DNA from: Podarcis bocagei
Lineage: Eukaryota
Strand: one strand, 5' to 3'
DNA: 64,000 nt
Assembly (NCBI GenBank): GCA_964188305.1
Contig: OZ076890.1
Part shown: piece after piece, positions 1 to 64,000 of the stretch
Layout of the letters: every line of letters starts with the position of its first letter
How positions within the stretch are numbered: position 1 is the first letter of the stretch
Notes under the pieces: generated by a model
Database searches by the model: none
What the model was told of the DNA's origin: nothing
Seen by the model: only the letters and a program-made list of their open reading frames with translations
Program-made: the position numbers and the translations under genes

Positions 1-2199
1 TAAGTGTTTTGACATGGTTCTCAGCATTGCAAATTAAATGCAAAAATGAGGATGGATCAGGATTTATGAATGAACAATTAGAGAACTGACACAGACTTGT
101 AACAGATTTATTCATCCATCCCAAATAAAACGCATGAATTAAATGTATGGTCAGCTACAATTCTATATTTGTATTTAGGAACACCTGGGTTTTAGATAAG
201 TTCTGTCTCCATCTAAGTCTTCCTTTACACAGATGGGGATCCTCCTGTTGCCCCCCCCAACTCCCACTATCCTTGACTATTGGTCATGTTGGCTGGGGCT
301 GATCACAGCTAGAACAATAGTAACTATTCATGGAACAGTTCACAGTAACTATTCACGGAACACCAAAGCTCTTAGCCACTGAATGAAGAAGTAAAAGGAG
401 AATTGACTGTAAGCCTGCATTCAGGCATATGGTTTATATATTGCATTAGTTTCACTGGTTATAATGCTATTGCTTCTATCTCAATCTCTAGCATTCCTTT
501 TCCACTGTGGTACCTTAACATGGAAATAAGCATTAAACTTCTGCTAGACTCCACTAGATTTTCAGAAGTGGTTTTTATCATGTGAAATATTCAATAAAAT
601 GTGAACATCAACAGGTTAGGAAATGTTGGGAGGAGAGAATAAAGTGTTGTTTGAATGCAGCTCATGACAAATTATCCTATTCTAATTGTGGATGTACCAT
701 TTATTGTCCTTCTCTTTTAAAGCTCTGTTGACAATCTTATTGCTGGAAAGTTCTGCTTCACTTCTGAGTAATCAAAGGTGTTGAAACAGGCTTTTTCTAA
801 TGGCTGTATAGGGTTAAAAGTTAATTCATTCATTTTCAAACTAAAAAAAAAAAAGTGTGGCACAAATCCCAACATTTCTCTTTTGTTTGAAGCCAGGTTT
901 GCACAACTTGTGACCAAGTCCCACAGGATTTCTCAGTGGCATAAATTATTTTTGCCTATAAATAAACTAACTTTTATTTTGAAATCTCCATATACAAAAT
1001 GAGAAAATCTGGAATGATTATTTGAATTCCTTGCAATGTGGAATTCTTTGCACACCGGATACTTTACATTGGCAAAGTATCCTCACTGCCTTTTAGCAAG
1101 TAACTTTGAAGTTCAATTTTTTCCATTCATTAAAGTATGAACACTAACAATGCACAAACACATTTGTGATCAGTTCACAAGGAGCAGCACAAAGGATTCC
1201 TAGATTACATTTTAAACCAATGAAAGCAGTGAAAGACTTCAACAAGCTGTCAACGGATGACAACTGCTGGAAATACTTTAATTTTAAAACCCTAAGTACT
1301 GTGATTTCCAGCTTTGTACCTGACAATTAACAATAGTGTGCAGAGAAGCACAACATCAGTGGGTTGCTGGAGAAATTCAATAGTAGCTTTTTGAAGTGAG
1401 GTAAGCCAGTATGCCTGAAAACTGGATAAATTATTTGGATCAAAATTCAAATGAATACCACTAAGAAAAGTGGGAATCACAATCCTATTACTTGTTCATT
1501 AAATGAAGCTAGGGGCAGAATTGAACGCTGGCATTTTAAGATGCATTTGAACTTTCATCCTATACCTTTGGTACAAGGAGAAAAAAGCAGTCAAATAATG
1601 TATATTACTGAAATGAAATAGTGTATTGTAGCTCTTACCCAAAGATCAATGAACTGTACCTTTTGGAACTCCAAGGAATTGCCTTTTATAGTCAAAAGGT
1701 CAAAACAGAATTTAGAAAAGCAGCTATTAAAGTTACCTGGTCCTTATGGATTGTTCCCAGTTTGACAGTGAAATTGTGGGAAATGTCGGTCTTGGGTATT
1801 AACAAAGGGGTTTAAATCATTTGCTATTATTTAACTAGAAAAACCTTCACTTTAATTCCAACCATTTCTTTTACCCCTTTTCATGCCTCTTTAATTGATT
1901 TCATTTATATATATTTGGAATTAATGTGGCATGTTTCACCCCTGCTTCCAAATACTAATATGTTTCTTCTCTACTATATGGATCAGAACACACAGCCCTG
2001 GCTATATGGGAGCAATAGGACTTAAGGGCAGTGTGCATGGAAAAGGCAATTAGACAGCAGAAGATTGTTTTAAGATATTCAGATGGCGCTTAAAACAATA
2101 TACCAAAATAACAAACTAAGGCAGCACATTTAACTGCTGCCCATTTGAAGTAGCAGGAAGCGGGACTATGAATTCCTTTACAGAGGAGTGGCATCCCTA

Positions 2200-2312
2200 A
2201 GGGGGTTGGATGGCATCTTGTTTGCCTCACTGTAGCAACTCCTGCAGTCAAGCTGTCACAGTTTGGCTTCACCCCCATAGGTGGACTCCATTGTCCCTCT
2301 GGACTGATGCTG
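2200..2312 (+). mobile_element. Degraded RTE-derived non-autonomous retroposon fragment
   Basis: Contains GCAACTCCTGCAGTCAAGCTG and CTTCACCCCC...CTCCATTGTC, reverse-complement matches to the copies at 7141, 19795 and 26151; boundaries approximate. Confidence 0.5.
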
Positions 2313-3836
2313 CGAGTTGTGCTTTCAGTTTGCCTTAACGTATCTCAGGTATTTTAATGAAGAATCACCAAAAATCACCTCAAATTGCATGTTAGGCCAA
2401 AGAAGAAGATGCAATTCAAAGTAATATCTCCCCAGATTTAGGCTCTGGGACAGCAAAAACTCCCCACAACTTACTTTTGTACTGGGGAAACAATTGGTAT
2501 TACTCTGACTTCCCCTCTGGCACAGCTGAGTATATGTGATTGGAAGAAACCACTTTATTTTAAATCAGCTTTATGACTGACCCCTAAACTGTGGTACAGT
2601 TTAACTATTGTTTGTTGAAAACGATATTTTATTTGAAGCTTACCGTAAGTTTTAACAAACCATAGTGAAGATGAACTACATTTTACTCAATTCAGATGTT
2701 ACAACAAATCATGGTTAATGAAAAAAACCTAAGCAAAAGCTTTTGAACTCCTCTCAAATGGCCACACTGGACGAGGAAGGGGAGGGAGCATGTGAGCCAA
2801 AGGCTGCCTAGGCTTGTCTATAAGCTATGATTTTGCATTATGTCTGAACCAGTCCACTGTGGGGATTTTGTTTGTCTGCAATGTAAAGTGAAGATTCCTG
2901 GTTCACATTTCTGGACCCATGCTCAGATTAGAAAATACATGTGCTGTTTAGACTACATTTCCCTTAGCACACTTGGAGAGTCCTTTACTTACAATTTTAT
3001 GAGGTGCTCCAAGGGCTGCCTTAAAATCCTCTCCTTTTCAAAGGGAGCTTTTAACTGCAGAGCAACTAGAAATACTAGCACTTATCATGCTAGCTGAAAA
3101 TGTATCTATTTTCCCCCAGGAACTGGTTGTACATAATGTCCCTTCCCAGGTAATTTTATGGGGGAAGCCATTTCCCACTCCCATAGAGTGTCTTTGTGAT
3201 GCTGCCATTGGAGCCTTGCTCTGCTTCCATCTTCGTAGCTAAATATAGTTGACGGCATCAACTTGAATGTTTACAGAAAGGTTTCATCCATCTAGTGAAC
3301 TATTTCCCCTATGAAATATTTCCTTCTAGCACTGAAAAGCAAGTTGTTTCTACCCACAGCAATGGGGCTGAGTTGACTCAATGATTTAGTTATTCTGGCT
3401 TCCTGGCTCTTCTTCACCCAGATTGCAAACCGACACATGGCAATATGAGCAACTCCAGAATGGAGTAATGTGATCTGAGCCCTGAAAGTCATTTGCAGCA
3501 TTTCACAGAATGATAACATCTCTGCAACTTTCACACATAAATAATGGGTTTTCAGGCTTAGGAAAACACTTCCACAGTTCTAAGCACAAATCTAATAAAT
3601 AATGTAACACCAAAAACTTTAAAAACTAAGCTAGAGTTGCTAGATGTTATGGAGAGTTAAACCTTAATTGGGATACATTACCCATCTTTCAATGTATTCC
3701 TGTTGTGAAACAAAATGTTCCTTCACACATGTTGCTTTCCTCATGTCAGTATGTAGTGTTGCAGGAAAACAACAACTGGCCATCATCATCACTTCACAAA
3801 AACGTATGTGAATAATGTTGTTAGCCCATCTTACTT

Positions 3837-3970
3837 ATAGAATCACAGAAATGTAGAATTGGGAAGGATACCAAGGGTCATTTAATCCACCCCCTGAAAT
3901 GCATAAATCTTTTGCCCAACATGGAGCTCAATCCCACAACCCACAAGGATCATGCTCTACAGACTTACTG
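3837..3970 (-). mobile_element. tRNA(Lys)-headed SINE with CR1-type 3' tail (degraded)
   Basis: Minus strand reads GTAGAGCATGA...GGGTTGTGGGATTGAGCTCCATGTTGGGC (tRNA-Lys-CTT-like), then a CR1-like end GATGACC-type...TTCCCAATTCTACATTTCTGTGATTCTAT. Confidence 0.6.
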
Positions 3971-4461
3971 TGTACTTGCAAGGCATTTGCTGACAATCAC
4001 AGCGTCAGAGTACACCAGGAATGGTCCTCCAGGTACTACTGAATTCCATCTTTCCTAAGCCTCAGCTAGCTTGGCCAATGCTGAGGAATCATGGGCCTTG
4101 CCATCCACAATATCTCAACAGCAGGGCCAGTTCAACCATGAGGCCACGTAAGGCAACCGCCTCAGGTGGGAGAGGCCACAGGGACAGAAGATCACAATGT
4201 TGATCTCTCGTTCCCCTTTGTTCCTGATGTAGATGTTCAATCACCCTTTGTTCCCTGATCAGGTGGTGGGGAGGCACCATTTTCTGGTTTTTCTCAGGTG
4301 CCAAAATACCTTGGGAGTCCTTCTCAGGGGCCACAGGTTTCAAATCTGTGGTTTAGACATGACAGTACATGGTACATGGTACACAGTACTATTATTATTA
4401 TTAAAGTAATATATGTAATATAAAGCATTAATAATATATGATACATGACAGTACATGGTAC

Positions 4462-4463
<2 letters not shown>

Positions 4464-4522
<59 letters not shown>
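4464..4522. repeat. (TG)n microsatellite
   Basis: Uninterrupted TG run of about 29 units. Confidence 0.98.
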
Positions 4523-4527
<5 letters not shown>

Positions 4528-4640
4528 TCTCCTTGACATCTTGCAAGACTTTGATGATGCAGGCCTGGCCAGGATGGCTTTCCTGTTATAGCTTCTGGGC
4601 TTGACAAGGCATGTGACCATCAGCTGTCCAGAGTCTACTC

Positions 4641-4776
4641 CAGGCATAGGCAAACTCGGCCCTCCAGAGGTTTTGGGACGACAATTTCCATCATCCCTGA
4701 CCACTGGTTCTGTTAGCTTGGGATCATGGGAGTTGTAGCCCCAAAATATCTGGAGGGCCGAGTTTGCCTATACCTG
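4641..4776. mobile_element. hAT (Charlie/URR1-like) MITE, 136 bp
   Basis: TIRs CAGGCATAGGCAAACTCGGCCCTCCAGA / TCTGGAGGGCCGAGTTTGCCTATACCTG; exact 8-bp TSD GTCTACTC at 4633-4640 and 4777-4784. Confidence 0.92.
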
Positions 4777-6111
4777 GTCTACTCCAGCTGTGGTACTCCC
4801 ATGGGTACAGCAGATGGGGAGGAAAGCATGGGCATAGCCAAGGGGGGCAGTAGGGGTAGCTGCGCCCCCTAGATCAGGTAAAACAATATAAATACTTACG
4901 GCACACATGAAGGAAAGAGGGAGGAAATGGAACAATAGGCAGCCTTTCATGTGAATAACTCCAAATCCTTACCTAGTTTGGAGTGAGGCATCACATATTT
5001 TTATTAATGCTGAGGTGTAAACATTCTTACAAGACAACAGTCCATCTGAGGCTGCCAGATCAAGCTCCATAATGCTCCAGATGTTTGGTATTTTGAGCTC
5101 TAAGGAGTAATGTGCAACAGTTGTTCATATTTTGAGCCAAAGTGGTAAAAGAAATCCAAATTCACTTGTTGAGATTAAGGAAGAAGATGGGAATGGGGGG
5201 CGGGGGGCAGGAATCCATTTCTATCAGCTCAACAGCAATATGTTCCAAAAATTCTATCCCTAATCCACACAGAGGACATCCATTTCCTTAATAAGCTAAG
5301 TCTAGGGTTGAATTTAGACACATTTCTTGATATACAGCCCAGGAAAAGCTTTTTAATGCTCATTTACACTGCATTTAATGTAAAATGTTATGGAATTCAT
5401 TTTACATTAACTATAATTGTACTGTAGTAGTAAATTTCTGGACTTCCCTATTATATATAGAATTTATAGCTTTCCTCATTTTAACATCGTTATGAGACAA
5501 TTTTTGCCAGTTAAGTGCATTAATAAAACCAAGTTAAAATTACGCTTTCCTTCGTTTAAAAAAAAAATGTAAAATGAGCAACATTTATCCTCTTTATAAC
5601 TTTTTTTTGTTGAGGAGGTTCTTCTGTAACCATCTGAAACTGTAGCACCAGAAGCTTAAAAGTACTTCACTAACCAATTCATAATGCCATAATGATGTGA
5701 CCCCCCCCATATTCATTTTAATGTCTTTTTAATTTATTTAATTGGCATTTAGCATGATGCTGCTGAAAACGCTTTAGCTGTTGTGATGGAGACCTTTCTT
5801 TCACAAAGGCTGAAGATATATATGTAAGGCAATGAGGACAGAGATGGAGAGGTCCGTTCCACATCTTTATAATATTATAGGTGAAGGGGGAGCCTATGAA
5901 GAGAGGAATGCTGTTATCTCTAGTGCTTAAGAACACAATTATTGCACTGAGAACTCTCCCTCAGCCTCTCATTTCACATCTAAGCCTAGCTTAGATAACA
6001 CCAGAGACCCAAGTCCAAGAAGAATGTCCTTGTAGAATACTTTAAAATGCCCATTTCCTCCATTTATATCTTTTGGGATACACTGGAAAACAGATAAGAT
6101 GTACACATTAT

Positions 6112-6239
6112 AGGTTAGATCTAGACTAAATCAGTTGCATTTATTTCCCACTGAAATTAATGAGATCTAAGTTATGATAATCCTGTCCCATTAATTTAAG
6201 TGAAATATAAATCCATCTAATATAGTCTGGATCTAGTCT
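6112..6239. mobile_element. Old palindromic MITE (possibly PIF/Harbinger-type)
   Basis: Imperfect TIR AGGTTAGATCTAGACTA / TAGTCTGGATCTAGTCT (14/17), partial internal dyad symmetry, short AT-rich 3-bp flanking duplication. Confidence 0.4.
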
Positions 6240-7140
6240 TATAAATAAAAAAGCCTTATACATAAACAAGTAAACACATGCTGTTAAAATCATTGCTCCA
6301 GAAATCTACTTAAGAAAATGTCTATGGTTTCGCCATGACAAATAAAACTATAAGGAGATTATAAAAAATGAAACACGCAGAAGTCCAACAGATTTATCAG
6401 TTTAAAAATATATCAAATTTTGATTGGCCAGCATACTTCTTTCATTCAGTTTCATTATGGATGAGTGCCATTCAGCATATTAATTAAAACAGAAAATCTC
6501 TAAAATTAAAGCTTCTGAAGCTTCTGCACTATTATTAGAAGAACAATTCCCTTCTCATCTTTTAAATAAATTGCTTACAAGCCTCTTGTAATATTTCTTG
6601 GAAGTGTAGATTTCTGAAAAATCAATTTACTAATGGCTCCCAAGGAACACTGGTTACCTCTTTAATGAGTGCTGAATCTTTTAACAACATGAAACACATT
6701 TTTACTACTGATCCTCTGCTAGTCTTGCTATAGCAGCATCTAAAACTGGCTAAAAAGATGAATGGATTGAAACAGCCTAATAAATATTTAATCTCAAATG
6801 CTTATTTGATTAGCCACATTTACATGTGTTGCTTGGCATATTATAGAAAGTTCACAGTGTAACTTTAGCTTCTTCCAGAAAACGGGCTGACCTTTTAAGC
6901 ACATAGACAAAGCCATTTTCTCAGTTCTTGCAACCTGCCAGCTGTAACTGACACCCCAAAGGAAACAGATATGTGATACGGTTGGACGGCAACATACTGG
7001 CACTGTATAACAAGGTTACACAAGGTGTCCAAACTGTCTCCACAATAAACTGACCATTGGAAGAATACTCTCCTTTTATTGCTCAGCTACACTCTGAAGT
7101 CACCAGACATCCATTTTTTGGAGTGTCATTTCTACTAGGA

Positions 7141-7410
7141 TTGTTGTTGACATCCATCTGTCTTGAGTGGCAATGGAGTGTGGGGTGAAGTCAAACTGCT
7201 GCATTAGCAGCACTCAAGTGACCTCCCTGGGGTACAAGCTTGGGCAGTTGTATGGAGGTCCTGGGCTGCCCAGAGGACAATGCCTTGATCTCACTGGTGT
7301 GGTCCTGAGGAAAGCAGAGCAATACATTTGGCACCAGCTTGCCTGCAGGAATTGCTGGAAGGAGGCAAACAAGGTGCGTTTCAACCAACTTAAGAATGCC
7401 TCTCCAGATT
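7141..7410 (-). mobile_element. RTE-derived non-autonomous retroposon
   Basis: Minus strand ends in (CAA)n after ...AGACAGATGGATGTC; shares AGCAGCAC.CAAGTGACCTC and TTTGGCACCAGCTT.GCTGCAGGA blocks with the copies at 19795 and 26151. Confidence 0.65.
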
Positions 7411-7436
7411 TGTGTCAACTGCACTGTTTAGGACTA

Positions 7437-7670
7437 CAGTGGTACCTCTGGTTATGAACTTAATTCATTACAGAGGTCCATTCTTAAGCTGAAAGCATTC
7501 TTATCCTAAGGCACACTTTCGCTAATGGGGCTTCCTGCTGCGCGCGTGCCTCCAACATGTGATTTCTGTTCGCATCCTGGGGCAAAGTTCGCAACCAGGA
7601 GCAGCTACTTCCGGGTTAGCGGAGTTCATAACTAGAGGTCCCAAAGCATTTGTAACTAGAGGTAACACTG
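7437..7670. mobile_element. Tc1/mariner (Tigger/pogo-like) MITE, family A, 234 bp
   Basis: TIR CAGTGGTACCTCTGGTTA / TAACTAGAGGTAACACTG flanked by TA; interior homologous to 14658, 25607 and 59227. Confidence 0.88.
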
Positions 7671-7851
7671 TATAAACATTGGATTTAAATGAACAGGTGC
7701 CTATCTATGTGAACATTAAGCCTCAAAATGGATCTCTAGGGCCCTGAAAATGGGATGGGGAGGGAGGCACAATGTCACTTATGATATCTCATTGGAGAGT
7801 AATCAGAGGACTGTATCATCTTAACCAGTAAATGCTTTACAAACAAAACCT

Positions 7852-7934
7852 TAAAAAATTCCTTCCAGTAGCACCTTAAAGGAATTTTTTTATTTTGACT
7901 ATGGCAGACCAACACGGCTACCTATCTACTACTG
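7852..7934 (+). mobile_element. Penelope-like element 3' end with collapsed inverted pseudo-LTR
   Basis: Same sequence as the arms of 60766-60958 (TTCCTTCCAGTAGCACCTTAAAG; TTTTGACTATGGCAGACCAACACGGCTACCTA); 11-bp TSD AAACAAAACCT at 7841-7851 and 7935-7945. Confidence 0.8.
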
Positions 7935-8894
7935 AAACAAAACCTAATCAAAGATGGGTATTTTAATGGACACCATTGAGATGAATGGGTTTTGAACAAC
8001 ATGTATGAATGGGTTTTGAACAACAGTATGAGCCACCCTTTCCTTTAAGATTAGGGGCTCCAGATTGTGCTGCAGATTGCAGTTGATTGTGCTCTGAAAG
8101 AGACTTACATTGAAATATTAAATCACAATCAGATCATTACGGATAGGTTTACGAGCTCTCAAGTTATCTTAGATGTCATTACACCTCAGTTGATGAGTTT
8201 ATTTGTGTAATGGTTAATCTTTCTATCAGATCCTTTCTAGGTGCCACATATTCACAGTTAACAGAAGCAGAAAAAGCAGAATGAAATGACCAAGCTAAAA
8301 ATAAGGACATTTCCTGTTCAAATCCCAAAGCACATCTATTCATAGACTCAGTAATAGATGAAGAATGAGTCTACTAGGTCATTTAGCCTGTCATTCTTCC
8401 AATGTCATAAGATTTTATCAGTTTTCAAACCAGATTAATGTTGATTATTTCCATGCCAGGTTAAAGTTAGGGAAAGGAGGAGAACATGTGTGCTTTGATG
8501 TTTTAGCATTTAGTCTAGTTCAGGAAACCTGAAATATTTCAAAGAGTTAAAAGAATAAAAATGTTAGGTGGTTTGTTTTTTGTTTGTTTAGAAAAAAACT
8601 GAGTTTCCACTGAACATTTTGTCATGGTTTCTCTCATCCAAACAAGTCATGACTGGTAATCAATAGAACAGACCTTGACTATATAGTTGAGAGCAAGACA
8701 AACCATGGGTCAGAGTTGAGACAATATGCTAAGCCAATCCATGGGTTAACTCACAACAGCATGACAGGAGAAGCAGCAATGTGGCCATGGCACATTCTTG
8801 ATATGCCATGGTTTGTCTTAGCATTATGTGAAACTGGGCCTATATAAAAAGGGTAATTGATTGAGATTATACAGTACACTGTCTACATATTTTC

Positions 8895-9122
8895 CCGTTG
8901 CTCCCGTTGCTCGGTTCCTGCTCCTGCCAACCTAGCAGTTCGAAAGCACATCAAAGTGCAAGTAGATAAATAGGTCCCGCTTCGGTGGGAAGGTAAACGG
9001 CGTTTCTGTGTGCTGCTCTGGTTTGCCAGAAGCGGCTTAGTCATGCTGGCCACATGAGCGCTGCAACCCCAGAGTCATTCGCAACTGGACTTAACTGCCA
9101 GGGGTCCCTTTATCTTTACCTT
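8895..9122 (+). mobile_element. Sauria-type SINE, 5'-truncated with internal deletion
   Basis: Body matches the full copy at 20326-20682; ends in an (ACCTTT)n-like tail; TSD TACATAT[T/C]TTC at 8884-8894 and 9123-9133. Confidence 0.88.
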
Positions 9123-12100
9123 TACATATCTTCAGAGTAAAACAGAGAAAAGTATTGTGAAACTGAAGTTGTCTGCATTGCTGAATCCTATCCACTCACC
9201 CCCTTTAGCTTGTGTTCTTTTTGCAGAAAAGTAAAACTGTTATTCCATTTTTATTGAGAAGTTCTGATCCTCCTTTATATCAGTAAGCAAAGGTGATCCA
9301 AAGTTTTTGAGACAAAACTGTATGTGACTACAGAAGGGTATTGCATAACTACTAAAAGAGAATGGAAAAGAATAGCTTTCAACTACACCCACACAATGGC
9401 CATAGGCTTCTGATTATTCATAATATAATAAAATCATTGTACTCTCTTTCAATCATCTAGATTTTCCTGGATAACTCTGTATTCATCTATTTATTAATAA
9501 TATGAGGCATTCTCATATCAATTTTTTTTTAAAAAAAATGCATTACCACGAGTAACATCAAACAAAACAAGCCAAACAAAAAGCAAAAAGCAAACAAACT
9601 TCAGTTCAGTAGAATGCTTTTTATTTATCATCAGTAGTATGCTAGGCAGGTCAACAGGCTAATAGGTCTCTGTGCAGAAATGTTCTCATAGAAAGCACAT
9701 ACTTGGCTGGGTTCAATAAGGAAATCTTTCTTTTTTTCTCCCACACTGCAGCCCACGACCTTCACAAGAAAATGCTCCAATATGAACCAGCTGCTTTGAT
9801 AACAAGAATGCAAAGCCTCCAAGGACTAGGGCAAAGCTTTCTGGGAGAGAAAACTGTTGCCTTGTTCAGAATCCAATCAAAAACCTGAATGTACTGAGCA
9901 AAAAATAAACCAAGGTCATCATTATTCCTTCTCATTGTGCTTTGGCTTGCCTTCAAATTGCTTAGCATGTGTCTCTGAAATAGCAGCGCTGCCTCCATTA
10001 AGTGAGACTCCCATCAGTTTAATCAAAGTACCTTGCAGAATTCAAAACACAAACATGTCAATTTCCATATATCCTTAAGTTCTTTCCATATCCTAAGTGA
10101 TAAAATTCGGAATGAGCCTTGTAGAGGATTTTTTTTTAAAAAATCTGCTGCCACACCCTCCTTACTAATTCCTGTATTGCCTATGCCTGATCACATCATG
10201 TGAAGTAAAGAGTGGTGGAAGAGATTTACAGTACAATCCTATACAGGAAATCCCATTTAATTCTATGGGATTTACTCTCAGATAAACGTGTATAAGATTT
10301 CAACCTAAAGCTGGTTTGTGAATTACAGCTGAAAGGCAGGTTATAAACGTTCCATACAAACACGCAAACACATAAAAATAAAAATGCTTGGGTTGAATAA
10401 ATAAATGTCCTCTCCAAACTTAAAAACAACAAAAACATATAAATTATTCTTCCACTGAGCCACAGAAATTGGTTTACAATAAAACAAGATGATATACCAA
10501 TGGAAAATAGTGACAGGATAAATAAAAAAGTCAACAGCCTTAAAAACAAAGCTGGGAGAGTCACAGTTAAAAATATAGTGACATTAAACAGAGCCAAAGC
10601 AGGCAGACGCCAATGACAAGAGGTAAAGGCCATTGAAACAGAACTCTTCAACAAGCTGCCTAAAACCATACTATGAGAGCGGGAGTTCTAGTGCTCCTAT
10701 CAAAAAGACAGGCTTTCCTGCGATCTCCCCACCAGCTATCCCACCAGCAAGTGACCTTTCCCCCAAACAGAGTGCCCTATCTCCCTTTTCAGGCTGTCCT
10801 GGAAGTCTCCCAGCAATGCAAGACATGCAACATTTATTCCAAAAGGAAGTTTCTTCCACCGAAGCTCAATTGCCAACATCACCACCAAAGCCACATTAAA
10901 TAGATGTGGTTTGACTTGACCCAGCATTTGTCAGTCTCACTGGACAAGTGGCAAAAATGCAAACTTTTCCAATCAATAGCAACATCATGCCCTCTCATCT
11001 CTTCAAATAAACTATTTGTTTTGTTTAGTTCCAATACGCGGGCCATACATTTTGGCAGGACTCATTCATACACTTTCACTTTGCAACAAATTTTGGAGAT
11101 AAATTAGAAGCAGCCAAAGAGATTATTGCTGCCACACCTCCTATTTTTACATTCTACCTACAGCTACATAAGCATGTGAGTTGTTAGCCACCTTCCATGT
11201 GGAAAGATATGGCTGGTAGTGTAACCTTGCATTGGTAGTTTATGAATTGTGCATGTCTGCTTTTTAAAAAGACAGAAAAGGATAAAAATACCAACCTTAG
11301 AGCATTCAGGAAAAGATTTCTATACCTGTATGTGGATAATATACTGAGGCCAAGTATGAAATAAAAATGGTTATCCTTCCACAATCTTTAAAACAGAACT
11401 ATCAATCTTATCTAGGTTCTTTCTTTCTTTCTTTTTCTTTTTTTGCAAGAAAATATGAAAAAGTTGTAGCACAGAGTGTGAGGAAGGACGTAAAAACACC
11501 AGAGCAACCTTAGGGCTCTTTTCTTGTTGGGTGAGATGGGGAAAGGTGCAGTGACTGTTCAACTACTTTACTACAAAATAATGAACAAGATCCCATTTCA
11601 TGTACATCAATCAGGGCAGTGAAACAGCATATGCCATTATAATTCAAAGCAGCTGATAGTCTTTTGAACTTTTGCCAGACTATTAAAAACAATAATGAAA
11701 AATCTATTTTTATCCCAGTCACTTCCCTCCCCTCCCCTCCCCAACCAGAAACCTTTAGTAAATACTGAATCTTCGAAATGCCCCTTGTGTTCTCACACAA
11801 TAGCTTTTTATTTCCGCGAATTTCTATTTAAGTGTAATTGTTTAAGCAACCCTGAAATGCAGGCACCCCTTCTCACTGTTCTGTAGTCAACCTTTGCATC
11901 ATTGGGGTGAGTTCCCCCCCAAGATTGCATCCTATTAAAGGGCTTTCCTACAGACCTCAGCAGAATTATGCCACAGATTGAAATGCAATGGTAAAAGTAT
12001 TTCAGACATTTTGTACTTACATTCTTCCTCTTCCTCATACCACAGCATGTAAGCATAAAAGAAGGTCCAAGGCAAACACCAACAGAGTTTCCCAAAGTAC

Positions 12101-13174
12101 TACAATCCAGTGTCACTGTTCCAATGTCCTTTTTAAAAGCCAACAAAAATAAACCAAAATTATGATGGCTGCGACTCAACAAGCCGCAGCATTTCACACA
12201 AAAAATCCTCTCATCTCCTTAATATTCCCTTGTTGATTTCAGTGTACAGTCAGCTGCTTCTCAGAACTGGATTCTGTACCGGGGAATAACATGATTCTAA
12301 CTTCCACTAAGCTGACAGAGTAACTGATGCCAGGGTTCTGTTGAGGCCCTGAGATGTTTCAAATTCCAGGACCTGCGCAGAAGCAATAAAGCACGCTTTC
12401 CTCAAAACAAGTTGGCTTCCCATAATAGGCCAGCTGATGAACTCTACATATAAGGCTCTGTTTTCACAATGGCATGTATAATGGATTTAAGTGATGTGGA
12501 GCAGCTTTCCGGATAACATTCAAAACAACTCTACGGTGCACACAGTGCTGCTTCTCTTGTAAATGCCTGGCGGATCAGATTGTGATCATCATCATGAAGA
12601 TGAGAAGCCTTTGCAGACTGAGGAAACTTTCCAAACACATTATCAGCACCTAGTTGGGTTAATCTGAATTTTACTTTATGCATTTATTTTACGTTTCTTA
12701 ATTTATTTTCACCTTGGGGGTGGGGTTTTTCAACTCCACCACAATTCCCCACAGCTATATTCACATTCAGCAATCATAAGAATGCCAGAGACTCAATATT
12801 TATTGAATCTAACCTCACCACTCGGGAAATATTTTAAGAAAAAAACCTCCTAACTCTTCTGACCTGAGAAATGCTATACCAAAATAACAACCTGAAAAAA
12901 CAAACAAGCCAATCCATGGGGGTATAACACTTTTAAAAAAATCTGTCTTCAGTAAACTCATGCATATTGAACATGACAAGTAATATTTGTCACAATATGT
13001 GTTTACTATGTCTCAGTTTAACTCATTTTCTTTCAGAATAGGAATACTGCCAGTCCAGCTGGCAGGGAGGGGCAAGGTTATGCCCCTGGCCTTCTGGCAT
13101 CGTCATAGCTGAAGCTTACCAATAGGGAGAAGCAATGGGGAGGCTCACACTGTGTGGATGCAACAGGAGAATTG

Positions 13175-13537
13175 GAGTACTGGACCCAGGTGATGATTTG
13201 TACTGAATGGCTCTCAAATCTGATTCAAGAAACCCAGTTCTCCTCAAGAAGACATCACTAATGTATACATTTCTGCAAACAATTTCCCCTAATACTGCAC
13301 AATGCATTTTTGGATGTTAGTGAAAATATCTTCATTCTTATGCACATTTCCTCCTAATATATGAATATTCATATGTATATATGAACATTGTTTGGTTGGA
13401 GTACTGCACCGCAAAATTTGGATATGTATGAATTTTGAAGGATAGCTGTGCTTTGCTCCTCATCATGTTCAGGAAGTGCAAAGTTGAGAGATTCAGCTAT
13501 AAATGCATACAGAATCAAATTTCTCCTCCATTCCTAG
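13175..13537. mobile_element. Old interspersed repeat (probable DNA transposon remnant)
   Basis: Reverse-complement similarity to 57870-58120 (AATGCATATATTAG, GTTCTCCAACCAA, GCAGAAATG and AACTGGATTT blocks); boundaries approximate. Confidence 0.45.
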
Positions 13538-14233
13538 CTCTGAGTCATAGTAATCTGTCGCTCCTTTGAGTATCCAGGGCCACTATAGCTTCTGGGAAAT
13601 TTATTTACCCACTTGTTAAGAGGCAAACGTATGGAACAAAGCATAAGCGTTAAATGTGTGGTGAATGCAAATAACACCACATTCAAGACAATATATGTAG
13701 CTCCGCTGGAATTCCAAATACGTGGTACCTGTTAGATTTACTTTACTGTGGTAAAAAAAGCATTATTCACCTCAGACATTATCTCGATTCACCTTCAGCA
13801 AACCCTAGAAATAATCATTTGCTGGCTTGACACAGCTCCATTGCAGGTGTGCTTCCTGTTAGTCGCTTGAATAAAAAACAAAAAACAGGAAAGCTGCCAA
13901 GCCTCATTGGCTCCTTTTCTCCACACTTCACACATCATACATTTTTCACCCCATATAAATTATTTCTCTGTGGAGCCTGACAGTAATTGGCTATAGTGGA
14001 GTCAATAGTGCGATCTCGAATGACGGGGAGGTCCAGTCATCTCCTCTTCCATTATAACCCTTTGGCCTTTTTGACTGCAGAAGCATTTTGTAGCACATTT
14101 CTATGCCCTTGTTCTATGCCAGTGCAGCCCACCTAGGCTCTGAGGCTGCCAGCCTCCTTTGCTTCACCCCTGCCGGTACTAATGTTTGCATGGGAATTTG
14201 AGATCCTTGCTGCTGTTACTTAAAGAACTCTAA

Positions 14234-14237
<4 letters not shown>

Positions 14238-14275
<38 letters not shown>

Positions 14276-14276
14276 A

Positions 14277-14307
<31 letters not shown>
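14238..14307. repeat. Compound microsatellite (TG)n-GCG-(CA)n-(GA)n
   Basis: Read directly from the sequence. Confidence 0.95.
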
Positions 14308-14657
14308 GAAACAAAGCATTGTGTAATATATGCCTTACTCCAAAACATAAGTTCCCCCAAAGTTGATTCTAGTACAATGGTCATATTCAACGGTTTACAA
14401 TAAAGAAGTGCATTATGTGCCAGAACTTTCACTTGCATAATGGGGCTTTCCCTCCACTCTTTCCCTGTGAACCCCAACCCCCTCAAATGGACTTAGTGGG
14501 GTTAGGAGAACCCCCATAACAGCACACAGGCTGAGGAGGGGGGTCATTCCATCTGGCAAACTGAATTCCATGTGCAGATAGAACAATTGGAAAAGCATGA
14601 CATTGAATTCCACCCTAAGGAATTAAAATGTGTAAAACATAAACATCTTATAAGTTA

Positions 14658-14883
14658 CAGTGGTACCTTGGGTTACATACGCTTCAGGTTACAGACTCCG
14701 CTAACCCAGAAATAGTGCTTCAAGTTAAGAACTTTGCTTCACGATAAGAACAGAAATCGTGCTCCGGCGGTGCAGCAGCAGCAGGAGTCCCCATTAACTA
14801 AAGAGATGCTTCAGGTTAAGAACAGTTTCAGGTTAAGAACGGACCTCTGGAACGAATTAAGTACTTAACCCGAGGTACCACTG
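14658..14883. mobile_element. Tigger/pogo-like MITE, family A, 226 bp (opposite orientation to the other three copies)
   Basis: TA|CAGTGGTACCTTGGGTTA ... TAACCCGAGGTACCACTG|TA. Confidence 0.9.
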
Positions 14884-14921
14884 TACACATTATTTCTCCC
14901 CCCCCCCAAAAAAAAATATCT

Positions 14922-15080
14922 TCAGTGGTAGAGAGCATGCTTTGTGTGCAGAAGATTCTAGGTTCAATCCCTGGTTTCCTTAGGTTGCACTTGGAAAACC
15001 TCAAGTCTGAAATCATGAAAAGCCACAGTGAATAATGACAATATTGAACAAGAGGCATAGGACAGCTTATTATATCCCTA
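14922..15080 (+). mobile_element. tRNA-derived squamate SINE (Squam3-like), degraded
   Basis: A box TCAGTGGTAGAG and B box GGTTCAATCCC; homologous to 21991-22172. Confidence 0.6.
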
Positions 15081-16960
15081 TGTTCAATATGCTTTACTCT
15101 TATGAGTGTTGCTGAAAACATCAGGGCAAAATTCAAGGGTATTGCTTTGCATTTTTTTTAAAGAATTTGGTCAAAATTCAAAATATGTATTTTGGTTTTC
15201 ATAGTTAAAAACACACACAAATAAACACCTCTTAATATTCCCATATACTTTATATTGAGAAACTTGCTCAAAAGATTAATGGCTATATGTATACTTTTGC
15301 AGTCAATGAGTAATGTCCAACTAAGTTATATTCAGAGTAGACTCAATGATTTAAGTAACTGAAGTCTATTGATTTCAGGGTGTCCACTCTTAATGCAACT
15401 AACCTTGGAAATCCCCCTACGTGGGCATTTTCTCCTTGACATTACATTTTTGAGATAATTAGTGAGTACTGTACTACATTTCTTAGATAGCTGGTGATTT
15501 CATGAGTAACATACCACGAAAGCACTGATAAGATTGATTTTGTCCAGTCACCCTGCAACAAAGCTTAGATAATGCATAATTCTATATGCTGTGAACAAGG
15601 AAGAAATGACCTCCGAAGGAAATGAAGAAGCAGCCGTTAAATAGTAACTAACAGTAGGTCATTGCTTTCCTTTCAAATCCCTTCAAAATGATCAGATTTT
15701 GTGTTGTGGTTGCTGCCATATTTTGGCTTTCTATCTGTATGTAATTAAAATTAATAAATAATTGCTTGGCTGGGTATCTAAGCACAACATTAATAAAATT
15801 CTGATTTTTAACACCCTCCTTTATCCTTTAGATTAGAATCCCTATCATTTTTCGTAGTGGTAGCCAAATTAATTCCTGACAAACCATCAGTGAATAGAGT
15901 ACCTCAGCTGCCTATAAAGGATTAATTTGCAACCCACAGAGTCCAAAAGTCATGCACTGATGTTGAAAATAATTTGAAGCACAGTGTCAAGAGAAAAGAA
16001 ATTGACAGTAGCAATGCTTTGAGGATTTGAGAACAAGAAAGGTTGATAAAACTAGGAGTCTAAGTAAAAAAATTGCTTATTACATACAACCTCACTTGTG
16101 AATCCTCACAAGATAATATTCCTTTACCAATTTCCAAACCCTCAAGAGACCCTTCAGAGTCTTTTAACTAAATCAACCGTCTAAAGCCAAGTTTTTACTC
16201 TTCTTTAAGCTTGAATCAGGTAGGATGCAATGGGCCACAGATGTAATTGGTGTAATGCTATTCAGGATGTGTTATAGAGACATTTCCCATTCAGTTTTAT
16301 GTACTTGCATCTGTGTAAAATCTACTGGTCCTGTCATCCAATACAGAAGAGGGCCCTCCACTTCAAACTGTCTTGCTGTTCCTCCGCTATAGACAAAGTA
16401 AAGGCAGGTAAGTATACCTGCTGTCTGTTCCAGTGAATGTTGTCCCCGCCCCCCGATTTACAGGGGTGATGAGTTTGCCACACCATCATCTACTGAGGAG
16501 TGTTTGTGAGTTCCCATTCATTCTACAAATCCCCTTTCTAGTGGCCTGCACTCTGCAGACTTCCTCAGAGCCCATATTTCCTGACTGGGCGTGGGGTGGG
16601 GAGAGGGGGAACCTGAAATATTTGGGTGGGCTTTCCTCACAAGAAGGCGAGGAGACTGCCTGCTATGCATCTGGCACCTGTTTATTGTTTAAGTGAAGTC
16701 TTTATTTTGAAATATACATGTATGTGCGGAAAGAATGTATTTTTACGTGAAGGGGAAGACCTTCCCTTATAAAACCAGCAAGTCTGTTCTCTCATGCTCT
16801 TGGTAGACATCTCATCCAGCTTGCTCTGCTTCCCCTGCTTCAATTAAAGCTCAGGGAATTTTTTTTTTGTGAGGGCCTCCCCTATGGAACTTTCTCAGAT
16901 CAGGAAGCATGGGCAGCCAGAGGCCAGTGCAGAGTGCTGGAGAAATATTTAATGAAAACA

Positions 16961-16992
<32 letters not shown>

Positions 16993-19140
16993 CGCGTATG
17001 GCCATCTTGCAATGATAAAGTAAGCTCAACACACCACCAAAGAAATGTGAAAGCTGCCTGAGAATGAAAATAGGAAGGATAAAAGCCTCTTTTGCAGGGA
17101 AAGAAATCTTTGGAAAATTAAAGAGTTTTCAGCACAGCAGAACTGTTACATTGTTAAAACAAAGTAGGTTTCATTGTTGTCCATGCTCGGGTAGAAAGCT
17201 GCGGGAAGACCCATGCAAAAATAAAAATGATATAAGTGTAATAAGTGGACACAATAAATATTATATCTTCTGTGTAATTAATAGCTCTATAGTGTATTAT
17301 AGACATGTACAGGTCAATGCGTACTTTAAGGCTCCAGACTGATAATACCTCCTGGTAAGCCCCAGTGAACTGCAATGGACTTACTTCATAATAGTCATGC
17401 ACAGGACTGCACTGTAAATTACTCAATAAAGCACTGTTTCAGGCTATGCCTGTAGGGCCCACAGGATTCAATGGGACTGATTTCTGAGTGAACTTGTATT
17501 CTCACTTGGATGATGGAGTAAATCTTTTTATTTTAAAAGTGTATTTGGGGGGGGGGGAGAAGCTGCACAGACATAAGCTGGTTCTGATGTACTAAGGAGG
17601 CTAAGAAGGCCCTAGTCTTCACTGCTGCAAATTATTATGGTGAGTTTTGAGCCATGCAGGTGGTGGGGAGCTCTGGTAGATTCTTCTTCAAAAGAAGTGA
17701 GTGAAATGTACTCTAATGGCCTGTTGTATTATTACATTTATTTTCATTTTTAACCTACACTAATCCAACTCATTTGATCTGAAAAACCACTGGGAGATGT
17801 TACCACTGGAGATGATATAATGACTGAGATACTGAACTCCTGAACGAGGTGGTTCATCTCAATTTTCATAAATTATTAGATTGATATACTGCCCTTCATC
17901 AAAACTTCTCAAGGTAGTTCACAAGATTAAAAAAAGAGATATATCCCACTCAGATGATTAGAATGTTTTCCTACACTTTAAACTTCCCAAATTATAGTTA
18001 GCCTCTTCCAAAAGAGTTACTCCGTATTGCATTTATCCTCCAGTTGGACTTTGTGTCCAAATACTTCCAATAGTTAAAGGGCTTGATGTTTAATAGAAAT
18101 GCTGTGGTAAGCCTGCAGTTTAATTCAATGACAGATACATCTGGAATGCTTCTCATTGCTGAATTTAGATGGTTTAATTTCCATGGGTGGGTGGGTGTCG
18201 AAACATTTGTGCATGCCTCTCAGACACACACACACAAACACACACACACACGAGTATATGTATATATACTGTATATATGTGTGTGTATGTACCGGTATAT
18301 GCAGCATGGAGACAAATTTTGCACATCCCTAATATTTAGTATCACATCTTTTAACAGTTAGGTTTGGCTTTTTCTGTTTTTTAGTCTTTTCGCCAGACAC
18401 CTTTCGAGCCTCTTATCCAGACAATTTTGGCATTTAAAGTTATGTCATCACCAACATAAAACCTGTCCATCATATTTGTTAAATCCAGCTAGAGAAATGA
18501 CCAGTGACAAAAAGCTGAATGTTCCATTAGGAATCATCATAGCTTGTTTCCCACACTCCACACACTGTTCTCACTTGCAGGTGAGTGAATGGTCCTTATC
18601 CCACTATTCGCTTCTTACATGCAACAGCCTCAGAGCTTCTATTAGCTGTGTAGTCTGCTCTTTCTAAAAACCCTTTTGACTTTTACGCAAGAGCCTCTCA
18701 CAACATTCCCAATATACTCTGAACTAGCTTCTTCAGTTAAAAAAGGAAAACAGGGCCACTACAGTTCCTGTATTTCTTTGAAACCACGTTTTCAATACAT
18801 AATGGTGAGGAAATATACTATACTGCATCTATATGATGGCATTCAGAGAGAATGGAAACTCTGTTGAAATAAATATGATAAGCATGCTATTTGTGTTGGT
18901 GTTTTTAGAAATCTAGTTACACTTTTTGTAGTTAGAAACCTGTCTGAAATAAAGGAGAAACACTTTCCTTCCTTCTCCTTGAATTATTGAAGAAAGTTGT
19001 GTGTGATTTCCCATTAGTGGTTGCACATTAAATCACCTATATTTCTGAAGAAGGAACATTTTTAGTGGTTTAGGCATGATGATAGCGCTGGAATTTGGAG
19101 GGGTAAACTGACATGTCATTCTTTGAAGGACTGATGTGGT

Positions 19141-19320
19141 GTGGTGTGGGGGGACCTCATTTGCTGAACTCCACCAGCCCCAGCCAGCATGGCCAATTTC
19201 AGGCATGATGGGATTTGCAGTCAAATGACATCTGTAGTCCAATAGGCTCCCCAATCCTGGACTAGATGCTACTGGGCCACATGGACCAATAGTCTAACTT
19301 GGCACAAGGCAGCTTCATAC
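19141..19320. mobile_element. Degraded URR1-like hAT MITE followed by a SINE 3' fragment
   Basis: CCAGCCAGCATGGCCAA...GATGGGATTTGCAGTC resembles 4641-4776; TGGACCAATAGTCT...AAGGCAGCTTC matches the SINE 3' end at 22140-22172. Confidence 0.45.
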
Positions 19321-19794
19321 ATGCAACCAAGGAACTATAGCTCAAAAGGTTCTGTTTTGATAAGTAGCCCATGTCCCGATACTTAAAGAAAACTACCTTT
19401 TAATTACATTGACTTCATTTGAACTCTCCAAGGATCACAATGATTACACAGCTTTAGGAAGAGAAGCAAAAGATTGTCACATTAAATCTGTGAAGACCTG
19501 GTTATTATGATGGCAAATTATGAAGACAAAATTCTGTTAGTTCAAGTCTAATGAGACATTACTGCACATGCTATGATGAATGCTAAATTATTGCTGTGCA
19601 GGTCTATGGCACATCAAACTGATGGCAAAATGAGGTTAATGCAAGCCTGCAGAGTTGACATTATAAATGTCAAGATGATCACAAAATGGTGACGGTGCAA
19701 ATGTAGCATGATTTAAATACAGTGGAATAATTACAAAAAAAATATGCTAAGGGGGGGGAAATGAATCTATGACATGACAAAACTGAAATAAACA

Positions 19795-20185
19795 TTGTTT
19801 TTAGCATCTATCAGTCTCGCAAGACAATGGAGTACACCTCTGGAGGTTAAGCTAAACCCTGAAAAATCACAGCACCTGCTGTGGCGGAAAAGACCAGTAA
19901 TTCACATCTGCTGTCTCCCACATTGTTTTTGCTGTGTTAGCAGCACTGAAGTGACCTCTCTGGGAAACAAGCCTGGGCAGTGTGTATGGAAGTCTTGGGC
20001 TCCCCAGATGACAAGCCCTGCCCCCTTGACCTTGCTGATGTGGTCCAAAGGAAAGCAGAGCAATACGTATGGTACCAGCTTGGCTGCAAGAGTTGCTGGA
20101 AGGAGGATTACAAGACACCATACAACCATCTCAGGGACTCCAGATTATTGTAGGGGTTACACCTTAAGCCTTTCCTTCTCCCGAA
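19795..20185 (-). mobile_element. RTE-derived non-autonomous retroposon (longest copy)
   Basis: Minus strand starts near GGGAGAAGGAAAGG, contains GCAACTCTTGCAGCCAAGCTGGTACC and ends CTCCATTGTCTTGCGAGACTGATAGATGC; no RT ORF. Confidence 0.65.
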
Positions 20186-20325
20186 GCAACATTAACCAAA
20201 GCTAATCCAATTTGGGGTGTTAATGAACCTGGCAGCTATATATTACCACATTATAGCAAAAATTAAAATTGAATTCTGTAGGAAGAATACCTACAAGCAC
20301 CTCACCTTGGATAATATCAATACTG

Positions 20326-20682
20326 TAAAGGTAAAGGTAAAGGGACCCCTGACCATTAGGTCCAGTCGTGACTGACTCTGGGGTTGCGGCGCTCATCTCG
20401 TTTATTGGCCAAGGGAGCCGGCGTACAGCTTCCGGGTCATGTGGCCAGCATGACTAAGCCGCTTCTGGCAAACCAGAGCAGCACACGGTAACGCCGTTTA
20501 CCTTCCCGCTGGAGCAGTACCTATTTATCTACTTGCACTTTGACTTGCTTTCGAACTGCTAGGCTGGCAGGAGCAGGGACCGAGCAACGGGAGCTCACCC
20601 CGTCGCAGGGATTCGAACCACCGACCTTCTGATTGGCAAGTCCTAGGCTCTGTGGTTTAACCCACAGCGCCACCTGCGTCCC
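20326..20682 (-). mobile_element. Full-length Sauria-type SINE (tRNA-related head, Bov-B-type tail)
   Basis: 5' GGGACGCAGGTGGCGCTGTGGG (A box), B box GGTTCGAATCC, 3' (ACCTTT)n tail; exact 13-bp TSD AATATCAATACTG at 20313-20325 and 20683-20695. Confidence 0.95.
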
Positions 20683-20774
20683 AATATCAATACTGAGTAA
20701 TCTCCAATTGCTAGTGCATATTTTTCTAGTGTAGTGGAACAGCTGAAATCAGAGATGTTACTGAGAAAGTTCTC

Positions 20775-20910
20775 AGCATGAATATCACCTATGCCATTAT
20801 GTTGCCTTCTCCTATCATTAACCCTTGATCTGCAACATGAAGATAATTGTTACCTTGCAGAGCTGTTGTAAAGATTTGCTGAAATAATATGTGTGAAGCA
20901 CTTTGAATCC
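20775..20910 (+). mobile_element. Ancient MIR/CORE-SINE-like fragment
   Basis: ATCTGCAACATGAAGATAAT...TACCTTGCAGAGCTGTTGTAAAGATT...GTGAAGCACTTTGAA resembles a MIR core/3' end; similar to 61645-61850. Confidence 0.5.
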
Positions 20911-21990
20911 GCAGTGTGAATTTGGCGGGACTGTTGTGTTCTGGTGACTGAAATTGCCACTTTCAAGAATTTCTCACAATAGCTACAGCAGGCTAGCCAG
21001 CATATGAAAACATCTTGAAGCTTGTATAATCTTTGTTAGCAGTGATTTTTCAATATTAGCTATGTATACAAGTGCATGAAAAAACAGAGTTAGGTAGTGG
21101 AGATATAGAAGTTGCTTGTAGTTTTAACCAAGCCAAAATGTGCTTTCCAAGGCTTATTGCTAACTGATTAATATAAAATGGTTGTAGACTACAGCTTTGC
21201 TCCTAAAAAAAAGAAAGAAAAACCTTTGAAAACGGCAGTGTTCATCTCTAAAAGAGGTTAACAACCTGAGTCACTCTTGTGCTAGAATCTGCTTCCTACC
21301 ACAGCATAATTTCCCCAGTGAATGGCGTTTTGTACAATCTGCATTGAGAAAGTATGATGAGCTTTAATTCCGTTGATATCAGTTCTGGGCACAATACTGA
21401 GTTTAAGGGCCACTGATCTCCACACATTTAAGTATAATTAATTTTGGATTACACCCCCTTTAAAGCTGTATTACTCAAATTTCTAGCAGCCACAGCACAC
21501 CTTTACTCATTTAAAACTCAACGCCTTCTAGTATCTACAATGAGTAAGAACTCGTTGGCCTCCGAGAAACCCACATAGTGGAATCCTGCACTGTTGCTTG
21601 AGGAGTGATTGGATTGGGCAATCATTGGCCTGCAGTTGAAGCTGATTGGAAGGCCAGAACAATGACACATAGGGATACAGCAATCAAGGCTCCTCAATAG
21701 ATAAGCTACTCAAAGAAAAGATTAATGATGGCATGAATTTATTTCTCATGGAACAGCATCATCCCCCCCCCCCCCAATGACATGCTAGTGTAGTCAGCAG
21801 AGTCTGGAAATTACTCCCTTCACAGAGTGGAAGCTACATCTGTTGAACAGGATCCAATCATCTCTGACAGGCAGTTAGTGGAGAAATCCCCCTCCCCAGC
21901 ACCACAAAACTGAATCAAAACTGAGCCCTTTTATTAAGATTTGATGAGACCAAGTAGTTCTGACTTGCTGAAAATATTAGATATATACAA

Positions 21991-22172
21991 GGAAGAGCTA
22001 TAGCTCAGTGACAGAGCACATGTTTTGAAAGCAAAAGGGCATTGGTTCAATCCCTGGTGTCTCCAGGCAGGGATGGGAAAGACTGTTGTCTGGAACCATG
22101 GAGACCTGCTTTGAGTCAGTATACAGGGCTAGATCATGGCCCAATAGTCTGATCTGGTGTTAAGGCAGCTTC
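21991..22172 (+). mobile_element. tRNA-derived squamate SINE (Squam3-like)
   Basis: GCTATAGCTCAGTGACAGAGCA (A box), GGTTCAATCCCTGG (B box), 3' end AAGGCAGCTTC. Confidence 0.7.
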
Positions 22173-22997
22173 TCACTTAATCCGATTCACAGATCTACCA
22201 TTTCATGTCTAATTTCATGCTTAGTATCTTAGCCACTATGCTATACAAACTCTTTAGTATGCATAATTCCTTTTTAAATCCTGTAATTTTGTACACTTTT
22301 ACATAAAACAACAACAGGTGTAAAATTGCACAGTCTATCTGCTTTGGCTGCTGCACCTGTGATATTCAACTTCCTGACAATTACACTGCTAAACATAAAA
22401 CACTTATGACTGAAATTATCTTTCAAACAGAGTAGGTAGCATGTGACCTTTACACTGCTAACAAATGATTTCTATCCATCTAGAACAGAAAACAAGAACA
22501 AAAAACATTATTTTCAGTGTGAATTTATTGTTGTGTGTTGGATAAGTTATCTATGCTATTGAAAACATTATTATTATTTTAAATAAATAAGTGAGTCATC
22601 TGCTTGTAAGGTAGTAAAACTATGGGAAACAAGGAGTCTGATCACAAAATAAAGACTGGCTATATTCCCCCGCCCCCATTAGGCAGCCATTTATCTTGCT
22701 AAGAACAAAAATGGTATTATGCAGCAGATCTCAGTGTAAGCAATATTGTATAAAACGTTAACAATGGGTAGAATCCAATAATAATACTGTTTATCTACAT
22801 GTGCAAAAGAGTGGTCCCATATCTAAACAGGTACTGTCCAAACACTGGATGTTTTCACATCAGTTCAAAATCGGGTCATTATTTTCAGATCAACTAAGGT
22901 GTTTTCAGATCAGTTTGAAGGTAACACAAGTAAATCCACATGGATGTCTAGAAGTCCATTTAAATACATGATGTTGAATGGATGTACAGGACACGGA

Positions 22998-23152
22998 CAT
23001 GGGCACAGCCAGGATTTTTGTTGGGGGCAGGTCTTTTTTTTGGGGGGGGCAGGACTTTTGTAAGGGGGCAGAACCAATAGTTATTTCTATTGTTTTACTT
23101 GATCTAGGGGAGCAGCTCCCCCCCTCTGCCCCACTCCCCCTTGGCTACATGG
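22998..23152. mobile_element. Small hAT-like MITE remnant
   Basis: Ends CATGGGCACAGCCAGG / CCTTGGCTAC; interior matches 4828-4897 in reverse orientation (GATCAGGTAAAACAATA). Confidence 0.5.
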
Positions 23153-24839
23153 GCAATTCTTAAGTAATGACAAACCATGGATTCATCAATCATGTGCTGA
23201 AATAATGTTCAAGCCTTAAGCTTGTTCACCTTATTTTTCACACTTCACATTGCCCAATTCCAATCCTCACTTACTTGTTCATGTAAACTCCAATTCCCTT
23301 TACATCTGAATCACTAACAGTTGTTTGTACTTGCTCTCCAAAACAGACTGTAAACCACACTTGCCTGAATAAGCAAGTGTAACTAGGAAGTGTGCAAACT
23401 CAAAGCTTAAGTAGAAGCAGTTACGCTACGATTTGCCTTTATATGCCAACTGGCTCTCTGATAATGTTACCTGTTATTAGCAGCAACGCTTTATGTTTTG
23501 GAACTCAGCCTAGAAAATCTATTGCATAATTGATTTGTCAAGCATCAACAATAATGAAAACCTTCCTCACTGTCCAAACTGACCCTACATTCAAGTCCCA
23601 GTAGAGGGTGAGCACCCATATACAATATACTTAGGAATTCTCCTTGTGGAAAGGATCAACCACACAAGGACAATTCTACAAATACTTGCAGCCATTTCAA
23701 AAGATACCTCATTGGGTTGGTCCACACCCACCCACTTAGAAAGCACAGGTCCAAGTGGATTTCTGCTTGATTCATGCTTTTGGGGCATGGGTCTGAGCAG
23801 CTTTCCCCTTGCCCCCTCTTTTCTCAAGGAAAACCCACACTTTGGCTCTAAATCAGAGCAAACATCAATCTGGATAAAACTCTAATTCTCATTCACAGCA
23901 ACTGAGCGCTAGAGTGGTTTTTCCTGGGGAAAGCAGCAGAACAAAAAGAAGAAGTGTGGATAAGCCCATAATCATGGCAAATTTTACTGGAAAGTTAACT
24001 AACATGCATTACAGGTAAAAAGTATCAAATCTGAAGAAATATATAACCAAGCATAGTTCTTCTTCTTCTGTTTGATTGCCAATGGAGGCCACAATGGAAA
24101 AGCACATTGGTGACATGATCTGGCATTTTTGTCTTTACATGCTACTTTTACTAGCTGTTAGTGGTTTCCTAAATGGAAGGAGTATCATTCACTTTTTAGA
24201 CATCTCAGTTGTAAAATCAATGATTTAAATGCACCCGCTTTTTAGTGCACAAAGTTTTAAATGTTAGACTTTAGTTTTAATAATGTTTCTGTCAGCAAAT
24301 GGACATGCTCTAACCAACTGAGCTATCCAAGCTTTTGCATGAATGTTTAGGTCTAATGTGCAATTAAATTCATATAGCGCAAGAAAAACAAGAGGTTAAT
24401 TGTATTCCCAGAACTCATCAGCAGAAGAATTGAATCAATTTGAATTTAAATCGCTCTCTGTGTAGGTTTTCTTATTCTTTTTGTATATATATTCTTTGTA
24501 AAATTGGCTCCAGATAGCAGGCCCACTGAGCTGCTAAGGTGGCACAGTATACACATAATAATGTTAGGGTGGCCATATGCTCTACTTTATAGACGGCAGT
24601 CCTCTATCTGAAGGAGCCCTCTATGTGAAGGGCTGCCCTGTCCAAATCTGTTTTAAAGATCAAGATGCAGAAGAAGGGAGCGCAAGACCCCTCTTTTTGT
24701 TGCAAAATTCCATAACAAATCCTTTTATGCTCTTTCAGAATATATAGTCCTAAATTCATTGCTTTTACTGGGAATTAACAATGATCTACATTTAAGCATT
24801 GGATACTTCATTTCTTCTCCACCACAAAGAAAAACAAGT

Positions 24840-25006
24840 ATGTGATAAGCACATGTTTTGTGTGCTGAATGTTCTGGGTACAGTCCACAGCATCTCCAGT
24901 TAAAAGGACCCGATAGTAGGTGATGTGCAAGGCTTGAGACCCTGAAAAACCACTGCCAGTGTAGATAATACTGTGCTAAATGGACAAATAGCATGATTTG
25001 AGGCAT
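24840..25006 (+). mobile_element. tRNA-derived squamate SINE (Squam3-like), degraded
   Basis: GCATCTCCAGTTAAAAGG...GAGACCCTGAAAAACCACTGCCAGTGTAGATAATACTG...ATGGACAAAT, similar to the 21991 and 33865 copies. Confidence 0.55.
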
Positions 25007-25606
25007 ATATTATTCCATTATACAGCAAGTAACCAAGAGGGACTCAGTGCGCTGCTCTGCCAAATCAAAATACATTGCTTAATCTCTTTCTGGCACTGTC
25101 TAGTTTGCAGACCTACCTTTTAAAAAGGCCTTCTACTTCACAAATGACATAGACGCTATCAAAGGTAGTGCATCCCATTTTGCCACTTAAGTGAAACATA
25201 AAGTGCTGCTTTGCCTTGCTGCCTCTGCTGCTGCCACCACCACTACCTACCTACCTACCTGCTGCTGCTGCTGCTGCTTGCTCTGCTACTGCCCTTCTGC
25301 ATCCACCACTGGTGGAGAAGAAGCAATGCAATGGGCACCAATTTTGGGTGAGATTTTGCACAAAACCCCACGAGATCTCATGCACTCTGGTGCTATTTCA
25401 GCTGAGATCTCACCCAAATTGATGTGATCGTTTCAAAAACCAGTGGTGTATCTCTGCCGCTGGTGGAGGCAGCAGAGCAGGTGCAGCATCATAAGTGTAC
25501 TGCCTGAGGGGATTTTGCCGCCTGAAGCAGTGGCCTTACCCTGCCTAATGGCTGAGCCGGCTCTGGCTGCTTTGATATTGTCTGATGAAAGTGGCTTCTT
25601 GGAATA

Positions 25607-25847
25607 CAGTTGTACCTTGGTTTACAAACTTAATCCGTCCCAGAAGTCCGTTCTTAAACCAAAACCGTTCTTAAACCGAGATGCGCTTTCCCTAATGAGG
25701 CCTCCCACCGCCGGTGCCCTTCCACCGTTCAGATTCTGTTCTTAGATCGAGGTAAAGTTCTCAAACCAAGTCACTATTTCCAGTTTTGCGGAATTTGTAA
25801 ACCAAATAGTTCTTAAACTGGACTGTTCTTAAATCGAGGTACCACTG
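25607..25847. mobile_element. Tigger/pogo-like MITE, family A variant, 241 bp
   Basis: TA|CAGTTGTACCTTGGTTTA ... TAAATCGAGGTACCACTG|TA. Confidence 0.88.
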
Positions 25848-25856
25848 TATTATGAA

Positions 25857-26049
25857 CACTGGTGGAGGAAAGGGGGACGGGGGAGCACACCGCCGCCGGC
25901 ACCATTGGGGAGGGGGGTACAATCGTGGCTGCCCCAACACGTGCTGCGCACTGTGCCCGCAGGCAGTGCGCCACGCCCCTGGGATGCGCGCCAGCCCCGC
26001 CCCCGCCTACTCTCCGCTCCCGGGTGCCAGAGCATGCAGCTCTGCACTG
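25857..26049. mobile_element. GC-rich hAT MITE, 193 bp
   Basis: Exact 8-bp TSD ATTATGAA at 25849-25856 and 26050-26057; degenerate TIR CACTGGTGGAG / CTCTGCACTG; CpG-rich interior. Confidence 0.75.
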
Positions 26050-26150
26050 ATTATGAAGTAGCTGTGGTAGATGATCAATATATGGTTATACATTACTTCT
26101 GTTGCAGCAGTTATAATGATTTCATAGTCCCTCCCTCCCAAATGGTTAAT

Positions 26151-26404
26151 TGTTGTTGGCATCCGTCTGCCTTGAGAGAGAATGGAGTGTATCTCTGGGG
26201 TAAAGTCAAACAGTTGTGTTAGCAGCACTGAAGTGACCTCCCTAGGGTAGTGTTTATGCAGGTCCTGGGCTGTCCAGATGATAAGACCCTGCTCTTGGCC
26301 TCACTGATGTGGTCCAAAGGAAAGCAGAGCTATATGTTTGGCACCAGCTTAGCTGCAGGAGTTGCCAGAAGGAGGTGCACAATAGTAGGGAATTTGCTCC
26401 AGAT
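26151..26404 (-). mobile_element. RTE-derived non-autonomous retroposon
   Basis: (CAA)n tail on the minus strand after AGACGGATGC; collinear with the 7141 and 19795 copies. Confidence 0.65.
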
Positions 26405-27147
26405 TCAGCTAGCTCTAAACAGTCTGTGAACCATGTAATTCACAGCAGCTTACTAGCTCTTTAGACATGGAATGGATGCCCCTGCCCTTTTTTACATGGA
26501 TGACTTCCAAATAAAACAAACAATCCTTTGGAAAAGTCTGTGGAACTACAAAAGTCAATCCCAAACAAAGCCATCATTTAAGGAAAATATATAAATTGAA
26601 ACTGCCCCCCTATGTTACAAAGCACAATATATTCTTCCTGTTCTTATAGCTTGGACATGTAATCCAGAGCAGCATAATGTCTCAGGCATAATTTATAGTT
26701 TCTAAACAATTTGAAAAATCCAAGCTTTTACTTTTGGGAGCAATTGCCATACCTGTTCCAACGGTGCTATGCACCCCACACCCTGGACCAGAAACAATCC
26801 AGTCAGTATTTTATTTTACACCTCCACCACTCAGGCAGTGTCTTTCATGTTCAAAGAACTGAAGCAGGCAAAGGGGATAGTTAGCTTCTCGTAGAATACC
26901 CTGTGGACCTTCCTGAGAAGTGTCAGTAATCAAAGACTTTGAACCGCCTTTGAAATTCCACAACAGATGTCTCATCTGGACTTTTCAAGATCCACTAGGG
27001 ATGTTTCATCTGGACATGACACTTCCATTTTTTCTTTTAGGCAAATGCCACGGCACTGCATGTGGTATAAACATATTAAATGTTAGTTTATTCAGTTCTA
27101 CACACCAGGCCAAATTCAGCTAGCACCACTTGTTTACATGAAAGATG

Positions 27148-27300
27148 ATAGAACCATAAAATTCTAGAGTTGGAAGAAATCTCAAGGGTCATCTAGTCCA
27201 AGTCCCTGAAATGCAGGAATCCTGCCCACAGCTGTCCCTGGGTGGGCTTGAACCAATAACCTTCTGGTTAACAGCCAGATGCACTGACCCATTGCGCCAC
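27148..27300 (-). mobile_element. tRNA(Asn)-headed SINE with CR1-type 3' tail
   Basis: Minus strand GTGGCGCAATGGGTCAGTGCATCTGGCTGTTAACCAGAAGGTTATTGGTTCAAGCCCACCCAGGGAC resembles tRNA-Asn(GTT); continues GATTCCTGCATT...GGACTAGATGACC...TTCCAACTCTAGAATTTTATGGTTCTAT. Confidence 0.8.
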
Positions 27301-29197
27301 AAGATTGGCTGATGCAAATAGTTTTCTATTCAGTTTTCATTATTATCCTTGTTTAATAAGAAGGTTCCATACTATTACAGAGAAGAAATATAAGGACAGA
27401 TATTTACCCTGTACTAGACCTAAAATCATGCTTCCCCCTTTCACTTTCTTTCCCCCTCTATTTATGCATTTTAAAATAGTCAATGTTTATCTTGTGTTCC
27501 ACCTCAGTGCTAATTGACAGAAATACAATATTGTGGCTTTGAGTAGATCTCCTTACCTAGAAATTGAAACAATTTTTACAAAACCATGCACATGTTCTGT
27601 CCTTGGACCTTAAAGCTAAAGCTGCAGGCCTAAGCACGTACAAGACATTTATGAAAGAACTGACAAATTAAAATGTTTCCCTTTCCACAACTATCCCCTA
27701 AATACAATAAAGTGCATTTGCTGAAGTTATATTGGGTCCTATGGGAGGAATTCTGTCTGCCAGATGGTGTGTTGGTTTTAGATTCAGGTGAGTTGGTTTG
27801 ATAGTCCCCACTCGCTTTTTCTCTTATCCATGTCATCTTATGAGTCCATGGATATTTACCAAAAATTAAGGAAGTGATGGATTTTTGTTTTTGTTGTATA
27901 TTTACATAATCAGGAAAACAATCATTATTTCAACATTCCAGTTCGATGAACAAATTGAAGTAAGGTTTCCTTACAAGTGGGATAAATGCATTTCCCTATG
28001 GACAGTTTATTGAAGTGATTGTGAAGCAGATCATTTTCACTTTCTCACAGCAATGCCTTTTTATACAATAATCAAACCCTCATTTTATCGGTGACTAGAC
28101 AATATATGAGGAGTTACTGTCCAGTACATTTCCACCCCAGCTATTACAGTTCAGAAACAACTGCTTATCCCCAATTTTACAATGAAGAACATTTTAAAAA
28201 GTAGCACCTGTGAGAATAGTAAAACACTCCCTGTGGTGTTATATCTAGGAAGTCTTATTCACACATGTACTGTCATCCAGTGAGGAACATGCCTTTGTGA
28301 ACCAGCTCTTGCTCTCAGACTGAAACTATAGAAAAAGCAGGCACACAAGAAGAAAGACATTGATTGCCACTCAAAATCCACAAGCTATCTGTGATGAAAC
28401 ATCACTTGAACATTTTTATTCTTCAGAAAAACTGTGCACATTGCAATTTTACTGGTGGCTGTTGGTCTGGTAAAAGCCCATTGTCTTGTGACAGTAGATG
28501 GATGCCAGTTAGAATCCAATGAAGGAAAGACTGAATACAATTAAGAACCGGATTTAAGGACGTTTAAATTATACTAACGAAAACAGTAATAATAAAAGAT
28601 TGAACTGTGTATAAATACTGCACAATAGTATATACCTTCTCAATTATTTAAGCCGGAAAATTAAAGCATGTCTCGCATCTGTCAAACTAAAGGACAAAGC
28701 TGTTCCATCATTTTTATGATGTGCAGCTTGGCATGAGAAAATTTACTGTATTTACATTAAGCTATGTTGAGAGCTTCCCAAGAGTGCACATAAGCATTAT
28801 GTTAACAGCCAGCCATCTTGTTTGACACAAAACAGCTAGCCACCTGGCAATCACATGAACTCAGCACAAATTGTTTTGCAACTCTCAAAATGCAATCCAC
28901 ACAGAAACATTTCCTAGTCCTGAGTCGGGGCGCCGGTGTGGCAATCTCTAAATCAAGACTAGTTTCATTAAATATATATATATTATATGGTGGTGCTAGA
29001 AAGTGGCAGCATCCAGGTGCAATTTTGGCCTGTCTCCCACATCTTACAGGCATGGAAGCAGCTAAAGGTGTATCTTAACTTTTGTGAATAATAATGCATA
29101 TATTTGATTCCTTATTTATCCTTTACAGATGTGCTGTTAGAGAAGTATGTATATATTGTGAAATGTAACACTGTACTTTTTCTCCACACATGAAGGA

Positions 29198-29225
29198 ACA
29201 CACACACACACACACACACACACAC
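29198..29225. repeat. (AC)n microsatellite
   Basis: Read directly from the sequence. Confidence 0.95.
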
Positions 29226-30069
29226 TTTTTAAGCTATGGCAAGTAGTACTTACAGGCATTATGTTAAGAACATTTTTTATTAACTGATAAAAATCTCTTG
29301 TGTAGAATACTATCCAGTTTAAAACCAAATTCGGCTAGCACTTAAACTTCATAGGCACCCCCCAAATGCTTCATTTCCATGCAGGAAAGCTTCTATCTTC
29401 CTCCGCACAAATCAAGCAGCCAAGGCAGTGACATGACAGAATATCTATTTGGAGGGTTATCCAAAAAAGGAGATTGTACCCTTGATGCAAACAGTTCCCT
29501 AAGAATAGAAATGGCCCTCCCAGTCCCAAACAAAATCAGTTAACAGGCAGCCAAGAAAATATCAGAACTACAATCAGCTAATTCCCACTCACACTATGTA
29601 TCTGGCACTAGTTCATGCTCTGCCCTACGCCAGTACCAACTAAGGCAGCAACTGGGAGGCTCAGAGAAGACAGCTGTTTCCCTCACTGGGTTTTTTAAAA
29701 AACAAGCTTTTCTCCCTCGCTCCAGTGCTGTGCAAAACAAATCGTGCAGCTGGCCTTAAATCCACCTGTCTCCAGCTTGTCTGCACTCATGTAATTACCA
29801 AGAAACTGGCTGTAGCAGGGAGCTTGGTAGAACAGAAAAAGACTCAGCCCATGTACAAAACTGAGGAAAAAAGGGTTATTTTATGGGTGATGCTATGAGT
29901 AGCAAAAATTAAAGGGTATCCCACTGACATTTTCTGCTAATGACTCCAAAGGCATAGGGAAATTCAATATCATTTTCACCATATTTTTTCATATTTCACC
30001 CACCTCAGACTGATGCATCTTCAACTGTACAAGGAAGCTGTCAGTGTTTGTAAAAAGCAAAAAGAAGAA

Positions 30070-30111
30070 GGAGGAGGAGGAGGAGGAGGAGGAGGAGGAG
30101 GAGGAGGAGGA
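30070..30111. repeat. (GGA)n microsatellite
   Basis: About 14 GGA units; explains the poly-Gly in ORF 30013-30411. Confidence 0.95.
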
Positions 30112-30317
30112 AAGGGTTCTGACCTCCCTTTGTCTCCTCAGCCTGGTCCTCGGACCCTTGTAGGCACAAAAGAGTCCACGAGAATATCCTTGCAGAGTTT
30201 TATTCTTAAAAATCTTTGTGCAAAAGCGACCGACACACTATACACATCAACACTAACTAACCAACTAACCCCACAATACCAGCCTCAGAAACAAACTAAC
30301 ATTTCTCACTCTATATA

Positions 30318-30652
30318 CAGTGGTGCCTCGCAAGACGAAAAGAATCTGTTCTGTGATTCTCTTCGTCTAGCGGTTTTTTTGTCTTGCGAAGCAAGCCCAT
30401 TGATGGATTAGTGGATTAGTGCTATTAGCGCTATTAGCGGCTTTTAGCGGCTTATCGGATCAGCTGATAAGCGGCTTAGTGGCTTAGAAAAAGGGGGGGA
30501 GGAAAAAACCCCCACAGGAACTCGCAAGACATTTTCGTCTTGCGAAGCAAGCCCATAGGAGATTCGTTTTGCGAAGCACCTCCAAAACGGAAAACTCTTT
30601 CGTCTAGCGAGTTTTCCGTCTTGCGAGGCATTCGTCTTGCGGGGCACCACTG
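30318..30652. mobile_element. Tigger/pogo-like MITE, family B, 335 bp
   Basis: TA|CAGTGGTGCCTCGCAAGACGAA ... TTCGTCTTGCGGGGCACCACTG|TA; internal reiterated CGTCTTGCGA motifs. Confidence 0.92.
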
Positions 30653-32321
30653 TATACAACTTGGTGCAGGCCGCTGAGTCATGCTGACGCAGCTTTATTC
30701 GCATTAAAGAAACAGCGGCCATTTTAGCCGTGACACCCTTCTGTTTCTTAAATGCGAAAACCCCCAACAGAAATAGTACATACATACATTATACACATTA
30801 TATACATGTTTCAAAAGGTAGCATAATTGGATTGTGTTTTTGGAAGCAGGCCAACAGTGGGCCAAAGTTCACCTGCAACACTGCCCACATCTTGCTAAAT
30901 AAAACAATTTAACAATTCATGATATCTCTTGCCTACCAGCTCTGGGTGTTTATGTTTCTCCCAATCATGACAGGAGGCTAGACAAATGATGATGTTTGCT
31001 TTTGCAGAGGAACGAGGCCAGGCGAGGCCCAGGGCATCAGCACCTCTGGGTTCTAGTATTGGCCAGTAGGACTTGGCTTGCTTCTTTAGCAGTTGTCCTT
31101 ATTTGTTTTCCTTGGAACTCAGACAGCAGTGCTGCCTCTAGAAAGGATGAAAAACAGCATCTGGGGTTTCTGTGAGATCTTTGCATTAGTAACTGCTTAA
31201 CTAGCTTCTGGGTTTCCCTAGAGCTCTCTCATTAAGATGCTATTTTTAGCCTATTTTTAGATCCCATGATTAACCATGGCTTGCCACTATGCTAATGAGC
31301 TTAGCCTCCCCCTGGTTCAAAGTATCCCTTCTCTCTTCTCCAGGGTGGCCATGAAGAATTTGAAAGCTTTTGCTTCCTTTAAAAAAATAAAATAACCATA
31401 GTTGCTTGGGGTCACTCTCCATGAAAAAAGTAACTAATAAATGCAGATCATCATCATAACAGCAGCAGCAGCAGCTTGCCATATCATCTAAATTGGATAA
31501 ACTATGATTAATCTTTACTGGCTTGTTACAACAAACCATGGTTAAGATTTATCGCATTTTAGCGTTTGAACATAGCACTAAACTGATTGATCAAAAGCAG
31601 ATAACAATTCCGATCTCTTCCTCATAGCCACTTTGGAGGAAATTCACACATGCAAGACCAAGGGAGGCTAGTTTCATTTCCATTATGAAAAACTTTAATT
31701 TATTGTGATGTCTGAGCACAGCCTTTGAATTATGTCACTGGGAACTGTTGATCAGGTCAGTTTGCTTAAAAATGTGGATTAAATGAAAACGTCGAGTATC
31801 CCAAGCTCTGATGGCACTTGTTACAAACTCAAGTATTTTTAGTCCCTTTTTCGGGAAGGGACAAAACGTCCAGCAGTTCATCAGCACATATATTAACTAG
31901 CTGAGTCATACCAAGTGTTAGAACAACTCATGAATCTAATATCTACATTCAGCTTGTTTTCTTTCACATTTTAAGAAGACAGTACATTTTAATGTAATGA
32001 AAAATGGTTACATGATTAATCAGAGTGAAATGAATATAAATTCCCAGAATTTGAACTAAAAAAGAGGAATCTGACTCAGACTTAATAAGCTGAATTTGGC
32101 TTCCTAAGTGAAGTAAAGGTTGATCTGTCCCATAATCTCACCATTTATTATTTGTCTTGTCCAAAGGCAATTCAGGCAAATTAAAATTTATATCTTAGAA
32201 GCTGCACCTTGTTCAGCCTACATGGTGTGTATTTATCTAAGCAACTTCCACTGTTGGAAGTTCCCATGGGTTTATTGCCTGATAAGTGTGCAAAGGATGA
32301 CAAGCTAAGAGAGATTCTACT

Positions 32322-32495
32322 CAGTGGCATAGCGTGGGGGGTGCAGGGGGGGCCGGCCGCACCGGGCGCAACATCTGGGGGGGCACGCTCACACTCGCAG
32401 CTCTCTGCCCCTACCTGCGCCCCCTACCCCCACGGGTTAGGGGGCGCAAATTACTTGCCTTGCCCCGGGTGCTGACAACCCACGCTACGCCACTG
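32322..32495. mobile_element. GC-rich hAT (Tip100-like) MITE, 174 bp
   Basis: TIR CAGTGGCATAGCGTGGG / CCCACGCTACGCCACTG; exact 8-bp TSD ATTCTACT at 32314-32321 and 32496-32503. Confidence 0.92.
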
Positions 32496-33864
32496 ATTCT
32501 ACTGAGAAATTCTAGTGACTTGAGGACCCCTAGGAAAAGAGAGTTGAAAATTAGGAAGCAGGAGGGGCTCAGAATGTGGTTCTTGCTTGCAGTGGCTGCC
32601 AGCATTTTCTGTTAAATAATGAGGGCTGGGCGGGTACTGGCACTTTCCCATGTAAGCCTCCTGATCGCCAAAATTGCTCAATTTTATTCCTTTCCCTGTT
32701 CATCTCTTTAGCCAAAAAAGATGGTATTGGGTGGGAGAAGGGCTCAGCTCTAGTCAGGGCTAATGCTAGTATAGTATAGTCAAAACCCTTTGCTGAACAC
32801 ATCAGCTGGAGAAACAAATGCTCATGTCATGCGCCATTTGATAGCCATGCCCAAACCTTCTCTGCAAAAAAAGTGCCTCATCCCATCAGTCATGATAGTA
32901 TGCACTTGCATGTCAGCCATGCATGGAATACACAATGAATGACTGGGACTATGTATACAAAGCACTTAAAATGTCTGTCTTTTACAAAAATTAAAACACA
33001 TCCTCATTAGGAGGATCACCAGTATCCCTGGTTACTGTCACCAGACATCTCATTGTTGGTATTACTTCTCACCCTGGATTTTATGTGGCCCAGCAACTGG
33101 GCTTATCTTTACAACTGCATTTGTTGATGGTTGTGATGAATCAAGAGGACACGGAGCTTCTGCTTCTTGTGGGTTAACAACATGAAAATTTTGCTACAGG
33201 AGATGCGAGCCACAGAAACAACGGCTGATTAGACTGAGATTAAGGATGGATAATATTAGTTTTGAATTTGAAAAATACCAAAAATGCAGAGACATGAATG
33301 AGAAGGATTATCTCTAGACATCTGGAACATGGGAGGTCCCAAGAAATTTTTTTATAATTGGAATATATAATTGGTGTATTGTTATTATTGTAATTTGGAT
33401 CAATTTGATTTAATTTGTTATTAATTGGAAGTTTGTTATTGAAAATGAATAAATTTTTTAACCCCCCCCCCAAAAAAGGAGGACACTGAGCTTCTTCCAA
33501 CCACCTTGGTGAATCATTGCTGGTATTTCACAATGGCAAAGGTCACAGGCAAGATGAAGAGCTTCATTCCTGAAGGGGAATAGGTTTCCATTGAATCAAT
33601 TTCAAAGTGTCCATGGTTTATCATGGAAACAACTGAGCTGCTGTGTATAACAGGAAGGGTGGTGGTCTCCTACATGCCAACCATTATGGCCCAGTGGAAC
33701 TTTTATAGTTGTGGAATGAATTCTGACAGCATGAGAATACTAGCACAAATATGTCCCTAACTCTAGTGAAACTTTTTCTATCACTATCTTCTTGTGCTCC
33801 AGTGATGCAAGGGTGTTTAGGAGTATACCTATTCTGCTCAGAGAACGATCTTTCTGTATGTATA

Positions 33865-34037
33865 TAGGAAGCTACCTTATACTGAGTCAGAGCCATTGGT
33901 CCATCTAGTTCTACTATCATCTCAACTGGCTGACAGTGGATCACCACTATTCCACATTGGGACATTCTCAGCTCTACCTGGAAATGTCAAGGATTGAGCC
34001 TAGGACTTTCTGCATGCTCTAAAACTGAACTATGGCC
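33865..34037 (-). mobile_element. tRNA-derived squamate SINE (Squam3-like)
   Basis: Plus strand AGGAAGCTACCTTATACTGAGTCAGA.CCATTGGTCCATCTAG ... GGATTGAGCCTAGGACTTTCTGCATGC...ACTGAACTATGGCC is the reverse complement of the family. Confidence 0.7.
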
Positions 34038-35807
34038 GTTCTGAATACACATCTGACTGCTACTAACAAGACCAAAAAAAAAAAAAATTGTCAACAAGTC
34101 TCAGTTAAAGGAGTGTTTATTCCCCCAAACCTTTGAAATTTCTCTGCCTCTGAAAAGAAAGATCGGTCTGATTTGTTAAATTAATCACCGACATTTCTCA
34201 ACAATGCTTCAAGCTTCAAACAAACTTATTTTTTAACATCAGCATTTGATATATTATGTTGCAAGTATTTGAAATGTACAGCTATCTTTCATCATTAAAC
34301 TTTCCCTGGTTTTATACTCTGGAGAGTACAGCTTAACAGGTGGGTATAGGCCCTTGCTGCCTGAAACTACCATATGTTGTAGGAAAGAAAATGAATACTC
34401 TAACAGAAGTCTGCTAAGCCAGTTGGTGTTTGCATTTTAGTTTGCATTTCATTTTAATTTTTCCTAAAATGTTTTCATTACTAAAATAGCAACATTAAGA
34501 GAGGTGACCTTCAGCCTGAAGCTCTGTACTTGCTCTTAATGTGTGCCTCAAAAAACTTATTTTAAATGCACGTAAGGGGAGGCATCAGCCATGCATGAAC
34601 TTGCCAAACTACTTTTAAAACAGCAATAGCTATTTCATATATGAAATATATAGCACTATAGAAATGCAGTCACTTTTCTCTATATGCACACTCATATTTG
34701 TTTGATTTCTTGAAATGTTAAATTATAAAGTCCATATCAATCAGTGCTTACATAAATCCTCAAATCCAGCTGAACAAACCATTTCTTAACAAATACTTAT
34801 CAGCTGAATCTCATTATTCTTTTAACCAGCCTAGTTCTTGAGCATTTTTATGTTCTACTTTTGCATCTTGTGGTCACCAAAGATATAAACACAGTTAGTA
34901 TGATGTTCTGTGCATAAAGGAGATGCATGTGGTTTTAGATGGAAGAAGACGACGACAGGAAAAGAGCCTGAAACCAAATGGGAAGAAGCACTGAGCTGCC
35001 TTTCCTATGGATTTCCCAGAAAAACTCTCAAAACCAACCAGACCAATAATTCAATGGGAAAAGCTATTGCACCGTCTGCAATATAATTAATCATAAGGTT
35101 TTGCGTAAAATCTAGGCAATGCGCTACAATTCAGAATATTATGTTTAAAAGTGGAGTTCCCAGGTTTTCCATTAGGCTTGAGACAGAAAATAACTCTTTT
35201 TTTGAAGGTGGATTAAAAGCAGGATCAATATTCACCTTTTGTCCTTGGTTGGGCATGTTTCAGAGGTTTTTGAAGATATTTCAAAACCTGTTTTATTAGA
35301 GATGGCCATGGAATAAAAAGAAAAATGTACACACACTATTGGAAGTTCTCATAAAATCTATTGCCTGCCTGCAGCCTTACACTATTTTCCTTGAACTGAA
35401 GACTGCAGCTGCCTAATTTCATTGATGACACCATTATACTGACTTTGCTGGATCATGGTTCCATTTTTTTAAAAAAACTACTTTACTTGAAATATCCCTA
35501 CTATTTAAAAGGTGTCTAGCCTTTTACTTGGAAGCTGTTAGTCAGTGGACTGAAAGAGCTAGAGCAGCAGCACAGAAAGCATATCTTGAGAGAGTGCAAA
35601 CCCCCCCAAAAAACCTGGCTTAAGGCTTTCTTCTTGTGTCACAGCTAGTATTTTACTATTTATTAAATTTCTATTCTGACCTTCATCTGAGGATCACAGG
35701 ATAGTTTACACTATAAAAACTCAAAAATACATACCACAGTAACAAACAAGTTTAAAAGGACCTAGATTGTCAGACCAAAGGTCTGAAGATGAAAGCTTTT
35801 GCTTGGT

Positions 35808-35920
35808 GCTAGAGCACCAAGTTGAAGCCCCATGCTGGGCAAAAAGATTCCTGCATTGCAGGGGATTGGGCAAGATGACCTTCATGGTCCTCTCCAACTC
35901 TTCTACAATTCTATGATTCG
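35808..35920 (+). mobile_element. tRNA(Lys)-headed SINE with CR1-type 3' tail (head partly deleted)
   Basis: GTTGAAGCCCCATGCTGGGCAAAAAGATTCCTGCATTGCAGGGG...AGATGACC...TCCAACTC...ATTCTATGATTC. Confidence 0.7.
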
Positions 35921-36214
35921 AGGAATACATACAGCAATTGAGCTACGGCTTCCAAGCCATGCTACTAGCAATGAGCAGATGAATTTCCTATCACATGTGC
36001 AAATGATCGAAAGCAAGTGTGGCAGGAAAACGCAGCTCAGAACAATGTGGTGCACAGTAAACAGATAGTTCCTGATCTCAAATTGGGACCCATGTAAATG
36101 TTCAGCAGTGATGGGAACGTAGACTTGGCTTGGGTTGCCACTTAACGCTCTCCCTGTACCATTATCCCCCGCAACACACTCCTATCTGCTTCCCTCCTGC
36201 TTGGGTTCCTAGAT

Positions 36215-37265
36215 CAGTGTTTCCCAACCGGTGTTCCGCGGCACACTAGTGTGCCGCGAGACGTTGCCTGGTGTGCCGCGGGAAAAATTAAAAAATTCGA
36301 AAGATAGCTTCATATCCGGAGAGGCGGCCTTCAGGCGAGTTTTAATTTTAATTTTCCTTCTCCCACTTAATGCCCCACGCTCGCCCGAGCAGCTTGCAGT
36401 CCTTGGTAACCACGGCGACCCGAGGGAGGGGAGGGAACAGGGAAGTCGAGGGCGGCGGCGAGCCGCGATGACGTCAGTGGGCCGCGCCGCCTCGCCCTGG
36501 CACGGTGTGAGAGCCCCGGCTAGTGGCGCGAGCTTCAGAATAAGTGGGATCCGCATGCGCGAGACCGAGATAGCGGGTAAGGAGCTCAGCCCTGGGCAGG
36601 AGGAAGCGGGGCCGTGCATGCGGGCCACATCCCCACAGAGAGCGAGCCTCCCCCGGCCCACCACTCCGGGCAGGTCCACTCGCATGAGGGGGCGGCGATG
36701 GCGACGGCCGGCAGCTTGACTGCAATGCCATCCCTCGAGCAGGCGAGGAGCCCGGAGGCTACCAGATGCGAGTCCTCTTTCCCACCCTGCTCGGGAGTCC
36801 AGAGCACTTGGTCGCATTCAGGATCTAGAGTGGGGAAGCGGGGCTTGTGTCTGGGCTGGACACATTGGGCTGCCTGTGCCGCTCGACCTGCGGGGAGAAA
36901 TCAGGGTGGGAGTCACGACCGTGAGGCAGGGCTGCCAAGTGTGGCAGAAGAGGACACGGCCGTCGCACCTGTCCTTAGGTAGGAGCTTCTTGAACAATTT
37001 TTCAAGTTTCAATTTTCCCCCCTCCCCCTTGCCTTCCTTCTGTGCCAACCGCCAAAAAGCCAAGTCTTGGCTTTTTTCTTGGCTTTTTGGCGGTTGGCAC
37101 AGAAGGAAGGCAAGGGGGAGGGGGAAAAATTGAAACTTACACTTTCGTCCGTCCCTCCCGGTGTGACGCTGCGCGCTGATGTCACGGGGCTGTAATGGTG
37201 GTGTGCCTCGAGATTTTTTTCATGAAACAAGTGTGCCTTTGCCCAAAAAAGGTTGGGAAACACTG
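36215..37265 (+). mobile_element. Non-autonomous hAT (Charlie-like) element with CpG-rich cargo, 1051 bp
   Basis: Perfect 15-bp TIR CAGTGTTTCCCAACC / GGTTGGGAAACACTG; exact 8-bp TSD TCCTAGAT at 36207-36214 and 37266-37273; subterminal GTGCCG repeats; no transposase ORF. Confidence 0.95.
37004..37138. repeat. Long inverted repeat (61-bp arms, 1 mismatch, 13-bp spacer) inside the hAT element
   Basis: 37004-37064 is the reverse complement of 37078-37138. Confidence 0.93.
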
Positions 37266-38229
37266 TCCTAGATGACTACATGCTGCTTCACATGCAGACC
37301 AGTATCTGCAGAATTCAGTTTCCTTCCAACTGGAGATACAGTGGAACAAAACCTAACCCAGTGTTTCCCAACCGGTGTTCCGCGGCACAGTAGTGTGCCG
37401 CTGGACGCCGCCTGGTGTGCCGTGGGAGGGAGTCGGGCGAGTCGGGCTAATCCTCCGACGAGCTCCACCTCCAGACCCATTGCTCAAATCCTTTAACCCA
37501 GGAAGGCAGGAGGGCGGGGAGGGGGGGGGGAAGAAAGAGAAAAAAGAAAGGGTGGAAAAAAAGAAGGGGAAGAGAAAATATTTTTTTAAAAAAAGGAAAG
37601 AGAGGGAAAAAAGCGAGGGATGGAGGAAGGGGAAGGGGGAAGAAGATGGGGGGTGTTTGTGTATAAACAGAAGGGGAGGACAATGAAGAGGGGCGGGGCT
37701 TGGCAGGCAGCAGATAACTGGGGAGGGGGGCGCGGCTGGCGGCGGCTCAAGGCAGGAAGGGAGGAGCTGCCTTGCGGAGAGTCTTGGGCTGCAGAGATTT
37801 CCCGTTCAGGAGCGCGGGAGGCCACGCCGTGGATGGGAATCTCCTCCTCCTCTTCCTCCTCCTCCTCCAGGAGAGAGGGTGGTCCGCCCCACCGAGTCGG
37901 GCGTGCTCAAGCGTGGGAGCCTATAGTTAGAGCTCAGCTCCTTTTCTTGCCTTCCCCGCCCCCCCAGCACATTTTCCCCGCCCCCAACCCCCGCATGTAG
38001 AATAGAAGCCCTCCAGCCTCCACGGTGCACAAACTCTGTCCTCTGCAACGAAGCGCTTTGTTGCATATCTTTGGTGAGGTTTTTAGGCAGTCTTGGTGCA
38101 CCTTAAATCAGCGCTAATTGCGCCTGGACGCAGTATTTACTTCCGAGTAGGCCCCCTTCTCCCCCCCCGTAGCACCTGACGTTGCTATTCGTATCATCAG
38201 GTTTGTTTGTTGATAATTTAATTGTTTTA

Positions 38230-40043
38230 GAGGACTTCCGGGTTGGCGCGATCTGGAAATGGCGGATTCCCTCCGAGGTGCGGAGGGAATCTGCTCAGCT
38301 GAGGACGGGTCTTGCCGCGCCGGCGACGCGGGGACCCTTAAAAACCGCAGGCGCTGAAGCCTGCGGACTGAAGACTCGGTGGGCGCCTTAAGCGCCCCCG
38401 ACTCACGAAGAGCCTTTTTAAAGGCTGCGGAGAGGGTACGGAGGGTGGCGTGGCGCTGAGAGTCGATCGCTACCTCGGTTGAGCGAAGCCGCGAGCCATG
38501 ACTGGAGAGCGCTGACTTCCTTCCTTGAAATTCGGACTGAAAAGAATAACCCGTGAGTAAGACGGAATTGGATTTTAAGAATCCCGTGAATTTGAGACGA
38601 CCGGGGGGTGTGCTAAAAGGAAGTCCGCACCCCCCCTTTTGCAGACGATCTAAAGCAACTACTTAAGAACTAAGCTGGAGAGCCTACCCTTTGTGGGGTG
38701 AGTTAAAAAAGATTTTAACTTCCAAGATTTGGCAAAAAGAAATTTTGAGCTGGAGAGTGGAGTTTTGGAAGCTTTCTTTCTGTTGTAAATAACCCCCCCT
38801 CCCGGGCCCGGGAGCGTCCTGTTTTTGAGCTTGTGGAAGAGGTGCGGAGTTTGACAGCTGTCAAAGCTGTCAAACGGACAGTTTAGAGTGGAAAAATTTG
38901 TTATTTAAGATCCCTCTGGACTAAAATGAGTTACAACTGATCTAAAATTGTTGGAAACAAAGTAATAACAATAAGTAAGAGGATTGTTGGAGAAAGATTA
39001 CCAAGTAACCAGATTCCCTCTAGGGGCAACTCTGTGAAACTACAATGGCTGTGGATGGAAAGTTACTAGTGGAAATCGAAAGAATGTTTCATTTTGTGGG
39101 AATCTTACAAGAGCAGAGTCTAGCTATGAATAAACAACTTATGATCTTGACTTCTGGAACAAGCAGCTCTGCTGATTGTATTGAGGACCTGAATGAGAAA
39201 GAATCCACAGCTGAATGGGAAATGATATCAAAAGAAGTGGAAGAGACTAAACAAGAAAAAGAGGAAATAAAGTTGGAAAGCACCAACCAGAAGCTGACAT
39301 CTGTGGAATATAAGCAAGGAGACTTTTGGATCATATCTACCACAAATCTGCGAAAGATGCAAAAGAAGAAGGAGGAGGCCCCAGGAGTTTATGGAATACA
39401 GGAACTTAAAATAAAGAAATATGATTGGGGCCTCCACTTTGACTCTGACTCTGAAGATGCAGGCCTTGTGGAAACTTTCCAGCAGCTGTTTTCAAATGCC
39501 CTTGTGGGAAGAGAATATGGTTGGATGGTGATAGAACTCTTTCGAGATTCGACGACCGACATAAAGGACTACCAACAAGACCGGCGGAGAGGGACTGAAA
39601 GAGACTTGAAAGCCTCGGACGTGAGGAACCCAGGCTAAGAACTGCTATTTTGGACATGTATTGGGGAAGGGACGAAAACTGGGGATGGGAGGGAGGGAAG
39701 AATAGAATTTTAAAAACACTCAAGATCTTTGGGTTTAGTTAATATGACCTTTATTTAAGACAAAATGGGGAATCGATGGAAGGGAATTTGAGTCCAACTT
39801 AGAAAAATTTATTTTTCTTTATGAAAGAGGTAATATTAAGATGGTTAAGAGGAGAAATACCAATTTGCTGACATAATTCTGGGAATTCGGATGCATGAAG
39901 GGGGGTGGGGGGAAGTCAGGGAACAAGGTTAGGAAAGTAAGATTTTCTGAAATTATACATGTTTTTGTCTTTTGTCTTTTTTGTGTGTAATTTGTCTTTA
40001 TAAAAGGTGAAAAACCAATAAAAATTTGTTTTTTTAAAAAAAA
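38230..40043 (+). mobile_element. Apparently full-length single-ORF L1-like retroposon lacking ORF2 (HAL1-like), 1814 bp
   Basis: Exact 18-bp TSD GATAATTTAATTGTTTTA at 38212-38229 and 40044-40061; 5' start GAGGACTTCCGG...AAATGGCG with CpG-rich 5' UTR; G-rich tract near 39900; AATAAA at 40017 and short A tail. Confidence 0.8.
39045..39638 (+). CDS. 197-aa ORF of the L1-like retroposon; putative shortened ORF1p-like (coiled-coil) protein
   Basis: Only long sense ATG ORF in the element; A-rich coding strand; E/K-rich helical segment followed by TTNLRK, weakly reminiscent of the ORF1p RxNNLR motif; homology not verified. Confidence 0.5.
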   Translation: MAVDGKLLVEIERMFHFVGILQEQSLAMNKQLMILTSGTSSSADCIEDLNEKESTAEWEMISKEVEETKQEKEEIKLESTNQKLTSVEYKQGDFWIISTTNLRKMQKKKEEAPGVYGIQELKIKKYDWGLHFDSDSEDAGLVETFQQLFSNALVGREYGWMVIELFRDSTTDIKDYQQDRRRGTERDLKASDVRNPG

Positions 40044-40269
40044 GATAATTTAATTGTTTTAAAAGCATCATGCTAAAGAGCTCTCTCCCACCCCCAGACC
40101 CTTGGGCAAAACAGAAACACACACATACACAAACACAGAGATTGAGCCCTGCAGGTTTTATGAAATGAATGGATTCTGAATGCCTGTTTCAGTGGCTTGT
40201 CCGCCTTAGGCTGCTGGGCCAGACACCTGTTACACGGTGCAGTCCGTAAGCTGTGAGCGCTGCTACCTG

Positions 40270-40567
40270 CCGCCAAGACCACGTAACGACAGTCTTGAAA
40301 GACCTACATTGGCTCCCAGTACCTTTCCGAGCACAATTCAAAGTGTTGGTGCTGACCTTTAAAGCCCTAAGCGGTTTCGGTCCAGTATACCTGAAGTAGC
40401 GTCTCCGCCACCATCGTTCAGCCCAGACACTGAGATCCAGTGCCAAGGGCCTTCTGGCAATTCCCTCACTGTGAAAAGTGAGGTTACAGGGAACCAGGCA
40501 GAGGGCCTTCTCGGTAGTGGCGCCCGCCCTGTGGAATGCCCTCCCATCAGACATCAAAGAGATAAAC
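40270..40567 (+). mobile_element. L2 LINE ORF2 C-terminal fragment (cargo of the composite hAT)
   Basis: Translates as ..VLKDLHWLPVPFRAQFKVLVLTFKAL.G.GP.YL.. and ..RAFSVVAPALWNALP..; ends abruptly at the internal hAT left end. Confidence 0.85.
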
Positions 40568-40689
40568 CAGTGTTTCCCAACCGGTGCGAGACGTTGCCTG
40601 GTGTGCCGTGGGAGGGAGGCGGGCGAGTCGGGCGGCGAGAGGCGGGGCGGCGGTGGCGGGGAGAGGCCGCCCAGCGCGGGGCTCTCGCC

Positions 40690-40943
40690 GTCTGCCTGCC
40701 TGCGTGGCACTGACGTCACGGGGCTGTAACGTGCCCCACATAGGCACACGCGGGGCGGCGAGCGAGCTCCCTCCCACATCCCATCGCCGCTCGCTTCGGC
40801 CGGCCTACTGGGCTGTCGCAGGCGGAAGGCCTGCGCATGCGCGAGGTTTTCGCGCCTTCGGGATTCCCTTCACGCCTTCCTCCTCCCGGGTCCTTGAGAG
40901 CGCGGGAAGCGGCAGCGCGAGACCGGCGTTGAGCCTGGTAGGT
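40690..40943 (+). promoter_or_regulatory. CpG-island promoter-like segment plus candidate non-coding first exon within hAT cargo
   Basis: CRE TGACGTCA 40711-40718, ETS-like GGCGGAAG near 40821, NRF1-like TGCGCATGCGC 40832-40842, donor-like CTG|GTAGGT at 40938 after which GC content drops. Confidence 0.45.
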
Positions 40944-42054
40944 ATTGCGCTTGCCAAGGCAGTCATTTGGGAAATGAAAACTTGCAAAGCAAGCAACCAG
41001 TTCAATCTGAAGTACGTGTATGCTTAATATCCTGTATCTGAAACCTGTTCTGCCCCCTCCCCCACACTTGGTGCCATTTTCATCTACGCATGCAGCAGAG
41101 TAAGTTGACCCAGAATAGTACCAATTCAGATGGCAGATGGGAGAATGACAGTGCTGAATGCTTTCCCATGTAGAACAGTCCCTGCAAATAAAAACCTAGC
41201 ATATTTGGAAGAGGGATGCTAGCCTAACCATTACCTTCTATGCTGTTACTATTTTTTTATTTTTTTTTTACATAAGTAAAAAGTGACCTTTCCCCATCTG
41301 GCATGGTGGTGTGCCTCGATATTTTTTTCATGAAACAAGTGTGCCTTTGCCCAAAAAAGGTTGGGAAACACTGACCTAACCTATCACCTTGATTACAGTG
41401 CAGACATTGATTCACAGTACAGACATTGCCGCATAGTTAACGTCTGTAATCCACATAGTAGCACAGGGAGTCCAATTATCATATATGGGATACATTTTCA
41501 CTGCTTTTTTAGATTTAAGTATTTCCAGGCTGATGTGCTTTTCTTTACCACGACCACGGATAAAAAATAAATTAAAAGAATGTCTATCATTTTGTGAAGT
41601 TTGGGGAGGAGGAATATATTCCCTAATGACATTATGCATACATAACTCAGTGAGGTTTTCAGCAAAAATGTTTTATGCATGATATTTTAAGAGCCATAGA
41701 AAACACAATATTAAAATTCTAAAGTGAAAAATAATGGCATTATGGCTCATTACATTTCCTATTGCAGTAATCTGAACTGTGAGTAAAGTACTGTCATCCT
41801 GTCATCTAATTCTGAAGGATCTGATGTGTTTTACACAGTGTCATTTACTGCACAGATATAACGAGCGTGGAGTGTTCCAGTTCTGAAGCAGATTGCAAAT
41901 GTTTCCTAACATTCACCTGAGAACAAGCTTCATTGGAAGCTAAATTATCAAGCACAAATGACACTAAAGGGGAGGGAGAAATTGTAAGTGAATAACAAGG
42001 CAGAGAAGTGAAGAAGCATTTGGGTTTCATAAGGAATCTCCTTCTAGTATACAG

Positions 42055-42233
42055 CAAGCTGTCTTATACCATGTTAGATTAGTTCCACCCTCCCTCCCCC
42101 AAACTATCTGTTCTGTCTAGCAGCAGCTCTCCGGGGTCTCATCACCTTTCTCATCACCTCCCTGATCTTTTAAACTGGAGATTCCAGAAACTGAACCAAG
42201 AACGCTCTGCATACAAAACATGGGTCTTTCCCA
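42055..42233 (-). mobile_element. Squam3-like SINE interrupted by the LTR
   Basis: AAGCTGTCTTATAC...CAGCAGCTCTCCGGGGTCTC...TTTTAAACTGGAGAT...TGAACC...CTGCATACAAAACA; appears to resume after 43620. Confidence 0.55.
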
Positions 42234-43620
42234 TGTTGGGGAGCAGCCTGTGAAGGTGAAGGGGTGGGGTTGCATTGTGCAAACCTAGCTATGGATCAAG
42301 TTGTCACCATATTCAAAGCCATATTCAAATTTGCCTGCAGTCTAACTGGGCCTGTCTGGGGTTTTGTCTACCTAATGGCAAATCGTGTCCTCCCTAAGAG
42401 AGGGCACATGTTGCGGTGAGACCTGGAGACCAACCTCCTGATTGTGGGTGGGGATACTGGACAGCCACAACACCTGATTGGTAGATCCCTCGTTGCTGGG
42501 TTTAATCTGGCCAATGGGGTGCATTCTAAACGGATCAAGGGACCTATATATATCTATGCACATGACCCAGAGCGTCCTCTTTTGGCTTGTGCATCGGAAC
42601 ACCCGCCCACCTCTCCCTACTTTTAGGGCACTTTGTAATTGACCTTGCTATGCTGCCGTGTGTCGTCTGTCGTTGGGACAGGGGCACGGCAGGAATTTTC
42701 CCCACTTGGCTGATTGGCTGTTGCCATTTGGGCTTCGCCTGCCGCGTAGCAAATCGTCACAACTTGTAAGCTTGTGGATAGGCACTGGTTCAGGTGATAG
42801 GGATGGGAGAATGGTCTCGCCACCCCTATGTGAAGGGTACAGTGGTGCCTCGCAAGACGAAATTAATTCGTTCTGCAAGTTTTGCCGTCTAGTGAATTTT
42901 TCGTCTTGCGAAGCACGGTTTAAACGGTTTAACAAAGTCGCAAGACGTTTTCGTCTTGCGAAGCAAGCCCATAGGGAAATTCGTCTTGCGAGGCAAATCG
43001 CGGACGAAAAAACCTTTCGTCTAGCGAGTTTTTTGTCTTGCGAGCCATTCGTCTTGCGAGGTACCACTGTATTCCGTTAAAGGAATCCAGGGATTCAATT
43101 TGGTTTGGTCAACCCCCAAGAGGGGGTTGTGCCCGTGCCTGAGTCCAGAGGAGCACCTGGGGAGTGAACAGAGTCTGTTCCCAGCCTTTTTGCCTACGCA
43201 GGTGTTCACCCTTGGTTGACCTATGCTGGTGCCATGGGTCAGTGCTGCCTGCAAGGATGCAGGAAGCTAGTCGAATCAGAGCCTATGCAACCACTCACTT
43301 TTCTGTAATCAATAAAGTTGTGGCCTAAATTCTGCCAAAAATCAAAACTAAAATTTGAGTCAAATGTGTATTTATTTAGGGGCAAGGTCTCTGGGTCTGA
43401 ACACACAACTGTCACAACTGCTTGGTGGACAAGGCATTGGCTTACATCCTTAGTTTAGGAAGGTGGTGGGCCAGAGCCCTAGGCCCCTTTCCCACTCTGA
43501 GAACTAGGGTACTCTGGTAAAGGGGTCCAGTGGGGGTGCCTCTGTCCAAATACCCATACAGGGGTTGACAGCCATCAGACCCCCTCCCCCAGTAACAGGC
43601 TGGTTGATTCAGGATGCACA
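42234..43620 (+). mobile_element. Solo LTR (Gypsy/ERV-type), ~1155 bp plus an inserted MITE
   Basis: TG...CA termini with 4-bp TSD CCCA (42230-42233, 43621-43624); TATA-like CCTATATATA near 42543; AATAAA at 43311; no coding region. Confidence 0.65.
42840..43069. mobile_element. Tigger/pogo-like MITE, family B, 230 bp, nested in the solo LTR
   Basis: TA|CAGTGGTGCCTCGCAAGACGAA ... TTCGTCTTGCGAGGTACCACTG|TA. Confidence 0.92.
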
Positions 43621-44801
43621 CCCAATACCTAAGCCAAAACCATATTACATCTGTAATCAATTAAGTTGTGTCTACGTAATCTCAAATGTCTTTATTACTT
43701 CTGTACATGGGAAACCCTGGCATTTTCAGCTCACGGCAATCTCATTTTCCAACTAATTATGACATTATTATTTTTCTGTCCCTTACATGATCCTCAGTAT
43801 TCTGTTTTGATAAAAACAAAGAAAATACATACACTATCTTTAATTACCTCATAAATATCATTTATTATGCTGAGCATGTTCTTCAGAAATTTATCTAGTA
43901 TCTTTCATTTTCTAACTGCAGACTAGAAAATTAATAAAAACCTTTTTTTTTGGTATGTGAACCAAGCACATTTTACTGTTTTAACTTTGTATAAGTGGTA
44001 TAACTTGTGGTGCAACTTTAAGTGGCTAATTTGAAGTGACCCTTTATTAATGGTCTCTTTCTTTGCAACTAAGCACTGATGAAATCAATACTATTGAAGA
44101 AAATAAACCAAATTTTAAATGAACTGCATAGTATTGTACATCTACTGCCATTAAATAATTATGCACATTGCAAAAGTAATATAGTTTTTGAATTTTTCCT
44201 CAGTATTAGAGATATACAGTATGTGTGAGCTTGCCCAATCCTGTGCCTACTGCCTGTAATGCTATCCATATATTTAGAGAATATCCTTGAATCACTTGGA
44301 AGTTTATCACAGATTGCTCAGAAACTGAGTAACACCTGCAGTGAAGTCCAGTAAAACAGGGGAAGGATACTACTTCAGATCCATTGGTCCATGTACCTCA
44401 GTAATGTATTGGCCTGAATATACCGTATTTTTCGCTCTATTGGACGCACCGGACCACAGGACGCACCTAGTTTTTAGAGGGGGAAATCAAGGGAAAAAAT
44501 ATTATCCTCCCCCCAGCCCCAAAGAGCAACGGACAGGCTGCATGCAGCCTGTCCACTTCTCCCAGAGCTTCTCCCAGACCCCCGGGTCCCCCCCCCAGCC
44601 CCAAAGAGCAAAGAAGCCAAGACAGCGCACGGGATCCATAGCCGCGCAACCTCTCCAGCCAGGAGCTAAACCTCTCCAGTGCAGCTAAAGAAGACAAGGC
44701 AGCAAGCGCGATCCATCCCGCTCACTGCCTTGGCTTCTTCTTTAGCCTTGCGCAGCATCTTTAGTCTTGCACAACGGGATGGACTGCGCCCGCTGTCCAC
44801 C

Positions 44802-45012
44802 GGGGCTGGACTAGATGACTCCTGGGGTTCCCTTTCAACCCTGCAATTCTATGACCTCGGAAGGTGTTTGGGGTCTCCACCACTGGAGGCTTTTAAGCAG
44901 CGGTTGGGGGACCATCTGCCTGGCGTTCTTTAGCTGTGATTCCTACATTGTGAGGGGGCTGGGCTAGATGACCCTTGGGTGGCCCTCCCAACTCTATACA
45001 GTCCTACAGTTC
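44802..45012 (+). mobile_element. Two tandem CR1 3'-end fragments inside the Tc2-like element
   Basis: GGGGCTGGACTAGATGAC...TTCAACCCTGCAATTCTATGA, then CTGGAGGCTTTTAAGCAG...GGGCTAGATGACC...CCAACTCTA. Confidence 0.7.
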
Positions 45013-45156
45013 TGCGGCAGGAGATCCACAGCCACTTCAGACAATGCCCACTCCCAATTTTCATCTGAGAGACATGTGTCTCTCAGTACCCCCCCTACCT
45101 GCCACACTTCCCCCACCCCACTTAAGCTGAGGGAATTCCTGCCCAGAGAAACTCCC

Positions 45157-46256
45157 AGCAATCAAGGAGGAGGAATCCGCTGCAGCCGTGAGCAGCGAAG
45201 AGGATCCATGGTCCCCTTCCTTCCCTCCTCCGTGGTTGCTTTGAAGCAGGAAAGTGGGAGAGGAGCTGCTTACACGAGTGTAAGCTGCTCCCCTCCCACA
45301 TTGCCGCTTCAAAGCAATCACGGAGGAGGGAATCCGCTGAAGCCTCCAGCAGCGAAGAGGATCCATGGTCCCCTTCCTTCCCTCCTCCATGGTTGCTTTG
45401 AAGCAGGAAAGTGGGAGAGGAGCTGCTTACACGAGTGTAAGCTGCTCCCCTCCCACATTGCCGCTTCAAAGCAATCACGGAGGAGGGAATCCGCTGAAGC
45501 CTCCAGCAGCGAAGAGGATCCATGGTCCCCTTCCTTCCCTCCTCCGTGGTTGCTTTGAAGCAGGAAAGTGGGAGAAGAGCTGCTTACAGGAGTGTAAGCT
45601 GCTCCCCTCCCACATTGCCGCTTCAAAGCAATCACGGAGGAGGGAATCCGCTGAAGCCTCCAGCAGCGAAGAGGATCGATGGTCCCCTTCCTTCCCTCCT
45701 CCGTGGTTGCTTTGAAGAAGGAAAGTGGGAGAGGAGCTGCTTACACGAGTGTAAGCTGCTCCCCTCCCACATTGCCGCTTCAAAGCAATCACGGAGGAGG
45801 GAATCCGCTGAAGCCTCCAGCAGCGAAGAGGATCCATGGTCCCCTTCCTTCCCTCCTCCGTGGTTGCTTTGAAGAAGGAAAGTGGGAGAGGAGCTGCTTA
45901 CACGAGTGTAAGCTGCTCCCCTCCCACATTGCCGCTTCAAAGCAATCACGGAGGAGGGAATCCGCTGAAGCCTCCAGCAGCGAAGAGGATCGATGGTCCC
46001 CTTCCTTCCCTCCTCCGTGGTTGCTTTGAAGAAGGAAAGTGGGAGAGGAGCTGCTTACACGAGTGTAAGCTGCTCCCCTCCCACATTGCCGCTTCAAAGC
46101 AATCACGGAGGAGGGAATCCGCTGAAGCCTCCAGCAGCGAAGAGGATCCATGGTCCCCTTCCTTCCCTCCTCCGTGGTTGCTTTGAAGCAGGAAAGTGGG
46201 AGAAGAGCTGCTTACACGAGTGTAAGCTGCTCCCCTCCCACATTGCCGCTTCAAAG
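45157..46256. repeat. Tandem array, 7 x 157 bp
   Basis: ATGGTCCCCTTCC recurs at 45208, 45365, 45522, 45679, 45836, 45993 and 46150; units 2-7 differ at only a few positions. Confidence 0.97.
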
Positions 46257-49200
46257 GGAGCCCGGGAGGAGGGAATCTGCTGCAGCTTCCCCCACCTCCC
46301 GCAGAAGCCGTGCGCTCTTTAAAGGGGCTGTGCGACTTCTCCTGGCTTTTCTGGGAGGTGGGGGAATTCCCTCACCTCGGAGAAAAGCCCGCAGGAGCCG
46401 CGCAGCCTTTAAAGAGGGTGCCGCTCTTGGGGGCTTTTCCCCCAGGAGGGAGAAGGGACTGCTGCAGCCAGTCAGTCCCTTCTCCCTCCTGGAGAAAAGC
46501 CCGCAAGAGCGCACGAAGCTTGTGTGCGGCTCTTGAGGGCTTTTCCCGCCTGCCTCCCCCCTGCATTCGCTCCATAGGACGCACACACATTTTCCCTTGC
46601 TTTTTAGGAGGGAAAAAGTGCGTCCTATGGTGCGAAAAATACGGTAAGTCTCACTTTCCCCCCAAATTCTGACTGTGAAAAGTTAAAGTGTGGCTTAAAT
46701 TCACGACCTTACAAAAACTGGCTTTTACAATATTGCTGCTGAAACAGACATACAGTAAAACGGAATGGGTGTGAGTACCTGCAGAATTTTAATGTAGTGG
46801 CTTATTAGGGTATGGTCTTTTTTCCATTTCCCCCTATTGAATTTTAAAGGTGCGGCTTATATTAGGGTGTGGCTTATATTTGGGCCAATACGGTATATTC
46901 TTGATTGGCAGAAGTTCAGACAGGAGTCTTTCCAAGACCCACCTAGAATGCCAATGTTTGAACCTGCGATCTTCTCCATGCAAAACAAAACAAAACAAAG
47001 GTTTCTACCACTGATTCCATCTGAATTATATACATAGCAGATATTTGAGTGGTAATTTTGATACAAACACATAGTGAGTTCTTAAATCAACAACTTTCAG
47101 TTCATATATTAACAGATATGCAATGGTTGCTTAAAGATCTTAAGCAGAGTATTGTGAATTTAGACAGCTTAACTCTGTGGACCCAAGGAGTTTATATGGT
47201 TGACATTCTTTCTCATCTTTCAAAAAATAAGAGCATTCCAAGTAAATATAATAATTTTGTAATTTTACTTTTCAAGAGCACATTTTGCCCTAGTACAAAG
47301 AAGCTTGAGACACTGTGCACTTGAGAGCAATCAATTTATTTTTCAATATGTGCCACTGAAAAAGGCCACAAGAGTGTTTATTTGCAAAAGGCCATTTACT
47401 CATTTTTTTGGTCTTTCATCTTGTTGTTTGAGAATGTTTTTTGCATTGCATCTTTTTGTTTGAGAAGCAATTTTATCTCTTTGTTTGACAATCAGAGGTG
47501 CCTATTTTAATTAAGCAGTCAAGCTGCATTTGCTTATGTTTTTACATATTTATTCTACTTTATCATGTCTAGAACTCATAGCACTGTTAATCCTTGTGTA
47601 TAATTACATAATGTGTAAAATTTACAGTTTACCTGGTGATTCTGACTTTTTATCGTTTCTGTTGTTTTAAAGGTCATTAATCATAGTTTCTTGCTTTGGA
47701 CAAAATGGGAAAATATAATCAATTGAAGAATTCCTGGTTCATTTGCTCCATGAAGGAGATGCGCTGAAGCTCACAAAACCTGTTTATATATTGATTTATT
47801 AAACTGAGACATGGTCATCTAAACCAGTCCAAATCATAAGCAATGGTCAGTATCCAATATCCTTCCTCCATTAGTGCAATAATTAATGCTTGCAGAATGG
47901 AACTCCCTCCCTCCCTTTCTCCATACCCCATTCCCTCTCTAAATCTGCTCCAGAGGTCTGAGGGAACCATCAGAACAGATTTAGGGGCTGTGTGGAGAGA
48001 GGAGATGGGGGAAATTTTCATTATGCAACCAGAAATTCTTACACTAACAGAATGAATGATGTAGCTATTTTGGATACGTGCCAATAATGTTAAACTGTAG
48101 CATATAGAGCAATATTAATGGCCTAGCCGCATTTGAGCCTGCTTGTTATTTTAGCCAATCAAGCTAAGCTACCTAAAGTCCCATTTCACATGAAAATTGG
48201 TTACTTTATAAATGCAATTTTCATACAACAGGTATTATCAATAAGGTATCCAAGGTAATCCTTGAATGTAACACCCGTTAAAGAGCAAAAACTTATGAAG
48301 ATCGCCATTTAATAATTATCACATAACAGCAGGTCTCATTTTGCTTGCAGCTAAGTTATCTCAATTTCTTTTAAGAATTAAAAGAAGCATCTTGAACATA
48401 GTGATTTTGTGGAATTACATTTTCTCAGGAAGGACTCAGTAATATTTTTGGTATGGGGGGTATGGGGGGGGGCAATACACAGAACCAGCATGTTTCTCTG
48501 AGTCGTTAACTTGCTTTTCTCCATAGACTTTAGATTGACATCTATTGGCTTGGCTTGTGACACTACAGCCAAGTTCTTTAAATATCAGTTCCATAGTCGC
48601 TGCTGTGTGAAGTTTCCCCAGGTACACAGTAGTCTACATTTTAAAACAAAATAGTTATGTGTAGCTGTTCAGACACAGCTTTTGCCTAGGAATAAAGGTA
48701 ACCATTCTCACTTATGAAATGTTGGAGCAAAGATTATTTAAAGTATTTGGTTCTTTCAATAATTCTAACGCTAACTCTGTGAGTTTGACTTTTCATAGTG
48801 GTTGCTTCTCATGGTGGTTGCTAATGCTTCTATAGATTGCTGTAAATAATTTAAAACAGAGCTGAAGCTGAGCTAAAATGATCTACGGTACTTTCATTTT
48901 GTTTTTATTGCTATTGTCTAAAAAGCACCTTTTCCTATGTGTTTTCTTCAGGTTCATCAATCATATCCTCTATTTTTGTTCCCAAGCACTACTCTGGGAG
49001 AGCTGTGCCAAAGGGCTAACTGAAAGGATCTAGGAAGCTGTGAAATCTGTTTGAGTCCACCATAACCAAACTGGGGAAATGATTTATTTTTGCGTAACTC
49101 TGTTTAATGAAAGATTCTACCTCGTAGATTTCAGCACAAAAATAAAAATTATGTGTGTGTGCTTTTGTGTACATACACATCTATATCTATGATACAGCTG

Positions 49201-50049
49201 TAGTGGAACTGACTATACAATTTTTTTCTACAACTGTGTAAATACAGTTAGCAGTATGGTAGGATCTTGATTGCTTTCTTTTGCCAGATGTCTTCAGTAT
49301 AGAACTTTATACTACACAAAATTGGTTAAGGATTCTGTAAGTTGGCTTGCTGATCTTGGAAACAGGGCAGGAGCATGGCCTATCTCTGTAGGTGGAGTCA
49401 TAAAACATAGCCTGAATTCAGACTACTTTCCAAACTATGGTTTGATTGATTGTGAAATTAACACTGTGATCTCAGTCACTCCATGTTCTGTTCCACTGAA
49501 TTATTATGGGGTTGTTTTGAGGTTGCCCAATAGGGGTTTTTCATACTTCTGCAAACTTCTGAGTGACCCTGAGTTGGACAATACCTCCCTCTTATTTTCA
49601 CTACATAAGCAGAGGCACTTGGAAAGCTTTGTCAGTATTAGAGCTAGAGCACTCTCAACCCTTACCAGTAATATATGTGCCTTAAAAAGGAGAAAAGCAC
49701 CTCTGTAGTTTGGCGGTACTTCATGTCATTCATGTTGCATTGTGAAGTGCTTCCATTTAGAATTCCATCCACTCTGTTCCATTCACCATCCTTCTCCAGG
49801 TTTGATTCCCTTCCACAAAAGCCAGTCAACATTCTAAGCCCATCGAGTATGCTCAGTTCCATTTGTCCTGTTTTATTTTTGTTTTCTCCATTTTTGTTTT
49901 CGGCCATTTACATTTTGGGGGTTTGTGGAGAACAATGGCAGATGAATGTCAATCCAAGTGGCATTAAATTTCCACTGATATTTATGCGTAGCTCTCTATT
50001 CCATTCCAGGAAACAAAAAAATAGTTTCTTAGAGTAAAGTAGAAAGTGA

Positions 50050-50560
50050 CCTATCCAAATCCTTTTAACTGGATACCCTTTTTCCAAAGGAGGGGCAGAC
50101 AGAGGCTACCACCTCCCCTCCACCAAAGATCTAGGTTTACCCAATGCCTAACAGCCTTACAAAGTTGTGACAATTGCTACAAGGTAGGCGAAAACCAGAT
50201 GGCTGGTGTCAATTTGCTAAATGGGAAAATTCCTGTCCAGCCCTGAATATGGTGGCCGACTTGGTCCTTAGCAAGGTCAAAGTACAAGTAAAAGCAAACA
50301 GAATGAAGGAGGGTGGGCAGGAGATCTGACAAAAAAGGCAGGAAAGACTGCCGGGCAGGCTGCAATTTAATGACCCCTGGGAGTGGGCCCAAGCATCCCC
50401 ATTGGCTGGTTTGGCCTGCTGCCAGGGGAACGCCCATCCAAGGGTGGCCAGCATTGGCCAATAGCCAGCAGCTGGGTGATCTGGCCTACTATCTGTAGGA
50501 TTTCTTATGGGTTCAGGGCCTGGCCGCAACACTGCCCACCAATGAGGATGAACGGACCTC
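50050..50560 (-). mobile_element. Diverged LTR fragment related to 42234-43620
   Basis: Reverse complement of 50075-50245 (CAGGAATTTTCCC..TTCGCCT.CC..GTAGCAA.T.GTCACAACTT.GTAAG...AAGGGTAT..GTTAAA.GGA) is collinear with 42680-42839 plus 43072-43090; outer boundaries approximate. Confidence 0.65.
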
Positions 50561-51057
50561 CTGACACTTTCTTAAGCTTTTTTTAATCATTTGCTATGAA
50601 AAAAATGAAGGGGTGTTTTATTACCCCAATCCACAAACATTGCCTTGGATAATAAACACACCCCAATAGCAAAAATCATTGCATTTCTGTGGCATTTTAT
50701 ACCAAAGGCAGTGTTCTGTTTCTAGCAGGGAAATTTTAAGTGGTAACTGGCTGAAATTTGGAGATGTTGTACAGGTGACAATATGTGAAAATATTCAACC
50801 AAAAGGACAAGCTTAAAGGTCTGCTTAAGTGTACATTGAACAATGAGAAGTACAGTGCATGAAAGTTAATGAGGAGTTCACATTGCCAATGGACATGCTG
50901 GCAGTGTATATGAAGTCGCTTGAGTTACTTTCCTGATGTTTTGTATATACTTTTCTGAGGTGATGCTTAACTCATGTTGGGAAAAAATAATATGACATAT
51001 GGCTCCCTTGAGATATGAATGAATCTCCCATGTCAAGGACAGGCATTTTGCCTTGCT

Positions 51058-51058
<1 letters not shown>

Positions 51059-51111
<53 letters not shown>

Positions 51112-51692
51112 TTTATTTATATCCCGCCCTCCCCATCCGAAGCCGGGCTCAGGGCGGCTAACAACAATCAAATAATCAGTCAAATAATCACACAATCTAA
51201 AAATATTTCATTATAAAAATTAATTAAATCAAATTGATGGCAACCAATTAAGCAAAATTCTGAGCAGGTTGCCAGAGGAGGGAGTCAGGCTGCGCCCTGA
51301 CCAAAAGCCTGGCGGAACAACTCTGTCTTGCAGGCCCTGCGGAAAGATGTCAGGTCCCGCAGGGCCCTAGTCTCTTGTGACAGAGCATTCCACCAGTTTG
51401 GAGCCGCAGCCGAGAAGGCCCTGGCTCTAGTTGAGGCCAGCCTAACCTCTCTGAGGCCTGGGACCTTGAGGATGTTATTATTTGCAGACCGTAGGTTTCT
51501 CTTTGGGGCATACCAGGAGAGGCGGTCCCGTAGGTACGAGGGTCCTAGGCCGTATAGGGCTTTAAAGGTTAAAACCAGCACCTTAAACCTGATCCTTTAC
51601 TCCACCGGGAGCCAGTGCAGCTGGTATAATACCGGATGAATGTGTTCTCGCAGCGAAGACCCCATAAGGAGTCTCGCCGCGGCATTCTGTAG
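51059..51692 (-). mobile_element. L2 LINE 3' end with (TTA)n tail
   Basis: QNAAARLL..HIHPVLYQLHWLPVE*RIRFKVLVLTFKALYGLGPSYL...RAFSAAAPNWWNAL...CKTELFRQAF; one in-frame stop at 51597-51599; 3' UTR, then (TAA)n at 51059-51109 on the plus strand. Confidence 0.9.
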
Positions 51693-53495
51693 TGAAAAAT
51701 GCGGAAGAAAGAAAAAATCGAGGAGGTGTAGGATTGGCCTTACGTAGTCAGCCCTCCGTGTGAGTCCTTGCAGGAGCATTCCTGCCTTCATGGGTGGCCC
51801 AGCTGGGGCTAAGTGCCCTGATTAGGAGCCACAGGTGGTGGCCGTGGGGATATCCAGACCCCCCGGTTGAGGCAGGGACAAATAGTGCAGAGCAATGTGG
51901 TCAGGGGGAAGAGGATGATGGGCAAAAACTGCTGAGGCTTCCCATGGTTGGATTGGATGTTGTATGTGGGTGAAGGTCTGGTGGGGGTAATTGTTCCTTT
52001 GGGGTTAATTTCCCGGTGTAATAGGGTTTCCATTACTTTGCAAGAAGGTTTACTGTTTGAGGGGGGGTGGTTTTGTTGCTGTTTGAGGTGGTTTTCCTAT
52101 TCTGTTCAAATGCAAATATCTTTTCCCTCATATATTGACTACCAAAGATCCTTTAAAAAAACCTGCAGAGTTAATTGACAAAATACTTGCATCCTTCAAA
52201 AACTACTTTTGTTCCACTTTATTATATTCCATTATTAGTCTCAAATGACTGACATTGTATGGTACAAAAGGAGCAGGGGATTCAGCCCTTCATTAGTCTC
52301 CTTTGTACCCAAGAACCTTATATTCCTGCATCTTGTTAATTACTACTGCACAATGTACTTACAGCCTTCAAAACTGAATAACCTTGAGTTGTAATGTTAG
52401 TAATACGTAAACCTTTCAACATAACGCTGACAACCTGGATTGAGTTCACTAACAGGGTCTATATTTTTGAAGCTGTTCATTTTGACCATCAGTAACTGCA
52501 GCAAATCAACTGTAATCCTCAACACAGTGTGCTAAGACCTTTTGGTGCGATTTATGGCTAAAATTCTTCTTTGGTGGCTAGAAAAATAATTAACTTTCAG
52601 ATGTGTCAGAGCTTCCTAGAGCTGGTGAATAAAGTTCTCTTGTCCTCCTCCCTTTTCTAATTTAAGAGTTGAAAATAACTGTATTGCAAGGTATATTACG
52701 ACAGCTGAATGTCTGAATCTTAAGAGCTCATCATGACAGGCAATAGTTGATAAATGGGATATTTCAGATCCTTAAAGAAACAAGGAATATCACATAAGGA
52801 GGTATGATCTGAATGTGTCCATTAGCTAAGGCTGTTCCAGCCTAACAGCAATTATAAACAGAAACAGAACTTATGCAACGAAGACTGGCTGTCATTGCAT
52901 CTCATGCAACAAAGTAAATAACTCCCAAATCCATAGAAGCAGATGGGATGAATTTGCATCTTGAGTCTCACCTTCCCCCAGCATCACCATAAGCTTGGAA
53001 ATCGATTTTGCCTGAGTCATAAAAAGAACAATATCATTATCTCTATACAAGTAACACAAGACTCTCTAGCACAAGCCGCTATGTGCAAAAATATTTTTTT
53101 TTTTGTTCTTTTAACTAACAAGACATATAAGAATTGAGATTTTTATGGGATGATGAAATCCCCAGTTAGGTTTTTTTTTTTTTTTTTTAAAAAGAAAAAC
53201 CTAAAGGTAGAATAGCAGACTCAAGCTGAATGACTAATGCCGCAAACACATACCCCTGCCATACAAAGATTGCAGAACTGAAGTACAACTCTAATTGGTA
53301 GTTAGTAAGCTGCACAGAATAAAATTTTAAAAGTGCACAAAGTATTACTAGATCCTGAATGACATATGGCATCAAGCCAATGAATTTTGCTTGTTAGTGG
53401 AGGACTATTTCATCAGTTTGAAAATCAACTCAAAATTCTGAGGTGAAGAAGGATACTCATTTAAATTGGGAATGAGCTCTATAATACAGGCTTAG

Positions 53496-53761
53496 GTAAA
53501 GGTAAAGGGACCCCTGACCATTAGGTCCAGTCGTGACCGACTCTGGGATTGCGGCGCTCATCTTGCTTTATTGGCCGAGGGAGCTGGCGTACAGCTTCCG
53601 GGTCATGTGGCCAGCATGACTAAGCTGCTTCTGGCAGACCAGAGCAGCACACGGAAACGCCGTTTACCTTCCCGCCAGAGCGGCACCTATTTATCTACTT
53701 GCACTTTGACGTGCTTTCAAACTGCTACGTTGGCAGGAGCAGGGACCGAACAACGGGAGCT
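53496..53761 (-). mobile_element. Sauria-type SINE, 5'-truncated
   Basis: Matches 20330-20596; (ACCTTT)n tail; exact 9-bp TSD CAGGCTTAG at 53487-53495 and 53762-53770. Confidence 0.93.
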
Positions 53762-56279
53762 CAGGCTTAGTTTCTTTCAAAATCCAGGAACTACATATAT
53801 TTTATCATTATCGTTCTTATAAGAGATGCTGGAGAACAAGTAGCTCAGAATAAAAGCTTTGAGACAGTTTCTGTATTCAGTATATGCACCAACATAACGC
53901 AAGCTCTGTTGCATCCACAAAGCAAGGTTTTCATTTTCATTTAACCACAGTTCAGCATTACCTCTAAACCCTAAACTGTGAGTAATGCTATCTGTGGATT
54001 ATTGAGATAAGCATCTTTGTAAACTACCCTCTCTCTGAAGCTGGTTTGTTTTGGGAAACCAAAGTTAAGACCAAACACAGTTTGCCCAAGTTCGGTCATA
54101 ATACTAAACTGAGTTTAGTTAAATGTGAAAGCAAACATTTCCTCTCTCAAGTCTGCACCAGAAAATTGGGGGGCAGGGGAATTGACACACTCAGAGCTCA
54201 TTCACATAACAAGTGAAGTCACATTTACTGATTGTCCAAAACTGTAATCCTGCACACAAGCTTCTCAACTTGCCCAACTATGTGCAATGTGAGTAAAGTG
54301 GGAAAACCAGTTAATACTCTTAATAATAGAAGGGATGTTATCTAATAATTTTTGGAAAAAGAAAACCAGCATATACACACAGGTTCCACTTTCAAAACAG
54401 AATGCATTCCTAGGAAATTGTTCAATAGATGAGCTGACGATTTCCATTGTCTCCAATGGAAACATTTCTAATCCATGATTTGTTCAATCTCCCTCCCTCC
54501 CTGGTTTCTGCCTGAAACTGCTGCAGCCAACCAGTAAAACACAAACAAGAAAGTGGGCAAACTCTGGCTGTTCAGCTATCTGAATCAGTTGGATAGCTGA
54601 AATATCAGATGAGTGTTCTGATAGTGGAAGCCATGTGTAGAAGTGCAGAGGGAAACTGTTTCGTGATATTGGGTTTTATCCAATGGTGTTTGTCTTAGCA
54701 GAAAATCCTTCTACTTGCATAAGTTGGGGCACATTCTTCTTCTTTTTTGCCAGTTCCCCCCATACTTGCTGCAACCTTCTGCGCCACATGCCATTGTGTT
54801 CTGGAGGGAATGAGAGCCTTAAATGGATTGGGGTTAGTAGGAAGGGGAGTTGAGATTTAGTAGAAATTGGGTAGTCCAACTCGTTTGTACAGAAGCATTT
54901 CCTGTTAAAGCAAATGCATACTTGAAAACGACCCAACATTTATTTATTTTCTGCCCACAATATACAGTATTGATATTGTACAGTATTGATATCATTAAAT
55001 ATGTGTCAAGTTTTAAATAGTATATATCCTCTCCATCAATTCAAAGAGATAAGATATAATTAGAACTCAAGTATGTAGTTTCTAAGGACAACAGACTAAA
55101 AATTTACTTACAAGTGTTAAAACACAGATAAGAAAGCAGCAATAAGCAAAAAGATTAGATGTACATTTGAAGGAAATTCCACATAATATTATTGATATGT
55201 CAATCAATTTTATAAATATCATATTAGAAACAAGGATGAAATGTTTGTTTAGAGAACCATTGCTGCTAATTGTCCTATGTGAGACATTCAAGCAGAAACA
55301 AAGATGAAATCAAAACAATGCATGTAATATAAAAAGACAACATTTGGCACCAGTAAATTCAGTGTAAAACGTTTCCCACATCATCAGTCATGCAAAATTA
55401 AATCTCTGTAATAATTTTTTTTTCATAGAATATGCTTCAGTTACTAGCAGAATTGTTATCTCTCTTCTAAACTGTATTCATTTTAATCATCTTTGCTTAT
55501 CACTTTTATTTTAAGAATAATTTCCTGATAACTAAAGTGCCTGAAATTCAGATTTCAACACCTTTTCTCATTTATACTATCTCTATCATTATATAAGGTG
55601 CCAAATACTTTGAAATCATGGAGTCTATATTCCATCACTTGCTTTATGAAATAAACCAAGATGCCAAACCCTCCCTTTGAAGGTACAGAAAATGAAGCCA
55701 GAACAGATATTGAATGGGTCTGCAGGACATGCTCTGCTGCTCACTAGTCACCAGGCCAATGTGAATGCCTATAAGACAATGGCTAGGTACAGAGGCTCTT
55801 AAAATTTTGCACAGATGAGCTAGTGTTGCATTATTTTCTTTACCTCCAACCAGTGTTAGTTCTAGATTTTTTGGGGGGGAGCAGGGCAAGGGGAGGGCTT
55901 CAGCAAGACGTTCTGTGTGGGTCCACCTTCTGCCAATTGCCACCAAATTAAGCTGATTTGCTTGCCCTATTGCTGTGGGCCAAACGCATACCAATATCCA
56001 GAAGGCAAGGAAAGTGAAAGCTGCTGATTCTTCACCTTGCTTTCATCACTCTTTGCATGCTTGGCATGGGCAAGTGAACAGGCAGCCATAGCAAGGATGA
56101 GTACTGACAAGGAGCACATGGGATAAGCAATTAGCCGTCTGCTGGTATGTGGGCCTCAGCCGGTGTCGGAGAAAGTAAGGCCATAACCATAGTAAGGTCA
56201 TGACCTGTCTGATCTCCCCCTGGCATGTTCCTGTCAAGTTTCTATCTTTACCTGCCTTTTAACCAATGCTGTGGCTATT

Positions 56280-56570
56280 ACTGTCATTTGACTGGACAGA
56301 TAGTGGGCCATCCACATCCAATATTGATGATGGCATAATTTGAGTGTATCCTTTGTTGTCCCAACAATGTGATTTGGTAGTCCCTCGGGGTCCCTTCTTC
56401 CTTCTCCAGGACACATTGAAGTAAGTTGAAACGTACCCAGTCACACTACTCTTTGAATTCTGGGGTCTGTATATTGCATTCAATATATTGTGGCCAGTTT
56501 TTCCTGCCAACAGCTTCACTCCCTAACCATTTGGAATGTTTGTGACCACTGAACACGCCATCAAACCAGC
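56280..56570 (-). mobile_element. Possible ancient RTE-clade LINE C-terminal remnant
   Basis: Frame-shifted resemblance to the RTE GHIxRM..R.P...W.P.G.R.RGRP motif; heavily degraded. Confidence 0.25.
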
Positions 56571-57869
56571 TCAGTCAATCTTCTGTCAAGAGGCTTTACT
56601 AAAAGCACTAAAACAGTTGGGGGAAAATGACTTGCAATTAAAAATTCCTGAAAAATGAATCATAACAGACATCTTTCTCTACCAATGTGGTTACATAATG
56701 GGGGTGCCACAGCCGATTAGGCCCTCTTTAATGCCAATGCATAATTACTACACTGTGGCTTACCACTAGCCAGTTACACTGCTTAGCATCTGATGAACAT
56801 GCTAATTTTATAACCAATTATACATTGCCTAAAAACATTAGTTCAGAAGAACTCTCACAAGCAATGCATCACCACCAGGCTCTCTGTTTATTGTTCCACT
56901 GTATACATGGCAACAATTCTATGAATACTTAGGTTTGATGATATTATACAACAACATCTTAATTTCTGATATGAAGCAGCAGGGTACTTGTAGGCTGCAA
57001 GTGCAATTTTCAAAAAAGAAGCCTAATGTGCATTTATCTGCAACCTTTTCTTTGGCAAAAAGTAAAATAAAATTGCACAATCTCGCTTTAGCTAATATGG
57101 CGACTGGTATCTTGTGGTTGGCATCTTAATGAAGAGTGCTTTAGGCCCTTCGCTGGAATTCTTTTGCAGTCAATCTCTCTTCCCCTGAAGACTCAGCAAG
57201 GCATTTTGAGGGAGCTAGACTGGAAGATATTGCCACTATCCAGAGAGATACACTTTATCATTGGAATAAGTGAGTGAGCAATCTGAAAGGTTACAGCTGC
57301 CACTCTGAAATTACTTTATGATAGGAAATCCCACAAAGTCTGCCAGGCTACTTCTGAATAAGAGGTTTCAGGATTATAGCCTATTATGTTTTCCTGCTTA
57401 CTCAAAAATGATTCTCTTCTCAGTTACTTCACTTCTGTGCCATATGTCAAGGTCAATAGAGTCATATAAACCCATGTCAAATTGTGAAACTAGGATCAAT
57501 GGCCCTCATAATGGTAAAAGATCTCTTAGGATATTATAGAGTAATACAGACAATAACCCCAAACCAATAAATCTGACAGCTGTATACTATGATTTTGATC
57601 AAAATTAAGTTGGAGCTTTTTATTAAGATACTGGCAGTTTGAGGCAGGAAGGGAAAGTAAGAGGCAGAACCATCTATGGGTGAAACAATTCTTCTGACTT
57701 GACATTAATGCACTTCAAACTAAGGATAAAACACACACACATGCACACAATAATTCAAATAAGACCTTCTATATTTCTGTTATAAAGTGGTACTGGGGAC
57801 AAATGGCTTTGCCCCTGAACTACCAGAAAGGGATCTTTTGAACCAGGTAGAGATGGGTAAAAAATTAAA

Positions 57870-58120
57870 ACTTTACGCTTTTCCAAATTTATGTGATGCA
57901 GTTCTCCAACCAAGCCATGTGCACAAAAATTCTGCATAAAATGCATATATTAGTTTAAAAATCATGCAAAAATGCAATATATGAGGTGAAATTGTTTTAA
58001 AAATGTATATGTTATGGGAAATGTGCACAAAAATCCTGCATTTCAAACTGATGCAGAAATGTAGAGAACTGGATTTAAGATCGGGAATTGGAAATGAGAA
58101 ATTGAAGTTTGTCTATCCTG
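57870..58120. mobile_element. Old interspersed repeat, same family as 13175-13537 (inverted)
   Basis: Shared blocks in reverse complement; boundaries approximate. Confidence 0.45.
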
Positions 58121-59226
58121 CATTCATGGAAGCTCCCAGAAGTGACCCAGCCTGTTTGCTGAGTAAACACTGGAAGGTGGAAAACAGCAGTCTCTGACAA
58201 CTTGAGCTATTCCCACAACTGCTACCCAAACACCCAGGGGCATGGCAATAGCACCAGACCCTGGTGTGGATTGTCCCACGTTTGAATGAGAGAGCAAAAA
58301 GCCTAATTCCACTTATTCCTCAAATAGGGATCATGCCTGACACCCCAGCACCACAGTGGGCCGCAGTCAAACTACTGTAATATGCAGTTTATTCTGCAAC
58401 CTGGAACCAATGCCTGAAAGTCAAGTATCATTCCCCAAGTCTGACAGATGGATGACATTGGACCTGTGGAACACATCCCACTTGGCCATCTGGCGAAGGT
58501 GGTAAAGCCAAACATCGCTTTGTAAATGCATAGTTGCTGCAAGGTCTTACTTCCAGATGCAGCCAGATGGCTGTCTAAGTATCTGGCCTAATTGTCTCGA
58601 GACACGATAGTCAGCTCCTTTGACTCTTTTCTCCTTGCCTCCCCCTTCATCAATTTGTTGCATAATTATTGGGAGACTAATTGCCTACCCTTTTTATTCT
58701 GTGTGTCACCTGATCTATGCCTGCTAATAAACTCATCTGGCTTTGGAACCGAGGCCTTCCTAATCCAATATCGCATCTGGCCCTCAGGTGGTAATATATT
58801 CTATTAGCAATATCATTATACCATGGAGCTTTTGCAGTGTCTTTCATGATGGGCAGCCACCCATCTCAAGTGGACTAAACAGAAAAGATAATTGTTAATA
58901 AAGTGGTTAAAGGGACTGTGGAAGTAGATTTTTCCTATACAAAAAAAATGTTTATTGCTACAGAAGTAATCCGGAAAAAGGAATTAAAGATTTGCCTGGG
59001 TACCAGGTGGATATACGATTTCTTCACTCTTGTGCTCCATTCTACACTGTTTTGGCACCTCCTGCAGTGCGGCAACCAGTACAGCCACACTGGTTGTGCT
59101 ACCCTTAAACCACTCCTGTTGTAGTCCAATAACATCTGGAGGACACCATGTTGTGGAAGCCTGGTCGATGCTAATCAGCATCATCCCTTTGAAATACCAC
59201 AGACTGAACCTGGGACCTTATCAGTA

Positions 59227-59468
59227 CAGTGGTACCTCGGGTTAAGAACTTAATTTGTTCCGGAGGTCCGTTCTTAACCTGAAACTATTCTTAACCTGAG
59301 GTACCACTTTAGCTAATGGGGCATCCAGCTGCCACTGTGCTGCCGGCACGCAATTTCTGTTCTCATCCTGAAGCAAAGTTCTTAACCCGAGGTACTATTT
59401 CTGGGTTAGCGGAGTCTGTAACCTGAAGCATCTGTAACCTGAAGCATCTGTAACCCGAGGCACCACTG
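59227..59468. mobile_element. Tigger/pogo-like MITE, family A, 242 bp
   Basis: TA|CAGTGGTACCTCGGGTTA ... TAACCCGAGGCACCACTG|TA; extra 16-bp subterminal unit TCTGTAACCTGAAGCA. Confidence 0.92.
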
Positions 59469-60765
59469 TACAACCCACTGATCTTGACCAGGCTCTGGCT
59501 AGGACAAAATCAACACCCATGGCATAACCTTCTCTCAGCTTGAAATGAGTATGAAATAGCTTCCCGTTTCCCTTTCCCTGAGGCACCTGCCAGGTGAGAA
59601 TCTCCCTTTTGTGCTCAAACTTATCTAGGGAGAAATAGATGGGACAATAACGGGAACCAAATATAGTCTAAGGTCCGACAGCCAGATCTGGACTGTTCCA
59701 AAAGCCTTGTAGTTCAGTCCAATTATAATGACTTTAAGCATTGCTTATGACACACACCAAGACATTTCACAAAGTAACTTTCAATTACTATTTATCACGT
59801 TAAAGCACTGCATAAATTAAAAACAACTTAAAATATTAAGCAGGCAAATGCCTGCAATCAACTAGGCTATTTGCGTTTGCATTAATACTCATCTGGTTAA
59901 TTTTGATATGGGATGAAAAGCAGCACAAATATATTTTGTGAAGGTATTACATCACCCTTTGTTTTGTCCATTAAATATTGCACATATATAGAAGGTTATT
60001 ATAAAATGCTGCTTCTTTCTTTGGCTCTTTACTTTTCATTTAACCTTTTTGTGCTTGCATTCTTGCCAAGTGCAGAAGTAGTGAATTACCTTATTAAGCT
60101 GCCTGCTTTTGAATAAAATTATTTTAAATTACATTTCTTTGCTTCAGAGACCAGGGCCTTTAGAAAAAAAAAACCTGTTAATATTAGCACATGAGGAACA
60201 TTCTTTTCGTATTGAATATACTGATATAAATTCATTTGTCCAGTGTTGTAAAAAGATTGAAGTTCTAGCCTCATTACTCCTGCCACTGACTGTGGTTGCC
60301 AAGTTGCTCTGCATGTTGCCAGTTCTGGGCTTGTCCACACTTACTCTTGTCCCGCTGCTTTCCCCAAGGGAAAAACTCCTCTTTACTGCTGCACTGGAGC
60401 AAAGGTCAATTGGATTTTCTGTGGATTGACGTTTGCTCTGATTCAGCTCTAAAGAGATGGTTCTCCCTGGGAAAGCAGCAGGGCAAATGGAAAACCATTT
60501 GGACCAGTGCCTAGAAAGCATGTGTTAAATGCTAACTAAGCACCAATTCTCACGAAGACTATGGCTGATCTCCTCTGGCTGAATGACAGAGTTTGCCTGA
60601 TTTCAGAAAACAGAGATTTCAGAAAAATGAACATCCATAATCTTTACCCCAAAATATTTTCTGGATCCTGCTGATTTGTATTATTTAGTGCCATAAAACA
60701 ATTCAGCTTTTAATATTAAAACAATATACCACTTTGTAGCCAATCACAATTGCCCATCAAATAAT

Positions 60766-60958
60766 AGTCAAAATTAAAAAATTCCTTCCAGTAGCACCTT
60801 AAAGACCAACTAAGTTAGTTCTTGGTATGAGCTTTCGTGTGCATGCACACGAAAGCTCATACCAAGAACTAACTTAGTTGGTCTTTAAGGTGCTACTGGA
60901 AGGAATTTTTTTATTTTGACTATGGCAGACCAACATGGCTACCTATCTGTAACTGAAA
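60766..60958 (+). mobile_element. Penelope-like element 3' end with inverted pseudo-LTR (near-perfect palindrome)
   Basis: Palindrome 60764-60923 centred on GTGTGCA|TGCACAC; unpaired tail GGCAGACCAACATGGCTACCTATCTGTAACTG; exact 12-bp TSD CCATCAAATAAT at 60754-60765 and 60959-60970. Confidence 0.85.
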
Positions 60959-61644
60959 CCATCAAATAATGTTAATTTGCTATTTAGCAATAATCATAAG
61001 GGAAGCAAAATGGCAGTTGTGCATTCAATAATTCTGAATTCTAGGGTCAGACTTCTGAGCTGAACTGAAGCACAAATGTAAACCAGCAGCTCTTTAGAAA
61101 TAGGGCAGAAATCAAAGCCAAAACAGATGCAGTTTTTGTTTGTTGTCAGAAAGGTACATGCAGATACAGGAAGTGAAGAAAAGACAGTACCCTTGAAACA
61201 ATAAACTGAAAGGAAACTGCACTTAATAATGATGCATCATTCCATATGCACATTTATATCTCTGAAGGACATGCACATTACAAAAGTGAGAGGGAGGCAA
61301 AAAGTGAGAGGGAAGCTCAAAAGGTCAGAACATTTTTTCCCTATTATTTGTCTCTGTATATCTAAACTGGAGTGAGTTCTCCTTACACTGGCCTCATGCC
61401 AGGTGCATAGTAATTTAGAAATAGAGTATACTCTGTGCCCACACTCTTCACCATCTCCTTATGGCTTTCAGTGGGCCACTTAATCAACTGCAACAAGCTT
61501 CAATTCATTAGCGGCCAGCACAGTGAACAGTAGGTTTATGGTGTACATTTAGAAAGATCCAGGCTCATTTCCCAGCTAGGTGATCCCAAAGCATGAAACA
61601 TGATGGTAATATAATTATCTTAAAAGATTATTAAAGAAACCAAA

Positions 61645-61850
61645 TGTAGCTAAGAGCAAGAGCTGCAAGCCAGAAAGTCTCAAGCTGAAATCTTACTCCA
61701 GCCATGAGCACACCAGGCAAGTCATTCTCTCTCATCCTGAAGCTGCAATATGGGAACAATAATAGAGACTAACTTTTAATGTCTCTTCTAAGGATTACAG
61801 ATAATTTTCATGAAGCACTTTGAACACCTAAAAAAATCACCATATAAATG
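61645..61850 (+). mobile_element. Ancient MIR/CORE-SINE-like element
   Basis: GTAGCTAAGAGCA...AATCTTACTCCAGCCA...GGCAAGTCA.TCTCTCTC...CTGCAATATGGGAACAATAAT...AAGGATTA...TGAAGCACTTTGAACAC. Confidence 0.55.
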
Positions 61851-62990
61851 TTCTGTATTCTTAAATCCAAACCTGTTTTTTTAAAAAAAATCTCATGCAA
61901 TTTATACCACATTTCTTGCATTAGTAACTACATGTTCCTGTTGGGGCCGCAACTGTTTTACGAGCTTATGCTCCCTAGACAGCAGTTTAATTTATAAACT
62001 TTAACGGGTAATACTGTTTTACCTGACTTCTGTGCAGTGTTGAACAATTGGATGTGGGACAGGTGAAATGGGATAGTTAAATCTGTGACTGCATGTATTT
62101 TTATTGAGGAGGGAGTTGATTTTTTTGTACTGTTGTTAATCAGCGCAAATAGCAAACAATTGTTGGCATCCATTTGTCTCAGGAAATATTGAAGGACTGC
62201 ACTTTTTGGGGTTGAGGGGTGGGGGTAAAGTCAAACCATTGGTGAGTTACAGCATCTGCTGTGGCTGTAGAGACCAATATGGGAGACACATGCTTATCAA
62301 CATTAAAAGTTGATGCAGTGGTATGCTTGCATGGGCATTACTAGATCAAATCCTTACTTGGGAACAAAAACTAAAGAGTAAGTTAAGTCTGGACACGTTT
62401 GTGAGGCTTCAGTCACTTAATCAAGACCACTTTGATCAATCACTCAATCCTAAAGAACAGCAGTCGCTCCCTTCAGTGACCAAACGAATCACTTCAATGA
62501 CACATCTGCGCTCTTCGGCTCTGATAAAAGGAGACTTCACCTTGCTTCAAAAGCCAGGTCTGACACAATCTAAGATGGAAAAACTAACCTGACACCACCT
62601 GATCACTCCAAACTGCAAAGAACAGGCATAAGCAGTGACAGCACACAATCTATAGTACATGGCAGGTTTTTTTAGGTCATTGGATAGTTGCCCATTTAGA
62701 GCAGAAGAAAATGAAAATTAATAGCTCTGCTGGGTTTTCAAAAAATGAAATAAAGCCAAGAAATGATGTTTACAATAGAAGATACTGCGGCACACAAACA
62801 TAAACATCTTTAACGGGTATTCTAAATGAAATGTATTTTCCCAGGCTTCCTAGACGAAAATTTGAAGATCACATTCTTTTCTCTGAAATAAATCCATAAT
62901 TACTGCCAGAACCTGGCTCTCTGTCACCAATTATTTTTTAGACAAGCAATAGTACTGATCCAGCTGTTGAAACCTTTAGAACTTAAATTA

Positions 62991-63517
62991 CCGTATTTTT
63001 CGCCCTATAGGACGCACTTTTTCCCCTCCAAAAAGGAAAGGGAAATATGTGTGCGTCCTATGGGGCGAATACAGGCTTTCACTGAAGTCTAGAGAGCGAG
63101 AGGAGTCGTGCGCACCGACCCCTCTCGCTCTCCAGGCTTCAGGAAGCTCTGCGCTCCAGGGCTTCGCGCAGCTCCGCGCAACCCTCCGGAGCCTGGCGCA
63201 AAGCCGCACCAGACTCCCAAGGGTTGCGCGGAGCTGCCTGCGCTCCAGGGCTTCCTGGAGAGCTGCCTGCATTCCGAAGCCTGGGGCGCGCTGAAGAGCT
63301 TCGCGCAGCTCTCCCGGGCTTCACGCAGCTCTCCGCAAGCCTGGGGAGACCGGCGCGGCTCCCTAGGCTTGTGGATAGCAGGCTGTTCTGGGGGCTGGGG
63401 GCGGGGGAAACTCAGGCTTCCCCTGCGCCAGCCCCATGCCTGGGGAAAAAAAATATTCCCCCCCCCTTTATTTCCCCCCCAAAAAACTAGGTGCGTCCTA
63501 TGGGGCGAAAAATACGG
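62991..63517. mobile_element. Tc2-like MITE with GC-rich interior, 527 bp (opposite orientation to 44423-46644)
   Basis: TA|CCGTATTTTTCGCCCTATAGGACGCAC ... GTGCGTCCTATGGGGCGAAAAATACGG|TA (26/27 TIR match). Confidence 0.93.
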
Positions 63518-64000
63518 TAGTTGTTATGATTAATCTGTCCCAATGATCTCAATGGGATTTATTTGCAACTTCCTTTAGCTAGACTATGGCCTTTGACGAC
63601 TAGCTTGCAAGTCTATCCTTTGTCCCCACAATCTCTTACAGTGCCCAGTGCAGATGACCAATCAGGAAATATATCAACATTCAAGCAGACACCACTCATC
63701 AACCACCACATTTTGATCAGGCTTCTGCACAGAGTCTACAGACATACAAGTTGTATACATACAGGCTCTCTCTGCAATAAAAAGTATCAGTTAAGTAGGT
63801 AGGGCTCTTTTGTACATTGCTGGCCACTTTTAAAGCTCAGCTTACACTCATGGTTAGGACCAATGAAGTCCTACAATTTGAACCTAGGATGGAACTCAGA
63901 CAAACTAAGAACAGAGTGGTTGGAGAATCAACCTCCCCTAAAAGAAACCCAGAATTATTTCTTTGGAGATGGAGCTTAAGAACTATTGAAAACAGCCATC

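What the first reader, a model, noticed from the sequence alone, without database searches (positions are those of the whole stretch)
37359..41373. 4-kb composite hAT element: two left ends, one right end, ~3.2 kb of unrelated DNA inside a single TSD
Seen: left TIRs at 37359 and 40568 in the same orientation and one right TIR at 41373. The 8-bp TSD ACCTAACC flanks only the outer pair; the inner left end is preceded by AGATAAAC, which is not repeated downstream. Between the left ends lie purine/CpG-rich DNA, an L1-like retroposon and an L2 fragment cut at the inner TIR. Established: hAT transposases make 8-bp TSDs, and non-autonomous TIR elements can capture host DNA (Pack-MULE/Pack-TIR). Inference: this is a cargo-carrying unit, either transposed whole by bypassing the inner end, or built in place by template-switching gap repair that copied another insertion together with its L2 flank.
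Basis: partly seen in the sequence, partly recalled or inferred. Interest (0 to 1): 0.8.

Follow-up and report, generated by a model that had tools for sequence, protein, structure and literature searches.

The report
Three-ended compound hAT transposon in lizard
A 4-kb block in a wall-lizard-type genome is bounded by one left and one right end of a cut-and-paste (hAT-type) transposon and one target-site duplication, yet holds a second left end and 3.1 kb of other DNA; it resembles the compound transposons known from maize, and how it formed could not be settled here.

Summary
Identical 15-bp left ends start at 37359 and 40568, and the right end stops at 41373. ACCTAACC flanks only the outer pair. 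AGATAAAC occurs once, before the inner end, where a LINE-like repeat is cut exactly at the terminus.

New here:
- A third complete copy (36215-37265, own duplication TCCTAGAT) lies 93 bp upstream in the same orientation.
- The 1.8-kb retroposon is a later insertion with a perfect 18-bp duplication. Its ORF has no L1 ORF1 signature.
- No hidden right end lies inside the block.
- The two left ends are not copies of each other. The outer end keeps the full subterminal hairpin and motif set. The inner end has lost 23 bp of it.

Best reading (about 0.45): a compound unit that inserted whole, pairing the intact outer left end with the right end and bypassing the damaged inner end.

Rivals: in-place gap filling from another copy plus its flank (about 0.27), and nested insertion followed by deletion between two right ends (about 0.2).

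No copy-number, empty-site or donor test could be run. The scan has already reported two similar compound hAT units in this genome. Interest is moderate.

The parts
36207..37273 (+). Neighbouring complete non-autonomous copy 'B' (element 36215-37265, 1051 bp) with its own perfect 8-bp duplication TCCTAGAT (36207-14 and 37266-73). It has the same orientation and lies 93 bp upstream of the compound unit.
   Evidence: It shares only 69 bp at the left and 76 bp at the right with the other copies.
37351..37358 (.). Left copy of the target-site duplication ACCTAACC
   Evidence: The 8-mer occurs only here and at 41374.
37359..37447 (+). Outer left end: 15-bp terminal repeat plus the full subterminal set (palindrome GCGGCACAGTAGTGTGCCGC and two direct GTGTGCC motifs). 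Homology to the inner copy stops at 37447.
   Evidence: Alignment A1, motif map, hairpin fold z = -3.1.
37448..38229 (+). Cargo part A: a purine-rich low-complexity stretch, then GC-rich, moderately CpG-rich DNA with a donor-like GGTGAGG at 38073. The last 18 bp are the left duplication of the retroposon.
   Evidence: No other copy in the window.
38230..40043 (+). Later retroposon insertion: CpG-rich 5' region, intact 197-aa ORF (39045-39638), AATAAA and a short poly-A. It is flanked by the perfect 18-bp duplication GATAATTTAATTGTTTTA (38212-29 and 40044-61).
   Evidence: The ORF has 7 relatives at 48-81% identity in lizard-derived proteins, one of them from Podarcis lilfordi. No Pfam, PDB or Atlas match.
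40044..40199 (+). Right copy of the retroposon's 18-bp duplication (40044-61), then cargo part B, which is AT-richer DNA without CpG and is contiguous with part A once the retroposon is removed.
40200..40567 (+). Fragment of a dispersed LINE-like repeat, cut exactly at the inner terminus. Its last 8 bp, AGATAAAC, form the half-site of an earlier hAT insertion. The left limit (about 40200) is approximate.
   Evidence: The antisense translation matches P0001 from FISL (= AGATAAAC) onward, and P0001 runs on about 57 residues beyond that point. The 8-mer is unique.
40568..41373 (+). Inner complete copy (806 bp). Its left end lacks 23 bp (the palindrome and two of three GTGTGCC motifs). It carries CpG-island-like cargo (40634-40960, CpG o/e 1.01), then AT-rich DNA, then a 76-bp right end.
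   Evidence: Left-end fold z = -0.1.
41374..41381 (.). Right copy of the target-site duplication ACCTAACC

Best explanation
This is a compound, three-ended, non-autonomous hAT-type transposon.

Shown. A complete 806-bp copy once inserted into a LINE-like repeat at the target AGATAAAC. That copy, about 1.27 kb of DNA to its left, and an upstream 89-bp left end of another copy of the same subfamily now sit together inside one 8-bp duplication (ACCTAACC). A retroposon landed in the cargo later.

Inferred. At a donor locus the transposase paired the intact upstream left end with the right end of the complete copy. It skipped the inner left end, which has lost its subterminal hairpin and two of its three repeated motifs. 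It cut out the whole roughly 2.2-kb block and pasted it here. This is macrotransposition, also called 'end bypass'.

The donor arrangement is most simply a copy nested inside, or lying just downstream of, another copy. That would explain why no right end belonging to the outer left end is on board.
For: - Perfect 8/8 duplication around the outer pair only; it is unique in the region.
- The inner left end abuts a LINE-like repeat cut exactly at the terminus. Another copy of that repeat continues beyond this point.
- AGATAAAC has the TA centre seen in the other two duplications here and in two same-terminus MITEs from environmental contigs. It is therefore a real transposase-made junction whose partner is missing here.
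- No right-end remnant lies inside the block.
- The two left ends differ at 5 of 66 aligned bases plus a 23-bp gap, so they come from separate copies.
- The outer end keeps the hairpin (z -3.1) and the inner end has none (z -0.1). The layout of terminus, palindrome and third motif recurs in unrelated elements with the same terminus, which suggests it matters for function.
- A same-orientation sister copy lies 93 bp away, so closely linked copies, the substrate for this reaction, occur in this genome.
- Macrotransposons and composite insertions bounded by one 8-bp duplication are documented for the hAT element Ac in maize (PMC4270019, PMC9910405). End bypass is a recognised capture route for TIR elements (PMC8277862).
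Against: No second copy of the block, no empty orthologous site and no donor locus was seen, because every route to other genomic copies failed. The same end state can arise in place without moving as a unit. The 23-bp deletion in the inner end may postdate the event. That the motifs bind transposase is inferred from conservation, not tested. For single-copy Pack-TIRs in animals the published evidence favours transposition-independent gap filling (PMC8277862).
Confidence: 0.45

Rival explanations
1. In-place gap filling. A simple copy inserted at ACCTAACC. A later double-strand break inside it, after base 89, was repaired by copying from another copy of the family elsewhere.
For: It explains the single duplication, the foreign half-site AGATAAAC with its LINE flank, the absence of an inner right end, and the sharp end of homology at 37447. 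Gap filling by template switching is the favoured origin of single-copy Pack-TIRs in animals and was shown for P elements (PMC8277862). Earlier notes of this scan, which are unchecked, say the family has very many copies able to serve as templates.
Against: It needs more than 2 kb of ectopic synthesis plus one non-homologous join. It gives no role to the damaged inner end. No donor was found, although none could be looked for.
Confidence: 0.27
2. Nested insertion followed by deletion in place. An ordinary cargo-carrying copy (outer left end, promoter-like plus intron-like cargo with a LINE fragment, right end) inserted at ACCTAACC. The 806-bp copy then jumped into the LINE part of its cargo. 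Single-strand annealing or unequal recombination between the two 76-bp right ends removed the second AGATAAAC, the rest of the LINE and the rest of the outer cargo.
For: Each step is ordinary. Copies cluster here (93-bp spacing). The outer interior runs from CpG-rich to AT-rich with a donor-like GGTGAGG at the change-over, like the cargos of the other two copies. Right ends are 98.6% alike over 71 bp, which is enough for annealing.
Against: It takes three events. The homology is only 76 bp. It leaves no trace that could be checked in this sequence.
Confidence: 0.2
3. Composite insertion by reversed-ends transposition with re-replication, as for maize Ac/fAc. The facing right and left ends of two neighbouring copies attacked this site during replication. 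Both arms were re-replicated for a distance, then broke and were joined, which would leave a hidden junction somewhere in the cargo.
For: This process gives exactly this kind of three-ended, duplication-flanked block in maize (PMC4270019). The required substrate, a right end facing a left end across a short spacer, exists in this very window (37265 and 37359, 93 bp apart).
Against: No internal junction can be recognised. The process has never been shown in a vertebrate. It is a sub-case of arrival as a unit that cannot be told apart here. The 0.05 given here is counted separately from the 0.45 for the best explanation.
Confidence: 0.05
4. Assembly artefact: a false join between family copies.
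For: The family is repetitive. No reads could be laid.
Against: Three independent perfect duplications (8, 8 and 18 bp) are each consistent across the structure. A false join would not recreate ACCTAACC 4 kb apart.
Confidence: 0.03

Closest known systems
Maize Ac/Ds macrotransposons (two linked hAT elements moving as one) and Ac/fAc composite insertions
   Same: hAT-type ends. More than two termini are on board. Host DNA lies between them. One 8-bp duplication surrounds the outermost left and right ends. An internal terminus keeps its old flank (PMC4270019, PMC9910405).
   Different: This is a vertebrate family with no transposase in sight. The upstream partner is only an 89-bp left end. Movement as a unit is not demonstrated; in maize, excision and reinsertion were observed directly.
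Pack-TIR / Pack-hAT elements of animals (Tan et al. 2021, PMC8277862)
   Same: Non-autonomous TIR element with non-TE-looking GC-rich DNA between its ends. The candidate origins are the same three models: end bypass, gap filling, and template switching plus transposition.
   Different: Pack-TIRs are defined by a parental copy of the cargo, which was not found here. They normally show two ends, not a retained internal end with its old flank. The cargo here is far larger than their median of 224 bp.
Two compound hAT units reported earlier by this scan in the same genome (s1-352248, s1-347496)
   Same: Same family and genome. Small hAT copies bracket promoter-like host DNA inside one duplication, with one damaged internal end.
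   Different: Those have two small elements around the cargo, and one of them has empty sites in related lizards. Here the left partner is a bare end, the internal damaged end is a left end, and no empty site was obtained. Those notes were not re-tested here.

Membership tests
hAT superfamily (non-autonomous member) | 8-bp target-site duplication | tested here: met
   ACCTAACC x2 and TCCTAGAT x2, all perfect. MITEs with the same terminus in environmental contigs also show 8-bp duplications (8/8 and 7/8).
hAT superfamily (non-autonomous member) | Short terminal inverted repeats of the CAG.. (YARNG) type with subterminal repeated motifs | tested here: met
   15-bp perfect inverted repeat CAGTGTTTCCCAACC. 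GTGTGCC motifs occur 2-3 times at each intact end. The YARNG rule is from my own knowledge.
hAT superfamily (non-autonomous member) | Mobilised by a hAT (DDE, dimerisation-domain) transposase | not testable with these tools
   No transposase ORF in the window or beside the same terminus in the 40 metagenome loci. The source genome could not be searched.
Macrotransposon / compound transposon | Outer left and right termini in correct relative orientation enclosing host DNA and an inner terminus, with one duplication around the outer pair only | tested here: met
Macrotransposon / compound transposon | Moved as a unit: further copies with other duplications, or an empty site versus the full block with no intermediate | not testable with these tools
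Protein and pattern searches were blank.
Pack-TIR (captured host DNA) | Cargo is a duplicate of a non-TE parental locus elsewhere in the genome | not testable with these tools
   No copy in the 64-kb window. No access to the rest of the genome.
L1 / HAL1-like retroposon (for 38230-40043) | ORF1 protein of the L1 type (Pfam Transposase_22) | tested here: not met
   No Pfam hit for the ORF or for any of its 7 relatives. A profile search of PDB was also blank. The insertion signature (poly-A, 18-bp duplication) is LINE-type.

The most novel reading that the evidence does not exclude
The block is a frozen intermediate of the route by which this lizard hAT family picks up promoter and first-exon cargo. 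A copy lands near a gene start. Its own left end becomes damaged. An upstream left end is then used instead, so the flank between them is carried along. The bypassed end later decays, leaving the mosaic 'promoter inside promoter' interiors noted elsewhere in this genome. Capture would then be flank transduction by end bypass, not template switching.
Probability: 0.2. Interest if true: 0.65.

Novelty: new member of a known kind. Interest (0 to 1): 0.4.

Why it matters
Natural three-ended elements are rare snapshots that still carry the bypassed end and its old flank. They can show how cut-and-paste transposons pick up and spread host promoters and first exons in a vertebrate. If the block proves to have moved as a unit, it supports end bypass and macrotransposition as a capture route in animals; that route is so far documented directly mainly in maize and for P elements. 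If it was built in place, it supports gap filling. In either case it is one further example, not a new principle, and similar units were already noted in this genome.

Tried and rejected
No letters of 41700-41735 were sent to any search afterwards, and work stopped at 41699.
- The protein word search with the ORF spanning the LINE/inner-end junction gave only one LINE-like protein.
- The ORF spanning flank, outer end and cargo gave no candidates. Copies cannot be traced through predicted proteins.
- An exact 27-mer of the inner junction had 0 hits in metagenome contigs.
- The 19-mer terminus gave 40 loci. About 17 are hAT-like ends of other eukaryotes and the rest are bacterial chance matches. 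None is from a lizard and none shows a transposase beside the end.
- The search of earlier findings by sequence was blank.
- BLAST within the window found no second copy of the cargo, LINE fragment, retroposon, inner cargo or insertion site.
- A hidden right end for the outer left end was rejected: alignment scores equal those of shuffles.
- The inner end as a recent duplicate of the outer end was rejected: 5 differences in 66 bases plus a 23-bp gap.
- AGATAAAC and ACCTAACC agree at 5 of 8 positions. I put this down to target preference, not to a decayed duplication.
- The 10-nt match GAGTCGGGCG between the shell and 37895-37904 in cargo A was judged compatible with chance.
Full report
**Observation**

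- The 15-bp terminus CAGTGTTTCCCAACC lies on the + strand at 37359 and 40568. Its reverse complement ends at 41373.
- ACCTAACC occupies 37351-58 and 41374-81 and occurs nowhere else in 35000-41699. AGATAAAC occurs once, at 40560-67, directly before the inner left end.
- An 8/8 match at fixed positions has a chance of about 1.5e-5, so the outer left end and the right end share one transposase-made insertion.
- The window has no N.

**New anatomy**

1. A third complete copy of the family, 'B', lies at 36215-37265. It has its own perfect 8-bp duplication TCCTAGAT, the same orientation, and sits only 93 bp upstream. It shares just 69 bp at the left and 76 bp at the right with the others. Its 0.9-kb GC-rich interior is unrelated, apart from a 23-nt motif (37173 and 40707) that it shares with the inner copy.

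2. The 'L1-like retroposon' (38230-40043) ends in AATAAA plus a short poly-A and is flanked by a perfect 18-bp duplication (38212-29 and 40044-61). It is a later event. When the block formed it measured about 2.2 kb, with about 1.27 kb of cargo.
   - Its intact 197-aa ORF has seven relatives of 176-201 aa at 48-81% identity, one of them from Podarcis lilfordi.
   - The ORF matches no Pfam family, PDB chain or Atlas cluster, and in particular no L1 ORF1.

3. The repeat fragment before the inner end is truly cut at the terminus. Its antisense translation aligns with P0001 from FISL (the codons of AGATAAAC) onward. P0001 continues about 57 residues beyond that point. The label 'L2' was not tested.

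4. No degenerate left or right end is hidden in 37448-40567. Alignment scores equal those of shuffles.

5. The two left ends are different copies (alignment A1).
   - The outer end, like B, carries the palindrome GCGGCACAnTAGTGTGCCGC and two further GTGTGCC motifs.
   - The inner end lacks 23 bp and keeps one motif.
   - As single-stranded DNA, the B and outer ends fold far better than shuffles (z -2.7 and -3.1). The inner end does not (z -0.1).
   - The two ends also differ at 5 of 66 aligned bases.
   - Homology between the outer and inner copies stops at 37447 and 40633.

**Family**

- The structural hallmarks of hAT are met: 8-bp duplications, a CAG-type 15-bp inverted repeat, and subterminal repeats.
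- All three 8-mers have TA at positions 4-5.
- The same 19-nt terminus, followed by a palindrome and a third motif copy, occurs in about 17 eukaryote-like metagenome contigs. These include two roughly 200-bp MITEs with 8-bp duplications (CTGTAGAG 8/8; CTTTAACG/CTTGAACG 7/8).
- No transposase was seen in the window or beside the terminus in the fetched metagenome loci.
- Earlier notes of this scan place the genome in lacertid lizards. They describe this family as abundant, with interchangeable CpG-rich interiors. I did not re-test those notes.

**Mechanism**

Shown:
- An earlier insertion of the inner copy into a LINE-like repeat at AGATAAAC.
- A later state in which that copy, its left flank and a foreign left end lie inside one ACCTAACC duplication.
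- A still later retroposon insertion.

Inferred: how the block came to be. Four routes give this end state.

(a) Unit transposition with an alternative left end (macrotransposition or end bypass). The simplest donor is a nested or closely linked pair, which would explain the missing outer right end. The damaged inner end offers a reason for the bypass. The sister copy 93 bp away shows that linked pairs arise in this genome. Maize Ac provides direct precedent (PMC4270019, PMC9910405).

(b) In-place gap filling from another copy plus its flank. This route is favoured for single-copy Pack-TIRs in animals (PMC8277862).

(c) Nested insertion followed by deletion between the two 76-bp right ends.

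(d) A reversed-ends composite insertion, as in maize.

I rank (a) 0.45, (b) 0.27, (c) 0.20, (d) 0.05 and an assembly artefact 0.03. The three mutually consistent duplications argue strongly against an artefact.

**What could not be done**

From then on nothing from 41700-41735 was sent to any search, and all work stopped at 41699.
- The look-up of sequencing runs showed that 20 runs from 8 studies and several coded organisms hold 0.39-0.62 of the sampled words of 36100-41600. This cannot be broken down by segment.
- Protein searches across both critical junctions found no copies.
- As a result, copy number, donor locus and orthologous empty site are all untested.

**Comparison and novelty**

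- The block works like a maize Ac macrotransposon or composite insertion, and like the 'end bypass' model for Pack-TIR origin.
- Membership in the hAT superfamily is supported structurally.
- Membership in 'macrotransposon' is met for structure and untested for movement.
- Membership in 'Pack-TIR' is untested, because no parental locus was found.
- The scan has already reported two compound hAT units in this genome (s1-352248, s1-347496). This is a further, somewhat different example: a bare 89-bp left end, and a bypassed left end that keeps its old flank.
- It is a new member of a known kind and of moderate interest.

Noticed in passing
window 37004-37138: Inside copy B there is a near-perfect palindrome: 61-nt arms, 98% complementary, 13 nt apart. 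It lies just before the right end.
   Followed up: no
window 36978, 38073, 40937: All three interiors (B, outer cargo, inner cargo) run from CpG-rich on the left to CpG-poor on the right. Each has a splice-donor-like GGTRAG/GGTAGG at the change-over, in the same orientation relative to the transposon ends. This looks like promoter, first exon and intron start each time.
   Followed up: partly
window 37173-37195 and 40707-40729: A 23-nt motif (GCrCTGAyGTCACGGGGCTGTAA, 21/23 identical) is shared by copy B, where it sits next to the right end, and by the inner copy, where it sits 140 bp from the left end. The outer cargo lacks it. It is probably a relic of the ancestral element.
   Followed up: partly
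window 39045-39638; proteins P0002-P0008: The retroposon ORF belongs to a diverged family (48-81% identity) of intact proteins of 176-201 aa in lizard data, with no known domain. The conserved C-terminus is RRRGTERDLKASDVRNPG. Intact frames across such divergence suggest constraint.
   Followed up: partly
L001:188-390, L016:5608-5825 and about 15 other metagenome loci: The exact 19-nt terminus CAGTGTTTCCCAACCGGTG, followed by a palindrome and a third motif copy, occurs in MITE-like elements of unidentified eukaryotes in environmental assemblies. This end type is widespread well beyond lizards.
   Followed up: partly
window 37265 / 37359: The right end of copy B and the left end of the compound unit face each other across 93 bp. 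This is the 'reversed ends' arrangement that drives rearrangements in maize Ac/fAc.
   Followed up: no
window 44968-45558: The only other long ORF in the window (196 aa) lies in the GC-richer stretch that another note describes as a 157-bp tandem array.
   Followed up: no
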